Assembly: GCA_965199715.1 (NCBI GenBank)
Contig: OZ241322.1
Span: 2,208,001-2,272,000, forward strand
Source of the DNA: Vicinamibacteria bacterium
Lineage (GTDB): Bacteria; Acidobacteriota; Vicinamibacteria; Marinacidobacterales; Marinacidobacteraceae
DNA: 64,000 nt
Direction of reading: 5' to 3'
A program made the position numbers and the translations under genes. The notes beneath the pieces were generated by a model, which saw nothing but the letters and a program-made list of their open reading frames with translations, had not been told where the DNA came from and did no database searches. Positions 1 to 64,000 of this stretch are shown piece after piece. Every line of letters starts with the position of its first letter. The stretch's first letter is position 1.

Positions 1-2139
<2,139 letters not shown>

Positions 2140-2148
2140 GATGCATGC

Positions 2149-2337
2149 ATGGCTTCGTTTCTTCTCTGGGCGCTCCTGTTCGTCGTCTGCTGGCCGGTCG
2201 CGCTGCTCGCGCTCGTCCTGTGGCCCGTCGTCTGGCTGCTGCTCCTGCCGTTCCGTCTGCTCGGAATCGCCGTCGATGGCGCGTTCTCGCTGCTGCGGGC
2301 GATGGTGACCCCGCCGGCCCGGGTGTTCGGTGGCTGA
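2149..2337 (+). CDS. small hydrophobic membrane protein
   Basis: 62 aa hydrophobic ORF filling the gap between ligA and the amidase. TAGGAT lies 6 nt before the ATG. Confidence 0.7.
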   Translation: MASFLLWALLFVVCWPVALLALVLWPVVWLLLLPFRLLGIAVDGAFSLLRAMVTPPARVFGG

Positions 2338-3706
2338 CGTCCTCCGGCGCGAGCTGGCCGGGCTCGATGTCGCGCCGCTGACTTCGGGCGCGCTCGCCGG
2401 ACGCTGGCGCAAGGCGTCGCTTCCGCCGCTGCCCGGCCCGTGCGAGCCCGGAGCGATCGCGCGGCTGCGCGAGAACCCGGGCGACGCGGCCGAACAAGCC
2501 CGCGCCCGCGCCGCGGGCGACGAACTGGGGGCGTTCATCCGGGTGTGCGCCCCAGCGTCCGAGCGCGTCGAGGGGCCTCTCGCCGGGATCCCGTTCACGG
2601 TCAAGGACATCGTGGACGTGCGCGGGCTCCCGACGACCTCCGGTTCGCTCTTCCCCCGCGACGCCGAAGCGGACGCGCCGGCGTGGGCGCGGCTCGCCAC
2701 CGCGGGCGCGATCCTCATCGGCAAGACGAACCTCCACGAGTGGGCGTTCGGGCTTACCGGCGAGAACCCGCACTTCGGAACGATCCGCAACCCGGCGGAC
2801 CGCCAGCGGAGCGCGGGCGGCTCGTCGTCGGGGTCGGCCGCCGCGCTGGCCGCCGGAATCGGCTACGGCTCGATCGGCACCGACACCGGCGGTTCCATCC
2901 GGATTCCGGGCGCGCTCACCGGAACCGCCGGCCTGAAGCCCTCGTACGGGCGGGTTTCCGCCGAAGGCGTGACTCCGCTCTCGTGGAGCCTCGACCACGT
3001 GGGGCCGATGGCCCGGACCGCCGCCGACCTCGACCTCATCTGGTCGGTTCTCGCCGGAGTCCCCGAGCGGGCGGCCACCCGGTCGCCCCGCCCGCTCGAC
3101 GGAATCCGCCTCGGCGTTCCCGAGACCTTCTTCTTCGAGAATCTCGTCCCCGAGGCGAAGGCGGCGACGGAAGCGGCGATCCGCGCCCTCGAAGGCCTCG
3201 GCGCCGCGCCCGAATCGGTCGCGATCCCCGAAATCGCCCTCGCGGCCCCGGCGCGCAACCTGATCGCCTTCGCCGAGGCGGCGGCGTTCCATCGGGAGCG
3301 CATGCGCCAGCGCCCCGGCGACTTCGGCGCCGACGTGCGGCGGAATCTCGAGGCCGGGGGCCGGATCGCGGCGGACGACCTCATGGCGGCGCTCTCGGCG
3401 CGGCGCCTCGTGACCGACGCCGTCTCGCGGACGCTGCGCGACGTGGACGCCCTCGTGGTCCCGACCGCGCCGACGGGCGCGCCCCGCATCGGGGCGGCCG
3501 AGCTGGACAACGGCGAGCCGGTCCGTCCGGGGCTGATGCGGCTCGTCGGCCCGTTCAACCTGACCGGACACCCGGTCGCGCAGGTTCCGGCCGGCCGGGA
3601 CGCCGCCGGGCTCCCGCTCGGGGTCCAGATCGTCGGGCCGCACGGCGGCGAGGATCGCGTCCTCGGGATCGCCCGATGGCTGGAGGCGGTACATTCCGCA
3701 AGGTGA
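2330..3706 (+). CDS. amidase-signature (GatA-like) family amidase
   Basis: VKDIVD, GKTNLHEWAFG, GGSSSGSAAA and GTDTGGSIRIP supply the Lys-Ser-Ser triad motifs. Confidence 0.92.
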   Translation: MADVLRRELAGLDVAPLTSGALAGRWRKASLPPLPGPCEPGAIARLRENPGDAAEQARARAAGDELGAFIRVCAPASERVEGPLAGIPFTVKDIVDVRGLPTTSGSLFPRDAEADAPAWARLATAGAILIGKTNLHEWAFGLTGENPHFGTIRNPADRQRSAGGSSSGSAAALAAGIGYGSIGTDTGGSIRIPGALTGTAGLKPSYGRVSAEGVTPLSWSLDHVGPMARTAADLDLIWSVLAGVPERAATRSPRPLDGIRLGVPETFFFENLVPEAKAATEAAIRALEGLGAAPESVAIPEIALAAPARNLIAFAEAAAFHRERMRQRPGDFGADVRRNLEAGGRIAADDLMAALSARRLVTDAVSRTLRDVDALVVPTAPTGAPRIGAAELDNGEPVRPGLMRLVGPFNLTGHPVAQVPAGRDAAGLPLGVQIVGPHGGEDRVLGIARWLEAVHSAR

Positions 3707-4491
3707 AGCTGCTCGAAGGGAAACGAGGTCTGATCGTCGGGGTAGGGAACCGGCGGTCCTTCGCGTGGGGCGTGGCGCAGGCGGCGGCCCGCGAGGGCGC
3801 CCGGCTCTCGCTGAGCTTCCAGAACGAGCGGCTGGGCCGCAACGTCAACAAGCTGGCGGCCGGGATCCCGGGTACCGGGACGCTGCCGCTCGACGTGGCC
3901 GACGACGCCCAGTTGGACGCGGCGGTGGAGTCGGTCCGCGAGCAGCTCGGCGGCCTCGACTTCCTCGTCCACTCGGTGGCCTTCGCGCCCCGCGACGAGC
4001 TCGTCGGCGCCTTCGCCGCGACCTCGCGCGGCGGCTTCGGCCTCGCGCTGGACATATCTGCCTACTCGCTGACCGCGCTGACGGCGCGGTTCCGCTCGAT
4101 GCTCGGCGAGGACGACGGCGGCGCGGTGGTCACGCTGTCGTACCTCGGGGCGGAGCGGGCGTTTCCGAACTACAACGTCATGGGGGTCGCCAAGTCGGCG
4201 CTCGAGTCCTCGGTGCGCTACCTCGCGAGCGACCTCGGCCCCGAGGGGATCCGGGTGAACGCCATCTCCGCGGGGCCGGCGAAGACGCTGGCGTCGTCCG
4301 CCGTCGGCGGGATTTCGCGGATCGTGGACCACTACCGCGCCCACGCCCCGCTCCGCCGCGCCACGACCCCCGACGAGGTGGGGGACGCGGCCGCCTTCCT
4401 GCTCTCGCCGCTGGCGCGCGGCGTGACCGGCGAGGTCCTGCACGTGGACAGCGGCTTCCACGCGATCGGCGCGACGCTCGGCGATGGCTGA
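3703..4491 (+). CDS. fabI: enoyl-ACP reductase (NADH)
   Basis: GTG at 3703 overlaps the amidase stop. LLEGKRGLIVGVGNRRSFAWG, LVHSVAFAP, YNVMGVAKSALE, IRVNAISAGP. Confidence 0.93.
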   Translation: MKLLEGKRGLIVGVGNRRSFAWGVAQAAAREGARLSLSFQNERLGRNVNKLAAGIPGTGTLPLDVADDAQLDAAVESVREQLGGLDFLVHSVAFAPRDELVGAFAATSRGGFGLALDISAYSLTALTARFRSMLGEDDGGAVVTLSYLGAERAFPNYNVMGVAKSALESSVRYLASDLGPEGIRVNAISAGPAKTLASSAVGGISRIVDHYRAHAPLRRATTPDEVGDAAAFLLSPLARGVTGEVLHVDSGFHAIGATLGDG

Positions 4492-5707
4492 CGAGCTCAT
4501 CTACGACTGGAACCGGCCGGATCCCGAAAACGTCTGGAAGCCGCGGAACCCGGTCCTGCTGAACGACGAGACGCTCCGGGACGGGCTCCAGAGCCCGTCG
4601 GTGGTCTCGCCGCCCATCGAGCAAAAGGTCCGGGTGCTGCATCTCATCGACGCGCTCGGCGTCCAGTCCGCCGACATCGGCCTGCCGGCGGCGGGGCCCC
4701 ACGTGGAGTCGCAGGTGCTCCGCCTCGCCCAGGAGATAGTGAGCGCGAAGCTGCAAGTCCGCCCCAACTGCGCCGCCCGGACGCTCGTCGCCGACATCGA
4801 ACCCATCCACCGGGTCTCCGAGAAGGTCGGCATCCCGATCGAGGTGGCCGCCTTCATCGGCTCCAGCCCGATCCGCCAGTACGCCGAGGAGTGGGATCTC
4901 GACTTCCTGCTGCGCCAGACCGAGAAGGCGGTGACGTGGTCGGTGCAGCGCGGGCTTGCGGTGGAGTACGTCACCGAGGACACGACCCGCGCCCGCCCCG
5001 AGACCGTCCGCAAGCTGTATCTGGCCGCGATCCGCTGCGGCGCCCGTCGCGTCGTGGTCTGCGACACCGTCGGCCACGCGACTCCCGACGGCGTGACCCG
5101 GCTCATCCGATTCGTGCGCGAGGTGATCGACGAGAGCGGCGCCGACGTGCAGCTCGACTGGCACGGCCATCGGGATCGAGGCCTTTCGGTGCCCAACAGC
5201 CTGACCGCGATCGAGGCCGGGGCCGACTGCGTCCACGGCACCGCCATCGGCATCGGCGAGCGCTGCGGGAACACCCCGATGGACCAGCTCCTCGTGAACC
5301 TGAACCTGCTCGGTTGGACCGACAACGACCTGTCGGCGCTGCGCGACTACTGCGAGGCGGTCGCCGAGGCCACCGGAGTTCCCATTCCCGCGGGGTACCC
5401 CGTCGTCGGTCGCGACGCCTTCCGGACCGGGACCGGGGTCCACGCCGCGGCCATCATCAAGGCGAGGGAGAAGGGCGACGACTGGCTCGCCGACCGGGTG
5501 TATTCGGGAGTCGCCGCCGGCGACTACGGGCTCCGCCAGAAGGTCGAGGTCGGGCCGATGAGCGGTCTCGCGAACGTGACGTACTGGCTGCGCCAGCACG
5601 GCCACGCCGCCACGGACGAGCTGGCCGCGAGGGTGTTCCGCGCGGCGAAGAGCGCCGACCGGGTGCTCACCGACGCCGAGATCGAGGGAGTCGTCAGGAG
5701 CGGCTGA
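4484..5707 (+). CDS. LeuA/homocitrate synthase-like DRE-TIM acyltransferase, no regulatory domain
   Basis: DETLRDGLQS, HGHRDRG and GIGERCGN motifs. Confidence 0.85.
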   Translation: MADELIYDWNRPDPENVWKPRNPVLLNDETLRDGLQSPSVVSPPIEQKVRVLHLIDALGVQSADIGLPAAGPHVESQVLRLAQEIVSAKLQVRPNCAARTLVADIEPIHRVSEKVGIPIEVAAFIGSSPIRQYAEEWDLDFLLRQTEKAVTWSVQRGLAVEYVTEDTTRARPETVRKLYLAAIRCGARRVVVCDTVGHATPDGVTRLIRFVREVIDESGADVQLDWHGHRDRGLSVPNSLTAIEAGADCVHGTAIGIGERCGNTPMDQLLVNLNLLGWTDNDLSALRDYCEAVAEATGVPIPAGYPVVGRDAFRTGTGVHAAAIIKAREKGDDWLADRVYSGVAAGDYGLRQKVEVGPMSGLANVTYWLRQHGHAATDELAARVFRAAKSADRVLTDAEIEGVVRSG

Positions 5708-6551
5708 CCGCGAGGCCCACGCCCTCGTGGATCAGCCGCGCGGCCAGCAGCAGCGTCCGCTGCTCGGCGTCCCCGCCCGGGCACGCCTCGACCACGTCCA
5801 TCCCGGCGAGGCGGAACCGCCGCCCGATCTCGTGGACGAGGTCCAGCCCGGCGCGGGCGGAGAGTCCGCCGGGCACCGGATGCGCCACCGCCGGCGCGAA
5901 GGCCGGATCGAACCCGTCCATGTCGATCGTCAGGTACACGCGGGCGCCGTCGGGGAGATGGTCGAGGAACGACGTCCGGCGCGCGGCCTCCCGGGCGGTG
6001 ATGGAGCGCACGCGGCCGGGATGGGCCTCGCGCAGCGCGAGCTGGACCGGGTTCTCCGTGCGGACCCCGATCTGGGTCACGCTGCGCACCCACGGGAACT
6101 CGAGCAGGCGCGCGGCGACGCAGGCGTGGGAGTCGCGGTTCCCCTCGAAGTCGGGATACATGTCGGGGTGCGCGTCCCACTGGACCACGTGCAGGTCGCC
6201 CCGGCCCTCGAACGCGGCGACGAGCGGCGGAGTGATCGCGTGGTCGCCCCCCAGAACGAACGGAACCCGCCCGGCGTCCAGCTCGGGGGCGACGGCCTTC
6301 CGGTAGCGCTCCTTGTCGGATTGGAATCCCTCGGCCGAGGGTTCGAGGTCGCCGAGGTCGTACAGCGCTCCCGCGCAATCGACCATCGCCTCGGTGCACG
6401 AGTTGTGGCAGTCGCCGTCGTAGGCGACCCGGATGGCCGGCGGGGCGTCGGAACAGGCGCTGCGGAAGGTGGACTGCGTGGCGTCCCGGACGCCGAGCAG
6501 CGAGGCGGGAGCGTCCGGATGCTTCGTGAGGAGGCCGGCGAACGGGATCAT
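5694..6551 (-). CDS. arginase/agmatinase family ureohydrolase
   Basis: GGDHAIT, DAHPD and IDMDGFDPAFAPAV...PGGLS metal-binding motifs. Confidence 0.9.
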   Translation of the reverse strand: MIPFAGLLTKHPDAPASLLGVRDATQSTFRSACSDAPPAIRVAYDGDCHNSCTEAMVDCAGALYDLGDLEPSAEGFQSDKERYRKAVAPELDAGRVPFVLGGDHAITPPLVAAFEGRGDLHVVQWDAHPDMYPDFEGNRDSHACVAARLLEFPWVRSVTQIGVRTENPVQLALREAHPGRVRSITAREAARRTSFLDHLPDGARVYLTIDMDGFDPAFAPAVAHPVPGGLSARAGLDLVHEIGRRFRLAGMDVVEACPGGDAEQRTLLLAARLIHEGVGLAVSRS

Positions 6552-6578
6552 CCGGCAAGGCTACTAAGCTCCCCGCCG

Positions 6579-8009
6579 ATGCCGAAGCCGCCGCGCCCCG
6601 CCGTCGGGGCGATGCTCGTTCGGGGCGGCCGGACGCTGCTCGTGCGGCGCTCGCCGAAGCTGCGCGCCTTCGCGAACTTCTGGGCGTTTCCCGGCGGCAC
6701 AATCGCCCGGTCGGACTCCGGCCCCGCCGAGGCCGCCGCCCGGGAGGTCTTCGAGGAGACCGGAGTCCTGCTGGCGCGGGGCCGCGATCCCGCCGTCCCG
6801 CTGGACCCGCTGCGCCGGGCGCTGCTGGCGGAGGAGATTTCGTTCGCCGAGGCGCTGCGGCGGACCGGCGCGACGCTGCGCGACGCCGACTTCGTCGAGG
6901 TCGAGTCGCTCACCACCCCCGAATCCGCCCCGTATCGCTTCGAGACCCGGTTCTTCCGGCTGCCACTCCCCGACGACGCCGAGGTCTCCGTCTGGCCGGG
7001 CGAGATCGTGGACTCGGCGCTCGCGACCCCCGAGGAGGCGCTCGCCCGCTGGCGAGACGGCGCCATGGCGCTCGCGCCGCCGATCATCGGTCTCCTCGAG
7101 CGCTGGTCGGACGACGACGCCCAGTACCGCGAGCGGAACCGCGTCGAGCGGGCGCGCCGCCCGGTCGTCCGGTTCTCGCCCGGATGCGCGGTGATTCCGT
7201 GCCGGACGCGCACGCTCCCGCCGGCGACCCACACGAACGCGATCCTCATGGGGACCTCCCGGCGCTTCCTCGTGGATCCGGCGCCCGAGGATCCGGACGA
7301 ACGAGCGATGCTCTTCGAACTGGTGGACCGCCTGCTCGGTGCCGACCGGCTCGAGGCGGTGCTGGTCACCCACCACCATCCGGACCACGTGGGATCGGTC
7401 GCGGCGGCCGCCGAACGCTACGAAGTTCCCGTCGGGGCGCACCGAGAGACCCTCGCCCGGCTGCCGGCCTTTCCCGGCGCGACCCGCGCGCTGGACGAGG
7501 GCGACGTTCTCGATCTCGGGACCGCGCCCGACGGCTCGCCCGACTGGCGCCTTGGGGTCCAGTTCGTGCCCGGCCACGCGCCCGGGCACCTTGCGTTCGT
7601 CGAGAGCCGCTACGGCGCGATGATCCTTGGCGACATGGTCTCGTCGATCTCGTCGATCCTGATCTCGCCCGAAGACGGCGATCTGGGCCAGTACATGGAT
7701 TCGCTGCGCCGCCTCGCCGGCGAGTGCCGGGGGATGGCGTATCCGGGCCACGGGACGCCAGTGGTCGATGGCCCGGGGCTGCTCGCGAAGCAGGTCAAGC
7801 ACCGGGAAGCTCGGGAGGCGGCGGTGCTGGACGCGCTCGGGGAGCGTCCGGCCGCCCTCCGCGAGATCGGGTTGCGCGCGTATCCGGAAGTCCCCGAGTC
7901 GGGGCCGGTGCGCCGTATGGCCGAGACCGCGCTGACCTCCGGCCTGCTGAAGCTGGAGCGGGAGAATCGCGCGCGGCGCGGCGGGGACGGCTGGGCGCTC
8001 GCCGGCTGA
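6579..8009 (+). CDS. NUDIX hydrolase / metallo-beta-lactamase fold fusion protein
   Basis: N-terminal FPGG...AAAREVFEETG Nudix box; C-terminal THHHPDH, PGHAPGH, GD and PGHG MBL motifs. ATG 6579 is in frame with ORF 5727..8009. Confidence 0.88.
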   Translation: MPKPPRPAVGAMLVRGGRTLLVRRSPKLRAFANFWAFPGGTIARSDSGPAEAAAREVFEETGVLLARGRDPAVPLDPLRRALLAEEISFAEALRRTGATLRDADFVEVESLTTPESAPYRFETRFFRLPLPDDAEVSVWPGEIVDSALATPEEALARWRDGAMALAPPIIGLLERWSDDDAQYRERNRVERARRPVVRFSPGCAVIPCRTRTLPPATHTNAILMGTSRRFLVDPAPEDPDERAMLFELVDRLLGADRLEAVLVTHHHPDHVGSVAAAAERYEVPVGAHRETLARLPAFPGATRALDEGDVLDLGTAPDGSPDWRLGVQFVPGHAPGHLAFVESRYGAMILGDMVSSISSILISPEDGDLGQYMDSLRRLAGECRGMAYPGHGTPVVDGPGLLAKQVKHREAREAAVLDALGERPAALREIGLRAYPEVPESGPVRRMAETALTSGLLKLERENRARRGGDGWALAG

Positions 8010-8011
8010 AC

Positions 8012-9286
8012 CTACTCGGCCGTGCTGCCGGGCACTGTGTTCCCGGCGATCACGACGCGCTCGATCGTGCGCAGCGCCGCGATCCCGTCGAGTGGGTTCT
8101 CGCGCAACACGATGAAATCGGCCCACTTGCCGGGAACTAGCTCGCCCACTTCGTCAAAATCCAGACACCGCGCCGCGTCGCGGGTGGCCGAGAGGAGGAT
8201 CTGTTCGGCGCTCAGCCCCGCCTCGGCCATCTCGGCGGTCTCGATGTGCTCGAAGTAGCCCTGGAAGCGCGCCGGCGGCCCGGTGTCGGTGCCGAACGCG
8301 ATGGTCACCCCGGCGTCGGCCACGGCCTTCACGTTGGCCATCGCGATCGGGTAGTGCTCCCGATAGCCCTGCGCGGACGGGCTCGCGGCGACCCGCGCCA
8401 TGCGCTCGGGATCCCGCAACTGGTCCAGCACCGCCGGATCGGCGTCCTTCAGGAAGAACGGGTCGTCGAAGAACTCGGGCACGTCGGCGTACACGAAGGT
8501 GGAGATCTCCCGCACCAGCGTGGGCACGTAGCAGACGCCCTTTTCCAGCATGAGGTCGAGAAACTCCTGATCGACCGGCTGGTCGCGCACGCTGTGGGCG
8601 ATCAGCCCCGACCCCAGGCGCAGCGCCTCCTTCGCGTCGTCCAGGTAGAAGATGTGGGTCGTGACCCGCTTGCCGGCCTCGGCGGCGAGCGCCATGACCC
8701 GCTCGATGGTCTCCGACGGCACCCGCTCGTTCGCGCCGAGGTTCGTGTCGATCCGCATCTTGAGGAAGTCGGCGGGCAGCGCGAGGCTCTCGGTCACGAT
8801 CGCCTCGGCCTCCTCGGGCGAGCCGCTCGAGACGATCCCCCCGCCGATCCAGATGCGGGCGCGGTCCAGCGACTCGTCCTGCTCGTCGCGCAGCGCCGCC
8901 GCCTCCGGCCCGTCGCCGCCCAGCGAGGCGATGCTCGTGACCCCGTAGCGGGCGTAGAGCGCGAGCTGCCGGACGAGGTTCTCGCGAGTGTAGTGCCCGC
9001 CTTCCAGACCCATCACGTCGCCCACGTGCCCGTGCGCGTTCACGAAGCCGGGAATGACGGTCATCCCCGAAAGGTCCGTCACCTCGGCCCCGGCGGGAAC
9101 CTCGACCGCGCCCGCCGCCGAGACCCGTCCGTCGCGCACGACGAGAACCGCGTCCTCGACGGCAGCCGCGCCGGTCCCGTCCCACAGCGTGATCCCGGTG
9201 TAGGCGGTGACTCCCTCGAGCGGGGGCGGCGGCTCGGGGCCGCAGCCGAGCAGGGCGATCAGGGCGAGGGGCAGGGAAAGGCGCAT
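8012..9286 (-). CDS. amidohydrolase family lipoprotein
   Basis: Lipobox LLGC, PGFVNAHGH, FGTDTG, G-x-L-x-PGKWADF. GGAGG RBS before ATG 9286. Confidence 0.9.
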   Translation of the reverse strand: MRLSLPLALIALLGCGPEPPPPLEGVTAYTGITLWDGTGAAAVEDAVLVVRDGRVSAAGAVEVPAGAEVTDLSGMTVIPGFVNAHGHVGDVMGLEGGHYTRENLVRQLALYARYGVTSIASLGGDGPEAAALRDEQDESLDRARIWIGGGIVSSGSPEEAEAIVTESLALPADFLKMRIDTNLGANERVPSETIERVMALAAEAGKRVTTHIFYLDDAKEALRLGSGLIAHSVRDQPVDQEFLDLMLEKGVCYVPTLVREISTFVYADVPEFFDDPFFLKDADPAVLDQLRDPERMARVAASPSAQGYREHYPIAMANVKAVADAGVTIAFGTDTGPPARFQGYFEHIETAEMAEAGLSAEQILLSATRDAARCLDFDEVGELVPGKWADFIVLRENPLDGIAALRTIERVVIAGNTVPGSTAE

Positions 9287-9353
9287 GGGAACCTCCGGGG
9301 GCGGCTGAGCATATCCGTGGGCCGTAGTGCCTCCGGCGCTTTCGCCCGGAGAA

Positions 9354-10846
9354 GGGACTGTCCGTAATTCCGTGTTTGGGGGCCATGGCATGAAGTCCGG
9401 GAGGACGAGGCGTGGCACGCGCACGACAGCTACGAGGGCCGCGCCCGCGGAAGGGGCGGATCAGCGACCGGCTGCTGGATGAGCTACTGGCGGGGGAGGA
9501 CCCGACCGAGGCCTTCCACGACGGGAAGCTGGTCGCCGAGTCGAAGAAGGCGCTCAGCGAGCGGATCCTCGGGGCCGAGATGGGCCCGCATCTGGACCGC
9601 AAGGCGGAGCGGGCGGCGGGGAACCACCGGAACGGGCACAACCGGAAGCGGGCGCTCGCGGGCGACGTGGAGCTGGATCTGGCGGCGCCCCGGGATCGCC
9701 ACGGGACGTTCGAGCCGCAACTGGTGGAGAAGTGCGCCCGGCGGCTGCCGGGGTTCGACGAACAGGCGATCTCGATGTACGGGCGGGGGATGGCGACGCG
9801 GGAGATCCAGGGCCGCGTGGAGCAGTCGTACGGGATGAAGGCGTCGGCGGAGACGATCTCCGCGGCCACCGAAACGGTAGCGGAGGATGTCCGGGAGTGG
9901 CGCTCGCGCCCGCTGGAGGCGACCTGCGCGCTGGTGTTCTTCGACGCGCTGCGGGCGAAGATCCGGGACGGGGGCCTGGTGCGGAACAAGGCGGCGTGCA
10001 TGGCCATCGGGGTGACCTGCGGGGGCCGGAAGGAGGTTCTGGGGTTCTGGATCCAGGAGACGGAGGGGGCGAAGTTCCGGCTGGGGGTGATGAACGAGCT
10101 GAAGGGCCGGGGGGTCCGGGACGTGCTGATCGCGGTGGCGGACGGGCTGAAGGGCTTCCCGGAGGCGATCGAGGCGGCGTTCCCGCAGGCGCTCGTGCCG
10201 AAGTGCGTGGCGCGCCTGATCCGGCGGTCGCCGCGCTACGCGTCGCACAAGGAACGGCGGGAGCTGGCGGCGGCGCTGAAGACGATCTGCCGCGCGGCGA
10301 CGGAGGCGGCGGCGGAAGCGGCGCTGGACGCGGTGGAGGACGGGCCGTGGGGTCGGAAGCATCCGGCGATCCCGGCGATGTGGCGGCGTGCGTGGACGCA
10401 GGCGATCCCGTTCCTCGCGTTCTCGGAGCCGATCCGGCGGGCGATCTACACGACGAACGCGATCGAGAGCCGGAACAGTTCGGTGCGGCGTGCGGTGCGG
10501 ACGCGGGGATGCTTCCCGCACGACCGTGCGGCGGCGAAGTTGATCTGCCTGGCGCTGCGGCGGGCGCAGGCGGCGTGGAAGCGGCCGCCGCGGTACTGGC
10601 GCGAGGCGCGGGCGGAGTTCGCGATCCGGTTCGGGGCGCGGTTCCAGCCGGATGACCCCTGAGCGCCCGACGGCGAGTTCCCCTCGGCCTTCCTCCGCTC
10701 CGCCGACTCAGCCCGGATCGGCCCCGGCGCACCCTCGGCGGCCCGCCGTTCCGGCCCGGCTCACCCCGCTGGTACCGTCAGACGCGCCCTGGCGACGGGG
10801 GCGAAGAAACATCTACGCCCCCAAACACGGGAATCCTGATACCTCC
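9354..10846 (+). mobile_element. IS256-family insertion sequence (probably degenerate)
   Basis: Imperfect ~30 bp terminal inverted repeats: 9354 GGGACTGTCCGTAATTCCGTGTTTGGGGGC and 10817 GCCCCCAAACACGGGAATCCTGATACCTCC, with a perfect 14 bp inner match. They flank a Mutator-type transposase. No target-site duplication. Confidence 0.9.
9412..10662 (+). CDS. IS256-family transposase (open frame, many conserved residues altered)
   Basis: PRDRHGTFEPQLV, FFDAL, DGLKGFPEAI and IYTTNAIES (DDE triad). The CxxH motif reads CVAR. Confidence 0.92.
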   Translation: MARARQLRGPRPRKGRISDRLLDELLAGEDPTEAFHDGKLVAESKKALSERILGAEMGPHLDRKAERAAGNHRNGHNRKRALAGDVELDLAAPRDRHGTFEPQLVEKCARRLPGFDEQAISMYGRGMATREIQGRVEQSYGMKASAETISAATETVAEDVREWRSRPLEATCALVFFDALRAKIRDGGLVRNKAACMAIGVTCGGRKEVLGFWIQETEGAKFRLGVMNELKGRGVRDVLIAVADGLKGFPEAIEAAFPQALVPKCVARLIRRSPRYASHKERRELAAALKTICRAATEAAAEAALDAVEDGPWGRKHPAIPAMWRRAWTQAIPFLAFSEPIRRAIYTTNAIESRNSSVRRAVRTRGCFPHDRAAAKLICLALRRAQAAWKRPPRYWREARAEFAIRFGARFQPDDP

Positions 10847-11219
10847 GTTCAAGGATCTGCCCACCCGCGCGGCGGGAGTCCGCGACGGCTACTCGCCAAG
10901 AACGCACGAACTGGGCCGACGCTACAAGGAGCGCTGTGACTTCGAATGCGGGTGCCGTGGGGTTCCGTTGACGAACGGGGACGCGAAACTCCTCGACTTG
11001 CACCACATCAACGGAGTGACGCAGGACAACAACTGGGCGAACCTCATGGCGCTATGCAAGCTGTGTCACGCGGGGCAGCCGCAGCACGGCCGCCTGCAGG
11101 CGTCCGAGGAGGACGAACGTCGGATTCGCGAGCTGCGCAACCGCAAGAACGGGAATCGCGGCGAGGACGACCAACTCGGCCCGGCGGTGAGCGGACGCGG
11201 GGTAGGCTCCGCGCCGTGA
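10847..11219 (+). pseudogene. 5'-truncated HNH endonuclease
   Basis: The frame is open from the IS end: FKDLPTRAAG...YKERCDFECGC...LHHINGVTQDNNWANLMALCKLCH. The N-terminus is absent. Confidence 0.8.
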
Positions 11220-12100
11220 CCGTCTCCCCGGCCTCCGTCCTCGGCCGCCAGAGCATGTGCGGGCGGCTCCTCGAGGTGCTCGTCATCGCGCCGCAGGGGG
11301 CCATGTGGAGCCATCCCGCGGGCTACCGGGAACTCGGCTACCTGCATCCGCCCGAACCAGACTTGGCCGCCCGGCAGCATCGTGCGCTGCGCTCCGAACT
11401 GGCCGGGTTCGGCGCCAGGGTTCGCGAAGCCGCGCCGACGGGGCTGTCCGCCGACGCGGTGTATTGCCACGACGCCTCGTTCCCGACGCCCCGGGGCATG
11501 GTGCTGATGCGCATGGGCAAGCCGGCGCGGGCCGCCGAGCCGGAGGCGCATCGGGCGCTCTACCGTGAAATGGACATTCCCGTGATCGGCGCGATCGAGG
11601 CGCCGGGGGTGATGGAGGGCGGCGATCTCGTCTGGCTGGACGAGCGCACGGTGCTCGCCGGGGAGGGTTACCGGACCGACGCGGCGGGGATCGCGCAGCT
11701 TGCCGCGTTGCTCGCTCCCGACGGCGTGGAGGTGATCGCGTCGGCGCTGCCGCACGGGGACGGGCCGGCGTGCTGCCTCCACCTGATGTCCCTCATCAGC
11801 GTGCTCGACTCGCGGACGATGGTCGCCGATCCGCGCTTTCTCGCCGTGCCCACGATGAAGCTGCTGGAGGATCGCCGGTTCCGGCTGATCCCGATCGTGG
11901 ACGAGGAGCGGGAGACCATGGCTGCGAACGTGCTCGCGCTCGGCCACGGGGAGCTTCTCGCGATCGAGGCCAACGAGCGCACGAACGAGCGGCTCGAGGG
12001 CGCCGGGTTCCGGGTCCGGACCTATCCCGGCTCGGAGATCAGCCAGAACGGTTCGGGCGGTCCCACCTGCCTCACGCGACCGATCCGGAGGGCGCAGTGA
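11216..12100 (+). CDS. amidinotransferase / dimethylarginine dimethylaminohydrolase (arginine deiminase superfamily)
   Basis: DAVYCHD, MEGGD, CLHLMS and C-terminal GGPTCLTRP with the catalytic Cys. Confidence 0.88.
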   Translation: MTVSPASVLGRQSMCGRLLEVLVIAPQGAMWSHPAGYRELGYLHPPEPDLAARQHRALRSELAGFGARVREAAPTGLSADAVYCHDASFPTPRGMVLMRMGKPARAAEPEAHRALYREMDIPVIGAIEAPGVMEGGDLVWLDERTVLAGEGYRTDAAGIAQLAALLAPDGVEVIASALPHGDGPACCLHLMSLISVLDSRTMVADPRFLAVPTMKLLEDRRFRLIPIVDEERETMAANVLALGHGELLAIEANERTNERLEGAGFRVRTYPGSEISQNGSGGPTCLTRPIRRAQ

Positions 12101-12369
12101 AGCGGCGGAAGCTGGCGGGGTTCCTGACTTTCCTCGCGTTTCTCCTGCTCGTCGCGTACGTCGTCCGTTCCACCATGAGCATGGGCGGCTCCCGTTGCGA
12201 GGTCACGATGACGATGAGCGGTCGGACGGCCACGGTCGGGGCCCGGGGGGCGACGCCCGCCGACGCGACTCGGGCCGCGATCACCGGGGCCTGCGCCCGG
12301 ATCGCCAACGGGCGCACCGAGAACATCCTCTGCCTCGACTCACCGCCGCTCGCCGTCTCCTGTCAGTGA
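12097..12369 (+). CDS. small membrane-anchored Cys-containing hypothetical protein
   Basis: GTG overlaps the previous stop. N-terminal TM helix and four Cys. Confidence 0.65.
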   Translation: MKRRKLAGFLTFLAFLLLVAYVVRSTMSMGGSRCEVTMTMSGRTATVGARGATPADATRAAITGACARIANGRTENILCLDSPPLAVSCQ

Positions 12370-12798
12370 CGCGAGCGGCGTGACCGTTCCGTCGGGCCGC
12401 GCGACGAACGCCTCGGTTGGAGTCTTCCAGACCGCGCGCACCGCGAATCGCCAGCGCCGCGCCCGCGCGACCGTCCCCCGGTCGCCCGTGGGGGCCATGA
12501 CCATGACGGCCGCGCGGTCCGGGCCGCGGATCGCGCTCGGCACGGTCACGAGGAACGGCCGCCCGGCCCGGTCCCGCAGCGCCGCCCGCACGTCGCTGCG
12601 CAGTTCGCCGGGACGCTCTTCCAGCCACGATCCGGCGGCGCGGGCGAGGGCGGTGGCTTCCCGGACGACCGCTTCCCGATCCCGGGCGGCGACGACGCGG
12701 CGATCCAGCATCCGCTCCGCCGCCGCGGCGTCGGCTTCGAGACCCTCGGCGATCCGCGCCAGCAGCAGGTGGGCGAGCCGCCGGGTCGCCGCGCTCAC
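12340..12798 (-). CDS. hypothetical protein, possibly the detached degenerate C-terminal domain of AddA
   Basis: GTG overlaps the TGA of the 1771 aa gene (GTGA coupling). 152 aa occupying the position of the AddA nuclease domain. Confidence 0.5.
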   Translation of the reverse strand: MSAATRRLAHLLLARIAEGLEADAAAAERMLDRRVVAARDREAVVREATALARAAGSWLEERPGELRSDVRAALRDRAGRPFLVTVPSAIRGPDRAAVMVMAPTGDRGTVARARRWRFAVRAVWKTPTEAFVARPDGTVTPLASLTGDGERR

Positions 12799-15700
12799 TC
12801 GCTCGCCGACGGCGGCAGCACCTTCAGCTTGTGGCGCTTCCAGTGGATCTCCGGCTGCGGCTTCTTGGCCGTCATCGCCGCCGCGCCCCACAGATCGCCC
12901 GGCAGCAGCTTCGCGAGGCCGCCCGCAGCGGTCGGCGCGCCGTCCTTCTTGAACCCGGTCACGCCGGAAAGCGTCAGGCTGCGGCGCGCCCGGGTCATCG
13001 CCACGTAGAGACAGCGTCGCTCCTCGGCGGCGCTCCGGCCCGCGTCCTGGACCTGCCAGTGGCTCGAGTCGCCGATCAGCGCGATGCTCCAGTCCCCCTC
13101 GTCGCTCTCCTGGACCCGCAGCCCGGAGCCCCATCCGCCGATCCTCGCGTTCAGATCGACCGCCAGCACGTGGTCGTACTCCAGGCCCTTGGCGGCGTGG
13201 ATGGTGAGCACCTGCACCGCTCCCGCCGCCCGCAGCGGCGCCTGGGTCGCGTCGTGGCCGTCGCCGCCCGCCGACTCGAGATGCCGGGCGGCGTCGGCGA
13301 ACGTCGCGAAGCCGCTCCGCTCCACTCGCTGGACGTGGTGGAGCGCCTTCTCCACGTTCGCCTCCTGCTGGCGCCCCTCGAACGCCCCGCCGGTCGCCCG
13401 CACCCGGTCGAGATAGCCGGTCTCCTCGAGGATCCGCCGCAGCGCGAGCGACGGCGGCAGTTGGCGCGACAGCTTGATCCACGCCGGCGCGACCCGGCCG
13501 GCCTCCGCCAGCGGGCCGTCCGCTTCGATGCGCCCGTTCAGCAGGTCCGCGAACGGCGTCGCCGCCCCGTGATCCCGGGCGCGAAGCTCCGCCAGCGCGC
13601 CGGCGGGGATCGCGAAGAAGCGCGAGCGCAGCAGCTCGACCGCGCGCAGGTCGGACGACGGGCGGGCGAGGAACCGGCAGAGCCCGGTCAGGTCGAGCAC
13701 TTCGGATGAGTCGAAGAACCCGGCTCCCTTGACGAGGTACGTGGGAACCCCGAGCCGCTCCACTGCGTCCCGGTAGAGCCCGAGCCGGGAGGCGGCGCGG
13801 GCGAGGATCGCGATGCGGTCGAGCGGAACCCCCCGGGCGGCGAGCGCCGCGATCCGGGCGGCGACCCGCCGCGCCGCTTCGTCGTGGTCCTGGGCGACCG
13901 CGACCGACAGCGGGATCTCCTCCGCCGGCCCCTCGTCCATCGGGCCGGCCTCTTCGGGGAAGCGGTCGTCGTCGTCGTAGCGGAAGCTCCAGTCGCGGTC
14001 GGCCTCGCGGTCGGCCTGCGCGATCGCGGCTGCCGTGTCGTTCACGAACGAGCGCAGCGGGCCGGTGGAGCGGAAGTTCCACCGGAGCGCGAGGCGGGGA
14101 TGGGTCTTCGGGCGCATCCGCTCCCGGATCCAGTTCTCGGTGCGGTTCAGGATCTCGACCCGAGCGCTGCGGAAGCGGTAGATGGACTGCTTGTGGTCGC
14201 CCACCACGAACAGCGTCGGCGCGCCCAGCCGGCCCCCGGTGACCCGGCGCACTTCCTCGGCGGCCAGCCCCTCGCCGCTCGTCCACGGTTCGGCGATCGC
14301 CCGGAGCAGCTCCCACTGCGGGTCGCTCGTGTCCTGGAACTCGTCGAGAAGCAGGTGGTGGTAGCGGGACTCCAGCCGGAACCGGCTCTCGGCGAACTCC
14401 CCGGTCGCGCCCAGCAGATTCGTGGCGGCGACGGTGAGATCGTCGAAGTCCATGACCCCGCGGTCTTCCTTGAGCCGCTGGTACTCCGCCTCGACCGCCT
14501 GGAGCAGCCGCCAGACCGGGTCGAACGTCCGCTCGTTCAGCGAGTCCAGCCACTCGACGTTGAACTCCCTGAGCAGCGGCCGCAGCTTCCTGTACTCCGC
14601 CATGACCGGACGAAGGGGACCCTTGAGGTGCTTCGGAGCCGTCTTGAGGCCGAGCGGAATCCACTCCAGCAACGCTTCCCGGTCGAGCGCGTCGCGGGAG
14701 CCGGCCTGCTCCGACAGCTTCAGCGCGAGGCGCACCGGGGTCGGCAGCTTGCCGTCGTAGCCCGCGAGAATCCGCCGCGCGTCGGCCTCGACCCCGCGGA
14801 ACCCGTCGCGCAGCGCCGGCCGGGGCCGGGGAGCCCCTCCGGCCGCCGCCCGGCTCTCGAAGGTGCGCCGCCAGGTGAGCCGGTTCTGCAAGTAACCCGC
14901 CGCCACCCCGTCCAGCCGGGCGAGGCTCTTGCCGAGCAGCGGCAGTTCCGCGAGCAGCTTGCGGTCGAAGCCGGTCGCCCCGGTGAGCACCCGGCCGATG
15001 GCCTCGGCCTGCACGACCGGCATCTCGCGCTCGTCCAGCACTTCCGCGCCGGGGGCCACGCCGGCGTCCAACGGGAACTCGCGGATCAGCCCGAGGTTGA
15101 AGGCGTCGAGCGTCGAGACCTGCACCTCGCCGAGATCGGGGCGGCGGGTCCACTCCTCGCGCATCTCCGGCTGCGCGAGCCGGGCCACGATCCGGTCCTT
15201 CATTTCCGCGGCGGCCTTGCGGGTGAAGGTGAGCGCGAGGACGTTGCGGGGCGGGACCCCGGCGCGGATCAGGTTCACGTACCGCTCGGTGAGCACCGTC
15301 GTCTTGCCGGTGCCGGCGGACGCGGCGAGCACTGCGTGGCGCCTCGGGTCGGCGGCCGCCCGGCGGGCCGCGTGGTCGCTCGGCGTGAACGCGACCGGGG
15401 TCCGGGGCGGGGCCTGGGGCGCCGGCGCCCCAGGGACGAGCGTCCGCGCCGGCTCCGGCTCGTCGGGGAGGTCGGGGCGCAGCGGCAGCGGGCGGTCGAA
15501 CGGGCGCAGCCGCGCCGGGAACTCCCCGGCGGCGAGCCCGTCGCGGACCTCCCGGATGCGCTTGTCGATCTCCCCGGCGCCGTCGTCGCCCACCCACGTG
15601 CGGTCCTTGAAGAAGGGAACCACGAACGAGTCCGCGCCGACCAGCCGGGCGTAGAGCCGGGCCTGCAGGCGCGCCGCGTCCTTGCCGCGCGACGAGCCCG

Positions 15701-18110
15701 ACTTGAGCTCGACGACCCGCAGCCCGTCCGGGGTCCGGTCCACCCGATCCACTTTGCCCCGGACGTGCAGCGCGGGGAGCGACCCGGTCGCCGGCTCGAC
15801 GATCCCGTCCAGCTCGCCTTCGACCTGGACCGGCTGCGCGGGGCCGCGCTCCGCCTCCTCGCGCAGGTACCACTCCAGCGCCGACGGATGCGAGTCCCCG
15901 CCGAACAACCACAGCTCCTCGGCGGCGGAAGCGTCCTCGCCCATGCCGGGGGCGATCGACGAGCGGAAGCGTCGCCGGTAGAACTCGAGCGCGTCGTCGA
16001 TCGTCGCTTCGGTGAGCGGCCCGAAGCGGCGGAAGAACTCGGGCGCGGCTTCCAGCAGCTTGTGGACGCGGTCGCCCCGGGCGATCGCGGAGCCGAAGTC
16101 GTTCAGCGTCTCTTCCCGGGGGAGCCGCAGCACCCGGTCGAGAAAGAACTGCGCCGGGTTCGCCGCGTACAGCGTCAGCGCCGAGGGCGACACCCAACGA
16201 CCGAGGTCCACCGCCGAGGGGGCCGTCCGCTCGAGGCTGCGCGGCAGCGGGACCGCGGCCGGGTCGGGGATCCGTTCGGGAAGGGAGACCGGCGCGCGCT
16301 CCTCCGGGTTCGCCCCGAGCGCCTCGCCGAGGCTCGCGAAGATCGGGGATTCGCCGGCGGGGAAGCCGTCCTCGAGCTCGGCCCGAGCGAAGCCCGCCGC
16401 CTTGCGGGGAAGCGTCGCGAACGCGCGCAGCAGGCGCCGCTCCCGCCGCCGCGCCTCCGAGAGTCGCTTGCGGGTCGCGTCCTCCAGAACCCTCGTCGGA
16501 AGGAAGATGTTCCCGGCGCGGGGGCCGGGCCAGTCGGCGTCGCCGACCCCCAGCAGCACGACGCAGTCGTAGTCGCCGAAGGGGGCGTCCTCGGCCTGGA
16601 TCAGGTGGACGCCGTCGCGTCCTCGATACCGGACCGTCCGCTGGCGCCGCAACTGGCGGCGGACGCGGTCCCGGAACCGGGCCGGCGTTCCGACCGGAGT
16701 CGCGGGCAGCGCGGGATCCGCCGCCCGCCGCAGCGCGTCCATGGCCGGCTCCGGCCCGCCGGGAAAGCAGTCCTCGACGAAGCCGACGAAGCACTCCACC
16801 GCCTCGTGGAAGGGCGTTTCCGGGTTCTGGATCGGCGCGAGCCGGCGGGCGTGCTCGGCGAGCCGGGCGAGAACGCGCGCAGCGACCCGCAGTTCCCGCT
16901 CCCGGCGTTCGTCGCCTTCCGGCGGTTCGACGAGCTTCCCGAGGTTCGCCGGATCGTGAGTGTCGCGCACGTCCTCGTAGGCCAGGCGCGGCTCGGCGAC
17001 GTCGGCGAGCCGCGCCGGGGCGTTCCCGAGCGCCTGGTCGCGAAAGAACGGGCTCCGCAGGAGCGCGAACCCGTTCGAGAGGCGGCCCGGAGCCTCGGCG
17101 AAGGCCAGCGCGTCGTCGAGCGCCGCCGGCCACGGCTCCTCGGCGAGCGACGGCTGGAAGTCGGTCTGGAACGGGATCCCCGCGGCGGCGAGATCGTCCG
17201 CGTACGCCGCCGGGCGCCGCGCCGCGACCGCGCAGCGCTCGTACGAACCGAAGCCCGCGAGCATCGCGGCGGCCGCGCGGGTCTCGCCGGCGCGGTCGGT
17301 CGTCCGGAAGAGGATGGATCCGTCGCCGGGGACGAACAGGCGCGGCGCCGGGGCCGCGACCGAATCGGCGCGGACCTCGTCGGCGGTCCAGCCCGGCGGG
17401 AGCGCGGGCGCCGCCTCGTCCTCCAGCAGCAGGAAGTCGAGCCCGCCGACGATCGTCGCGAGGATCTCCGCGTCGGCGATCCCGACGGCGTCCCCGCCGC
17501 CGACGCGGACCCGGGACCACGGGGCCTCGGGCGGCCGGGCCAGCAACCGCCGCCGCGCCAGGTCGAGATCGCAGCGGCCCGACGTCTCGAGCCCCTCGAC
17601 GTAGCCCCGGTGCGCGGACTCCAGCCAGCCGGTCAACCGCAGCAGCCGTTCCGCCCCCTCGTCGGTCCCCCGGGCCTCTTCGAAGGTCCGCCGGGCGCGC
17701 TCCAGCAGCGCGTGGAACGCCGGCCGGTCCGGCGCGATCGGGCGGTCGCGCGCCTGCTCGTCGAAAAGGCGCAGCAGCGGCCCGGCTAGGCGCAGCGGAT
17801 TGCCCTTCGGCGCCCCCGGATCGTCCGCCGCGGCGAGCACCGCGCTCTCCATGAGCAGCGAGCGTTCGAGCGGCGTGGCGAGGGTTCCGGGCGGGTCGGC
17901 GCGCAGCAGCAGCTCGGCGAGAGCCTCCGCTGCGGTCCGAACCTGCGGAAGCTCGGCGGCCGGGCGGTCGGGGGCGAGCAGCCGGTCGCGCAACGCTCGT
18001 TCGAGCGCCCGGCTCGCGCCCGACGACGGAGTCAGGATCAGGCCCGAGGCGTCCCCGGCGAGCCGCTCCCGCAGCGTCCGCCAGTCCCGACAGCGGACGA
18101 TCCGGATCAC
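12795..18110 (-). CDS. fused AddB-like (inactive helicase + PD-(D/E)XK nuclease) / AddA-like UvrD helicase
   Basis: Nuclease motifs SPSAL, RGDRVH, RGKVDRVD...VELKSG and QARLY, then a Pro-rich linker, then SF1 motifs ASAGTGKT, LTFTRKAA, LDEFQDTS, VGDHKQSIYRFR, NFRS, TIHAAKGLE and YVAMTRA. Confidence 0.9.
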   Translation of the reverse strand: MIRIVRCRDWRTLRERLAGDASGLILTPSSGASRALERALRDRLLAPDRPAAELPQVRTAAEALAELLLRADPPGTLATPLERSLLMESAVLAAADDPGAPKGNPLRLAGPLLRLFDEQARDRPIAPDRPAFHALLERARRTFEEARGTDEGAERLLRLTGWLESAHRGYVEGLETSGRCDLDLARRRLLARPPEAPWSRVRVGGGDAVGIADAEILATIVGGLDFLLLEDEAAPALPPGWTADEVRADSVAAPAPRLFVPGDGSILFRTTDRAGETRAAAAMLAGFGSYERCAVAARRPAAYADDLAAAGIPFQTDFQPSLAEEPWPAALDDALAFAEAPGRLSNGFALLRSPFFRDQALGNAPARLADVAEPRLAYEDVRDTHDPANLGKLVEPPEGDERRERELRVAARVLARLAEHARRLAPIQNPETPFHEAVECFVGFVEDCFPGGPEPAMDALRRAADPALPATPVGTPARFRDRVRRQLRRQRTVRYRGRDGVHLIQAEDAPFGDYDCVVLLGVGDADWPGPRAGNIFLPTRVLEDATRKRLSEARRRERRLLRAFATLPRKAAGFARAELEDGFPAGESPIFASLGEALGANPEERAPVSLPERIPDPAAVPLPRSLERTAPSAVDLGRWVSPSALTLYAANPAQFFLDRVLRLPREETLNDFGSAIARGDRVHKLLEAAPEFFRRFGPLTEATIDDALEFYRRRFRSSIAPGMGEDASAAEELWLFGGDSHPSALEWYLREEAERGPAQPVQVEGELDGIVEPATGSLPALHVRGKVDRVDRTPDGLRVVELKSGSSRGKDAARLQARLYARLVGADSFVVPFFKDRTWVGDDGAGEIDKRIREVRDGLAAGEFPARLRPFDRPLPLRPDLPDEPEPARTLVPGAPAPQAPPRTPVAFTPSDHAARRAAADPRRHAVLAASAGTGKTTVLTERYVNLIRAGVPPRNVLALTFTRKAAAEMKDRIVARLAQPEMREEWTRRPDLGEVQVSTLDAFNLGLIREFPLDAGVAPGAEVLDEREMPVVQAEAIGRVLTGATGFDRKLLAELPLLGKSLARLDGVAAGYLQNRLTWRRTFESRAAAGGAPRPRPALRDGFRGVEADARRILAGYDGKLPTPVRLALKLSEQAGSRDALDREALLEWIPLGLKTAPKHLKGPLRPVMAEYRKLRPLLREFNVEWLDSLNERTFDPVWRLLQAVEAEYQRLKEDRGVMDFDDLTVAATNLLGATGEFAESRFRLESRYHHLLLDEFQDTSDPQWELLRAIAEPWTSGEGLAAEEVRRVTGGRLGAPTLFVVGDHKQSIYRFRSARVEILNRTENWIRERMRPKTHPRLALRWNFRSTGPLRSFVNDTAAAIAQADREADRDWSFRYDDDDRFPEEAGPMDEGPAEEIPLSVAVAQDHDEAARRVAARIAALAARGVPLDRIAILARAASRLGLYRDAVERLGVPTYLVKGAGFFDSSEVLDLTGLCRFLARPSSDLRAVELLRSRFFAIPAGALAELRARDHGAATPFADLLNGRIEADGPLAEAGRVAPAWIKLSRQLPPSLALRRILEETGYLDRVRATGGAFEGRQQEANVEKALHHVQRVERSGFATFADAARHLESAGGDGHDATQAPLRAAGAVQVLTIHAAKGLEYDHVLAVDLNARIGGWGSGLRVQESDEGDWSIALIGDSSHWQVQDAGRSAAEERRCLYVAMTRARRSLTLSGVTGFKKDGAPTAAGGLAKLLPGDLWGAAAMTAKKPQPEIHWKRHKLKVLPPSASE

Positions 18111-18111
18111 G

Positions 18112-18145
18112 CCGGGAGCCTAAGCCGTTTTCGGTAGGCTCCCGG
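18112..18145. promoter_or_regulatory. symmetric divergent promoter, 11 bp inverted repeat carrying TAGGCT -10 boxes
   Basis: CCGGGAGCCTA (18112-18122) and TAGGCTCCCGG (18135-18145) are perfect reverse complements. Each TAGGCT lies 6-7 nt before a start codon. Confidence 0.6.
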
Positions 18146-18147
18146 AC

Positions 18148-20982
18148 ATGTTCCGGCGGACGCTTCTCGCGCTGGGGCTTCTCGCCGGCGGCTGCGGCGA
18201 GGAGAGCGCGGCCCGGCGGACCCTCGAGCGGATGGACCTCGAGGAGCGCGTCGGCCAGCTCGTGATGCCGCGGGCGCCGGCGAGCTTCCGGCACGACGCG
18301 GATCCCGAGTGGCGGGAGCTCCTGGATCTCGCCGCCTCCGGCCGAATCGGCGGGGTCGTCGTCTTCGCGGGGACGCCCGAAGGCACCCGCGACGTGACCC
18401 GGGCGCTCGCCGCCGCTTCCCCCGTCGCGCCGCTCGTCGCCGCCGACTACGAGTGGGGAACGGCGATGCGCACCGAGGGCGGCCTGCGCTTCCCGCCGGC
18501 GCTCCAGGCGGGGGCCGAGCCGGATCCGGACGCGGCGTACCGGCAGGGCGCGATCATCGCGAGGGAGGCGCGGGCCGTCGGCGTGCACCTCGTGCTGGCC
18601 CCGGTGCTGGACGTGCTCCAGTCGCCGGAGAGCGAGGTCATCGGGATCCGCTCCTACGGGGCCGATCCGGCGACCGTCGGCGCGCTCGGGGCGGCGCTGA
18701 TCCGGGGGGTGGAGGAGAACGGCGCGCTCGCGACCGCGAAGCACTTCCCCGGCCACGGCGGCACCGCGACCGACAGCCACCACCGGCTGGCGCAGGTTCC
18801 CGCTTCCCGCGAGCATCTCGAACGCCACGACCTCGCGCCCTTCCGCGAGGCGGTCGCCGCCGGGGTCTCGGCGGTGATGCCGGGCCACCTCGCGGTGCCG
18901 GCGCTCGACGGCCGGGCCGACCGACCCGCGATCCTCTCGCCCGAGATCCTCGGGGGTCTGCTGCGCGAGGACATGGGGTTCGCCGGGCTCGTGGTGAGCG
19001 ACGCGCTCGAGATGGAGGGGGCGCGCGGCGGCCGGTTCGACGGCGAGGTCGCGGTCGAGGCGGTGGCCGCAGGCGTGGACGTGGTCCTCGTTCCGAAGGA
19101 TCCGCTCGTCGCGTTCCAGTCGCTCGTCCGGGGCGTCCGGGAGGGGCGGCTCTCCGAGGAGCGCGTCGCGGAGGCGGCGCTGCGGGTGCTGGAGGCCAAG
19201 GAGCGGCTCGGCCTGCTCGGCGAGCCGGACGCCCCCGACCTGCACCGCTCGTTCGCCGACCCCGCCGACCGGGAGTGGGTCGAGTCGCTCTTCGGGCGCG
19301 GCCTGACGCTCGTGCGCGATCCCGGCGACCTGCTGCCGCTGTCCAGTCCGGCGCTTCTCGTCGAGATCTCGCGGGAGGGGCCGTACGAGCCGGACCGCCG
19401 CCCGCTGCGCGAGGAGCTTCGGCGGCGCGGCGCCTGGGCGGGCCGCATCCCGACGCTCGCGCACGGAGCGCTCCCGCCCGGCGCGCTCGAGGAGCGGGCG
19501 GCCCGGGCCGACGCGATCCTGCTCGCCGACTATCGCCGGTACGGATACGGCGTTCCGGACGGATTGCTTCAGGCGCTCGCGCCGTTCGGCGATCGGCTCG
19601 TCGCGGTCTCGTTCGGGAACCCGGTCACGCTCTCGGGGCTCCCCGAGGAGGCGGCTATCCTGCTCGCCTGGGACGGCGCCGAGGCGAGCCAGCGCGCCGC
19701 CGCCCGAGGGCTCTTCGGCGAGGCGGACGTGAGCGGGCGGTTGCCGATCCCGTTCGAGTCCCACGCTCTCGGCGAGGGACAGGACCAGCCGGCGGTCCGG
19801 CAACGGCTCCGGCGAGCGGACCCCGAGGAGGTCGGCATGAGCGCATCGGGCCTCGACGCCGTGCGGCGGGTCGTCCTCGACGCGATCGCCGACGGAACCA
19901 CCCCCGGCGCCAGCGCGATCGTGGTCCGGCGTGGCCGGATCGTGCTTCAGGAGGGCTTCGGGCGGCAGACGTGGGACGCCGGCTCGCCTGAGATCGCTCC
20001 CGACACGATCTACGACCTCGCCTCGCTGACCAAGGTCGTCGGCACGACGACGCTGGTGATGATGCTGGTCGAGGACGGGCTGCTCGACGTCTCGCTTCCG
20101 GTGAGCGCCTACCTCCCCGAGTTCCTCGACCGCGCCCCGTCGGAAGCGGAGCGCGCCCGGCGCGTTCCGGTCACGGTCGCGGACCTGCTCGCCCACTCGT
20201 CGGGGCTGCCCGCGTGGATCCAGTTCTATCTCGAGTTCGATCCCGAGGCTCGCGGGCTTCCGCTCGAGGACGCCCGCCGGATGGTGCTGGACCGGATCCT
20301 CGGCGCGACCTCCGACTACGAGCCGCGCACCGACGCCGTGTATTCGGACAACGGGCTTCTGCTGCTTGGCGAGATCCTCGAGCGGGTCTCGGGGTCGCGC
20401 CTCGACGTCCTGGCGCAGGACCGGATCTTCGGGCCGCTCGGGATGACGGACACCGGCTATCGCCCGGCGGCGGAGCTCCTGCCCCGGATCGCGCCCACCG
20501 AGGACAACCCGTGGCGGGGCCATGTCGTCCACGGGCAGGTCCACGACGAGAACACGGTCGTTCTGGGCGAAGTCGCGGCGCACGCCGGGCTCTTCAGCAC
20601 CACCGGCGACCTCGCGACGTTCCTCCAGATGCTCCTCAACGGCGGCGCGATGCGCGGCGAGCGCCTGCTCCGCGCCGACACGATCGCCCGGTTCACCCGC
20701 CGCGCCGGCCTCGTCCCCGGCAGCAGCCGGGCGCTCGGCTGGGACACGCCGTCGGGCGACCGTTCGTCGGCGGGCGGCTTCTTCTCGGCCTCGTCGTTCG
20801 GCCACACCGGCTTCACCGGCACGTCGATCTGGGTGGACCCCGAGCGCGAGCTGTTCGCCGTCCTGCTCACGAACCGGGTGCACCCGACCCGCGAGAACGA
20901 CGGAATCTTCCGGCTTCGGCCGTCGTTTCACGACGCGGTCGCCCGCGCCCTCACGGACCACGATCCCGTTCGGCGCGAGTAG
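18148..20982 (+). CDS. GH3 beta-N-acetylglucosaminidase (NagZ-like) fused to a serine hydrolase/beta-lactamase-like domain; lipoprotein
   Basis: Lipobox AGGC; KHFPGHG...DSH and SDALEM (GH3); ASLTK, YSD and GHTGFTG (penicillin-binding fold). Confidence 0.92.
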   Translation: MFRRTLLALGLLAGGCGEESAARRTLERMDLEERVGQLVMPRAPASFRHDADPEWRELLDLAASGRIGGVVVFAGTPEGTRDVTRALAAASPVAPLVAADYEWGTAMRTEGGLRFPPALQAGAEPDPDAAYRQGAIIAREARAVGVHLVLAPVLDVLQSPESEVIGIRSYGADPATVGALGAALIRGVEENGALATAKHFPGHGGTATDSHHRLAQVPASREHLERHDLAPFREAVAAGVSAVMPGHLAVPALDGRADRPAILSPEILGGLLREDMGFAGLVVSDALEMEGARGGRFDGEVAVEAVAAGVDVVLVPKDPLVAFQSLVRGVREGRLSEERVAEAALRVLEAKERLGLLGEPDAPDLHRSFADPADREWVESLFGRGLTLVRDPGDLLPLSSPALLVEISREGPYEPDRRPLREELRRRGAWAGRIPTLAHGALPPGALEERAARADAILLADYRRYGYGVPDGLLQALAPFGDRLVAVSFGNPVTLSGLPEEAAILLAWDGAEASQRAAARGLFGEADVSGRLPIPFESHALGEGQDQPAVRQRLRRADPEEVGMSASGLDAVRRVVLDAIADGTTPGASAIVVRRGRIVLQEGFGRQTWDAGSPEIAPDTIYDLASLTKVVGTTTLVMMLVEDGLLDVSLPVSAYLPEFLDRAPSEAERARRVPVTVADLLAHSSGLPAWIQFYLEFDPEARGLPLEDARRMVLDRILGATSDYEPRTDAVYSDNGLLLLGEILERVSGSRLDVLAQDRIFGPLGMTDTGYRPAAELLPRIAPTEDNPWRGHVVHGQVHDENTVVLGEVAAHAGLFSTTGDLATFLQMLLNGGAMRGERLLRADTIARFTRRAGLVPGSSRALGWDTPSGDRSSAGGFFSASSFGHTGFTGTSIWVDPERELFAVLLTNRVHPTRENDGIFRLRPSFHDAVARALTDHDPVRRE

Positions 20983-21124
20983 CGGCGGGCGTTTCGACTC
21001 TCGCGGCTCCAGCGGGGACGCCGCCCTGAGCGCCGGAAACGCATGATCCTCTGCCCTCGAATGGACTTCCCGCGCCGCGACCGGCGTCGATGCGGCTCCG
21101 CGCGAACCTCGGAGGAGACCAGTC

Positions 21125-23095
21125 ATGAGACATGCGCGCACGTTCCTGGCCGCCTTGGCGGCGCTCGCCGGCGGCGGTAACGGACCGTCGGTCGCCCCCA
21201 CCCCGACGGCGCCCCCGGCGCGGCATCGGACTTCGAGGCGCGGGGCGGCCCCGGCTACGTCGAGTGGACGTGGAGCGGGACGTCCAGCGACGGCTGGCAG
21301 GTCGAGTACAGCGTCGGCGCGGACTTCGAGCCGGGCGCGAACGCGGAGGTCGTCACAAGCCCGAGCTTCCGCATCGACGGCCTGAAAGAGGACGACGCGG
21401 CGCACGCCCGGGTGCGCGTCGCGGACGGCGCGGTCTCCGACGTCGTGCGCGCGACGGCGTTGAAGCCGCCCGAGCCGATCGCGGCTCCGGTGCACTTTCA
21501 GGTCACGGACGACACGGTGACGTGGACCGCGGTGGAGAACGCGTTGAGCTACGAGGTGCTGGTCCGGACCGAGGGCGGAACGTGGCTCGTCGTGGCGTGC
21601 GGCGGGGACGGGACCGTCACTCGGTGCGCCGCGATCGGGCTGGCGTGGGGCGATTCCTTCGAGACGCGGGTGCGGGCGAATCCCGATCCTGCGGACGAGG
21701 CCCAAGCCTCGAGCACGTGGACTGCCACCCCCGCGGCGACCACGGAGGAGGAAGCAGGCGGCGCAAGCTTCCGGCAGGGAGAAGAGGAAGACACGAGTCC
21801 GCTGAAGGCGCCGCACCAGTTCAATTTCACGACTTCCGACTTGAGCCGGACGACCTTCCTGGTCACGTAGAACTGGAGCCGGGGCGCGGAGACGTACGAG
21901 CTGCGATACCGCGCCAGCGGCGCCGCGGAATGGGTGAGCGGCGCCTGCGCCCATCCCACGTCGGAGGCGTGCGTGGTGACGGGCCTGACCGACGGGAACG
22001 ACCACGAAGAGCAGGTCAGCTCGATTCCGCCGGCCTCGTCCTCGCGGCAGCCGAGCGAATGGGGCGAGAGCTCCGTCACGACCCCCGAGGACACGGGCCC
22101 GGTCCAGCTCGCCAAGCCGACTCGGGTTCTCGCCTCGACCACGAGCGCCACGAGCGTGTGGTTCGTCTGGAACCCCGTGGATGCGGCCGCGATCCACGAG
22201 GTGCAGGGAAAGCGCGTCAGCGCGTCCTCGTGGGACGACATGACCTGCACCGGGGACTCCCGCGACACCCCGTGCAATGTCACGGGACTCTCCCTCCCGC
22301 CAGCAGTACGACTTCCGGGTGCGGGGGGCCCGATCCGAACGACGCGAACCTGTCCATCGGGGCGTGGAGCGACACGCTGACCGCCACGACCAAGGGCGGC
22401 GGAACGGGGACCGGCGCGCTTCCCGCGCCCACCGGCCTGACCGGTTCGTGGAACGTCGCCGTCCCGAGGTCCCTCTTCCTCGCGTGGAAGCCGGTGGAGA
22501 ACGCGGTCACGTACGACGTGCAGCACACGCAGATCGGAGTGACCGGCTGCATCAACGAATGCTCCGGGACGACCCGGATGGGCTGCACGATCGACGGTCC
22601 GGCGCGGGCGGCGCTGCGCGAGATCCGCGTGCGGGCGCACCCGGCCTCGAGCGACACGGACCGTTCCACGAGCGACTGGTCCGCGGGGATCTTCCTTTCG
22701 ACTCCCTCGGATCCGGGCCCTCCGCGCCTCGGGACTCCGACCGGCTTCAACTCGTCCAACACGGACGCGACCACCGTCTCGCTCACCTGGACTCCGGCGT
22801 TCGACATCGGTCAGCGGACCTACGAGGTGCGGCTCAAGGCCAGCGGCGGCGACTGGGAGGCCTCGGGTTGCGGCGCGACCGCCAGCTTCTTCTGCGACGT
22901 CACCGGCCTGACCCCCGCGACGGAATACTCGGCGCGCGTCCGGTCGGTTCCGAATTCCGACGAGTTCCGCACGAGCGACTGGAGCACGGAAATCAGCTTC
23001 ACGACATTGAGGCGGTGACCTCCTGAGGCCGGGGCCTGGACAGCGACGTCAGTTCGAGCGATTGGGTCCAGGTGAACTTATCGGCCGCGAACTAG
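21125..23095 (+). pseudogene. fragmented fibronectin type III repeat surface protein
   Basis: GGAGGA RBS and a signal peptide, then FN3-like modules (W...V.NA..YEV, C..C.VTGL, Y..RVR, SDWS) spread over three frames. In-frame TAG at 21868, frameshifts near 21200-21250, ~22295 and ~22325, and an orphan module tail at 23039-23095. Confidence 0.8.
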
Positions 23096-23102
23096 CGCCG
23101 CG

Positions 23103-23131
23103 GCGCCCTCCGCCTCTGTTGCGGAGGGCGC
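23103..23131. terminator. 11 bp GC-rich stem-loop after the FN3 pseudogene
   Basis: GCGCCCTCCGC-ctctgtt-GCGGAGGGCGC, with no clear U tract. Confidence 0.45.
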
Positions 23132-23174
23132 TCCCTATCCCCTACGATTTCCGGGCGTTCCTCCCGGAGGCCCC

Positions 23175-24368
23175 ATGAGAGATTTCAGGAAATTCGTCCC
23201 TTCCGCGGTTCTCGCGGCCGCGTTCGTCGGCTTCGGCTGCCAGCCGCCCGCCGAGGACGCCGGCGGCGACATGGACATGATGGACCACGGCGGAATGCCG
23301 GACTACCACCCGGATCCGACCTGGCCGCTTCTGCCCTCGGACTGGCTGATCGGCGAGGTCTCGGGCATCGCGGTCGATCAGCACGACAACATCTGGATCA
23401 TTCAGCGGCCCCGCACGCTCAACGCCGACGAGGCCGGCCTCGCGCAGGATCCGCCGCTCACCGCGTGCTGCAACCCGGCGCCGCCCGTCCTCAAGTTCGA
23501 CGTGGAAGGACACCTGCTCGACAGTTGGGGCGGCGCGAACGGGTACCCGGGCGAGGGTTACGAATGGCCCGCGAGTGAGCACGGCATCTTCGTGGACCAC
23601 AACGACAACGTCTGGGTCGGCGGCAACGGTCCGGACGACCATCAGGTCATCAAGTTCAGCAACGACGGGACGTTCCTCATGCAGATCGGCCAAGCCGGCA
23701 TGACCGAGGGCAGCAACAGCACCCAGTATCTCGGCCGCCCCGCCGACATCGAGGTGGACCCCGAGACGAATGAGGCCTACATCGCCGACGGCTACCTGAA
23801 CAAGCGGGTCGTGGTGTTCGACGGGGACACCGGCGAGTACAAGCGCCACTGGGGCGCCTACGGCAACATGCCGTCCGACGACGACACCGGCGGGTTCGAG
23901 CCGGGCATGGAGCCGATCGACCAGTTCCGGACCCCGCTCCACGCGGTGCGCGTCGCCCGCGACGGCATGGTCTATGTCGCCGACCGGGTGAACAACCGCA
24001 TCCAGATCTTCCAGAAGGACGGCACCTACGTGGACGAGCTGATCGTCGAGGGCAACACGCTCGGCAACGGCTCCACCTGGGACCTCGAGCTCTCGCACGA
24101 CGACGCGCAGCAGCACCTGTTCAACGCGGACGGCGCGAACCAGCGCATCCACGTGATCGAGCGCGCCGACATGGAGGTCCTCGGCCACTTCGGGCGCCGG
24201 GGACGGCTCTCCGGGCAGTTCCACTGGGTCCACAACCTCGTCGTGGATTCCATGGGCAACATGTACACGGCCGAGGTGAACCAGGGCCGCCGGGCGCAGA
24301 AGTTCGTCCTCACGTTCGGCCACGATCACAGCGGCGACCCCCACGGCCACGAGGGTCACGGCCACTGA
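23175..24368 (+). CDS. NHL-repeat beta-propeller lipoprotein (PAL-like) with His-rich tail
   Basis: Lipobox GFGC; repeated NHL units (YIADGY.NKRVVVFD, YVADRVNNRIQIF); GGAGG RBS. Confidence 0.88.
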   Translation: MRDFRKFVPSAVLAAAFVGFGCQPPAEDAGGDMDMMDHGGMPDYHPDPTWPLLPSDWLIGEVSGIAVDQHDNIWIIQRPRTLNADEAGLAQDPPLTACCNPAPPVLKFDVEGHLLDSWGGANGYPGEGYEWPASEHGIFVDHNDNVWVGGNGPDDHQVIKFSNDGTFLMQIGQAGMTEGSNSTQYLGRPADIEVDPETNEAYIADGYLNKRVVVFDGDTGEYKRHWGAYGNMPSDDDTGGFEPGMEPIDQFRTPLHAVRVARDGMVYVADRVNNRIQIFQKDGTYVDELIVEGNTLGNGSTWDLELSHDDAQQHLFNADGANQRIHVIERADMEVLGHFGRRGRLSGQFHWVHNLVVDSMGNMYTAEVNQGRRAQKFVLTFGHDHSGDPHGHEGHGH

Positions 24369-25677
24369 GCCCCGGACCGGAGCCCGTCGCCGCGGGCTCC
24401 GGTCGCTCGCCTTCGCGCTGATCGCGGCGGTAGCGCCGGTCGTTCCGGCGGCGGCGCACGACATCCCGGACGAGATCCGGGTTCCGGTCTTCATCCGCGA
24501 CGTCGGGGACGAGAAGCACCTCGTCGCCCGGGTGCCGCTGCTCCTGCTGCTCTCGCTGGACGTCCCCAAGCGCGGCGCGGGATTCCTCGACCTCGAGCGC
24601 GCCGGCTCGTCGCTGCGGCGGGGAGCGGAGGCGTTCGCCCGGGAGGCGCCGCTTTTCGACCCGGACGGCGGCCTCCTTCCGTGGACCCTCCACGAAGTGC
24701 GGGTGGCGCTGCCGTGGGACCGGTCGTTCACGTCGTTCGACGCGGCGCTCGCGAAGGTCCGCTCGGGGCCGCTGTCCGCCGACGACCAGGTCTTCTGGAA
24801 CCAGGGCTTCCTCGACCTCCACCTGAGCTACCCCAATCCCGACGGCAGCGTCTCGGTCGAATGCAACGTGGCTCCCGGATTCGGGGAGCGAGTGGCGCTC
24901 GACGTCATCCACGAGCGGCCGGGCGACGACGGCGAGACCGAGAGCCGGCTCTACCACGTGAGCGTCCGCGAGGGTCGGGTGGTGCTGGACCCGTCCAGCC
25001 TCCAGGCGGCCCGGTATTTCTTCCGGTCCGGCGTGGAGCACATCCTCACCGGCTGGGACCACCTGCTGTTCCTCGGGTGCCTCATCGCCCCCTTCGGGCG
25101 CCTGGACATGCTGCGGAAGCTGCTGCTGGTAGTGACCGGATTCACGGTCGCCCACTCGGTGACGCTGGTCTCGGCGGCGCTCGGACACGCTCCGGCGGCG
25201 CTTTGGTTCACCCCGCTCGTGGAGGCCGTGGTCGCGCTGTCGATCCTCTACACCGCGGTCGAGAACTTCTTCGACGTGGGCGCGTTGCGCCGGGCGCTGC
25301 TCGCGCTCGCGTTCGGGCTCTTCCACGGGTTCGGCTTCGCCTTCGCGCTCGGCGAGTCGCTGACCTTCGCCGGCGAGCACGTCCCGCTCGCGCTCTTCTC
25401 GTTCAACCTCGGCGTCGAGGCGGGACAGGTGGCGGTGGTGCTGGCGCTCGTGCCGCTGCTCAGCCTCGCTTCGCGATACCGCCGGCCGGCGACGCTCGTC
25501 TTCTCGGTCTTCGCCGGCCATGTCGCGTTGCACCTCGCCGGAGACCGGCTCGGCGAGCTGCAGGTCGCGTGGAGCCTCGCGGGGAACCCGCCGCCGGAGT
25601 GGTCGTGGTTCCTGTGGCCGCTCGCGGCGGCCGGAGCGGCCGGCTGGATCCTCGTCTGGCGGCGCCGAGCCGCCTGA
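24358..25677 (+). CDS. HupE/UreJ-family membrane protein (start codon uncertain)
   Basis: GVEHILTGWDHLLF, FTVAHSVTL, GLFHGFGFA and FNLGVEAGQ. A signal peptide (...PAAAHDIP) lies in frame upstream of the first GTG (24532). Confidence 0.85.
   Translation, partial: TATEPRTGARRRGLRSLAFALIAAVAPVVPAAAHDIPDEIRVPVFIRDVGDEKHLVARVPLLLLLSLDVPKRGAGFLDLERAGSSLRRGAEAFAREAPLFDPDGGLLPWTLHEVRVALPWDRSFTSFDAALAKVRSGPLSADDQVFWNQGFLDLHLSYPNPDGSVSVECNVAPGFGERVALDVIHERPGDDGETESRLYHVSVREGRVVLDPSSLQAARYFFRSGVEHILTGWDHLLFLGCLIAPFGRLDMLRKLLLVVTGFTVAHSVTLVSAALGHAPAALWFTPLVEAVVALSILYTAVENFFDVGALRRALLALAFGLFHGFGFAFALGESLTFAGEHVPLALFSFNLGVEAGQVAVVLALVPLLSLASRYRRPATLVFSVFAGHVALHLAGDRLGELQVAWSLAGNPPPEWSWFLWPLAAAGAAGWILVWRRRAA
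24375..24404 (+). repeat. 12 bp perfect hairpin just after the NHL gene stop
   Basis: GACCGGAGCCCG-tcgccg-CGGGCTCCGGTC. Confidence 0.55.
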
Positions 25678-25705
25678 GCGGCGCTGCTAGCCTTCCGCCC
25701 GCACC

Positions 25706-26752
25706 ATGCACGTCGAACGAGTCCAGCGATCCCGCCTCCCCGAGGTGGATCTCGCGAACGTGGATTTCGGTCGGGTGTACAGCGACCACATGCTGGAGGC
25801 GACGTTCCGCGACGGCGCCTGGGAGGAGCCGCGCATCGTCCCGTTCGGGAACCTGGAGCTCCATCCGGCGACCGCGGTGTTCCACTACGCGCAGGCGATC
25901 TTCGAGGGCATGAAGGCGCACCTCACCGACGACGGCGAGCCGGTGCTGTTCCGCCCGAGGGAGAACTGGCTGCGGATGAACCGCTCGGCCCGGCGGATGG
26001 TCATGGAGGAGATCCCCGAATCGGTGTTCCTCGACGGGCTGCGCGAGCTGGTTCGCGCGGACCGCGGCTGGATTCCGCCGAACCGGCACGGCTCGCTGTA
26101 TCTGCGGCCCTTCCTGTTCGCGTCGGTGCCGTGGATCGGCGTGGGGCCGTCGGGGGAGTACCGGTTCCTCGTCATCTCGGCCCCGGTCGGGGCCTACTAC
26201 TCGGGCGCGGTGCGGCTGTTCGTCACCCGGCGCTGGATCCGCGCCGCCGAGGGCGGGATCGGCGAAGCGAAGGCCGCCGGCAACTACTCGGCCAGCTACT
26301 ACGGCATGAAGGAGGCCCGCGAGCATGGCTGCGACAACGTCATGTGGCTGGACGCGAAGGAGCACCGATACGTCGAGGAGTGCGGCACGATGAACATGAT
26401 GTTCGTCCTCGGCGACCGGGTCGTGACGCCGAGCCTCGGAGGGACGATCCTGCCGGGGATCACCCGCGACAGCGCGATGCGCATCCTCCGGGAGCAGATG
26501 GGCGTGGAGGTGGAGGAGCGCCCGATCTCGATCGAGGAGGTGGCGGAAGCGGGGGCGGCGGGGACGCTGCGCGAGTGCTTCGGCGTCGGAACGGCGGCGG
26601 TCGTGACTGCGGTCTCGGCGCTCGTCGGCGGCGGCTGCGACGTAGCCGTGCCCGATCCCGGCCCGATCCAGCGCGAGCTCCGGCAGCGGCTCACCGACAT
26701 CCGCCTCGGGCGCGCGCCCGATCCCTGGGGTTGGGTGGAACGGCTCGGCTAG
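25706..26752 (+). CDS. ilvE: branched-chain amino acid aminotransferase
   Basis: HYAQAIFEGMKA, LYLRPF, AKAAGNY (PLP Lys), EECGTMN, ILPGITRDS, GTAAVV. Confidence 0.95.
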   Translation: MHVERVQRSRLPEVDLANVDFGRVYSDHMLEATFRDGAWEEPRIVPFGNLELHPATAVFHYAQAIFEGMKAHLTDDGEPVLFRPRENWLRMNRSARRMVMEEIPESVFLDGLRELVRADRGWIPPNRHGSLYLRPFLFASVPWIGVGPSGEYRFLVISAPVGAYYSGAVRLFVTRRWIRAAEGGIGEAKAAGNYSASYYGMKEAREHGCDNVMWLDAKEHRYVEECGTMNMMFVLGDRVVTPSLGGTILPGITRDSAMRILREQMGVEVEERPISIEEVAEAGAAGTLRECFGVGTAAVVTAVSALVGGGCDVAVPDPGPIQRELRQRLTDIRLGRAPDPWGWVERLG

Positions 26753-27948
26753 CGGCGGCGCTCGCGCTCGCCGCGGCCTGCGCCCCCGCCGAGTCCCCGG
26801 TTCCCGGCCTCGACCGGATCGTCCGGGAAGGGCCGGGAGACCTCGAGGGCCTTCGGGTCGGGCTGATCTCGAACCACACCGGGCGCACGCGGGACGGCGT
26901 TCCGGCGGCGCGGGCCCTTCTCGACGCGGGCGTGGAGGTGCGGGTGCTGTTCGGCCCCGAGCACGGGTTCTCCGGAGCCGTCGCGGCGGGCGACGACGTG
27001 GAGTCGGGCCGCGACCCGGGCACCGGCCTGCCCATCGTCAGCCTCTACGGCGCGGAGTTCGCGCCCGATCCGGAGACGCTCGCCGGCCTCGACGCGCTGG
27101 TCTTCGATATCCAGGACGTCGGGGTTCGTTTCTACACCTACATTTCGACGCTGCGCCTCGCGCTCGGGGCCGCGGGCGAGGCCGGCCTTGGGTTCTGGGT
27201 GCTCGACCGCCCGAACCCGAACCGGGGCGACCGGGTCGAGGGGCCGATGCTGGACCCCGCGTTCCGCTCCTTCGTCGGCGCGGACCGGCTCCCGCTGCTC
27301 CACGGGATGACCGTGGGCGAACTGGCGCTTCTCTTCGGCCATCGCCTCGGCCTCGGCGACTCCGTCCGGGTCGTGCCGGTCGCGAACCTGGCGCGGGCGA
27401 CCCCGTGGGGCGACGCGCCGTGGAACCCGACCTCGCCGAACGTCCCGACGCTGCACGCGGCGCAGGTCTATCCGGCGTTCGGCCTCTTCGAGGGAGTGGC
27501 TCTCTCCGAGGGGCGCGGCACGGCGACGCCCTTCGAGCTCGTCGGCGCGCCGTGGGCGGACCCGGCTCGCTGGCTCGCGAACCTCGGCGCCGTCCCCGGA
27601 CTGCGCCTCGAGCCCGCGTCGTTCACGCCGAGGCCTTCCGCCGCCGCGCCCCGTCCCCGGTTCGCCGGCGAGGAAGTCCACGGCCTGCGGATCGCGCTCG
27701 AGGACCTGGACGCCTTCCGCCCGGTTCGGGCCGGCCTCGCCGCCATCGAAGCGGTCCGCGCCGCGCACCCGGACGAGTTCGGCTGGCGCGAGACCGAGCG
27801 CGGCTTCTGGATCGACCGGCTTCTTGGAACCGACCGCATCCGGATGGGGATCGAGGCGGGGGTTCCGGTCTCCCGGCTCATGGACCCGGAGGCTCCCGCG
27901 GTGGAGGCGTTCCTCGAGGAGCGCCGCCCGTTTCTCCTGTATCCGTGA
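26731..27948 (+). CDS. DUF1343 / NamZ-like exo-beta-N-acetylmuramidase
   Basis: GLISNHTG, FGPEHGF, FDIQDVGVRFYTY, LDRPNP, HGMTVGELA, SPNVP, SEGRGT. Start tentatively TTG 26731. Confidence 0.9.
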   Translation: MGGTARLAAALALAAACAPAESPVPGLDRIVREGPGDLEGLRVGLISNHTGRTRDGVPAARALLDAGVEVRVLFGPEHGFSGAVAAGDDVESGRDPGTGLPIVSLYGAEFAPDPETLAGLDALVFDIQDVGVRFYTYISTLRLALGAAGEAGLGFWVLDRPNPNRGDRVEGPMLDPAFRSFVGADRLPLLHGMTVGELALLFGHRLGLGDSVRVVPVANLARATPWGDAPWNPTSPNVPTLHAAQVYPAFGLFEGVALSEGRGTATPFELVGAPWADPARWLANLGAVPGLRLEPASFTPRPSAAAPRPRFAGEEVHGLRIALEDLDAFRPVRAGLAAIEAVRAAHPDEFGWRETERGFWIDRLLGTDRIRMGIEAGVPVSRLMDPEAPAVEAFLEERRPFLLYP

Positions 27949-28787
27949 TGCGCGAGGCGCCGGTCGCCGCCGGCCTGTTCCTCGCGACGCTGGCCAGCAC
28001 GATGTGGGTCGGAGCGCTCTTCTTCGGCTCCGGCGTCGCCTACTCGCTGCCGCTGCTGGCGATCCTCCTCAGCCACGAGGTGGGGCACTGGCTGACCGCC
28101 CGGCGCTGGCGGGTGGACGCGAGCCTGCCGTACTTCCTCCCGATGCCGTTCACGCTGGTGGGCACGCTCGGCGCGTTCATCCGCATCCGCTCGCCGTTCC
28201 CCGACCGGCGATCGCTGATCGACGTGGGGCTCGCCGGCCCGTTCGCCGGGTTCGTGGTCTGTCTTCCGTTCCTCGCGCTGGGGGTGGCCGGCTCCCACGC
28301 CGGGCCTTCGGTCGAGGACGCGATCCGCTTCGGCGAGCCGCTGCTGTTCCGGATGTTCGCGGCCGCATTCGGGCCGGCGCTCGGGGAAGGGGAGTCGCTC
28401 TACCTGGGTCCGATGGGCCTCGCCGCCTGGTTCGGGCTGCTGGTCACCGCGATCAACCTGCTCCCGATGGGGCAGCTCGACGGCGGCCACGCGCTCTACG
28501 CGGCGTTCCGGGAGCGGGCGCATCGGATCTCGCGCCTCGTCCACCTCGCGATGATCCCGCTCGCGTGGTGGTCCCCCTCGTGGCTCGTCTGGGGCCTCCT
28601 GTGCCTGCTGCTCGGCGCCCGCCGCCCGCACCCGCCGACGCTCGACGACGAGGCGCCGCTGCCGAAGAGCCGCGTCCTCATGGCGGTCGCCGGAGTCGCG
28701 GTGTTCGTTCTGTGCTTCACCCCGGAACCGGTCGTCTTCGACTGGGCGGACGTGCTTCCCGTTGACAGGCCGGGAACCGAACCCTAA
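27948..28787 (+). CDS. site-2 protease (peptidase M50)
   Basis: HEVGH, GTLGAFI, AGPFAG, NLLPMGQLDGGH and multiple TM segments. Confidence 0.92.
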   Translation: MREAPVAAGLFLATLASTMWVGALFFGSGVAYSLPLLAILLSHEVGHWLTARRWRVDASLPYFLPMPFTLVGTLGAFIRIRSPFPDRRSLIDVGLAGPFAGFVVCLPFLALGVAGSHAGPSVEDAIRFGEPLLFRMFAAAFGPALGEGESLYLGPMGLAAWFGLLVTAINLLPMGQLDGGHALYAAFRERAHRISRLVHLAMIPLAWWSPSWLVWGLLCLLLGARRPHPPTLDDEAPLPKSRVLMAVAGVAVFVLCFTPEPVVFDWADVLPVDRPGTEP

Positions 28788-28790
28788 CTT
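28762..28790 (+). promoter_or_regulatory. sigma70-type promoter of the leu operon
   Basis: TTGACA (28762), 17 bp spacer, TAACTT (28785). Confidence 0.65.
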
Positions 28791-28820
28791 TCCCGATGCG
28801 GGCCGCGCCCGCACCCCGCC

Positions 28821-29987
28821 ATGACCCCCGAACAACCCGACCGCGTCCGCATCTTCGACACGACGCTCCGGGACGGCGAGCAGTCGCCCGGATGCAGCAT
28901 GGGTCTCGACGCCAAGCTCGAGATGGCTCGTCAGTTGGCGCGACTTCGGGTGGACGTCATCGAAGCCGGATTTCCCGCCGTCTCCGAGGGGGACCGGGAG
29001 GCCGTGCGCCGCATCGCCGGCGAGATCGAGGGACCGCGCATCGCGGCGCTCGCCCGCTGCGTGCATGGCGATATCGAAGTCGCCTGGGAGTCGCTGCGGG
29101 AGGCGCCCCGGCCCCGGCTGCATGTATTCCTCGCGACGAGCGCGCTCCACCGGGAGTTCAAGCTGCGGATGGCCCGAAAGGAGATCGTCCGCCGGACGGT
29201 CGAGTCGGTGGGCCACGCCCGCGGCCTCGCCGGCGACGTGGAGTTCTCGCCCGAGGACGGCTCGCGCACCGAGCCGGACTTCCTCGCCGAGGTCGTCGAG
29301 TGCGCCATCGAGGCCGGCGCGACGACCGTGAACATCCCCGACACCGTGGGCTACGCGATGCCGGACGAGTTCCACGCGCTCATCTCCCACCTCCGGCGCA
29401 CCGTCCCCAACATCGGCGAGGCGGTCATCAGCGTCCACTGCCACAACGACCTCGGCATGGCGGTCGCGAACAGCCTCGCGGCGGTCCGGGCCGGGGCGCG
29501 GCAGGTGGAGTGCACCGTGAACGGGATCGGCGAGCGGGCGGGGAACGCCTCGCTCGAGGAGGTCGTGATGAGCCTGCGCACCCGGCCGGACGTGTACGGC
29601 GTCGAGACCGGGGTCGCGACCCGCGAACTGTGCGCGGCCAGCCGCCGCCTCAGCCGCCTCACCGGGATGGCGGTTCAGCCGAACAAGGCCATCGTGGGCG
29701 CGAACGCCTTCGCCCACGAGGCGGGCATCCACCAGCACGGCGTGCTCAGCAACCGCCTGACGTACGAGATCATGGAGGCGGCCGACGTGGGGGCCGACAG
29801 CGTCCTCGTGCTCGGCAAGCACAGCGGCCGGCACGCGCTCCGCTCGCGCCTCGAGGAACTCGGGTTCCGGGTGGCGGACGAGGAGATGAGCGGCGTGTTC
29901 CGCGACTTCAAGCGGCTCGCCGACCGGCGCAAGGAACTCGACGACGCCGACCTGACCACGCTCATGGCGCAGCGGCGCCGGGCCTGA
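28821..29987 (+). CDS. leuA: 2-isopropylmalate synthase (short form, 388 aa)
   Basis: [47 protein letters not shown] and LGKHSGRHA; upstream of leuC/leuD. Confidence 0.95.
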
Positions 29988-29999
29988 CCCCCCCCCCCC
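29988..29999. repeat. poly-C homopolymer (C12)
   Basis: Twelve C residues immediately after the leuA stop. Confidence 0.9.
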
Positions 30000-30004
30000 G
30001 TTCC

Positions 30005-30523
30005 TTGCCCGCCGCGCGCAGTCCCCGGGAGTCGCTCGAGAAGCGCCCGCTCCGCGTGCTGAAGGGCGTGGTGGAGGCCACGACTCCCGAGGCGCTCGCG
30101 GAGGCGGTCGGCCCGCTGGTGGCGAAGCGCCATCCGATCGAGGACTACCGCGCCGCCGCCCGGATCCTCGTCCGCGAGCGGGAGGTCGCCCGCGCCGAGC
30201 GCACCGGCGAGCCGATCCTCAGCGACGCCGAGAGCGGGGCGCTGCGCCGGGCGGCGAGCCGGCTCATCGGGCTGTCGCGGCCGTCGCCGCTCGCCGGACT
30301 CGCCGAGCCGGCCTTCCGGAAGATCGCCGCCGAGCGGAACCTCGAGAAGCTGGCGGAGCGGCTCGCCGAGCTGGACCCCGACGGCGGTTGGGAGGCGGCG
30401 CCCCGGGTCAGCCCGCTGCTCGCGATCCACCTCATCGCGGTCGTCACCGAGGAGGACCGCCGCTACCGGATCAAGGAGGCGGAGGACGCCGCCCGAACCG
30501 GCGCGCTTCGGGAGACCGCGTGA
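30005..30523 (+). CDS. hypothetical alpha-helical protein
   Basis: Plausible coding frame between leuA and leuC; its stop overlaps the leuC GTG. Confidence 0.6.
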
Positions 30524-31905
30524 GCCGCACTCTCTTCGACCGCATCTGGGACGCCCACGAGGCGCTTCCCGCCGGGTCCGACCATCCCGCGATCATCCGG
30601 GTGGACGTCCACCTCATCCACGAGGTCACCTCCCCGCAGGCGTTCACGCTGCTCCGCGAGCGCGGCCTTTCCGTCCGCCGACCGGACCGGACGTTCGCGA
30701 CGACGGACCACTCGACGCCCACCCGGTTCCGGGACGGCCGGCCGGTCTGGCTCGACCGGGCCGCGAAGCGGCAGGTAGCCGAGCTCCAGCGCAACTGCGA
30801 GGAGCACGACATCCCGATCTTCCCGCTCGGGGACCGCCGCCAGGGGATCGTGCACGTCATCGGGCCGGAGCTCGGGCTGACCCGGCCGGGCGACGTGCTC
30901 GTGTGCGGCGACAGCCACACGAGCACCCACGGCGCGTTCGGAGCGTGGGCGTTCGGGATCGGGACCAGCGAGGTCGCGCAGGTGCTCGCGACCCAGCATC
31001 TGCTCCAGGAGCGCCCGAAGACGCTCGCGGTGGAGGTCTCGGGCCGGCTCGCCGCCGGGGTGACCGCGAAGGACCTCGCGCTCGGGATCATCCGCCGGAT
31101 CGGGGTCGATGGCGGGCGTGGCCACGTCATCGAGTACCGGGGCGAAGCGGTGCGCGGGCTCGGCATGGAAGCGCGGATGACGCTTTGCAACATGTCGATC
31201 GAGGCCGGCGCGCGGGCCGGGCTGATCGCGCCGGACGAGACCGCCTTCGCGTGGATCGAGGGCCGCGAGTACGCCCCGAAGGACTTCGACGGGGCGGTCC
31301 GCCGCTGGCGCGCGCTCGCGACCGACGAGGACGCCGTCTTCGACCGGACCCGGACGCTCGACGCCGGTACGCTCCAGCCGATGGTGACGTGGGGCACGAA
31401 CCCGGGGATGAGCTGCGGGGTCGGCGAGGCGGTGCCGGCTCCCGACGGGCCCGAGGCGCGGGCGGCGCTCGAGTACATGGGGATCGAGCCGGAACGCCCC
31501 ATCGCCGGGCGCCCGGTGGACGTGGTCTTCATCGGGAGCTGCACGAACTCGCGGATCTCCGACCTGCGCGCCGCGGCGGACGTGCTGCGCGGCCGGAAGA
31601 CGCATCCGAACACGACCCTGCTGGTGGTGCCGGGGTCCGTCCAGGTCCGCGACCAGGCGCGGCGCGAGCGGCTCGACGAGGTGTTCGTGAGCGCCGGCGC
31701 CGAGTGGCGCGAGCCGGGCTGCTCGATGTGCATCGCGATGAACGGGGACCGGCTGGATCCGGGCCAGCTCGCGGTTTCGACCAGCAACCGCAACTTCGAG
31801 GGCCGGCAGGGCCCCCGCGGCCGGACGATCCTCGCGTCGCCGCAGACCGCGGCCGCGTCGGCGGTGCGGGGCGCGGTCGCCGACCCGAGGGAATTCGCCC
31901 GATGA
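30520..31905 (+). CDS. leuC: 3-isopropylmalate dehydratase large subunit
   Basis: [48 protein letters not shown]. Confidence 0.97.
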
Positions 31906-32429
31906 AGCCCGTCCGCAGCTTCCGCTCCCGCGCCGTGGTGCTGCCGGCGGACCACGTGGACACCGACCAGATCATCCCGGCGCGCTTCTTGACCGCGACC
32001 GGGCGCGACGATCTCGGCGACGCGCTGTTCGCCGACTGGCGGAAGGCCCCGGACTTCCCGCTGAACGGCGCCGCGGACGCGGGAATCCTCGTCGCCGGGT
32101 CGAACTTCGGTTGCGGCTCCTCGCGGGAGCACGCCGCGTGGGCGCTGCGCGACGCCGGGTTCCGGGCGGTGCTCGCCCCTTCCATCGCCGACATCTTCCG
32201 GGGGAACGCGATCCGCAACGGCCTCGTGCCGGTCGAGCTTCCCTCCGAGGCGCTCGGGCGGATTCCCACCGGGGCCGAGGTGACGGTGAACGTGGAGGCC
32301 GAGTCGGTCACGCTCCCGGACGGCTCGACCGAGCGGTTCGCGCTCCCCCGGTTCGGGCGGCGCTGTCTGCTTTCCGGGCTCGGGCCGCTCGACTTCCTGC
32401 TGGAGAACCTTCCGGCGACGGATGGCTGA
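31902..32429 (+). CDS. leuD: 3-isopropylmalate dehydratase small subunit
   Basis: [27 protein letters not shown]. Confidence 0.95.
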
Positions 32430-32994
32430 GCGAGTTCGCTGCGGCTGGGCCGAAGGGCGCTCCCCGCTCTACGTCCGCTACCACGACGAGGAGTGGGGCG
32501 TCCCGGTCCGGGACGACCGCGTCCAGTTCGAGTTCCTCGTGCTGGAGTCGGCGCAGGCCGGACTGAGCTGGGAGACGATCCTGAAGCGGCGCGAGGGATA
32601 CCGGGAGGCGTTCGCCGGATTCGACCCCGAACAAGTCGCTCGCTTCGACCGGGACCGGATCGGGGAGCTGCTGCTGCGCCCGACGATCATCCGCAACCGC
32701 GCGAAGGTCGAGTCCGCCGTCGGCAACGCCGCCCGGTTCCTCGAGGTCCAGGCCGAGTTCGGGTCGTTCTGCCGGTACGTCTGGGGCTTCGTGGGCGACC
32801 GCCCGATCGCCCGGCTCCGGCGGACGGACGCGGACGTTCCGGCGACCTCGCCCGAGTCGGACGCGCTCGCCCGGGACATGCGCCGCCGCGGCTTCCGCTT
32901 CGTCGGGCGCACGATCCTGTACGCGCACATGCAGGCCACCGGACTCGTGAACGACCACGTCCTCGGCTGCTTCCGCCGTCGGCAGTTAGGCTAG
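32422..32994 (+). CDS. tag: DNA-3-methyladenine glycosylase I
   Basis: RCGW, YHDEEWG, QAGLSW, IIRNRAK, GLVNDH...C. Confidence 0.95.
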   Translation: MAERVRCGWAEGRSPLYVRYHDEEWGVPVRDDRVQFEFLVLESAQAGLSWETILKRREGYREAFAGFDPEQVARFDRDRIGELLLRPTIIRNRAKVESAVGNAARFLEVQAEFGSFCRYVWGFVGDRPIARLRRTDADVPATSPESDALARDMRRRGFRFVGRTILYAHMQATGLVNDHVLGCFRRRQLG

Positions 32995-32999
32995 GCGGC

Positions 33000-34121
33000 G
33001 TGCGCGCGCTGCTCTTGGTCCTCGCCGGCGCGGTCCTCGCGTCGTGCGGCGAGGGAGTCTCCGGAACCCCGGCGCCGCCGCCCGCCCCGGACCGGCCGCC
33101 GCGCCAGATCATCGGCCTCGAGACGGTCGCCCCCCGCACGGAAATCCGGATCGGGCAGGCGGTCGGGCCGCTCGTGGTCTATGGCGTGTACGACGACGAC
33201 ACGACCGGCACCGTGACGGCGACGCTCGTCTCCTCGGACCCGGGCGTGGTCCGGATCGACGACGAGGGACGCGCCGTGGGCGCCGGCGTCGGCATGGCGG
33301 TCGTGACCGCGAGCTTCGAGGGGTTCGAGACGGAACTGGAGTTCGAGGTCGAGGACCCGATCCCAAGAAGCGTGCGGGACCGCCCCGACGACCTGAGCGG
33401 CCCGCAGATCCACTTCATCTACGCGGTGCCGAGCGATATCGAGGACCGCAACCGGGACCGCTTCGGCGAGCTGGAGCGCTCGGCGCTGGCCCTTCAGGCG
33501 TGGGTCGAGGAGGAGACCGGCCAGCGGCTGCGGATCGACACCTTCGAGGGGCGGCCCGACGTGTCGTTCCTGCGGGCCTCGTTCACCCATCAGGAGGGCG
33601 ACGGCACGGTCGGGCGGACGGTGGCCGATCTCCTCGACGACGCGCAGCGGCTGCAGCTCAGGGGCGACAAGATTCCGGTCTTCTACTACGAGGGCCGGGT
33701 CGTCGGCCTTTGCGGCAGCGCGTACTTCGGCGGGGGCGGCGCCGTGTACCTCGACTGCTCGGACGCGGAGCTCGGGCGGGACGAGTTCACCGTCTCCACC
33801 TTCGAGGCCGTCATGGTGCACGAGATCTTCCACGTGTTCGGCGCGGTGCCGGAGTGCGCCCCCAACTTCATCGAGGGCTGGCACGTCGAGGACCTGAACG
33901 ACGACATCATGTTCGCCGGGACCGACCGGTCCCCCAGGGGCGGGGTGTCCTACATCGACGTGGGGCGCGACGACTACTGGGGCCACGGCCGCTCCGACTG
34001 CCTCGACGTCAGCCGCAGCCGGTTCCTCGAGCCCGTCTCCGGCTCGGCGCTGCGGGCGGGCTCGGTCGAAGTGCGGATTCCGGGACCGGACTGGCCGCTT
34101 CGCTGCGGAGTCGGCCGATGA
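33000..34121 (+). CDS. lipoprotein with Ig-like (Big_2) domain and zincin metallopeptidase domain
   Basis: Lipobox LASC; SSDPGVVRID...G.AVVTASFEG; HEIFHVFG followed by H...DIM. Confidence 0.75.
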   Translation: MRALLLVLAGAVLASCGEGVSGTPAPPPAPDRPPRQIIGLETVAPRTEIRIGQAVGPLVVYGVYDDDTTGTVTATLVSSDPGVVRIDDEGRAVGAGVGMAVVTASFEGFETELEFEVEDPIPRSVRDRPDDLSGPQIHFIYAVPSDIEDRNRDRFGELERSALALQAWVEEETGQRLRIDTFEGRPDVSFLRASFTHQEGDGTVGRTVADLLDDAQRLQLRGDKIPVFYYEGRVVGLCGSAYFGGGGAVYLDCSDAELGRDEFTVSTFEAVMVHEIFHVFGAVPECAPNFIEGWHVEDLNDDIMFAGTDRSPRGGVSYIDVGRDDYWGHGRSDCLDVSRSRFLEPVSGSALRAGSVEVRIPGPDWPLRCGVGR

Positions 34122-35710
34122 TCCGGCTCCTCCTGCTGGCGGGGCTGGCGCAGGCGCAGCCGGCGGATCTGCTGATCCGGGACGCGCGGGTCGTCGATGG
34201 GACCGGAAGCCCGTGGTTCCGGGCGAACGTGGCGGTGGACGACGGAACGATCGTCTCGGTCGGCGCGGCGACGCCGGAAGCGAGAGACGTGATCGACGCC
34301 CGGGGCCTCGTTCTCGCGCCGGGGTTCGTGGACATGCACGCCCACTCCGAGTACGGGATGATCGTGGATCCGAGAGCGCTCTCGAAGGCGGCGCAGGGGG
34401 TCACCACCGAGGTGCTCGGCGAGCACCTTTCCGCCGGCCCGGTGCTCGGCCCAGCCGTGAACGACCCGATGATGGTCGCGCCGCCGATCCAGCGCGACTG
34501 GACGACGCTCGGCGGCTACTTCGACCGTCTCGAGCGGCAGGGAGTGGGCGTGAACGTGCTCTCCTATGTCGGCTCCGGGCAGGTCCGGGCGTCGGTGATC
34601 GGATACGAGGAGCGCGCCGCCAGCCGCGACGAGATGGACGCGATGAAGGAGCTCGTCCGGGAAGGCATGGAGGACGGCGCCTTCGGGGTCGCGAGCGGCC
34701 TCGCCTACATCCCGAACGCCTTCGCCGACACGGCCGAGCTCACCGAGCTGGCGCGGGTCGCGGCGGGGCTCGGCGGAATCTACGTGAGCCATCTGCGGGG
34801 CGGAGCGGAAGGCCTGCGCGAGGGAATCCGGATCGCCCGCGACGCCGGGACCGCGCTTGAGATCCACCACCTGAACTCGACGTCGGGCTCCCGCATCCCC
34901 GAGTTCGCCCGGATCATCGCCGAGGCGCGGGCGTCGGGGGTGGACGTCACCGGCAACGTGTACCCCTACATCGCCGGCTGGACCTACCTGCGGTCGCTGC
35001 TGCCTCGCTGGGCGCAGGAAGGCGGGGTCGATCGGATGCTCGGACGGATCGTCGATCCGAACGAGCGGGAGCGCCTCCTCGCCGAGCTTCGCGCCGGCGA
35101 GGCCGAGCGCCCCCGCTGGGGCCGCACGTTCGTGAGCTCGTTCCGCGAGGGGGTGGACGGACTCTCGATCGTCGATCTGGGCGCCTCCCGCGGAACGTCT
35201 CCCGAGGAGGCGCTGCTGGATCTCCTCGTCGAACAGGAGGGCGACGGGTTCCAGATCTCCTTCGGCAACACCGAGGCGAACCTCGTCCAGGCGCTGGCGC
35301 TGCCGTTCACCCACATCGGCTCCGACGGCAGCGCGCTCGCGATCGGGATGCGCACCCCGATGGGCAAGCCGCACCCGCGTTCGTTCGGGACCTATCCGCG
35401 GGTGTTCGCGAAGTACGTCCGCGAGGAGCGGCTGTTCTCGCTGGAGGAGGCCGTCCGGAAGATGACCTCGGCCCCGGCGAACCGGCTCGGCCTCGCCGAC
35501 CGGGGCCTGGTCCGTCCGGGGATGCGGGCCGACCTCGTCCTCTTCGACCCGGACGCGGTCGAAGACCGGGCGACGTTCGAGGAGCCGGAGCGCTACCCGT
35601 CGGGGATCCCGTGGGTGTTCGTGAACGGCGTCGCGGTCATTCGGGAGGGGGAGCCGACCGGCGCCCTTCCCGGCGAGGTGCTGCGCGGCCCGGCGTGGCG
35701 CGGCCGCTGA
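34118..35710 (+). CDS. N-acyl-D-amino-acid deacylase (D-aminoacylase)
   Basis: APGFVDMHAHS, QGVTTEV, YVSHLR, GSDG, PHPRSFGTYPRV. Confidence 0.9.
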   Translation: MIRLLLLAGLAQAQPADLLIRDARVVDGTGSPWFRANVAVDDGTIVSVGAATPEARDVIDARGLVLAPGFVDMHAHSEYGMIVDPRALSKAAQGVTTEVLGEHLSAGPVLGPAVNDPMMVAPPIQRDWTTLGGYFDRLERQGVGVNVLSYVGSGQVRASVIGYEERAASRDEMDAMKELVREGMEDGAFGVASGLAYIPNAFADTAELTELARVAAGLGGIYVSHLRGGAEGLREGIRIARDAGTALEIHHLNSTSGSRIPEFARIIAEARASGVDVTGNVYPYIAGWTYLRSLLPRWAQEGGVDRMLGRIVDPNERERLLAELRAGEAERPRWGRTFVSSFREGVDGLSIVDLGASRGTSPEEALLDLLVEQEGDGFQISFGNTEANLVQALALPFTHIGSDGSALAIGMRTPMGKPHPRSFGTYPRVFAKYVREERLFSLEEAVRKMTSAPANRLGLADRGLVRPGMRADLVLFDPDAVEDRATFEEPERYPSGIPWVFVNGVAVIREGEPTGALPGEVLRGPAWRGR

Positions 35711-36447
35711 GCGCGCTCCCGGCGGAGCTTCGGGCGCGCTGCCGGGACGGGAGCTTCCGGGGCACGACCTCGGGGCTCGCTCCCGGCTTCGCGCAGGCGA
35801 ACCTCGTGGTCCTCCCCGGCGCGCTCGCCGCCGACTTCCGCCGCTTCTGCGAGCGGAACCCGCGCCCGTGTCCGCTGCTTCACGACGCCGAGTCGGGGGC
35901 GGACTTCCGCACCGACCTGCCGCGCTACGTGGTGCGCCGGCGGGGAGCGTCGCCCCGCGAAACGCTCGACGCGACCGCCGACTGGCGCGACGACTTCGTC
36001 CCGTTCCTGCTCGGGTGCAGCTTCGGCTTCGAGGCGGCGCTCGTCGAGGCCGGGATTCCGCTGCGCCACCGGGACCAGGGCCGGATCGTGCCCATGTACG
36101 CGACCCGCCGGCGCTGCGAGCCGGCGGGGCGGTTCCGCGCGCCGCTCGTGGTCACCATGCGTCCGATTCCGCGCCGGCGGGTCGCCGACGCGATCGCGAT
36201 CTGCCGGGACTTCCCGCTGGCGCACGGCCCGCCGGTGCACGTCGGCGACCCCGCCGAACTCGGGATCGCGGACCTCGCCCGGCCGGACTGGGGCGACGAC
36301 TGCGGGATCGGCCCGGACGACGTCCCCGTCTTCTGGGCGTGCGGCGTCACTTCGCAGCTCGCGGTCGAGGCCGCCGACGCCGAAGTCTCGATCACCCACG
36401 CTCCCGGCCACATGTTCGTGACCGACCTTCCCTCGAGAACCTCATGA
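35695..36447 (+). CDS. DUF1445 putative hydro-lyase (D-glutamate cyclase family)
   Basis: QANLVVLP, FCERNPRPCP, RTDLPRY, LGCSFGFE, VPVFWACGVT, THAPGHMFVTD. Start uncertain. Confidence 0.9.
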   Translation: MARPLSALPAELRARCRDGSFRGTTSGLAPGFAQANLVVLPGALAADFRRFCERNPRPCPLLHDAESGADFRTDLPRYVVRRRGASPRETLDATADWRDDFVPFLLGCSFGFEAALVEAGIPLRHRDQGRIVPMYATRRRCEPAGRFRAPLVVTMRPIPRRRVADAIAICRDFPLAHGPPVHVGDPAELGIADLARPDWGDDCGIGPDDVPVFWACGVTSQLAVEAADAEVSITHAPGHMFVTDLPSRTS

Positions 36448-38858
36448 CAGCCCGAATGACCGCCGCCGCGCTTCTCGTCGCGGTCGCCGCCGACGCCCAG
36501 TGGACGAACCGGTATCCCAAGCTCGAGGGCTACTCGCACCACGTGTACGCCGAGGGCTACGAACTGCCCATCTTCGCGACCGGCCCTACGGATCCGGCCC
36601 CGGCGCCCGACGGGCGGACGATCGCGTTCGCCGCCCGGGGCTGGCTGTGGCTTCTGGACGAGGAGACCGGGGTCGCGCGAAGGCTCACGAGCGGCGCGGC
36701 GGTGGATTCCCGCCCGGCGTGGCGGCCCGACGGCGCGGCTCTCGCCTTTCTGCGCGACGACAGCCTCACGCTCTCGATCTGGACGCTGGATCTCGCGAGC
36801 GGCGAGGAGTCGCGCCGGTTCGCCGACGACTCCATGGTGCTGGATCCGGCGTGGTCGCCCGACGGCGCGTCGCTCTATTTCAGCGCCGCGACCGCGGGCG
36901 ACCTTGACGTCTGGCGGCTCGACGGCGAGACCGGCGAACCGGCGCGGGTCACGACGCGCCGCGGCCTCGAGGTCCGGCCCCAGCCGCTCGCGGACGGCGG
37001 GCTCGCGTACATGGCCAAGGGCCGCGGAACCGGAGACGCGGTGGTCGTGCGCGCCGCCGACGGGACGGAGTCGGTGCTGCGCTCGGAGTCCATCGCCTCG
37101 CAGGCGCGTCCGAGCGCCGATCCCGAGGGCCGGTCGCTCGCCGTGAACTGGCCCGCCGGGGACGGAGCCGACGGCTATCGGCTGATGCTGCTGGACGCCG
37201 CGGGCGGCGACGCGATCGAGCTCGTCGCGGCGCGGGGGCTCCCGGTGGCCCCGGTGTTCGCCGCCGACGGGAAGTCGGTGCTCTACGCCGAGGCCGACGA
37301 ATCGGAGACGTTCCGGCTCAAGCGGGTCTCCGCGTGGGGCGGCCCGGTGGAGGAGGTTCCGATCCGGGCGTGGGACTACGGCGCTCCCACCGGGCGGGTC
37401 CGGATCGCGACCCGCGCCGGCGGGAAGCCCGTCGCGGCGCGGTTGGCGGTGCTCGACGGCTCGTCGCATCCGGCGGCTCCGGAGTCCGCGATGGCGCGCT
37501 TCGACGGAACCCACGGGCGCATCTACTTCTATTCGCCGGGAACGATCGAGATGGAGCTTCCGGTCGGCGGCGAGGCGCGCGTGACCGCGACCCACGGCCT
37601 CGCGCACCTTCCGGCGGAGGCGGCGTTCTCCGTCCGCGCCGGCGAGACCGTGACCGTCGAACTTGACTTCGAGCGGATCTGGGATTCGACCGGGTATCGG
37701 TCCGGCGACCACCACTATCACCTGAACTACGGCGGGCCCACCCGTCTGGACCCGGACGACATGGTCGTGATGCTGGCCGGCGAGGCTCTCGACGTCGGGA
37801 CGCCGCTCATGGCGAACCTGCACCACCGGCTGAACGACACGGAGTTCTTCGCCGAGCGGCGGCTCGCGGACGCCCCGGCGTTCGTGTTCGGGCAGGAGGT
37901 GCGGTCCCACTTCCTCGGACACCTGGGGATCGTCGGGCTCGAAAGCGCCTTCCAGCCGTGGTTCTGGGGCCCCGGCTACCCGGTGTACGCGGACGACGAC
38001 CGCCCGAATGCGGACGCGCTGGCGCACTCGCGGCGCGAGGGAGCGGTGAGCGCCTACATGCACCCGGTCTCGGTGGAGGCCCCGTTCGAGGACCCGGGCC
38101 TGTCCTCGATCCCGGTGAGCCTGATCCCCGACGCGGTGCTCGGCGACCTCGACACGCTGGAGATCGCGTGCCTGTGGACGAACGAGCTCGGGACCGCCCG
38201 CGTCTGGGAGCGGGTGCTCATGCTGGGCGTCCCGCTCGCCGCGTCCGCCGGAACCGACGTGATGCTGGACTTCCACCGCACCATGGCGGTCGGGACCACG
38301 CGCATCTACGTGGAGGCTCCCGGGCCGTTCCAGCTCGGGCCGTACCTGCGAGCGCTCAAGGCGGGCCGGAGCTTCGTGACCACGGGGCCGCTCATGGACT
38401 TCCGCGTCGGCGGCATGCGGCCCGGCGACGCGGTCGCGTCCGGCGAGACCGCATGGACGCTGGAGCTCGCCTCGACCGGGCCGGTGGAGACGGTCGAGAT
38501 TCTCGTGAACGGGGAGATCGTGGAGACGCGGCCCGGCCTTGCGGCGGCCGGGTCGGAACGTCTCGAGGGCTCGGTCACGCTGCCCGAAGGCGGGTTCGTC
38601 GCGGCGCGGGCGCGCGGCGCGGAGGAGGGTTGGCCGGGCATGAACGGCGCCGCCTTCGCGCAGACGTCCCCGATCTGGATCGGACGGGTCGGCAGCTTCG
38701 ACCCGGACGCGGCCAGCCGGGCGGCGACGGATCTCCTGCGGGCGCTCGACGTCGCCGAGGCGCGGGTGGACGCGCGCTACGGGGACGCGCCGATCCCCCG
38801 CATTCGCGCCCGCTTCGCCATGGCCCGGGAACGGCTCGGCGAGTTTCTCCAGCCTTGA
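36444..38858 (+). CDS. TolB-like propeller + CehA/McbA-family (PHP-like) metallohydrolase
   Basis: PD40-like repeats (PAPAPDG, PAWRPDG, PAWSPDG), GDHHYH, GQEVRS..GH, AGTD and ALKAGRSFVTTGP. Confidence 0.8.
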   Translation: MTARMTAAALLVAVAADAQWTNRYPKLEGYSHHVYAEGYELPIFATGPTDPAPAPDGRTIAFAARGWLWLLDEETGVARRLTSGAAVDSRPAWRPDGAALAFLRDDSLTLSIWTLDLASGEESRRFADDSMVLDPAWSPDGASLYFSAATAGDLDVWRLDGETGEPARVTTRRGLEVRPQPLADGGLAYMAKGRGTGDAVVVRAADGTESVLRSESIASQARPSADPEGRSLAVNWPAGDGADGYRLMLLDAAGGDAIELVAARGLPVAPVFAADGKSVLYAEADESETFRLKRVSAWGGPVEEVPIRAWDYGAPTGRVRIATRAGGKPVAARLAVLDGSSHPAAPESAMARFDGTHGRIYFYSPGTIEMELPVGGEARVTATHGLAHLPAEAAFSVRAGETVTVELDFERIWDSTGYRSGDHHYHLNYGGPTRLDPDDMVVMLAGEALDVGTPLMANLHHRLNDTEFFAERRLADAPAFVFGQEVRSHFLGHLGIVGLESAFQPWFWGPGYPVYADDDRPNADALAHSRREGAVSAYMHPVSVEAPFEDPGLSSIPVSLIPDAVLGDLDTLEIACLWTNELGTARVWERVLMLGVPLAASAGTDVMLDFHRTMAVGTTRIYVEAPGPFQLGPYLRALKAGRSFVTTGPLMDFRVGGMRPGDAVASGETAWTLELASTGPVETVEILVNGEIVETRPGLAAAGSERLEGSVTLPEGGFVAARARGAEEGWPGMNGAAFAQTSPIWIGRVGSFDPDAASRAATDLLRALDVAEARVDARYGDAPIPRIRARFAMARERLGEFLQP

Positions 38859-38893
38859 CAGGCGAGCGCGTCGGGCCGAGTATCCGCGCCGGA

Positions 38894-40150
38894 ATGCGAC
38901 GGATCGCGGGGCTCCTCCTCGTCGCGCTCGCGGCGGCGTCCGCGCCGGAAGCGCAGACGCGGCCCCGGGTGTTCTTCGACTGCTCCGGCCCCCGGTGCGA
39001 CTCGCGCTACTACCGGACCGAAATCGCCTGGGTGCACTGGGTGAACGACCGCCAGGACGCGCAGGTGCACCTCATCATGACCAGCCAGAACACCGGCGCC
39101 GGAGGGCGGGAGTACCTGCTGGACTTCGCCGGCGCCGGCGACCACGCGGATTACGTGGACCAGCGCCGCTTTCGTTCGCTGCCGACGGACACCGATCGGG
39201 AGACGCTCGACGGGATCGCCCGCGCGCTCGCGCTCGGGCTCGCCGCGTTCGCCGAGGAGGCCGGATACCGGGGACTGGTCACGCTGCAGCCGGCGGACCG
39301 GGTCGAGGAGGCGGTGGAGCGCGGCGTGGTCTCCGGCGACGAAGTGGAGGACCCGTGGAACCTGTGGGTGTTCCGGATCGAAACCGAGGCGGGGATCGAA
39401 GGGGAGTCGCAGTCCCGGAGGACGAATCTGGAGGGCGGGTTCTCCGCGTCCCGCGTCACCCCGGACTGGCGGATCCGCTTCTGGGGCGACGTGAACCACG
39501 ACCGCTACTCCATCGACCTCACCGACGGGACGTTCGAGGACCACCGGACCGGCTGGGACCTCGCGTCGCGCACCGTGTACGCGCTGCTCGACCACTGGTC
39601 CGCCGGAATCGACCTGAGCGCGTCCCGCAACGTGAACTACAACCAGGACTTCCGCGTCGAAGCCTCGCCGGCGATCGAGTACAGCGTCTTCCCCTACGAG
39701 GAGGCCACGCGCCGCAGCTTCACCTTCTACTACACGCTCGGCCCGGCGTACCGGGACTACGTGGAGCGGACCATCCACGGCGAGACCTCCGAGACCAGGT
39801 GGGAGCAGGCGATGGACGTCCGCTTCAGCCAGCGGCAGCGATGGGGCAACGCCTCGGTGAACCTGCGGGGGTCGCACTTCCTCCACGACCTCGGCCAGCG
39901 GCTGGTCCGGCTCGGAAGCTACCTTTCGGTGCGGGTCGTGCGCGGCATCGAGCTCAGCGTCTCGGGCAACGTGAGCTGGGTGAACGACCAGATCTACCTG
40001 CCCGCAGGCGCGGCGACCGACGTGGAGGCGTTGCTCCAGCTCCAGCAGCGGGCGACGGACTTCGACTACGGGGTCGAGATCGGCTTCGAGTTCCAGTTCG
40101 GCTCGATCTACAACAACGTGGTCAACAACCGGTTCGGCCGCCGCTTCTGA
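38894..40150 (+). CDS. secreted, probable outer-membrane beta-barrel protein
   Basis: Signal peptide, alternating beta-strand pattern, C-terminal FGSIYNNVVNNRF. Confidence 0.7.
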   Translation: MRRIAGLLLVALAAASAPEAQTRPRVFFDCSGPRCDSRYYRTEIAWVHWVNDRQDAQVHLIMTSQNTGAGGREYLLDFAGAGDHADYVDQRRFRSLPTDTDRETLDGIARALALGLAAFAEEAGYRGLVTLQPADRVEEAVERGVVSGDEVEDPWNLWVFRIETEAGIEGESQSRRTNLEGGFSASRVTPDWRIRFWGDVNHDRYSIDLTDGTFEDHRTGWDLASRTVYALLDHWSAGIDLSASRNVNYNQDFRVEASPAIEYSVFPYEEATRRSFTFYYTLGPAYRDYVERTIHGETSETRWEQAMDVRFSQRQRWGNASVNLRGSHFLHDLGQRLVRLGSYLSVRVVRGIELSVSGNVSWVNDQIYLPAGAATDVEALLQLQQRATDFDYGVEIGFEFQFGSIYNNVVNNRFGRRF

Positions 40151-40425
40151 TGGGTCCCCGAACGCCGGAGATTCTCGAGACCGAGCGCGCCTACCTGCTC
40201 GCCAACGCGAAGGAACTTGCCGCCAAGTATCCTGGGAAGCACCTGCTCATCAAGGGCGAGACCGTTTACGGCGCCTTCGAGACGCGCAACGAGGGAGTGG
40301 ATCGCGGGTTCCAGTTGTTCCCGAGGGAGTCGTTCCCGGTGCGCTCGGTGCTGCGCCCGGAGGATCCGGAACCGGTGATCGTTCCGGTCCTGGCGTTGGG
40401 TCTTCCCGTCATTGCCGATCCTTGA
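40150..40425 (+). CDS. DUF5678-like small protein
   Basis: ELAAKYPGKHLLIKGETVYGAFET...G...F...F.VR pattern. Confidence 0.65.
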   Translation: MGPRTPEILETERAYLLANAKELAAKYPGKHLLIKGETVYGAFETRNEGVDRGFQLFPRESFPVRSVLRPEDPEPVIVPVLALGLPVIADP

Positions 40426-40590
40426 CGCCAGACTTCCGGCGCCTGGCCGGGATTGGCTCGAGCGGTGCGGTGAGCTCTTTCCGACGGCGATCCTGCGGAC
40501 TTGATCGCCCTGATCGGGCGCGACGCGCTCGAGGGCGCGATCCTCATCTGCAACGGCGTGGACGGCTCGTTCTCGCTCTCCTCCGTGTAG
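40412..40590 (+). pseudogene. remnant of a retropepsin-like aspartyl protease
   Basis: An MPIL... start overlaps the DUF5678-like gene. The C-terminal LIALIGRDAL...NG..GSFSL lies in another frame and the central DTG region is missing. Confidence 0.6.
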
Positions 40591-40599
40591 CCCCGCCCG

Positions 40600-41949
40600 T
40601 CAGTGCGGCCGGTCCTGACGGGGGATGAGCAGCAGCCGCTCCGCCCGCGGATCGATGTACCAGGTGGACTCGCCGTCGAACAGCGCGTCCTCCTCCAGCG
40701 CGATCCGCACCTCCTGGCCGCCCCACTCGGGCACCGGAACCCGCGCGTTCAGCTCGATCGAGTGCGCGGTCATCGGGAAGAGCGGGTAATCGCCCTTTCC
40801 GGGCACGCCGTCCTGCCGGTCCCACAGACCGATCGTCGGCCCGGCGCCGTGCCCGTGGTAGCCGATCGGGTGCGTGTAGATGGATGCCTTGATCCCCTCC
40901 ACGCTGGCCTGCTCGAGCGCCGCGCCCAGGATCTCGTTGCCGCTGCGCCCGGCGACGAACTCGGCGGTGAGGACGTCCTGGAGCCGGTTGCCGATCCGAA
41001 GCGCCTCGCGCAGCCCCTCCGGCGCGTCCGTCTCGCCGGGCCGCAGCACGTAGGCGTTCATCTGCGTGTCCGTGTTCAGCCGCAGGTAGGTGATCCCGAA
41101 ATCCACGTGGATCAGGTCGCCCGGCAGGATCACGTTCGGCGCCGGCCGGGCCGAGTAGTCCTCGCGCAGTTCCTCCGCGCCGGTCTCGTGGCGCTGGACC
41201 GAGACGCCCGGCTGGAACCACGCCTGCAGCTTGAGTTCGCGGATCTTCTCCCGGTACCACCACGACACGTCGTCGGTCGTCGTCGCGCCGGGCTGGATCA
41301 CCTCGCCCGACAGCCCCTCGGAGAGGATCCAGCGGGCGAGCCGCACCACGCCGGGATAGACCTCCATCTCCTCGGGCGTCCTCGTCTCGAGCCACGCGAT
41401 CGCGAGCCGCTCGACCCCCTTCAACCGGCTCGCGAGCTCCGGCCCGAGCGCCGCCCGCATCGCGGCGTTCTCGCTCGCCGTGAACCCGTCGGCGAGGCCG
41501 AAGTCCTCCGACCAGTTGATTCCGATGACGTCGGGGTCGCGCTCCCGCACCAGCTCGGCGACCCGCGCCCACTGGTCGGGCTCGTTGTCGGGATCCCACG
41601 CCCTCGGGATGCCGCCGATGTCGTAACGGGCCACCGCGAGCCGCTCCACGCCCTCGGCCGGACCCCGGTCGTGGAACATCAGCACCGTCCGCCGCCGCGC
41701 CGCGAGCCACGTGTACGGCAGCATCGTGCGGATCACCGGATCCTCGTTGTACTCGCGGGCGGCCACGATCCACAGGTCCACGCCCTCCCGCCGCATGATC
41801 TCCGGCAGCACCGTCTCGAAGCGGACCTCGAGCCAGCGATCCACGAGCGCAGCGCGTTCGCGCATGGGAAGGACGCTCGGCTGCGCCGGGGCGACGGACG
41901 CCGCGCAGGCGAGCAGCAGGAACGGGGGAAGGACGCGGCGAAGGGTCAC
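40600..41949 (-). CDS. M24 family (Xaa-Pro) aminopeptidase, secreted
   Basis: HVDFGI, NTDTQ, YTHPIGYHGH, SIELN, LEED. GAGGAG RBS before GTG 41949. Confidence 0.88.
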   Translation of the reverse strand: MTLRRVLPPFLLLACAASVAPAQPSVLPMRERAALVDRWLEVRFETVLPEIMRREGVDLWIVAAREYNEDPVIRTMLPYTWLAARRRTVLMFHDRGPAEGVERLAVARYDIGGIPRAWDPDNEPDQWARVAELVRERDPDVIGINWSEDFGLADGFTASENAAMRAALGPELASRLKGVERLAIAWLETRTPEEMEVYPGVVRLARWILSEGLSGEVIQPGATTTDDVSWWYREKIRELKLQAWFQPGVSVQRHETGAEELREDYSARPAPNVILPGDLIHVDFGITYLRLNTDTQMNAYVLRPGETDAPEGLREALRIGNRLQDVLTAEFVAGRSGNEILGAALEQASVEGIKASIYTHPIGYHGHGAGPTIGLWDRQDGVPGKGDYPLFPMTAHSIELNARVPVPEWGGQEVRIALEEDALFDGESTWYIDPRAERLLLIPRQDRPH

Positions 41950-42008
41950 GGGCGGGCTCCTCGGGGGGCCGGAAGGATACCGGTACACTCGAATTGCGGA
42001 GGCTCTCC

Positions 42009-43577
42009 ATGCGACGACTCGTTCCCTTCCTGCTCGGCTTGGCGCTGACCGGCTGCGCCGAGTCGTACGACGTGATCCTCGTCGGAGGCGAAGTCGTTGA
42101 CGGCGGAGGAGAACCGGCGCGGTCGGCGGACGTCGGCATCCGCGGCGACCGAATCGCGGCGGTCGGCGATCTGATGTGGGCGCGCTCGCCGATGCGGGTG
42201 GACGTCTCCGGCCTGACGGTCGTTCCGGGGTTCGTGGACATCCACTCCCACGCGGTCCGCGGGGTCATGCGCCATCCGCTCGCCGAGAACTACCTCCGCC
42301 AGGGGGTCACGACCGCGGTGGGCGGCCCCGACGGCGGCTCTCCGCTGCCGATCGGCGCCTGGCTCGACGACTTCGAGGCCGAGGGCTCCGCGATCAACAT
42401 GGCGCTGCTCGTGGGGCACGGAACCGTGCGCCGCGAGGTCCTCGGCATGGAGGACCGGGCGCCGACGCCCGGCGAGCTGGAGACGATGCGGGGGCTCGTC
42501 GATACGGCGATGCGGGAAGGGGCCTGGGGCCTCTCCACCGGCCTCAAGTACACGCCCGCGGCCTTCGCCGAGACCGAGGAAGTGATCGAACTCGCGAAGG
42601 TGGCCGCCCGGTATCGCGGCGTCCACATCAGCCACATGCGCGAGGAGGGGCTCGCGCTCATGGACGCGGTGCGCGAGACGATCCGCATCGGCGAGGAGGG
42701 CGGCCTGCCCACCCAGCTCACCCACCACAAGGTCGTCGGGGCGCCGATGTGGGGCCGCAGCGTCGAGAGCCTGCGGCTCGTGGACGAGGCGGTCGCCCGG
42801 GGCGTGGACGTGACCATCGACCAGTACCCGTACACCGCTTCCTCCACCGGGCTCACGATCCTGTTCCCGGCGTGGAGCCTCGCCGGCGGCGGCGACGCGC
42901 TGCTGGAACGCCTCGCCGATCCCGACCAGCGCGAGGCGATTCGGCTCGCGGTGCGCGAGAACCTCGACGTGGATCGGGGCGGCGGCAGCCCCGACAATGT
43001 CGTGATCGCCCGCTGCGCGTGGGACCCGTCGCTCGAGGGGAAGAGCCTCGGCGACATCCTCCGCGAACGCGGCCTCGAGCCGACCACCGACGAGGGCGCG
43101 ACCCTCGCGCTGGAGCTTCAGGAGAAGGGCGGGTTCGGCGGCGTCTTCCACGCGATGCACGAGGACGACGTGCGGCGGATCATGGCCCACCCGCGGACGA
43201 TGATCGCGTCCGACGGCGGCGTGGTGGCCCCGGGAGAGGGCGTGCCCCACCCGCGCAACTACGGAACGTTCGCCCGGGTGCTGAGCCTCTACGTGCGCGA
43301 GGGCGGGCTGTTCAGCTTCGAGGAGGCGATCCACAAGATGAGCCGGATGCCCGCGGACCGGCTCGGGCTCTCCGACCGGGGCCGGATCGAGGACGGCGCG
43401 ATCGCCGATCTCGCGGTTCTGGACCCGGACGCCGTCGAGGAGCATGCGAAGTTCGGGGATCCGCACCACTACTCCACCGGAGTCGGCCACGTGATGGTCG
43501 CCGGCGAGTTCGTGCTGCGCGACGGCGAGGTCACCGGAGCTCGCCCCGGTCGGGCCCTGCGCAACCCGGGCTCGTGA
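42009..43577 (+). CDS. D-aminoacylase family lipoprotein
   Basis: Lipobox LTGC, PGFVDIHSH, QGVTT, SHMR, THHK, ASDG, PHPRNYGTF. Confidence 0.9.
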   Translation: MRRLVPFLLGLALTGCAESYDVILVGGEVVDGGGEPARSADVGIRGDRIAAVGDLMWARSPMRVDVSGLTVVPGFVDIHSHAVRGVMRHPLAENYLRQGVTTAVGGPDGGSPLPIGAWLDDFEAEGSAINMALLVGHGTVRREVLGMEDRAPTPGELETMRGLVDTAMREGAWGLSTGLKYTPAAFAETEEVIELAKVAARYRGVHISHMREEGLALMDAVRETIRIGEEGGLPTQLTHHKVVGAPMWGRSVESLRLVDEAVARGVDVTIDQYPYTASSTGLTILFPAWSLAGGGDALLERLADPDQREAIRLAVRENLDVDRGGGSPDNVVIARCAWDPSLEGKSLGDILRERGLEPTTDEGATLALELQEKGGFGGVFHAMHEDDVRRIMAHPRTMIASDGGVVAPGEGVPHPRNYGTFARVLSLYVREGGLFSFEEAIHKMSRMPADRLGLSDRGRIEDGAIADLAVLDPDAVEEHAKFGDPHHYSTGVGHVMVAGEFVLRDGEVTGARPGRALRNPGS

Positions 43578-45067
43578 GCGCGTCCCGCTCGGTCGTCGCC
43601 GCCGTCGATCAGGGAACCACCAGCAGCCGTTGCCTGCTCTTCGACCGGAGCGGGCGGGTCGTCGGCGCCGCGCAGCGCGAGCACCGCCAGATTACGCCGG
43701 ACCGGGGCCTCGTCGAGCACGACGCGGCGGAGATTCGGGACCGGGTGTTCGAGACCGCCGCCGGGGCGCTCGCGTCCGCCGGCCTGACCGGCGCGGACGT
43801 GGCTGCGGTCGGGATCACGAACCAGCGCGAGACGACGGTCGTCTGGGACCCCGAGACCGGCGAGCCGCTCGCGCCCGCGATCGTGTGGCAGGACACCCGC
43901 ACCCGCGCCCTCGCCGACGGATTCGCGGAGAGGGTGGGAGCCGAGCGGCTGCGGGAGATCACCGGGCTGCCCGCGGCGACGTACTTCTCGGGCCCGAAGC
44001 TGCAGTGGCTGCTCCGCAACGTCCCGGATCTGCCGGAGCGGGCGCTCTTCGGAACGGTCGATTCGTGGATTTTGTGGAACCTGACCGGGGACCGCCGGCA
44101 CCTCACCGACGCGACCAACGCGAGCCGCACCCAGATGATGGACCTCGCCGACTGCCGCTGGAGTCCAGAACTGCTGGAGGCGCTCGGGGTTCCCGCGCGG
44201 ATGCTGCCGGAGATCGTGCCGTCGTCGGATCCCGAAGCGTTCGGCCGGACGAAGGCGGACGGCCCCTTCGGCGCGGAGATCCCGATCGCCGGCGTGATCG
44301 GCGACCAGCAGGCGGCGCTCCTCGGCCAGCAGTGCCGCCGGCCCGGCGAAGCCAAGTGCACCTACGGAACCGGCGCGTTCCTGCTGCTTCACACGGGATC
44401 CCGACCGGTTCCCTCTTCTTCGGGGATGCTCACGACGGTCGCCTACGCCGACCGAACCGGGGTCGAGTACGCGCTGGAGGGCGCGGTGGCGGTCGCCGGG
44501 TCGCTCGTCCAGTGGCTGCGCGACCAGCTCGGGTTCGCCGACACGGCGGCCGCGGTCGAGAAGCTGGCGCTCGACGTTCCCGACACCGGGGGCGTGTACG
44601 TCGTCCCCGCGTTCTCGGGCCTATTCGCCCCGTGGTGGCGCGCCGACGCCCGCGGCGTGATCTGCGGGCTGACCCGGTTCGCCGACCGCCGCCACCTTGC
44701 CCGCGCCGCCCTCGAGGCGACGGCGTTCCAGGTCGCCGACGTGCTCGAGGCGATGCGCAAGGACACGGGCGAGCCGATTTCCGAGCTGCGCGTCGATGGC
44801 GGGATGACGGTGTCCGACCTGCTGCTCGGATTCCAGGCGGACATCCTCGGCGTGCCGGTGGTGCGCCCCGTCCAGCGCGAGACGACCGCGCTCGGGGCCG
44901 CGATCGCGGCGGGCCTCGCCGTCGGATTCTGGGAGTCGGGAGCGGACCTCCGCGCCGCGCTCGCCGAGGACGCCCGCTTCGAGCCGGGCATGGAGGCGGA
45001 GGAGCGCGAGAACCGAATGGCCGACTGGCGGCGGGCGGTGGAGCGCAGCCTCGACTGGGCGCGGTGA
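43574..45067 (+). CDS. glpK: glycerol kinase
   Basis: DQGTTSSR, GITNQRETT, TYFSGPK, TNASRT, GDQQAAL, KCTYGTG, PAFSGLFAP, VDGG. Confidence 0.96.
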   Translation: MSASRSVVAAVDQGTTSSRCLLFDRSGRVVGAAQREHRQITPDRGLVEHDAAEIRDRVFETAAGALASAGLTGADVAAVGITNQRETTVVWDPETGEPLAPAIVWQDTRTRALADGFAERVGAERLREITGLPAATYFSGPKLQWLLRNVPDLPERALFGTVDSWILWNLTGDRRHLTDATNASRTQMMDLADCRWSPELLEALGVPARMLPEIVPSSDPEAFGRTKADGPFGAEIPIAGVIGDQQAALLGQQCRRPGEAKCTYGTGAFLLLHTGSRPVPSSSGMLTTVAYADRTGVEYALEGAVAVAGSLVQWLRDQLGFADTAAAVEKLALDVPDTGGVYVVPAFSGLFAPWWRADARGVICGLTRFADRRHLARAALEATAFQVADVLEAMRKDTGEPISELRVDGGMTVSDLLLGFQADILGVPVVRPVQRETTALGAAIAAGLAVGFWESGADLRAALAEDARFEPGMEAEERENRMADWRRAVERSLDWAR

Positions 45068-45441
45068 TCCGCCGCCTCCAGACCCTGAACTTCCGCTGCC
45101 TGCGGCACATGGACGTGAAGGCAGAACGGGAACTCGGAGTCTCGTGGGTGCGGGAAGTGATCCAGGCCAAGCGGCACAGGCACACGATCCAGAGGAAGGA
45201 ACTCGACGCCCTACGCGGGTCGCTCTACCGATTCGACGCGGTTCGCGGGACCATCGTGGCTACGTCGAGTTTCTCTAAGGGAGCGCAGGACGCGGCGTTC
45301 GCGCAGGGCGCGGCGCCGATCACGCTGATCGACGGCGAGAAGCTCGTTGATCTACTGGTTGAACACAACATCGGGGTCCGAAAGGAGTCCGTGGAGTTCC
45401 TGACCCTGGACGCGGAAGGGCTGGCTCCGGATGAAGACTAG
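45064..45441 (+). pseudogene. chimera: N-terminus of an ABC/SMC-like ATPase joined to the catalytic C-terminal domain of an Mrr-like restriction endonuclease
   Basis: MIRRLQTLNFRCLRHMDV (ATPase-type first strands), then D...QAKR, TSSFS..A and ITLIDGEKLVDLLVEH (Mrr_cat-like). Confidence 0.7.
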
Positions 45442-45475
45442 GGCCGCCCGAGCGCCCGCCGAGGACTGATTCGCC

Positions 45476-48261
45476 GTGCGTCTGTCGTGGAAGGAAGTGC
45501 ACGACGCTGCCGTCTGTTTTAGGGAGGAGTGGAAGGACGCAGCCTACGAGAAGGGCGAGGCCCAGAGCTTCTGGAACGACTTCTTCGAGGTCTTCGGCGT
45601 TCGGCGGCGGAGCGTCGCCCGGTACGAGCATCATGTCTCGAAGCTGGACAACACTGCCGGGTTCATCGACCTCTTCTGGCCCGGCGTGCTGCTCGTTGAA
45701 CAGAAGAGCGCGGGGCGCGACCTGAACGCGGCTCTCGACCAGGCCGGGGACTACTTCGACGCCCTGGAGGAGCACGACAAGCCGCGTTTTCTGCTCGTCA
45801 GCGACTTCCAGCGCTTCGAGCTTCACGACCTCGACGAGGACAGTGTGGTGGCCTTCGCGCTCGCCGAACTGCCCGAACACGTCCAGTCGTTCGGGTTCAT
45901 CCTTGGTGTCCAGCGCCGCACCTTTCGGGATCAGGACCCGGCCAACATCGAAGCTGCGGAGCTGGTCGGCGGGCTGCACGACGCGCTGGAGGCCGCGGGA
46001 TACGGCGGGCACGATCTCGAGAGGTTCCTCGTCCGAATCGCCTTCTGCTTGTTCGCCGACGACACTGGCGTGTTCGAGCCGCGCGACATCCTGCTCGACC
46101 TGATCGAGGAACGGACGAGCGAGGACGGGGCGGATCTCGGCCTTTGGCTCGCCCAATTGTTCGAGGTGCTCGATACGCCTGAAGACGAGCGTGCGGCGAC
46201 GCTCGACGAGGATTTGGCGCAGTTCCCGTACATCAACGGCGACCTCTTCCGGGAGCGCTTGGGATTCTTTTCGTTCAACGCCGAGATGCGTCAGAAATTA
46301 CTCGCGGCCTGTCGCTTCGATTGGTCGAACATTTCGCCTGCGATTTTCGGGGCGCTCTTTCAGTCGGTCATGGACCCCGAGGAGCGCCGGAAGAAGGGGG
46401 CGCACTACACGACCGAGAAGAACATCCTCAAGGTCATCGAGCCGCTCTTCATGGACGATCTGCGGGCCGAGTTCGAGCGGTTGCGGAAGCGGCGAGGCGG
46501 TGGGCGCCGCGCCGCCCTCCGTGAGTTTCAGGCCAAGCTCGGGCGCTTGAAGTTTCTCGATCCGGCGTGCGGATGCGGAAACTTCCTCATCATCGCCTAT
46601 CGGGAACTCCGGCTGCTGGAGATCGACGTTCTTCGCGAGATAAAGAGCGCTGGCCCTGCGCTCGATGCGAAGTGGCAGTCGGCCTTGGACGTGCATCAGT
46701 TCCACGGCATCGAGATCGGCGAGTTTCCGGCGCGCATCGCCGAGACGGCGTTGTGGATGATGGACCACATCATGAACAACCGGCTGAGCCTCGAGTTCGG
46801 CCAGAGCTTTCTGCGAATTCCGCTTGAGAGTTCACCGCGTATTCGCCACGCGGACGCCCTCGAAATCGACTGGGCCGAGGTGCTGCCGCCAGAGGAGTGC
46901 TCCTTCGTGCTCGGCAATCCGCCGTTCGGCGGCTCCAAGGTCCAGTCATCGGACCAGCGGAGACAGGTGCGCCGGATCGCGGCCTTGGGCGGGAGCGGCG
47001 GCACGCTCGACTATGTCGCCGCTTGGTTCATCCTCGCGGGTGAGTACGTCAAGTGCGGCGAGGCACGAATCGGCTTCGTTGCGACGAACTCGGTCACGCA
47101 GGGGGAGCAGGTGGCCCAGTTGTGGCCGATTCTGTTTGGGCGCGGCGGCCTCGAAATCGCGTTCGCGCACCGAACGTTCGCGTGGATGTCCGAGGCGCGC
47201 GGAGCGGCGCACGTGTACGTTGCCATCCTCGGGCTTGATCGGCGGAACTCGTCGCGGAGCAGAAAGCGCCTCTTCAGCTACGCGGATGTCAACGGCGATC
47301 CGGTGGAGAGTGCGCACTCTTCGCTCTCGCCCTACCTGTTCGATGCTGGCGGGCTGTCCGATCCGCGCTTGGTGGTGCGGGAAGAAGGCGCTCCGATCAA
47401 TGGAATGCGCCGACTGCTTTCGGGAACCCAACCGATCGACGGAGGTCAGTTCATCTTCGACACTGCTGGCCGAACGGGATTCTTGAACGTGGAACCCGGT
47501 GCTTCTCGTTATCTCCGCCCGTACGTCGGGACGCAGGAGTACCTGCATGGTGGCGAGCGTTGGATTCTCGCCCTGCAGGACGCATCGCCAACGGATTTGG
47601 GGCGACTCCCCCTAGTGCGAGCCCGTATGGCTGCCGTCCGCGAATTTCGGTCGAAGAGCAAACGAAAGAGCACGCTCGCCATTGCACACACACCGACTCG
47701 GTACAACGTCGAGGTTCTGCCGGATGCGCCGTTCCTATTGATTCCGGAGGTCAGTACGGCGCGGCGGGAGTACGTGCCCATCGGGTGGCTAGACCCGCCG
47801 ACGATCCCAAGCAGCCTAGTGAAGCTCTTGGTGAATGCCAGCCTATGTGATTTCGCGCTCCTCACCTCCGCGATGCACATGGCGTGGTTGCGTCAAATCG
47901 GCGGCCGACTCGGCAACGCCTACAGGTACTCCATCGGATTGGTGTACAACACTTTCCCGCCCCCCCCCCAATTTCGCTTGAGCAACTCTCCACCCTCGAC
48001 CCGCTCGCCCAAGCCGTGCTCGACGCCCGCGACAACCATCCGAACGAGACCCTCGCCAATCTCTACGACCCGGATCTCATGCCCGGCGACCTGCGGAAGG
48101 CCCACCGGACGCTGGACCGGGCCGTGGACCGGCTCTACCGCCCCCGCAAGTTCTCGTCCGAGCGGGAACGCGTGGAGCACCTGTTCGGGCTCTACGAGAA
48201 GATGGTCGCCCCGCTTCGGCTGAACGCCGCGAAGAAGAAACGCCGCAGGCGAAGGAAGTGA
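45476..48261 (+). CDS. MmeI-like type IIL restriction-modification enzyme, frameshifted at a poly-C tract
   Basis: IDLFWPGVLLVEQKS (nuclease), GAHYT, LDPACGCGNF (motif I) and GNPPF (motif IV). The conserved tail LANLYDPDLMP..LRKAH..LDRAVDRLY lies in the -1 frame after C10 at 47960-47969. Confidence 0.9.
47960..47969. repeat. poly-C homopolymer (C10) at the frameshift
   Basis: TTC CCG CCCCCCCCCC AATTTCG; C11 or C8 restores the frame. Confidence 0.9.
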
Positions 48262-48271
48262 TCGAGACGGA

Positions 48272-49339
48272 TCAGACCAGCCGGGTTTCCGCCACCGGCC
48301 AGTGGACGCGCACTTGGTCGCCATCCCGCGCCATTCGAGCCGCCATCGAGTTGCCCCGCGCCAGCAGGCGCTGGCCGCCGCCGAGTTCGAGCACGAGGTC
48401 CAGCCGGTCGCCCAGATATACCACCTGCTTCACGACCGCGCCCATAGAGTTGAATCCGGGGGTCGGCGGGGGATGCCCGACCTCGACGGCCTCGGGGCGG
48501 ACGCCGGCCATGAGGCGCTCGCCCGCCGCCGCCTCGTCCGGCGCGATCCGCAGCGTCTCGCCGCCGGGGAGCCGGAAGCTGCCGGGTCGGTCGGGGTCGG
48601 GTTCGACCGGCAGCAGGTTCATCCTGCCGACGAAGTTGGCGACGAACTCGGTGGCCGGGCGGGCGTAGAGGTCCCTTGGGGTGGCGCACTGGTGGATGCG
48701 CCCCTCGTGGAGCACCGCGACCCGGTCGGCGACGGCCAGCGCCTCTTCCTGATCGTGGGTCACCCACACGGTCGTGGCCTCGTACTCGCGCTGGAGTCCG
48801 CCGACGAGCGCCCGCAGGTCCCGTCGCAGCGTCGCGTCGGCGCTGGAAAACGGCTCGTCCAGCAGGAGCACGGACGGGCGGATCGCAAGGGCCCGCGCCA
48901 GCGCGACCCGCTGCGCTTCGCCCCCGGAGAGCGTGCGCGGGTACTTGTCGCCGTGGGCGTCCAGTCCGACCTTGAGGAGGAGTTCGTCCGCGATCTCCTG
49001 TGCCTCGGCGCGGGGGACTCCGCGGCGCTCGGGGCCGAAGCTGACGTTCCGCCGCACGGTCAGGTGCGGAAACAGCGCGTGGCTCTGGAAGACCATGCCC
49101 ACGTGGCGCTCCTCGGGGGGCGCGCCGGACATCTCGTCGCCGCCGATCCAGATCTCGCCGCCGTCCGGTTCGAGGTAGCCGGCGACGCAGCGCAGGATCG
49201 TGGACTTGCCGGATCCGCTCGGGCCGAGCAGCGCGACCCGCTCGCCCGGCTCGACCGTCAGATCGACGCCGGCGACGGCTTCGACTTCGCCATAGGACTT
49301 GCGCAGCCCGTCGAGGACGAGGCCCTGGCTGCGTTTCAT
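48272..49339 (-). CDS. ABC transporter ATP-binding protein (PotA-like, TOBE domain)
   Basis: GPSGSGKS, LSGGEAQR, LLLDEP, VTHDQEEA. Confidence 0.95.
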   Translation of the reverse strand: MKRSQGLVLDGLRKSYGEVEAVAGVDLTVEPGERVALLGPSGSGKSTILRCVAGYLEPDGGEIWIGGDEMSGAPPEERHVGMVFQSHALFPHLTVRRNVSFGPERRGVPRAEAQEIADELLLKVGLDAHGDKYPRTLSGGEAQRVALARALAIRPSVLLLDEPFSSADATLRRDLRALVGGLQREYEATTVWVTHDQEEALAVADRVAVLHEGRIHQCATPRDLYARPATEFVANFVGRMNLLPVEPDPDRPGSFRLPGGETLRIAPDEAAAGERLMAGVRPEAVEVGHPPPTPGFNSMGAVVKQVVYLGDRLDLVLELGGGQRLLARGNSMAARMARDGDQVRVHWPVAETRLV

Positions 49340-50628
49340 CGGCCGAAGAGCCTTCCGGCGGGGGCCGAAAGCGCCACGGACGCGGGGTCGGGGAGCGTCA
49401 GGTCCGCGGTGAAGCGCTGGAAGCGCTCGCGGATCGCGACCTCGTCGGGCCAGGGGGAGTCCGCCTCCGCGGTCCGGCCGGCGATCGTGACGCGGGCGCG
49501 GCGCACCCGCACTCCCGGCGGGCCGAAGTTCCGCGATACCACCCGCACTCGGCCGGCCGCTTCGCGAACCGCCTCGAACTCGGCGAAGTCCGCGGCTTCG
49601 AGCGGCTGGCGCTTCAGGAAGAGCGCGACGGCGGAAGGGATGTGCATCTGCGCGGCGATCGGGGCGCGAACCGGCTCGGCCCACCCCGAGACGGTCGTCG
49701 AGAACGGATAGGTCTCGACAATTATGGAGCCGCCGTCGTCCGCGCCGAGGGCTTCGAGCGCCTCGAGCGCGGGCTGGATGGCGCGCGAGCCGGGGTGCTT
49801 CTTGGGTTGGACCCTCGGGACGGCGGCCTCGAACCGTTCCCCCGGCGAGCGCGGCGCGGCGGGCGGCTCGGGGAAGGCGGGGTCGAGGACGGCGGCCGCG
49901 CCGAGCGCCTGTCCCCACGCGCCGTAGAGCAGCTTCACCGGGTTCCCTTCGGCGAAGGCGCGGTACGGATGCGCCGGGAGCGCCGCGTCCGCCCGCCGCA
50001 GCGCGGCCGCCATCGCGTCGGGCGCAAGACGCGCCAGCCGTCCGACCGCGGCCGCCGCCGGCAGCGGCGCGGTCGCGCCCGGCGCATGGACTCCGGCCGG
50101 CTCCATGAGCGGGCCGTAGCGGTCGCGGACGAACGCCCCGACCCCGCATCCGACGGTCAGCGCGTCCAGAAGCTCGGCGAGCGGGCGGTCCAGCGCCTCG
50201 GCCGCCGCGACCGCCGCGGCGACGCACTCCGGCCCGGCGTGCAGCTCCAGCGCGTCGCCGACCATCCGGTTCCACAGGATCGCCCCCGTCAGCGGCGCCG
50301 TCGAGGCGCCCCCGACGGGGCGCCACAGCCGCGCCGGCGGCCCCGAACCCCAGTCGGGCAGGGCGCGGGGAACGCCGAGCGTCGCGACCGGGGGCGCCGC
50401 CCCGATCGCGAGCACGTCGGTCAACCAGACGAGCGCCGCCCGGCGGTCCTCGTCGCCGAAGCGCGCCGTCGCCGCCCACTCGGCGGCCGCATCCAGCCCG
50501 GCGAGCCGGGGCAGGGGCGGCCGGGCGAAGGGATCGGGAACGCTCGACGGTCCGGCGGGCGAGTGGAACCCGAAGTCGGGAGGCTCGCAGGCGAACCAGC
50601 GGCCGGGGAGCGGGTCGAGTCCGGTCAC
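49336..50628 (-). CDS. divergent MmgE/PrpD-family protein
   Basis: DALELHAG...AAVAAAE, GVHAPG, VKLLYGA, KKHPG, AQMHIP. Translationally coupled within the ABC operon. Confidence 0.6.
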   Translation of the reverse strand: MTGLDPLPGRWFACEPPDFGFHSPAGPSSVPDPFARPPLPRLAGLDAAAEWAATARFGDEDRRAALVWLTDVLAIGAAPPVATLGVPRALPDWGSGPPARLWRPVGGASTAPLTGAILWNRMVGDALELHAGPECVAAAVAAAEALDRPLAELLDALTVGCGVGAFVRDRYGPLMEPAGVHAPGATAPLPAAAAVGRLARLAPDAMAAALRRADAALPAHPYRAFAEGNPVKLLYGAWGQALGAAAVLDPAFPEPPAAPRSPGERFEAAVPRVQPKKHPGSRAIQPALEALEALGADDGGSIIVETYPFSTTVSGWAEPVRAPIAAQMHIPSAVALFLKRQPLEAADFAEFEAVREAAGRVRVVSRNFGPPGVRVRRARVTIAGRTAEADSPWPDEVAIRERFQRFTADLTLPDPASVALSAPAGRLFGR

Positions 50629-51539
50629 TCGCCGAGGATCTCGCGGCGGAAACGCGCCGTCCACCCGGCCCGAAGCTCGCCGAGCGCCGCCATGTCGAGC
50701 CGCAGGAGCTCCGAGGGCGAGGGCAGCCCGTCGGGGAGCGGCACGCCGTCGCGGGAGGGGACGAGCATCAGTTCCCGAGCGGCGACGGCCTGGGCCTCCG
50801 CCGAGAACATGTAGTCGGCGAAGGCGCGGGCGAGTTCGAGGTTCCGCGCGTCGGCGACGACCTGGACGCCCTGCGGCAGCGCCACCGCGCCCTCCTCGGG
50901 CGCGATCCAGCCGACGGGCGCCCCGCCGGCGGCCAGATGGCGGGCCTGCGACGGCAGCCCAAGGGTGAGCCACGCCTCGCCCTGCGCCACCAACTGGTTG
51001 TTCGCGGGTCCGCTGGTCCCGAACTGGAGGACGTTGCCCCGCATCGCCCGGAGCCGCTCGAATCCCGCGTCGCCATCCGTCTCGTCTCCGGTCGCGGCGC
51101 GGGCGAGAACTCCGACGGTCAGCGGGCCGAGCGTGCTCCCGAATCCGAACAGCGCGAGCCTGTCCGTGAGTGCAAGCGCGGCCCACGAACGCGGCGGATC
51201 GGGCAGCGCGTCGGTGTTGTAGAGGAAACCGACCGCCGAGGAGAACGTCGGCGGGAGCGGCCCCTCGACGAGGCCCTCGCTCCCGAGCAGCGCCGCCTCG
51301 CCGGCGTCGATCCACAACACGTCGAGCGACGGGACGCCGCGTTCGATGCGCACCCGGGCCACCTGGTCGCCCGAGCGCAGGCCGGTCGGGACGATCCGCG
51401 CCCCGGTGCGTTCCTCGAACGGCGGCGCGAACCAGGTCTGAAGGTCGGCGATCCGCCCCGGAGGCGCGGCGACCACGAGTTCCGGGCGGCCGTCGGCGCA
51501 CCCGGCGAGCAGGAAAGCGAGGAGCGCGAGACGTTTCAT
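50625..51539 (-). CDS. extracellular solute-binding lipoprotein (PotD/AfuA-like)
   Basis: Lipobox LAGC, FEERTGA, GFLYNT..P.PPRSW, PEEGAV, ARAFADYMFS.EAQ. Confidence 0.85.
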   Translation of the reverse strand: MKRLALLAFLLAGCADGRPELVVAAPPGRIADLQTWFAPPFEERTGARIVPTGLRSGDQVARVRIERGVPSLDVLWIDAGEAALLGSEGLVEGPLPPTFSSAVGFLYNTDALPDPPRSWAALALTDRLALFGFGSTLGPLTVGVLARAATGDETDGDAGFERLRAMRGNVLQFGTSGPANNQLVAQGEAWLTLGLPSQARHLAAGGAPVGWIAPEEGAVALPQGVQVVADARNLELARAFADYMFSAEAQAVAARELMLVPSRDGVPLPDGLPSPSELLRLDMAALGELRAGWTARFRREILGE

Positions 51540-52339
51540 GCGGGCCGTCCGGGGTTGCGGAGCACGCCCGCCAGCCGGTCGGCGGCGAGCGCGGTCAGCG
51601 CGGTGACGAGGATCGCCACGGTGGCGATGGCGGCGACCGTCGGGTCCTGGTAGCGGTCCACGTACTCGAAGATGGCGACCGGCAGGGTGATCGTCCGCCC
51701 GCTCACGAGCAGCAGCGACAGGTTGAAGTTGCCGAACGAGATCACGAACGCGAACACCGCTCCGGCGACGATCCCCGATCGGGCGTTCGGCAGCGTGACC
51801 AGCAGCAGCGTCTCGAGCGGCCCCGCCCCGAGGCCCCGGGCCGCCGACTCGAGCTCCGGGTCGGCCGACTCGAGCGACGCGGCGACGCTGCGGACGACCC
51901 ACGGCAGGGTGATGAGCAGGTGCGCGAACAGCAGCGGGACGAGCGTGCCGGCGAGCTGGACCCCGGTCTCGCGGGCGAACAGGCTCACCGTGGTCAGAAG
52001 GCCCGCCCCGAGCGCGAGTCCCGGCAGGCTCAGTGGCGAGAGCAGGATCCCGAGGAGCGCCGCGCTTCCCGGAAGCCGCGCCCGGGTGAGCGCGAGCGCC
52101 GCCGGAATCCCGAGAAGCAGCGCGCACGCGGTCGCGAGCAGGCCGAGCGCGAAGCTGGTCGCGATCCCCGAGAGCAGGCGCGGATGGTCGAGGAGACCCG
52201 CGTACCAGGCGAGGCTGAGGCCCCGGGGCGGGATCTCCAGCACCGCGAGCGGGCTGAGCGAATAGAGCAGCACCGCGAGCGGCGACAGCAGCAGCACCGC
52301 GTATCCGACCCCGGCGATCAGCCGCAGCGCGAGGTTCAT
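51536..52339 (-). CDS. ABC transporter permease (PotC-like)
   Basis: GLSLAWY, ESAARGLGA (EAA loop), TLPVAIF. Confidence 0.92.
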   Translation of the reverse strand: MNLALRLIAGVGYAVLLLSPLAVLLYSLSPLAVLEIPPRGLSLAWYAGLLDHPRLLSGIATSFALGLLATACALLLGIPAALALTRARLPGSAALLGILLSPLSLPGLALGAGLLTTVSLFARETGVQLAGTLVPLLFAHLLITLPWVVRSVAASLESADPELESAARGLGAGPLETLLLVTLPNARSGIVAGAVFAFVISFGNFNLSLLLVSGRTITLPVAIFEYVDRYQDPTVAAIATVAILVTALTALAADRLAGVLRNPGRPA

Positions 52340-53184
52340 GCGCCGAACCACAGCAGCGTGCGCCGGCGGCTGTACGCGGCGGCGAGCGCCATCACGCCCA
52401 TCGCTGCGACGAGCAGCAGCAGCGATGCGGCGGCCGCAGAGGGCCAGTCGAAGCTCAGCGTGAGCAGTTCCCGAATCTCCAGCACCCACGTGCGCGAGGT
52501 CGCGCCGCCGAGGAGCGCCGGGGTCGCGTAGGCCGACAGGGCGCCCACCAGCACGAAGCTGCCGCCGGCGGCGAGCCCCGGAAGCGTGAGCGGGAAGGTC
52601 ACCCGGAAGAACGCCGCCGCGGGCGAGGCGCCGAGGCCGCGCGCCGCCTCCAACAGGCGCGGCTCCACCCGGTCGAGGCTCGCGGCGAGCGCCAGCACCA
52701 TGAACGGGAGGAACGACTCGGTGAGCGCGAGCACCACCGCGGCCTCGGTGTACAGCAGCGAGCCGCGCTCGAACCCGAGCGTCTCGAGCGCCGCGCCGAG
52801 GAAGCCCTGGCGTCCGAGCAGCAGCACCCAGCCGTAGGCCCGCACCACGATGGACATGAGCAACGGCGAGACGACCAGCAGCGTCTGGATGCGCCGCGCC
52901 CGGCCGGTCGAGCGCGAGAGCAGCAGCGCCATCGGAAACCCGAGGACGAGCGTCGCCAGCGTCGTGAGCCCGGCGAGCCGCGTCGTGCGCAGCATCACCG
53001 ACGGGAACGGCTCGGCGAGAAGGCCCGCGAAGGACGCGAGCGTCGGCCCGCCCTCGAGCGGCGCGAGGGGGCCCGGCGGCAGCAGCGAGAGATGCACGAG
53101 GACGCCGATCGGAACCGCCATCGCCAGCGTGATGGCGCCGAGCGCCGGGAGCAGCAGCGCCGCTCCGAGCCGTTGCGACAGCAC
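52336..53184 (-). CDS. ABC transporter permease (PotB-like)
   Basis: SIVVRAYGW, LEAARGLGA, TPALLGG. Confidence 0.92.
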   Translation of the reverse strand: MLSQRLGAALLLPALGAITLAMAVPIGVLVHLSLLPPGPLAPLEGGPTLASFAGLLAEPFPSVMLRTTRLAGLTTLATLVLGFPMALLLSRSTGRARRIQTLLVVSPLLMSIVVRAYGWVLLLGRQGFLGAALETLGFERGSLLYTEAAVVLALTESFLPFMVLALAASLDRVEPRLLEAARGLGASPAAAFFRVTFPLTLPGLAAGGSFVLVGALSAYATPALLGGATSRTWVLEIRELLTLSFDWPSAAAASLLLLVAAMGVMALAAAYSRRRTLLWFGA

Positions 53185-53188
53185 CCGG

Positions 53189-54826
53189 TCAGGCGGTCGT
53201 GACCGCTCCCCGGCTGGCGGAGGACACGTTCTTCGCGTAGCGGGCGAGCGCCCCCGTCGCGAACGGGTTCGGCGGCTGGCGGGCCGTGCGCTCCCCCTGC
53301 ATCTCGATGTCCAGCGCCCGCGGTTCGAGGTCGATGGTGATCCGGTCGCCGTCCCGGACGAGCCCGATCGGGCCGCCGGCCGCCGCCTCGGGGCTGACGT
53401 GCCCCACCATGAACCCGTGGGTGGCGCCGCTGAAGCGCCCGTCGGTGATGAGCGCCACGCTGTCGCCGAGGCCGCGCCCGATCACCGCCGCGGTCACGCC
53501 GAGCATCTCGCGCATCCCGGGGCCGCCCTTCGGCCCCTCGTAGCGGATCACGATCACGTCGCCCGCGGCGATCCGCCCGCCCTGGACCGCCTCGAAGGCG
53601 TCCTCCTCCGAATCGAAGACTCGCGCCGGTCCGACGTGGCGGCCCCGGTCGTGTCCGGCGAGCTTCAGGATGGCGCCGTCGGGAGCGAGGCTGCCGCGCA
53701 GGAACGCGAGCCCGCCCCGGGCCTTCACCGGCCGCGCCGACGGCCGGATCACTTCCTGGCCCTCGGTCTCCTGCGCCGCGTCCGCGAGATCGAAGAGCGA
53801 CTCGCCGGTGACCGTGGGCGCGTCGGCGAGCGCGTCCAGCTCGCGCAGGCGCGCCGCGAGCAGGCGCATGCCCCCCGCCGCCTCCATCTCGGGGGCCGTG
53901 AACCGCCCTCCCGGCTTGAGGTCGGTCAGCACCGGCGTGCGGGCGCCGATCTCGTCGAGGTCGTCGAGCGTGATCGTCGTCCCCGCCTCGTGGGCGATGG
54001 CCAGCAGGTGAAGCGCGGCGTTCGTCGAGCCCGCCGTCGCCGAGACCGCGGTCCAGGCGTTCTTCACCGCGTCCCGGGTGAGGAACGTCCGGGCGGTCCG
54101 CCCCTCGCGCAGCAGGTCCATGACCCGGGCGCCGGCGGCGCGGGCGGCTCCGGCCTTGCGCGGCGAGAGCGCCGGAATCTCGTTGCCGGTCATCGGCGAG
54201 ATCCCGAGGAACGCTCCCGCGAGCGACATCGTGTTCGCGGTGAACTGCCCTCCGCAGGCGCCGGCGCCGGGGCAGGCGGCGGCCTCCAGCTCCTCCAGCT
54301 CGGCGGCGCTCATCTTCCCCGCGGCGTGGGCGCCGACCGCCTCGAACACGTCCTGGATGGTCACCCGACGGCCCCGATGGAGTCCGGGCGCGATGGAGCC
54401 GCCGTAGAACATGAGCGACGGGACGTCGAGGCGCGCCAGCGCCATCATCGTGCCGGGGATCGTCTTGTCGCAGCCGGAGATCGCCACCACCGCGTCGAGC
54501 AGGTGCCCCCGGGTGACCAGCTCGATCGAGTCGGCGACCACTTCGCGCGAGACGAGCGACGCCCGCATCCCCGACGACCCCATCGCGATCGCGTCCGAGA
54601 CCACGATCGTGTTGAACTCGAGCGGCGTGCCGCCGGCGGCCCGCACCCCGGCCTTGACCTCCTCGGCGAGTTCGCGCAGGTGGCTGTTGCAGGGAGTGAT
54701 CTCGGTCCAGGTGTTGGCGATGCCGACGAGCGGCTTCCGGATCGCCTCGGCCGAGAGCCCGGTGGCGCGGAGCATCGCCCGCGCCGGGGCGCGGCTCGGG
54801 CCGGTCTTGACTTCATCGCTGCGCAT
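53189..54826 (-). CDS. ilvD: dihydroxy-acid dehydratase
   Basis: TPCN, GCDKTIPG, GACGGQFTANTM, GSTNAALHLLAIA, YEGPKGGPGMREM, TDGRFSG. Confidence 0.97.
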   Translation of the reverse strand: MRSDEVKTGPSRAPARAMLRATGLSAEAIRKPLVGIANTWTEITPCNSHLRELAEEVKAGVRAAGGTPLEFNTIVVSDAIAMGSSGMRASLVSREVVADSIELVTRGHLLDAVVAISGCDKTIPGTMMALARLDVPSLMFYGGSIAPGLHRGRRVTIQDVFEAVGAHAAGKMSAAELEELEAAACPGAGACGGQFTANTMSLAGAFLGISPMTGNEIPALSPRKAGAARAAGARVMDLLREGRTARTFLTRDAVKNAWTAVSATAGSTNAALHLLAIAHEAGTTITLDDLDEIGARTPVLTDLKPGGRFTAPEMEAAGGMRLLAARLRELDALADAPTVTGESLFDLADAAQETEGQEVIRPSARPVKARGGLAFLRGSLAPDGAILKLAGHDRGRHVGPARVFDSEEDAFEAVQGGRIAAGDVIVIRYEGPKGGPGMREMLGVTAAVIGRGLGDSVALITDGRFSGATHGFMVGHVSPEAAAGGPIGLVRDGDRITIDLEPRALDIEMQGERTARQPPNPFATGALARYAKNVSSASRGAVTTA

Positions 54827-55874
54827 GGGGTTCCTCGGAGGTTTCCACCTGGACGCCGCTGCGGAGGTACAGGTTGCGGATCGGGTACGGGATTTCGATG
54901 CCCTCCGCCTCGAAGCGCCGGTGGAGCGCCTTCACGAACACGTTCGTGACCTCGAAGCGCTTCAGCGGGCGCACCGCCATGAGGATCGCGTCGAAGGTGA
55001 TCGCGGAGTCGCCGAACTCGCGCCAGCGGAGTTCGCCCTCCCAGTCGGAGAACGCGCCGGGCGTCTCGCGCTGCATCTTCCGGATCACCTCCAGCGTGAC
55101 CTGCTCGACGCGCTCGAGGTCGCTGTCGTAGTGGACGCCCACCGCGACGGCGATCCGCAGCGTCAGTTCGGGGGCGTGCAGGTTCGTGAAGACCGCGTCG
55201 GCGAGTTGCGAGTTCGGGATCACGACGGTGTTGTCCAGAAGCGACTTGAGCGTCGTCGTCCGCCAGCCGATGTCGGTGACGGTGCCCTCGACCCCGACGC
55301 TCGGAACGCCGATGAAGTCGCCGACCTTGAACTGGTTGGCGGCGACCATCTGGATGCCGGCGAAGATGTTGCTGAGCGTGGGCTGGAGCGCGAGCGCCAG
55401 CGCGATGCCGCCGACGCCGAGCGTCGCGAGGATCGGTCCCACCGAGACGCCGAACTCGTTCAGGATGACGAGCAGCCCCACGACGCCGGCGATGACCCGC
55501 ACCGTGTTCCGAAGGATCGAGACCCCGCTCGTGCCGAGGCGGGTGTTGTAGAGCCGGACGCCGAACAGCGCCGCGTCGGTGGCCAGCCGGATCAGCACCA
55601 GGATGAGGCCGATCTGGAGGCCGATCGTGATGAGCGGTTCGACGTGCGGCGGCGGGGGGCGGAACCGCATCACCGTTGCGACCGCGCCGAAGGCGAACAG
55701 CAGCGGCAGCCCGAAGTGGAAGAGATGGGCGGCGGCCCAGTCGTCCCAGCCGGTGTCGGTGGCGCGGGCGCGTTCGGCGAAGCGTTTGCGGAGGCGGCGC
55801 TCGATCAGGAAGCCGAAGAGCGCGGCGACCGCCACGGCGGCCGCGTACACCGCGATTTCGCGGAGGACTTCCAT
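54813..55874 (-). CDS. small-conductance mechanosensitive channel (MscS family)
   Basis: LGVGGIALALALQPTLSNIFAG, GTVTDIGWRTT, IPNS, GIEIPYP. Confidence 0.93.
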   Translation of the reverse strand: MEVLREIAVYAAAVAVAALFGFLIERRLRKRFAERARATDTGWDDWAAAHLFHFGLPLLFAFGAVATVMRFRPPPPHVEPLITIGLQIGLILVLIRLATDAALFGVRLYNTRLGTSGVSILRNTVRVIAGVVGLLVILNEFGVSVGPILATLGVGGIALALALQPTLSNIFAGIQMVAANQFKVGDFIGVPSVGVEGTVTDIGWRTTTLKSLLDNTVVIPNSQLADAVFTNLHAPELTLRIAVAVGVHYDSDLERVEQVTLEVIRKMQRETPGAFSDWEGELRWREFGDSAITFDAILMAVRPLKRFEVTNVFVKALHRRFEAEGIEIPYPIRNLYLRSGVQVETSEEPHAQR

Positions 55875-55894
55875 TAGCCTCAGGGGGTCGCGAA

Positions 55895-56809
55895 ATGGTT
55901 CATGTGCTGGTGTTCGGGGCCGGGGCCACGGGTAGCGTATTCGCGGCGAGGCTCGCCGGAGCGCATTCCGTGCGCGTCGTGGCGCGGGGCGAGCGCCTCC
56001 GGGCCATCCGGCGCGACGGGCTGCGGGTGCGGGGCGCGACCGAGGCGACCGTGCGGATTCCGGCGTCGTCCGAAGTCGAGGGACCCGAGCCGGACTTCGC
56101 GCTGGTCACGGTCAAGTCGGGGGACACCGGCGCGGCGGCCCGGGCGCTCGCCGGGTTCCGCCGCACGACGCTGGTCTCGCTCCAGAACGGCCTCGGCAAC
56201 GAGGAGACGCTCGCCGCTACCGGGCTTCCGGTGGTCGGCGCGGTCTCGAACAACGGCGCCACGCTGGAAGCGTCCGGACGAGTGTTTCACGCCGGGTTCG
56301 GGCCGGTCCTGCTCGGGCGCTTCCAGGGCGACGGGCGCCTCGACCGGCTGCGCTCCTGCCTGCGGGATGCCGGGTTCCCGGCGCAAGTCGTCCCCGACAT
56401 CCGGATTCCGCTGTGGGAGAAGGCCATCCTGAACGCGGCCGCGAACCCGCTCACCGCGCTCCTCGGGCTGCGCACCGGGCGCCTATTGGAGGATCCGGGG
56501 GTCAGGGAGATCGCGCGGCGGATCGTCGCGGAGGCCACGCGCGTCGCGCGGGAGGAAGGAGTCCGCGCGGGAGCCGTCTGGGAGACGCTCGAGGCGGTCG
56601 TCCGGGCCACCGCGGGGAACCGGTCCAGCATGCTTCAGGACCTGGAGCGCGGCCGGCGCACCGAGATCGAGGCCATCAACGGCGAGATCGTCGCCCGGGC
56701 GAATTTCCCGGTCCCGTGGAACCGGCTGATGCTGCGGCTGGTCCGGGCTCAGCCGGTCGCGACCGGCCGGTCCGCGTCGGCGATCCACTCGGACCACGAT
56801 CCGACGTAG
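55895..56809 (+). CDS. panE: 2-dehydropantoate 2-reductase
   Basis: VFGAGATG, VTVKS, LQNGLG, WEKAILN, SSMLQDLERGRRTEIEAING. Confidence 0.9.
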   Translation: MVHVLVFGAGATGSVFAARLAGAHSVRVVARGERLRAIRRDGLRVRGATEATVRIPASSEVEGPEPDFALVTVKSGDTGAAARALAGFRRTTLVSLQNGLGNEETLAATGLPVVGAVSNNGATLEASGRVFHAGFGPVLLGRFQGDGRLDRLRSCLRDAGFPAQVVPDIRIPLWEKAILNAAANPLTALLGLRTGRLLEDPGVREIARRIVAEATRVAREEGVRAGAVWETLEAVVRATAGNRSSMLQDLERGRRTEIEAINGEIVARANFPVPWNRLMLRLVRAQPVATGRSASAIHSDHDPT

Positions 56810-57561
56810 AGCGCGACTCCCGTGACGCCGGCGGCCTCGAGCGCCAGCGCGTCGTGCGCGGCGGTCACCCCGGAGCCGCAGTAGCAGACGACCGGCTCGC
56901 CCTTGCGGTCGGCCAGAAGCCGGTCGAACGCCGCCCTCAGCGCCGCCGGATCGCGGAAGCGCCCGTCGCCGTCGAGGCTGTCCTTCCAGAAGTGGTTGCG
57001 GGCGCCGGGAATCCGCCCGGCGACCGGATCGAGGGGCTCGACCTCGCCGCGGAAGCGCGCCGGCTCCCGAGCGTCGACGAGGAGGGTCCCGCCGAGCGCG
57101 TCCGCTTCCCGGAGCATGGCGGGGCGGGGCCGGGGCTCGAAGCGGGCGGGCGGACGGCGCTCCTCGCCGGGCCGCAGCGCGCCCGGCCACGCGGCGAGGC
57201 CGCCGTCGAGGACCGCGACCCGGTCGTGGCCGAGGTAGCGGAGCATCCACCAGAGGCGGGCGGCGTACATGCCGCTCGCGCTGTCGTAGGCGACGACGGT
57301 CTTCCCGGAGTCGATTCCGAGCCGGCCGAAGGTCTCGGCCATGCGCTCGACCGGCGGCAGCGGATGGCGCCCGTTCGTTCCGGTGCGCTGGCCGGCGAGG
57401 TCCCGGTCGAGGTCGGCGAAGACCGCGCCCGAAACGTGTCCCTCGAGGTAGCGGGCGCGGCCCCAGGCCGGCTCGGGGAGGTGGAAGCGGGCGTCCACGA
57501 CCACGACGTCGGGATCGGCGAGACGGGCGTCCAGCCACGCGCCGGAGACGAGCGGATGCAT
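56749..57561 (-). CDS. tandem rhodanese sulfurtransferase (SseA/MST-like)
   Basis: GRHPLP, AARLWW, LDGG, GRIPGA, YCGSGVTA, LYVGSWSEW. Confidence 0.93.
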   Translation of the reverse strand: MHPLVSGAWLDARLADPDVVVVDARFHLPEPAWGRARYLEGHVSGAVFADLDRDLAGQRTGTNGRHPLPPVERMAETFGRLGIDSGKTVVAYDSASGMYAARLWWMLRYLGHDRVAVLDGGLAAWPGALRPGEERRPPARFEPRPRPAMLREADALGGTLLVDAREPARFRGEVEPLDPVAGRIPGARNHFWKDSLDGDGRFRDPAALRAAFDRLLADRKGEPVVCYCGSGVTAAHDALALEAAGVTGVALYVGSWSEWIADADRPVATG

Positions 57562-57562
57562 G

Positions 57563-59200
57563 TCAGCGGCGGAACGTGGCCTCGCCCGCGGCCCAGGTCG
57601 AGTGGACCTCGAGGTCCAGGAGCGTCCGGTCCGGCGGATCGGGGACCGGTCCGTCGAGGATCACGAAGTCGGCCCACTTGCCGACCGCGATCGAGCCGAT
57701 TTCATCTCCCTGGCCGGCGGCGTCCGCCGGGGCCTGGGTGAAGGCGGCGAGCGCCGTGTCCCAGCTCACCTTCTGGTGGGGGTGCCAGCCGCCTTCGGGG
57801 CCGCCGCCCGGCTTCTCGCGCACCGTCGCGGCGTAGAGCTGGCGCAGCGGGTCGAGCGGGGCGGTGGGCCAGTCGCTGCCGAAGACGAGCTCCGCTCCCG
57901 CGTCCCGCGCCGCGCCCCACGCGAACGCCCACGCCGCCCGGTCCGGCCCGAGGCGGTCCGTGTTGTACACGTCGATCCCGGTGATGCAGTGGTGCGGCTG
58001 GAACGAGGCCAGCACGCCCAGTGCGCCGAAGCGCGGCGCGTCCGCCGGGTCGAGCGACTCGACGTGCTCCACCCGGTCGGGGAGGAGGCCGGGCGCCGGA
58101 TCGCTTTCGAACGCGTCGAGCGAGCGCCGGACCGCGAGGTCGCCGATCGCGTGGATCGCGACCGGGAATCCGGCCTCGTGGAACTCGGCGACGGCGGCCT
58201 CCAGGTCGGGGGCCTCGGTGACCATGAAGCCGCTCGCGTCGGGATCGTCGGCGTAGGGCTCGATCAGCGCGGCGGTGCGGGCGGAGAGGACTCCGTCGGC
58301 CACGAGCTTCGCGTAGCCCAGCGCGAGCGTCGGCCCGCGCCCGGCCTCGATCGGGGCGAGTTCTTCGGCGATCCGGTCGCGCAGCGCGGCGGCTTCTTCG
58401 GATCGGCCGATCGCGCCGGTGGCCCCGAACCAGATCCGCAGCGGGAGCCGCCCGGCTTGCGCCATCTCGAGGTAGCGCTCGGCTCCGGCGAGGCCGGCCA
58501 TGTCGTGCGCCCCGGTCAGCCCGAGGCTCGCCGCGTTGCGCAGCGTCAGCTCCATGAGCTCGCGCTCGCTCGCCGCGTCGAGGGCCGGGACGCGCCGCCC
58601 GACCAGCCCGCCGGCCGCCTCGAGAAGGATTCCGGTCGGTTCGCCGGCGGCGTCCCGGACGATGTGTCCGCCCGGGGGATCGGGCGTGTCCCGCGTGATC
58701 CCGGCGATCTCCAGCGCGAGGCTGCTCGCCCAGGCGGTGTGCCCGTCGATGTCGGCGAGGACGACCGGGTTCTCCGGCGCGGCCCGGTCGAGAATGTCGC
58801 GGGCGGGAAACTCGCCGCCGGAGAGCGTGTGGTCCCAGCGCCCGCCGACGATCCATTCGCCCGGCGCGAGTTCCGCGGCGCGGGCGCGGATCCGGCGTTC
58901 CCACTCGGCGCGGTCGGCGATCCCGGTGAGGTCCACGCCCCGGACGAGGCTGATCCCGCCGCGCAGGTGCGTGTGGCCGTCGATCAGTCCCGGCAGCACC
59001 GCCTCGCCGTCGAGCTCGATCACCTCGGTGGCGTCGCCGATCAGCGGCTCGACGTCCGCCGCCGAGCCGATCCGCGCGAAGCGCCCGTCGCGGACGGCGA
59101 ACGCCTCGGCTCCGCCATGCACCGATCCTCCCCGCACGACGAGGTCCGCCGGCGGCGGCCCGCACCCGGCGAGCGCGGCGACGAGCAGGAGGCGCTTCAT
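57563..59200 (-). CDS. amidohydrolase_3 (YtcJ-like) lipoprotein
   Basis: Lipobox LAGC, PGLIDGHTH, KLVADG, IHAIGD, RVEHVE, FGSDWP. Confidence 0.92.
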   Translation of the reverse strand: MKRLLLVAALAGCGPPPADLVVRGGSVHGGAEAFAVRDGRFARIGSAADVEPLIGDATEVIELDGEAVLPGLIDGHTHLRGGISLVRGVDLTGIADRAEWERRIRARAAELAPGEWIVGGRWDHTLSGGEFPARDILDRAAPENPVVLADIDGHTAWASSLALEIAGITRDTPDPPGGHIVRDAAGEPTGILLEAAGGLVGRRVPALDAASERELMELTLRNAASLGLTGAHDMAGLAGAERYLEMAQAGRLPLRIWFGATGAIGRSEEAAALRDRIAEELAPIEAGRGPTLALGYAKLVADGVLSARTAALIEPYADDPDASGFMVTEAPDLEAAVAEFHEAGFPVAIHAIGDLAVRRSLDAFESDPAPGLLPDRVEHVESLDPADAPRFGALGVLASFQPHHCITGIDVYNTDRLGPDRAAWAFAWGAARDAGAELVFGSDWPTAPLDPLRQLYAATVREKPGGGPEGGWHPHQKVSWDTALAAFTQAPADAAGQGDEIGSIAVGKWADFVILDGPVPDPPDRTLLDLEVHSTWAAGEATFRR

Positions 59201-60252
59201 CGGCCCTCGCCCCTCGCGGCGAGCCGGGCGATCCGGTCGCAGAGTTCGGCGAAGGACATCCCGGCGACGGCGGCCGACTGCGGGAGCAGGCTCCGCGTGG
59301 TCATGCCGGGCAGCGTGTTGGCCTCGAGGACCATCGGCCGGCCCTCGGCGTCCATCCGGAAGTCCACCCGCGAGAAGTGCCGCAGCGCGAGCGCCCGGTG
59401 GCACATCACCGCGAGCTCCCGAAGCTCGCGCTCGAGCGACTCGGGAACGTCCGCCGGGAAGATCTCCTCGGCGAGGCCCGGCGTGTACTTGGCGTGGTAG
59501 TCGAAAAGACCCTCGCGCATGACGATCTCGCCGACGCCGAGCGCCTCCGGCTCGCCGCCCTCGGTCTCGAGCACGCCGACCGTGAACTCGCGGCCGGGAA
59601 GGAGCGCCTCGATGAGCACCACCGTGTCGTGGCGGCGCGCTTCGGCCACGGCGGCCCGCACGTCCTCGAACCCGGTCGCCTGGCGCAGGCCCACCGAGGA
59701 GCCGACCCGGGACGGCTTCACGATCACCGTCTCGCCGAGCGCCGCGATTTCGGCCCGCCGGTCCTCGGGCCGCTGCCGGTGCAGCCGCTCGAAGGGCGCC
59801 GTCGGAATCCCCGCGCCCCGCAGCACGTGCTTGGCGGCGGCCTTCTCCATGGCGAGCGAGCTTCCGAGCACGCCGCTGCCGGTGTAGCGGACGCCGCTGA
59901 GCTCCAGCACCGCCTGCACCCGGCCGCCCTCGCCGTCGAGGCCGTGGAGCACGAGGAACGCCGCGTCGGCCTCGTGCATTTCGCCGAGCCGCAGCAGCCC
60001 CGGAACGTCCTCGCGTTCGCGGAGTTCGGCCAGCTCCTCGTCCGAGGGGGGCTCGCGGGCCACGCGCTGCGCGAGCCGGGCGCCCTCCTGTTCCGGATCC
60101 AGCGGGCCGCGCACCGTGTCCACCGCGACCACGTCGTGCCCGGAGAGGCGCAGCGCCCGCACCACCTCGCCGGCGCCCGCGAGCGCCACGTCGCGCTCCG
60201 GCGTGGACCCCCCGGTGAGAACCGTGATCTTCAGGGGCGGCGCGGAGATCAT
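59197..60252 (-). CDS. ddl: D-alanine--D-alanine ligase
   Basis: GGSTPERDV, LHGLDGEGG, KPSRVGSSVG, FDYHAKY, RVDFR, EANTLPGMT..SLLP. Confidence 0.93.
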   Translation of the reverse strand: MISAPPLKITVLTGGSTPERDVALAGAGEVVRALRLSGHDVVAVDTVRGPLDPEQEGARLAQRVAREPPSDEELAELREREDVPGLLRLGEMHEADAAFLVLHGLDGEGGRVQAVLELSGVRYTGSGVLGSSLAMEKAAAKHVLRGAGIPTAPFERLHRQRPEDRRAEIAALGETVIVKPSRVGSSVGLRQATGFEDVRAAVAEARRHDTVVLIEALLPGREFTVGVLETEGGEPEALGVGEIVMREGLFDYHAKYTPGLAEEIFPADVPESLERELRELAVMCHRALALRHFSRVDFRMDAEGRPMVLEANTLPGMTTRSLLPQSAAVAGMSFAELCDRIARLAARGEGR

Positions 60253-61679
60253 TGAGTCAGGGCGATTCGCGCGCTTGAGCCTACCGACTTCGCCGGGGCG
60301 AGCTGCGCCGAGGCGAGGAGGACGACCGATCCGACCGCCATGCCGACGAGCGCCGGGGGGACCACGAGACCGCGTCCCTCGAGCAGGAGGTGCGACGAGA
60401 GCCCGGCGGCCATGGCGAGCGCCGCGCCCCGCGCCGGGACTTCGGGCAGCATCAGGCCGAGCGTGAGGACCGGCCCGAGCCCCGAGGCGAACGCGCCGAA
60501 GGCGAGCGTCCCGAGGAACGCGATGAGCGCGCCGCCGCCGAGGTGGGCCGCGGCGATCCCGAGCGCGACGAGCCCCACGGCGAGGCACGCCGCCCGCGCC
60601 GCGAGCAGGCCGGAGAACCCCCCGCCCCCGAACGCCCGCGGCAGGTCCCGGACGAGCGCGGCGGCGGCGAGGTTCATGAACGTGTCGGCGGTCGAGAGGA
60701 TGGCCGCGAGCACGGCCGCGGCGACGAGGCCGACGAGCGCCGGCGGGGCCTCGAGGATGCGCAGCACGAGGAACGAGGCCTCGTCCGGGTGCCCCAGCGC
60801 GTGGAGCCGGCCTTCGGCGGCGAGGACCATGGCTCCGAGGCCGAGCCCGATCCAGACCAGCAGGCTGAGCGCGTGCGCCCCGCCGAGAACCATGGGCAGG
60901 AACCGGAGCGCGTCGGGGTTCCGGAGCATGAGGAACTTGTGCAGCGAGTGCGGCTGCCCGAACACGCCGATCGAGAACAGCAGCATCATCCCGAACGCGG
61001 TCCCCGGGCTCCAGACGCCCACCGGGTCCAGCCGCTCGGGCGCAAGGCGAGCGAGCGCGTCCAGCGCCTCGCCGGGCCCGCCGAGCCGGCCGAGCACGAA
61101 CGCGAACGCGGCGACCGCGCCTATGGCCATCAGGATTCCCTGGAACACGTCGGTGTCCACCGACGCGATCATCCCGCCGAGCAGCGAATAGGCCAGTAGC
61201 AGCGAGAGGCCCAGCGCGAGGCTGGCCCCGGTCCCGAGGTCGGGAAAGGCGAAGCGCAGCGCGACCGAGAGCGCCGCGATCTGGAGGCCGAGGTAGAGGA
61301 CGCTCCCGAGCAGGATCGCGACCGCGGCGAAGCCGCCCGGAAGCCGGCTGTCGAAGCGGAACCGGAGCGCCTCGGGGATCGTGAAGGCGCCGCTCGCCTC
61401 GGCGATGAGGGCCAGCCGCCGGCCCACCGTCCGGCAGACGAGCGCGGCGGTGAACCCGATCGGGACCACGAGGAAGAGCGCGCCGGCGCCGACCTCGTGC
61501 ATCAGCCCGGCGCCGCCGACGAAGACGAACCCGCTGAACGAGGACGCGGCGGCGCCGAGCCCGGCGCGGAACGCCCCGAGCCGCCGCCCAGCGGCGAAGA
61601 AGTCGATCGCGCTGCGGGTCCGCCGGGCCGCCCAGGCCCCGATCGCGAGCGTGATCGCGAGCGTCAGGACCGGGATCAC
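60249..61679 (-). CDS. sodium:solute symporter (SSS family)
   Basis: DFFAAGR, ASSFSG, GGMIASVDTDVFQG, GQPH, AAILSTAD and many TM helices. Confidence 0.9.
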   Translation of the reverse strand: MIPVLTLAITLAIGAWAARRTRSAIDFFAAGRRLGAFRAGLGAAASSFSGFVFVGGAGLMHEVGAGALFLVVPIGFTAALVCRTVGRRLALIAEASGAFTIPEALRFRFDSRLPGGFAAVAILLGSVLYLGLQIAALSVALRFAFPDLGTGASLALGLSLLLAYSLLGGMIASVDTDVFQGILMAIGAVAAFAFVLGRLGGPGEALDALARLAPERLDPVGVWSPGTAFGMMLLFSIGVFGQPHSLHKFLMLRNPDALRFLPMVLGGAHALSLLVWIGLGLGAMVLAAEGRLHALGHPDEASFLVLRILEAPPALVGLVAAAVLAAILSTADTFMNLAAAALVRDLPRAFGGGGFSGLLAARAACLAVGLVALGIAAAHLGGGALIAFLGTLAFGAFASGLGPVLTLGLMLPEVPARGAALAMAAGLSSHLLLEGRGLVVPPALVGMAVGSVVLLASAQLAPAKSVGSSARIALTQ

Positions 61680-62035
61680 TCGCGGCCCTCCCGCAGCTTC
61701 TTCAGAACCTCCGGGTCCACCGGCTCGAAGGCGAGCGCGAACCCGGTCGCCGTGACGAGGAGCGGGACGGCGGAGACTCCCAGCAGCAGCCCGAGGAAGC
61801 CCGTTTCCGGCGAGAGCGCCGCGAAGAGGCCGCCCAGGAGGAGCGACGCGAAGAGCGCGGCGCCGAGAAGCCGGTCGCCCCTCCGGCGCGGCGTCCCGCT
61901 CGCCCACAGCGCGGCGACGAGGACCGCGAACAGGACCGCGTGGAGCGCCCCCGCGCCGGGCAGGAGCAGCGCCGCGAGCACCGCCGCGACCAGCGAGAGG
62001 GCGACGACGGCGGCGTGGTTACGATTCGGGCCCAT
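61676..62035 (-). CDS. small membrane protein coupled to the SSS symporter
   Basis: Four hydrophobic segments; its stop overlaps the symporter GTG. Start uncertain. Confidence 0.6.
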   Translation of the reverse strand: MGPNRNHAAVVALSLVAAVLAALLLPGAGALHAVLFAVLVAALWASGTPRRRGDRLLGAALFASLLLGGLFAALSPETGFLGLLLGVSAVPLLVTATGFALAFEPVDPEVLKKLREGRE

Positions 62036-62822
62036 GCGTTTTCTGCTCGCGTCGTCCGTCCTGCTCGTCGCCGGGTGCGACGCGCCCCGACTCGGTCCCG
62101 AGGCGGTGGCCGACTGGCGGATGGTCGATCTGAGCCACGGCTACGGAGACACTACGCTGTATTGGCCCACGGACACGCGCGGGTTCGAGCTCACCTCGCT
62201 CGCCGACGGCGTGACCCAGGCCGGCTTCTACTACGCGGCCGGGGAGTTCGCGAGCGCCGAGCACGGCGGAACCCACCTCGACGCGCCCTCGCACTTCGCC
62301 GAAGGCGGCGTGGACGCCGCCGAGGTCCCGCTCTCCCGGCTGATCGCGCCCGGAGTCGTGGTGGACGTGCGGGAAGGCGCCGCCGCCGACCCCGACTACC
62401 GGGTCGGTCCGGACGAGATCGCCGCGTGGGAAGCGGCGCACGGAACGATCGCGCCGGGGACGGCGGTGCTGTTCCGCACCGGCTGGGCCGAGCGCTGGCC
62501 CGAGGCCGGGCCGTACTTGGGCGACGACGCCCCGGGCGACGCGGGAAACCTGCATTTTCCGGGGATCCACGCTTCGGCGATGGAGCTTCTCGTCGAGCGG
62601 GACGTCGCGCTCGTGGGCGTGGACACGGCGAGCATCGACCACGGCCCCTCGGCGGACTTTCTCGCGCATCAGGTGGGCGCGGCCGCCGGGATCCCGAATC
62701 TGGAGAACGTGGCCGATCTCAGCGAAATCCCGCCGACCGGCTTCCTGCTGCTGGCGCTCCCGATGAAGATCGAGGGCGGGAGCGGCGCCCCGGTCCGGAT
62801 CGTCGCGCTCATTCCGGAGTAG
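62034..62822 (+). CDS. cyclase family (kynurenine formamidase-like) lipoprotein
   Basis: Lipobox VAGC, EHGGTHLDAPSHF, GVDTASID, NLENV, GGSGAPVRIVA. Confidence 0.92.
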   Translation: MRFLLASSVLLVAGCDAPRLGPEAVADWRMVDLSHGYGDTTLYWPTDTRGFELTSLADGVTQAGFYYAAGEFASAEHGGTHLDAPSHFAEGGVDAAEVPLSRLIAPGVVVDVREGAAADPDYRVGPDEIAAWEAAHGTIAPGTAVLFRTGWAERWPEAGPYLGDDAPGDAGNLHFPGIHASAMELLVERDVALVGVDTASIDHGPSADFLAHQVGAAAGIPNLENVADLSEIPPTGFLLLALPMKIEGGSGAPVRIVALIPE

Positions 62823-62832
62823 CGCGGCTCCC

Positions 62833-64000
62833 GTGCCCGCCCGGCTGCGGGCGTTTCTCGGCCTGCTCCGGGAAGCGCTGCGGGGCACCGACCGCGACCT
62901 GACCCGGGGGGCGCTCGGCCCCTCCGTCTTCGTGCTGGCGGTCCCGATGGCGCTGGAGATGGTCGGCGAGTCCATCTTCGCGGTCGTGGACGCCTTCTTC
63001 GTCGCCCGGCTCGGCGCGGCGGCGCTCGCGGCCGCCGGCATCACCGAGACCGCGCTCGGGCTCGTGTACGCGGTCGCGATCGGCTTCTCCTTCGCCGTGA
63101 CCGCGCTCGTGGCGCGCCGCTACGGCGAAGGGGACCGGAAAGAGGCGGCCTGCGCCGGGGTGCAGGCGATCGGCCTCGGGATCGTCGCGTCCCTCGTCAT
63201 CGGGGCGCTCGGCGCGATCTACGCGCCCGAGATCCTCACGTTGATGGGGGCCGACGAGGAGACGGTCGCCGTCGGAACCCCGCACGCCCGGATCATGTAC
63301 GGGGGGATGGCCACGATCCTGCTGCTGTTCCTGAACAACGCCATCCTGCGCGGCGCCGGGGACGCGCCGGCGGCCATGCGGGCGCTGTGGCTGTCGAACG
63401 GGATCAACATCGTGCTGGATCCCTGCCTGATCTTCGGACTGGGCCCGTTCCCCGAGTTCGGCCTCCCCGGGGCCGCGATCGCCACCACGATCGGGCGCGG
63501 GACCGGCGTGCTCTACCAGTTCTGGGTGCTCGCCCGGGGCGCCCGGCTGCGCATCCGGCGCGAGGACATGCACGTCCACTGGAACGTCCTGAAGAACCTC
63601 TGCCGGGTCTCGGTGGGCGGGGTCGCGCAGATGCTGGCCGACATGCTCCCATGGATCGTCCTGATCCGCATCATCGCGAGCTTCGGCACCGTCGCCGTGG
63701 CCGGCTGGGTCATCGCCGTGCGGATCGCGCTCTTCGTGCTGCTGCCGTGCTGGGGGCTGTCGAACGCCGCCTCCACCATCGTGGGCCAGAACCTCGGGGC
63801 GGGGAAGCCGGAGCGGGCCGAACGCGGGGTGCGGATCACCGGCCTGTGGAACATGGCCTTCATGGGGTGCGTGACGGTCGTGTTCGTCGCGTTCGCGCCG
63901 CAGATCGCCGGGTTCTTCACCGACGACCCCGAAGTGCTCGGGATCGCCGCCGCCGCGCTGCGCGTGGTCAGCTACGGCTACGTGCTCTACGCCTGGGGAA
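62833..64000 (+). CDS. MATE family efflux transporter (runs off the window end)
   Basis: Frame 1 reads LAVPMALEM...VVDAFFVARLG, LRGAGD, NIVLDPCLIFG, GAAIAT, VGQNLGAGKPERA. Confidence 0.93.
   Translation, partial: MPARLRAFLGLLREALRGTDRDLTRGALGPSVFVLAVPMALEMVGESIFAVVDAFFVARLGAAALAAAGITETALGLVYAVAIGFSFAVTALVARRYGEGDRKEAACAGVQAIGLGIVASLVIGALGAIYAPEILTLMGADEETVAVGTPHARIMYGGMATILLLFLNNAILRGAGDAPAAMRALWLSNGINIVLDPCLIFGLGPFPEFGLPGAAIATTIGRGTGVLYQFWVLARGARLRIRREDMHVHWNVLKNLCRVSVGGVAQMLADMLPWIVLIRIIASFGTVAVAGWVIAVRIALFVLLPCWGLSNAASTIVGQNLGAGKPERAERGVRITGLWNMAFMGCVTVVFVAFAPQIAGFFTDDPEVLGIAAAALRVVSYGYVLYAWG

Follow-up and report, generated by a model that had tools for sequence, protein, structure and literature searches.

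The IS256-family element in the window under study (64,000 nucleotides of contig OZ241322.1 of a Vicinamibacteria bacterium) is probably an old single-copy relic, in which relaxed selection and a genome-wide GC-directed bias acted together. An element of this family would have entered the lineage after its split from the three sampled congeners (G001-G003) and would then have ceased transposing, its transposase evolving under little or no functional selection. The host-wide AT>GC bias, which may have a CpG-favouring and GA/TC-sparing dinucleotide flavour, could with constraint relaxed reach the first and second codon positions of the transposase open reading frame (Tnp ORF). Replacements of Val by Ala, Tyr by Cys, His by Arg, Trp by Arg and Leu by Ser or Pro would arise in this way even at family-invariant and active-site positions, and the base, amino-acid and dinucleotide composition of the ORF would be drawn to the host average. 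We infer that transposase activity was lost, and that entry, halt of transposition and GC-ward drift followed each other in this order.

Table 1 Features of the element and its surroundings (positions in the window)
Feature	Position	Strand	Remarks
IS256-family element, whole	9358..10842	+	1,485 bp tip to tip, best inverted-repeat pair
Left terminal inverted repeat	9358..9383	+	tip CTGTCCG, CTGTCAG in relatives
Right terminal inverted repeat	10817..10842	-	tip (reverse complement) GTATCAG, CTGTCAG in relatives
GGAGG, RBS-like motif	9400..9404	+	7 nt upstream of the GTG start, by eye
Transposase (Tnp) ORF, P0001	9412..10662	+	416 aa, GTG start
3' non-coding part of the element	10663..10842	+	180 bp, GC 0.733
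Left neighbour, amidohydrolase gene (host)	8012..9424	-	
Right neighbour, arginine-deiminase/amidinotransferase-like gene (host)	10946..12100	+	

The terminal inverted repeats match at 20 of 26 positions in the best pair (19 of 23 in another pairing) and are homologous to those of the relatives L011, L034 and L012; by comparison with relatives, each of the true ends may be located some 4 nt beyond these tips. All six ends of these three relatives carry the CTGTCAG tip, from which both tips of the studied element differ, the left one by A>C at the sixth base. Reading by eye revealed no matching 8-9-mer beside either tip choice of the element; the three relatives have intact tips and target duplications of 8-9 bp, likewise read by eye. 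The 3' non-coding part falls short of its counterparts in L012, L011 and L034 by 73-117 bp, and its GC content compares with 0.705-0.713 in the flanks of the element. The 5' and 3' non-coding parts are barely alignable to those of the relatives, and no indel or direction counts were taken from them. The real start of the amidohydrolase gene, as read by eye, is probably an ATG near 9286, and its orthologs in the three congeners show 80-83% amino-acid identity. Homology of the right neighbour gene to G001 starts at 11232.

The Tnp ORF belongs to PF00872 (Transposase_mut; E 2.3e-100, 336.6 bits, profile positions 6-378 of 379) and matches ISCth4 TnpA (PDB 6xg8) at E 6e-79 over residues 26-410. 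Among the 120 BLASTP matches listed the nearest known protein is 69% identical; 49 of the 120, picked across the list as a non-random sample, form alignment A1. Homologous loci were matched in 25 of 61 genomes, a count that includes the unpublished G036, and 13 of the 30 loci, those with full-length matches at 45% identity or more, entered the codon analysis. The catalytic triad D178/D244/E352 is retained and found as D, D and E in 49, 48 and 49 of the 49 homologs; it aligns with D175/D241/E348 of ISCth4, whose roles are given in PMC7780238. The CxxH motif is altered, with C265 kept and H268 replaced by Arg (CGC). His stands at position 268 in 49/49 homologs, 13/13 relatives and 117 of 139 representatives, seven of which have Arg. 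PMC7780238 describes the Hermes counterpart of this His as touching the scissile phosphate, and PMC5225508 reports that the H307A exchange in Muta1 abolished 99.5% of activity. W223, a Trp in 129 of 134 representatives, is likewise replaced by Arg, and further departures are Y293C, L354R and H367C.

A preceding reading of the sequence alone had listed 16 residues as changed from the family consensus. For twelve of them the claimed residue is present in at least 86% of the 49 homologs, and W223, H268, Y172, Y293 and V243 are each found in 49/49. Three others lie at mixed positions, namely C108 (W in 22, Y in 20, H in 6), C196 (Y in 26, H in 22) and H317 (Y in 27, F in 22), and the NGHN example is wrong, as H76 is the family state in all 49 homologs. 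ISCth4, which is active and structurally solved, also has the V243A and Y176F states. The Y172C state is common to the Tnp ORF and L012.

Among the 49 homologs (59-68% identical) the Tnp ORF alone departs at 35 of the 209 columns conserved at 90% or more, the other sequences having 5 departures at the median and 11 at most. Of the 126 invariant columns, 20 are changed in it (other sequences: median 0, maximum 5). Positions identical in 10 other lineages show 22 AT>GC changes, 1 GC>AT, 1 AT>TA and 2 GC>CG; the split of 22 versus 1 has a binomial p of 6e-6, and 19 of the 22 lie at codon position 2. The one-directional A:T to G:C change within an intact IS256 frame, as proposed from the sequence alone, is thus real. 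In a pool of 8 ingroup lineages the Tnp ORF has 35 AT>GC versus 8 GC>AT changes overall and 28 versus 1 at codon position 2, while its probable sister L012 has 14 versus 24 (Fisher p 8e-5). Substitutions were polarised by column-wise counts on extant sequences, and L034, L035 and L036 were left out of the direction pools as near-duplicates.

GC pressure enriches Gly, Ala, Arg and Pro in proteins. The GARP fraction of the Tnp ORF is 0.416 versus 0.219-0.337 in 10 comparison lineages, its GC2 is 0.526 versus 0.355-0.449 in 13 relatives, and its GC3 is 0.949 versus 0.72-0.91. Comparable GC-ward states are found again in further GARP-rich members of the family: P0226 (36% identical, GARP 0.42) also shows CxxR, Y>C and V>A, with Gly in place of the first catalytic Asp, and there is H>R/Y>C and W>R/Y>C in P0202 and P0241. 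A family-wide leave-one-out comparison (56 of 151 sequences, those of 380-470 aa) ranked the Tnp ORF 14th of 56 lonely lineages, with departures at 7 of 43 conserved columns, six of these being GC-ward single steps. Its total amino-acid branch length exceeds that of L012 only modestly (0.40 vs 0.31).

The host genome has a G+C content of 71.5% and a third-position GC of about 0.92. As a host control, six genes (2,897 codons) with orthologs in all three congeners were taken from the 16 candidate ORFs in positions 1-36000 of the window; the 10 left out comprise the studied IS itself, four ORFs with orthologs in two congeners and five without orthologs in the regions compared. Third-position changes private to this genome (G000) affect 22 of 31 AT sites (AT>GC) and 50 of 1,286 GC sites (GC>AT), which corresponds to per-site rates of 0.710 and 0.039, a ratio of 18:1. 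Second positions of the host are balanced (49 AT>GC vs 43 GC>AT), and position 2 of the IS differs from them (p 6e-6). Nevertheless, position 2 of the IS does not exceed host third positions in skew, and its conversion (30/162) is below theirs (p 2e-8). The comparison with synonymous sites, which had been suggested together with a generally GC-directed spectrum, therefore favours a global bias. Either mutation or biased fixation, for example through selection or biased gene conversion, may underlie this host-wide bias.

In composition the Tnp ORF is typical of its host. The 1,162 gene-like host ORFs have mean GC1/2/3 values of 0.727/0.518/0.918 and a GARP of 0.395, and among them the Tnp ORF lies at percentiles 36/59/85 for GC1/2/3 and 66 for GARP. 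For CG/TG/TA/GA the genome has dinucleotide rho values of 1.28/0.76/0.38/1.49, and the Tnp ORF has 1.24/0.80/0.32/1.41. Loss of mismatch repair, which had been brought up as a cause of such transitions, does not agree with the gene content: the MutS profile PF00488 gave two matches over cut-off (263 and 84 bits) and the MutL profile PF01119 one (93 bits). A marginal NucS_C match (25.2 bits, cut-off 24) inside a 695-aa open frame was not accepted as a NucS gene.

No strand bias was found, as 11 of 87 coding-strand A and 17 of 125 T were changed (p 1.0), and since both A and T are affected the pattern is not the one-strand adenine-specific change of a diversity-generating retroelement target. 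Sites at which the change creates CpG were converted more often in the IS (18/74) than other sites (10/138; OR 4.1, p 0.001). First and second host positions, which are constrained sites, show no such preference (18/576 vs 36/1,192), and host third positions, with 29 usable AT sites, have no power for this comparison. In the IS, 12 of 29 CAC contexts were converted. Conversion was high for Val (10/21), His (4/6) and Tyr (3/7) and low for Phe (0/13), Ile (1/21), Asn (0/6), Met (0/6), Asp (1/10) and Glu (1/18). The contexts favoured and spared in the IS match the dinucleotides over- and under-represented genome-wide. We attribute the CpG-creating preference to the dinucleotide bias of the host on the basis of these equilibrium abundances rather than of observed neutral substitutions.

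The genome contains one full-length copy in 2.66 Mb. A second related stretch is a wreck of about 430 bp with 72% identity (G000:C1:~1921440-1921880), which was rejected as an independent neutral reporter since its shortness and degree of decay (30-49% amino-acid identity, two frames) prevent changes from being polarised. The element is missing at the corresponding site in all three congeners. Four of four public read runs showed neither joints nor indels as signs of mobility, no variant at 10% or more was found inside the element in public reads, and the locus is identical across samples from more than one study. One RNA-library contig has G>A at 10888, outside the element. According to its single copy, the empty sites, the mutated tips and the lack of a duplication and of joints, the element is apparently immobile.

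The Tnp ORF contains no stop, and no frameshift or internal indel occurs in 392 aligned codons despite at least 64 private substitutions. The earlier argument, by which AT>GC changes leave the frame open, holds for transitions: none of the 2,803 possible A>G and T>C changes in the ORF creates a stop, and the 64 observed private changes are expected to yield 0.56 stops, compared with 2.28 under a flat spectrum. Moreover, 2,429 spurious, non-gene-like ORFs in the genome reach 400 aa or more, and the other frames of the element region hold ORFs of 345-617 aa. Because AT>GC transitions make no stops, stops are rare in such DNA and long spurious ORFs are abundant, the open frame means little here. 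The lack of frameshifts is not accounted for by a relic under host bias. From the indel to substitution ratio in the literature, a rough reckoning lets several indels be expected under pure neutrality, so that their absence is a hint of continuing selection on the frame or of a very low indel rate.

The indel-free frame is not the only observation that counts against a relic; the others are the uneven conversion of residues and of CpG-creating sites, the preserved DDE triad, GGAGG motif and usable GTG, the modest branch length, the rank of 14 among 56 and the lower conversion of invariant columns. The intact frame, the triad, the GGAGG motif with the GTG and the lower conversion of invariant columns would suit an ORF still under selection, either as a weakly active transposase whose slightly deleterious GC-ward replacements are driven by a strong fixation bias or as an exapted host protein that can do without full catalytic competence. 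We consider this unlikely, though it is the strongest competitor. Its case includes a locus that is identical between studies, third positions altered more than first and second ones, and RNA-library contigs (X7, X8) that cover the Tnp ORF at about the depth of the flanks; the ORF may be expressed, but these libraries may contain DNA and are no proof of transcription. At position 2, 7 of 58 AT sites (12%) were converted in invariant columns versus 23 of 104 (22%) in others, and some residual constraint may thus persist, with invariant columns converted at about half the variable rate. However, this contrast is not significant (p 0.14), and L012 spares its invariant columns fully (0/51, p 0.014). 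A selected transposase is also hard to reconcile with the loss of W223 and of the active-site CxxH His and with two mutated repeat tips. Domestication receives low weight because the site is empty in all three congeners, i.e. the ORF is without conservation across species.

A targeted, RIP-like hypermutation that silences mobile DNA had also been put forward. Such a process, RIP-like or of a deaminase type, would have changed A:T to G:C in the element with a C-A-C/G-T-G preference. The extreme direction (22:1), the conversion of CAC and CpG-creating sites, for which first and second host positions have no counterpart, and substitutions without indels would all suit it. Nevertheless we regard it as very improbable: GC, GC3, GARP and dinucleotides equal those of the host without any excess, host third positions are biased even more strongly (18:1) and at a higher per-site rate, strand asymmetry is absent, the contexts mirror genome-wide abundances, unrelated members of the family that are rich in GARP show the same states, and a single-copy target offers no repeat to recognise. 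To our knowledge no natural defence by a DNA adenine deaminase has been described. Equally slight is the chance that a context-specific editing or repair-linked process of this sponge-associated lineage prefers the element or foreign DNA and silences it by missense changes with the frame unbroken. The element is probably an ordinary relic and not a sign of a new genome defence. GC-biased conversion between IS copies, a further suggestion, appeals to a process argued to operate in bacteria (PMC4450053), but for the present genome it is effectively refuted by the single copy and a wreck too diverged to act as partner. Conversion against a family copy would also bring family residues back rather than remove them. 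Past copies may have existed and been lost, but the probability of this reading is next to negligible.

For very GC-rich genomes the relic implies that activity of an element cannot be concluded from an intact, full-length transposase ORF. Decay there takes the form of missense changes, as stops do not arise from the AT>GC changes that prevail, and annotation pipelines will consequently label these relics "IS256 family transposase". Furthermore, the relic is a small natural reporter of the substitution bias of the host at sites without codon-usage selection. It displays the bias at non-synonymous positions, in CpG-favouring and GA/TC-sparing form, and bears on whether mutation, selection or biased gene conversion underlies the high GC of bacteria.

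With IS256/Mutator elements, represented by ISCth4 TnpA, the studied element shares a single PF00872 ORF, an aligned DDE triad, a length of about 1.5 kb and homologous terminal inverted repeats. It differs from them by CxxR, by the replacement of W223, Y293 and other residues, by mutated tips without a target duplication, and by its single copy without sign of mobility. Fungal RIP acts on duplicated DNA by C:G to T:A changes, lowers GC below the genome level and creates stops. One-directional transitions in a mobile element, a dinucleotide context and the lack of indels resemble RIP, whereas the single copy, the opposite direction, the host-average composition and the absence of stops do not. 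Acquired DNA, according to Lawrence and Ochman, reportedly drifts to the base composition of its host (amelioration), and Sueoka is said to have traced amino-acid composition to directional mutation pressure. The Tnp ORF now stands at the GC1/2/3, GARP and dinucleotide signature of its host, as after amelioration. Unlike in amelioration, its drift extended to second codon positions and to active-site residues that are invariant in the family, and relaxed selection is therefore needed beyond the amelioration of silent sites.

The open reading frame in which the sequence-only reading saw an IS256 transposase full of one-directional A:T>G:C substitutions matches the Pfam profile PF00872 over its full length (Mutator/IS256-family transposase, E 2.3e-100). 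The surrounding element ends in inverted repeats, which share 20 of 26 bases with each other and show homology to the termini of related elements, and it is flanked by an amidohydrolase gene on one side and an arginine-deiminase-like gene on the other. The host genome comprises 2.66 Mb in two contigs (71.5% G+C); the window corresponds to G000:C1:2208001-2272000, and among public sequencing runs its likely source bears the label "sponge metagenome". In a search of 5.8 billion proteins the closest proteins were 60-69% identical, and the few named homologs carry the label Gemmatimonadetes. Our verdict is that of a relic IS256-family insertion sequence under relaxed selection in a genome with a genome-wide GC-directed bias. 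The data lend no support to a new kind of genome defence.

Coordinates of the element and associated features (window positions unless prefixed G000:C1, the host contig)
Feature	Position	Strand	Remarks
IS256-family element	9358-10842		1,485 bp; inverted repeats at both ends
IS256-family transposase ORF	9412-10662	+	416 open codons, GTG start
HNH-endonuclease-like piece	10848-11219	+	adjoins right side of the element
Second IS256-like relic (L002, L007, L008)	G000:C1:1921439-1921873		wreck of ~430 bp, ~300 kb from the ORF

The HNH-like piece shows the pattern CxxC...HH...N...CxxCH by eye, with an HNH_3 score of 22.4 bits, under the Pfam cut-off of 24.8. Its open frame continues leftward into the end of the IS and lacks a good start codon beyond it, and the stretch is also absent from the same intergenic gap (107 bp) of the congener G001. 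Possibly the IS inserted within or next to a small HNH gene; alternatively, the two may have come in together. Elsewhere in the window GC falls to 0.627 (46001-48000) and AT skew is strongly positive (0.20 at 50001-54000, 0.35 at 60001-62000).

The transposase was aligned with 49 of its nearest proteins, which share as little as 64% identity among themselves and are thus as far from one another as the query is from them. It departs alone from 35 of the 209 columns conserved at ≥90% (other sequences: median 5, maximum 11) and differs at 20 of 126 invariant columns (median 0, maximum 5). The codon-level comparison drew on the coding DNA of 13 relatives found in related genomes, and all three codon positions are more GC-rich in the query (GC1 0.709 vs 0.579-0.689; GC2 0.526 vs 0.355-0.449; GC3 0.949 vs 0.719-0.908). 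Where 10 other lineages all carry one and the same nucleotide, the query has 22 AT>GC changes, 19 of them at codon position 2, but one GC>AT, one AT>TA and two GC>CG. A pool of eight ingroup lineages gave 35 AT>GC vs 8 GC>AT over all codon positions, with position 2 alone contributing 28 vs 1, whereas L012, the probable sister element, has 14 vs 24 (contrast p 8e-5). The single-step GC-ward shifts in an intact frame are thus real. Twelve of the 16 residue changes cited for them lie at well-conserved and three at mixed positions; one (NGHN) was wrong, since all 49 homologs have His there as the family state. Y172C is common to the query and L012. Among 56 mutually distant full-length family representatives the query ranks 14th by conserved-column departures (7 of 43, median 2.5), and 6 of these 7 are GC-ward single steps, a proportion seen in no other high-ranking sequence. 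On the coding strand its private changes also include 18 G>C vs 2 C>G, which may reflect a host liking for C-ending codons.

Amelioration, directional mutation pressure and AT-biased mutation in bacteria form the conceptual background to such shifts. Biased gene conversion in bacteria is the subject of PMC4450053. As a host control we took six genes, 2,897 codons in total, that have an ortholog in each of the congeners G001-G003, and counted host-private changes where the other three agree. Third positions changed AT>GC at 22 of 31 AT sites and GC>AT at 50 of 1,286 GC sites, a bias of 18:1 per site which predicts the observed GC3; second positions were balanced (49 vs 43; query vs host p 6e-6). 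Position 2 of the query therefore acts like the least constrained sites of the host and unlike its constrained ones. Its conversion rate (30 of 162) is under the host third-position rate (p 2e-8), and no added mutational input is needed. Query composition is within, not past, the distribution of 1,162 gene-like host ORFs (percentiles: GC1 36, GC2 59, GC3 85, GARP, the Gly/Ala/Arg/Pro fraction, 66). The 3′ non-coding part of the element has a GC of 0.733 (flanks 0.705-0.713), and no strand bias was found among the changes of the query. A GC-directed bias acting genome-wide is supported by these data, RIP-like targeted hypermutation is not; nor is mismatch-repair loss, given the profile matches to MutS (two) and MutL in the host. 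In the mechanism we propose, the genome-wide bias would ameliorate a relic whose transposase is under relaxed selection, non-synonymous and active-site positions included.

The suggestion that AT>GC changes spare the frame holds for transitions, as A>G and T>C created no stop at 2,803 possible changes in coding sequences of relatives, but T>G makes stops in about 2% of cases. For the 64 private changes of the query 0.56 stops are expected, compared with 2.28 under a flat spectrum. The host contains 2,429 non-gene-like ORFs of ≥400 aa, and other frames of the same region are open for 345-617 codons. Neither frameshift nor internal indel was seen in 392 aligned codons, an odd result that, by a rough reckoning, is below the expectation for a fully neutral sequence with so many substitutions. 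Conversions are also uneven by residue (Val 10/21, His 4/6, Tyr 3/7; Phe, Ile, Met, Asn, Asp and Glu together 3/74). Because of these two features we keep two further readings, of which residual selection on the ORF, favoured by the absent indels, is rather unlikely and a specific process behind the conversions is very improbable. Residue exchangeability does not account for the unevenness; context fits better. Conversion reached 18 of 74 at CpG-creating sites vs 10 of 138 at others (p 0.001); in CAC it was 12 of 29, and in a GA context 4 of 94. The host signature is marked (high CG 1.28, GA/TC 1.49, AT 1.24; low TG/CA 0.76, TA 0.38), and the dinucleotide values of the ORF now match those of the genome. 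The context therefore appears to be the host's signature, as judged from equilibrium abundances rather than observed neutral substitutions.

The element is present in one full copy. The second relic is 72% identical to the query over 314 bp of DNA, in pieces in two frames with one TAG. In all three congeners the flanking genes are 107-241 bp apart, compared with about 2 kb in the host; the insertion is thus younger than the split, itself an old one, as the identity of the flanking genes is down to 73-82% at the DNA level and 65-84% at the protein level. The related elements L011, L034 and L012 have CTGTCAG at 6 of 6 tips and target duplications of 8-9 bp. The query element deviates by one base at the left and three at the right tip, and reading of the flanks by eye revealed no target duplication. 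An X5 contig from another study, possibly the source of the window DNA itself, matches at 2,601 of 2,601 bases, 46 of 48 X12 raw reads over the locus are ≥99% alike, and no joints or indels occurred at the locus in any public run compared. Contigs of two metatranscriptomic libraries (X7, X8) cover element and flanks (8800-11400) at similar low depth (~2-7), which could be transcription or carried-over DNA. The congener G003 has eight matches that belong to another IS256 lineage (e.g. L013, L035), whose aa identity with the query is 57-58%. The two copies compared agree at 99.6% across 1,486 bp; this lineage is therefore presumably active and IS256 live in the genus, whereas the host holds relics only.

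Other GARP-rich family members, mutually <50% identical, show the same GC-ward states. One of them, P0226, is an open ORF of 428 aa that shares 36% identity with the query and has CxxR, Y>C, V>A and Gly for the first catalytic Asp; it is a further-advanced case of missense-only decay, and P0202 and P0241 have H>R or W>R, each with Y>C. GARP correlates with departures among the 56 representatives (Spearman 0.39, p 0.003), a p value that overstates the case because the sequences are not independent. In GC-rich hosts, transposase ORFs seem to decay regularly through missense changes alone.

Second-position AT sites of the query were converted at 7 of 58 family-invariant columns vs 23 of 104 others, a non-significant difference (p 0.14), and L012 has none at 51 invariant sites (p 0.014 vs query). 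Judged by its residues the transposase is probably inactive, the CxxH histidine being among those lost; V243A and Y176F states are also found in the active ISCth4 enzyme. According to PMC7780238, CxxH is part of the ISCth4 active site (C262/H265) and the Hermes counterpart of the His touches the scissile phosphate, and PMC5225508 reports that mutation of the Muta1 counterpart to Ala removed 99.5% of activity.
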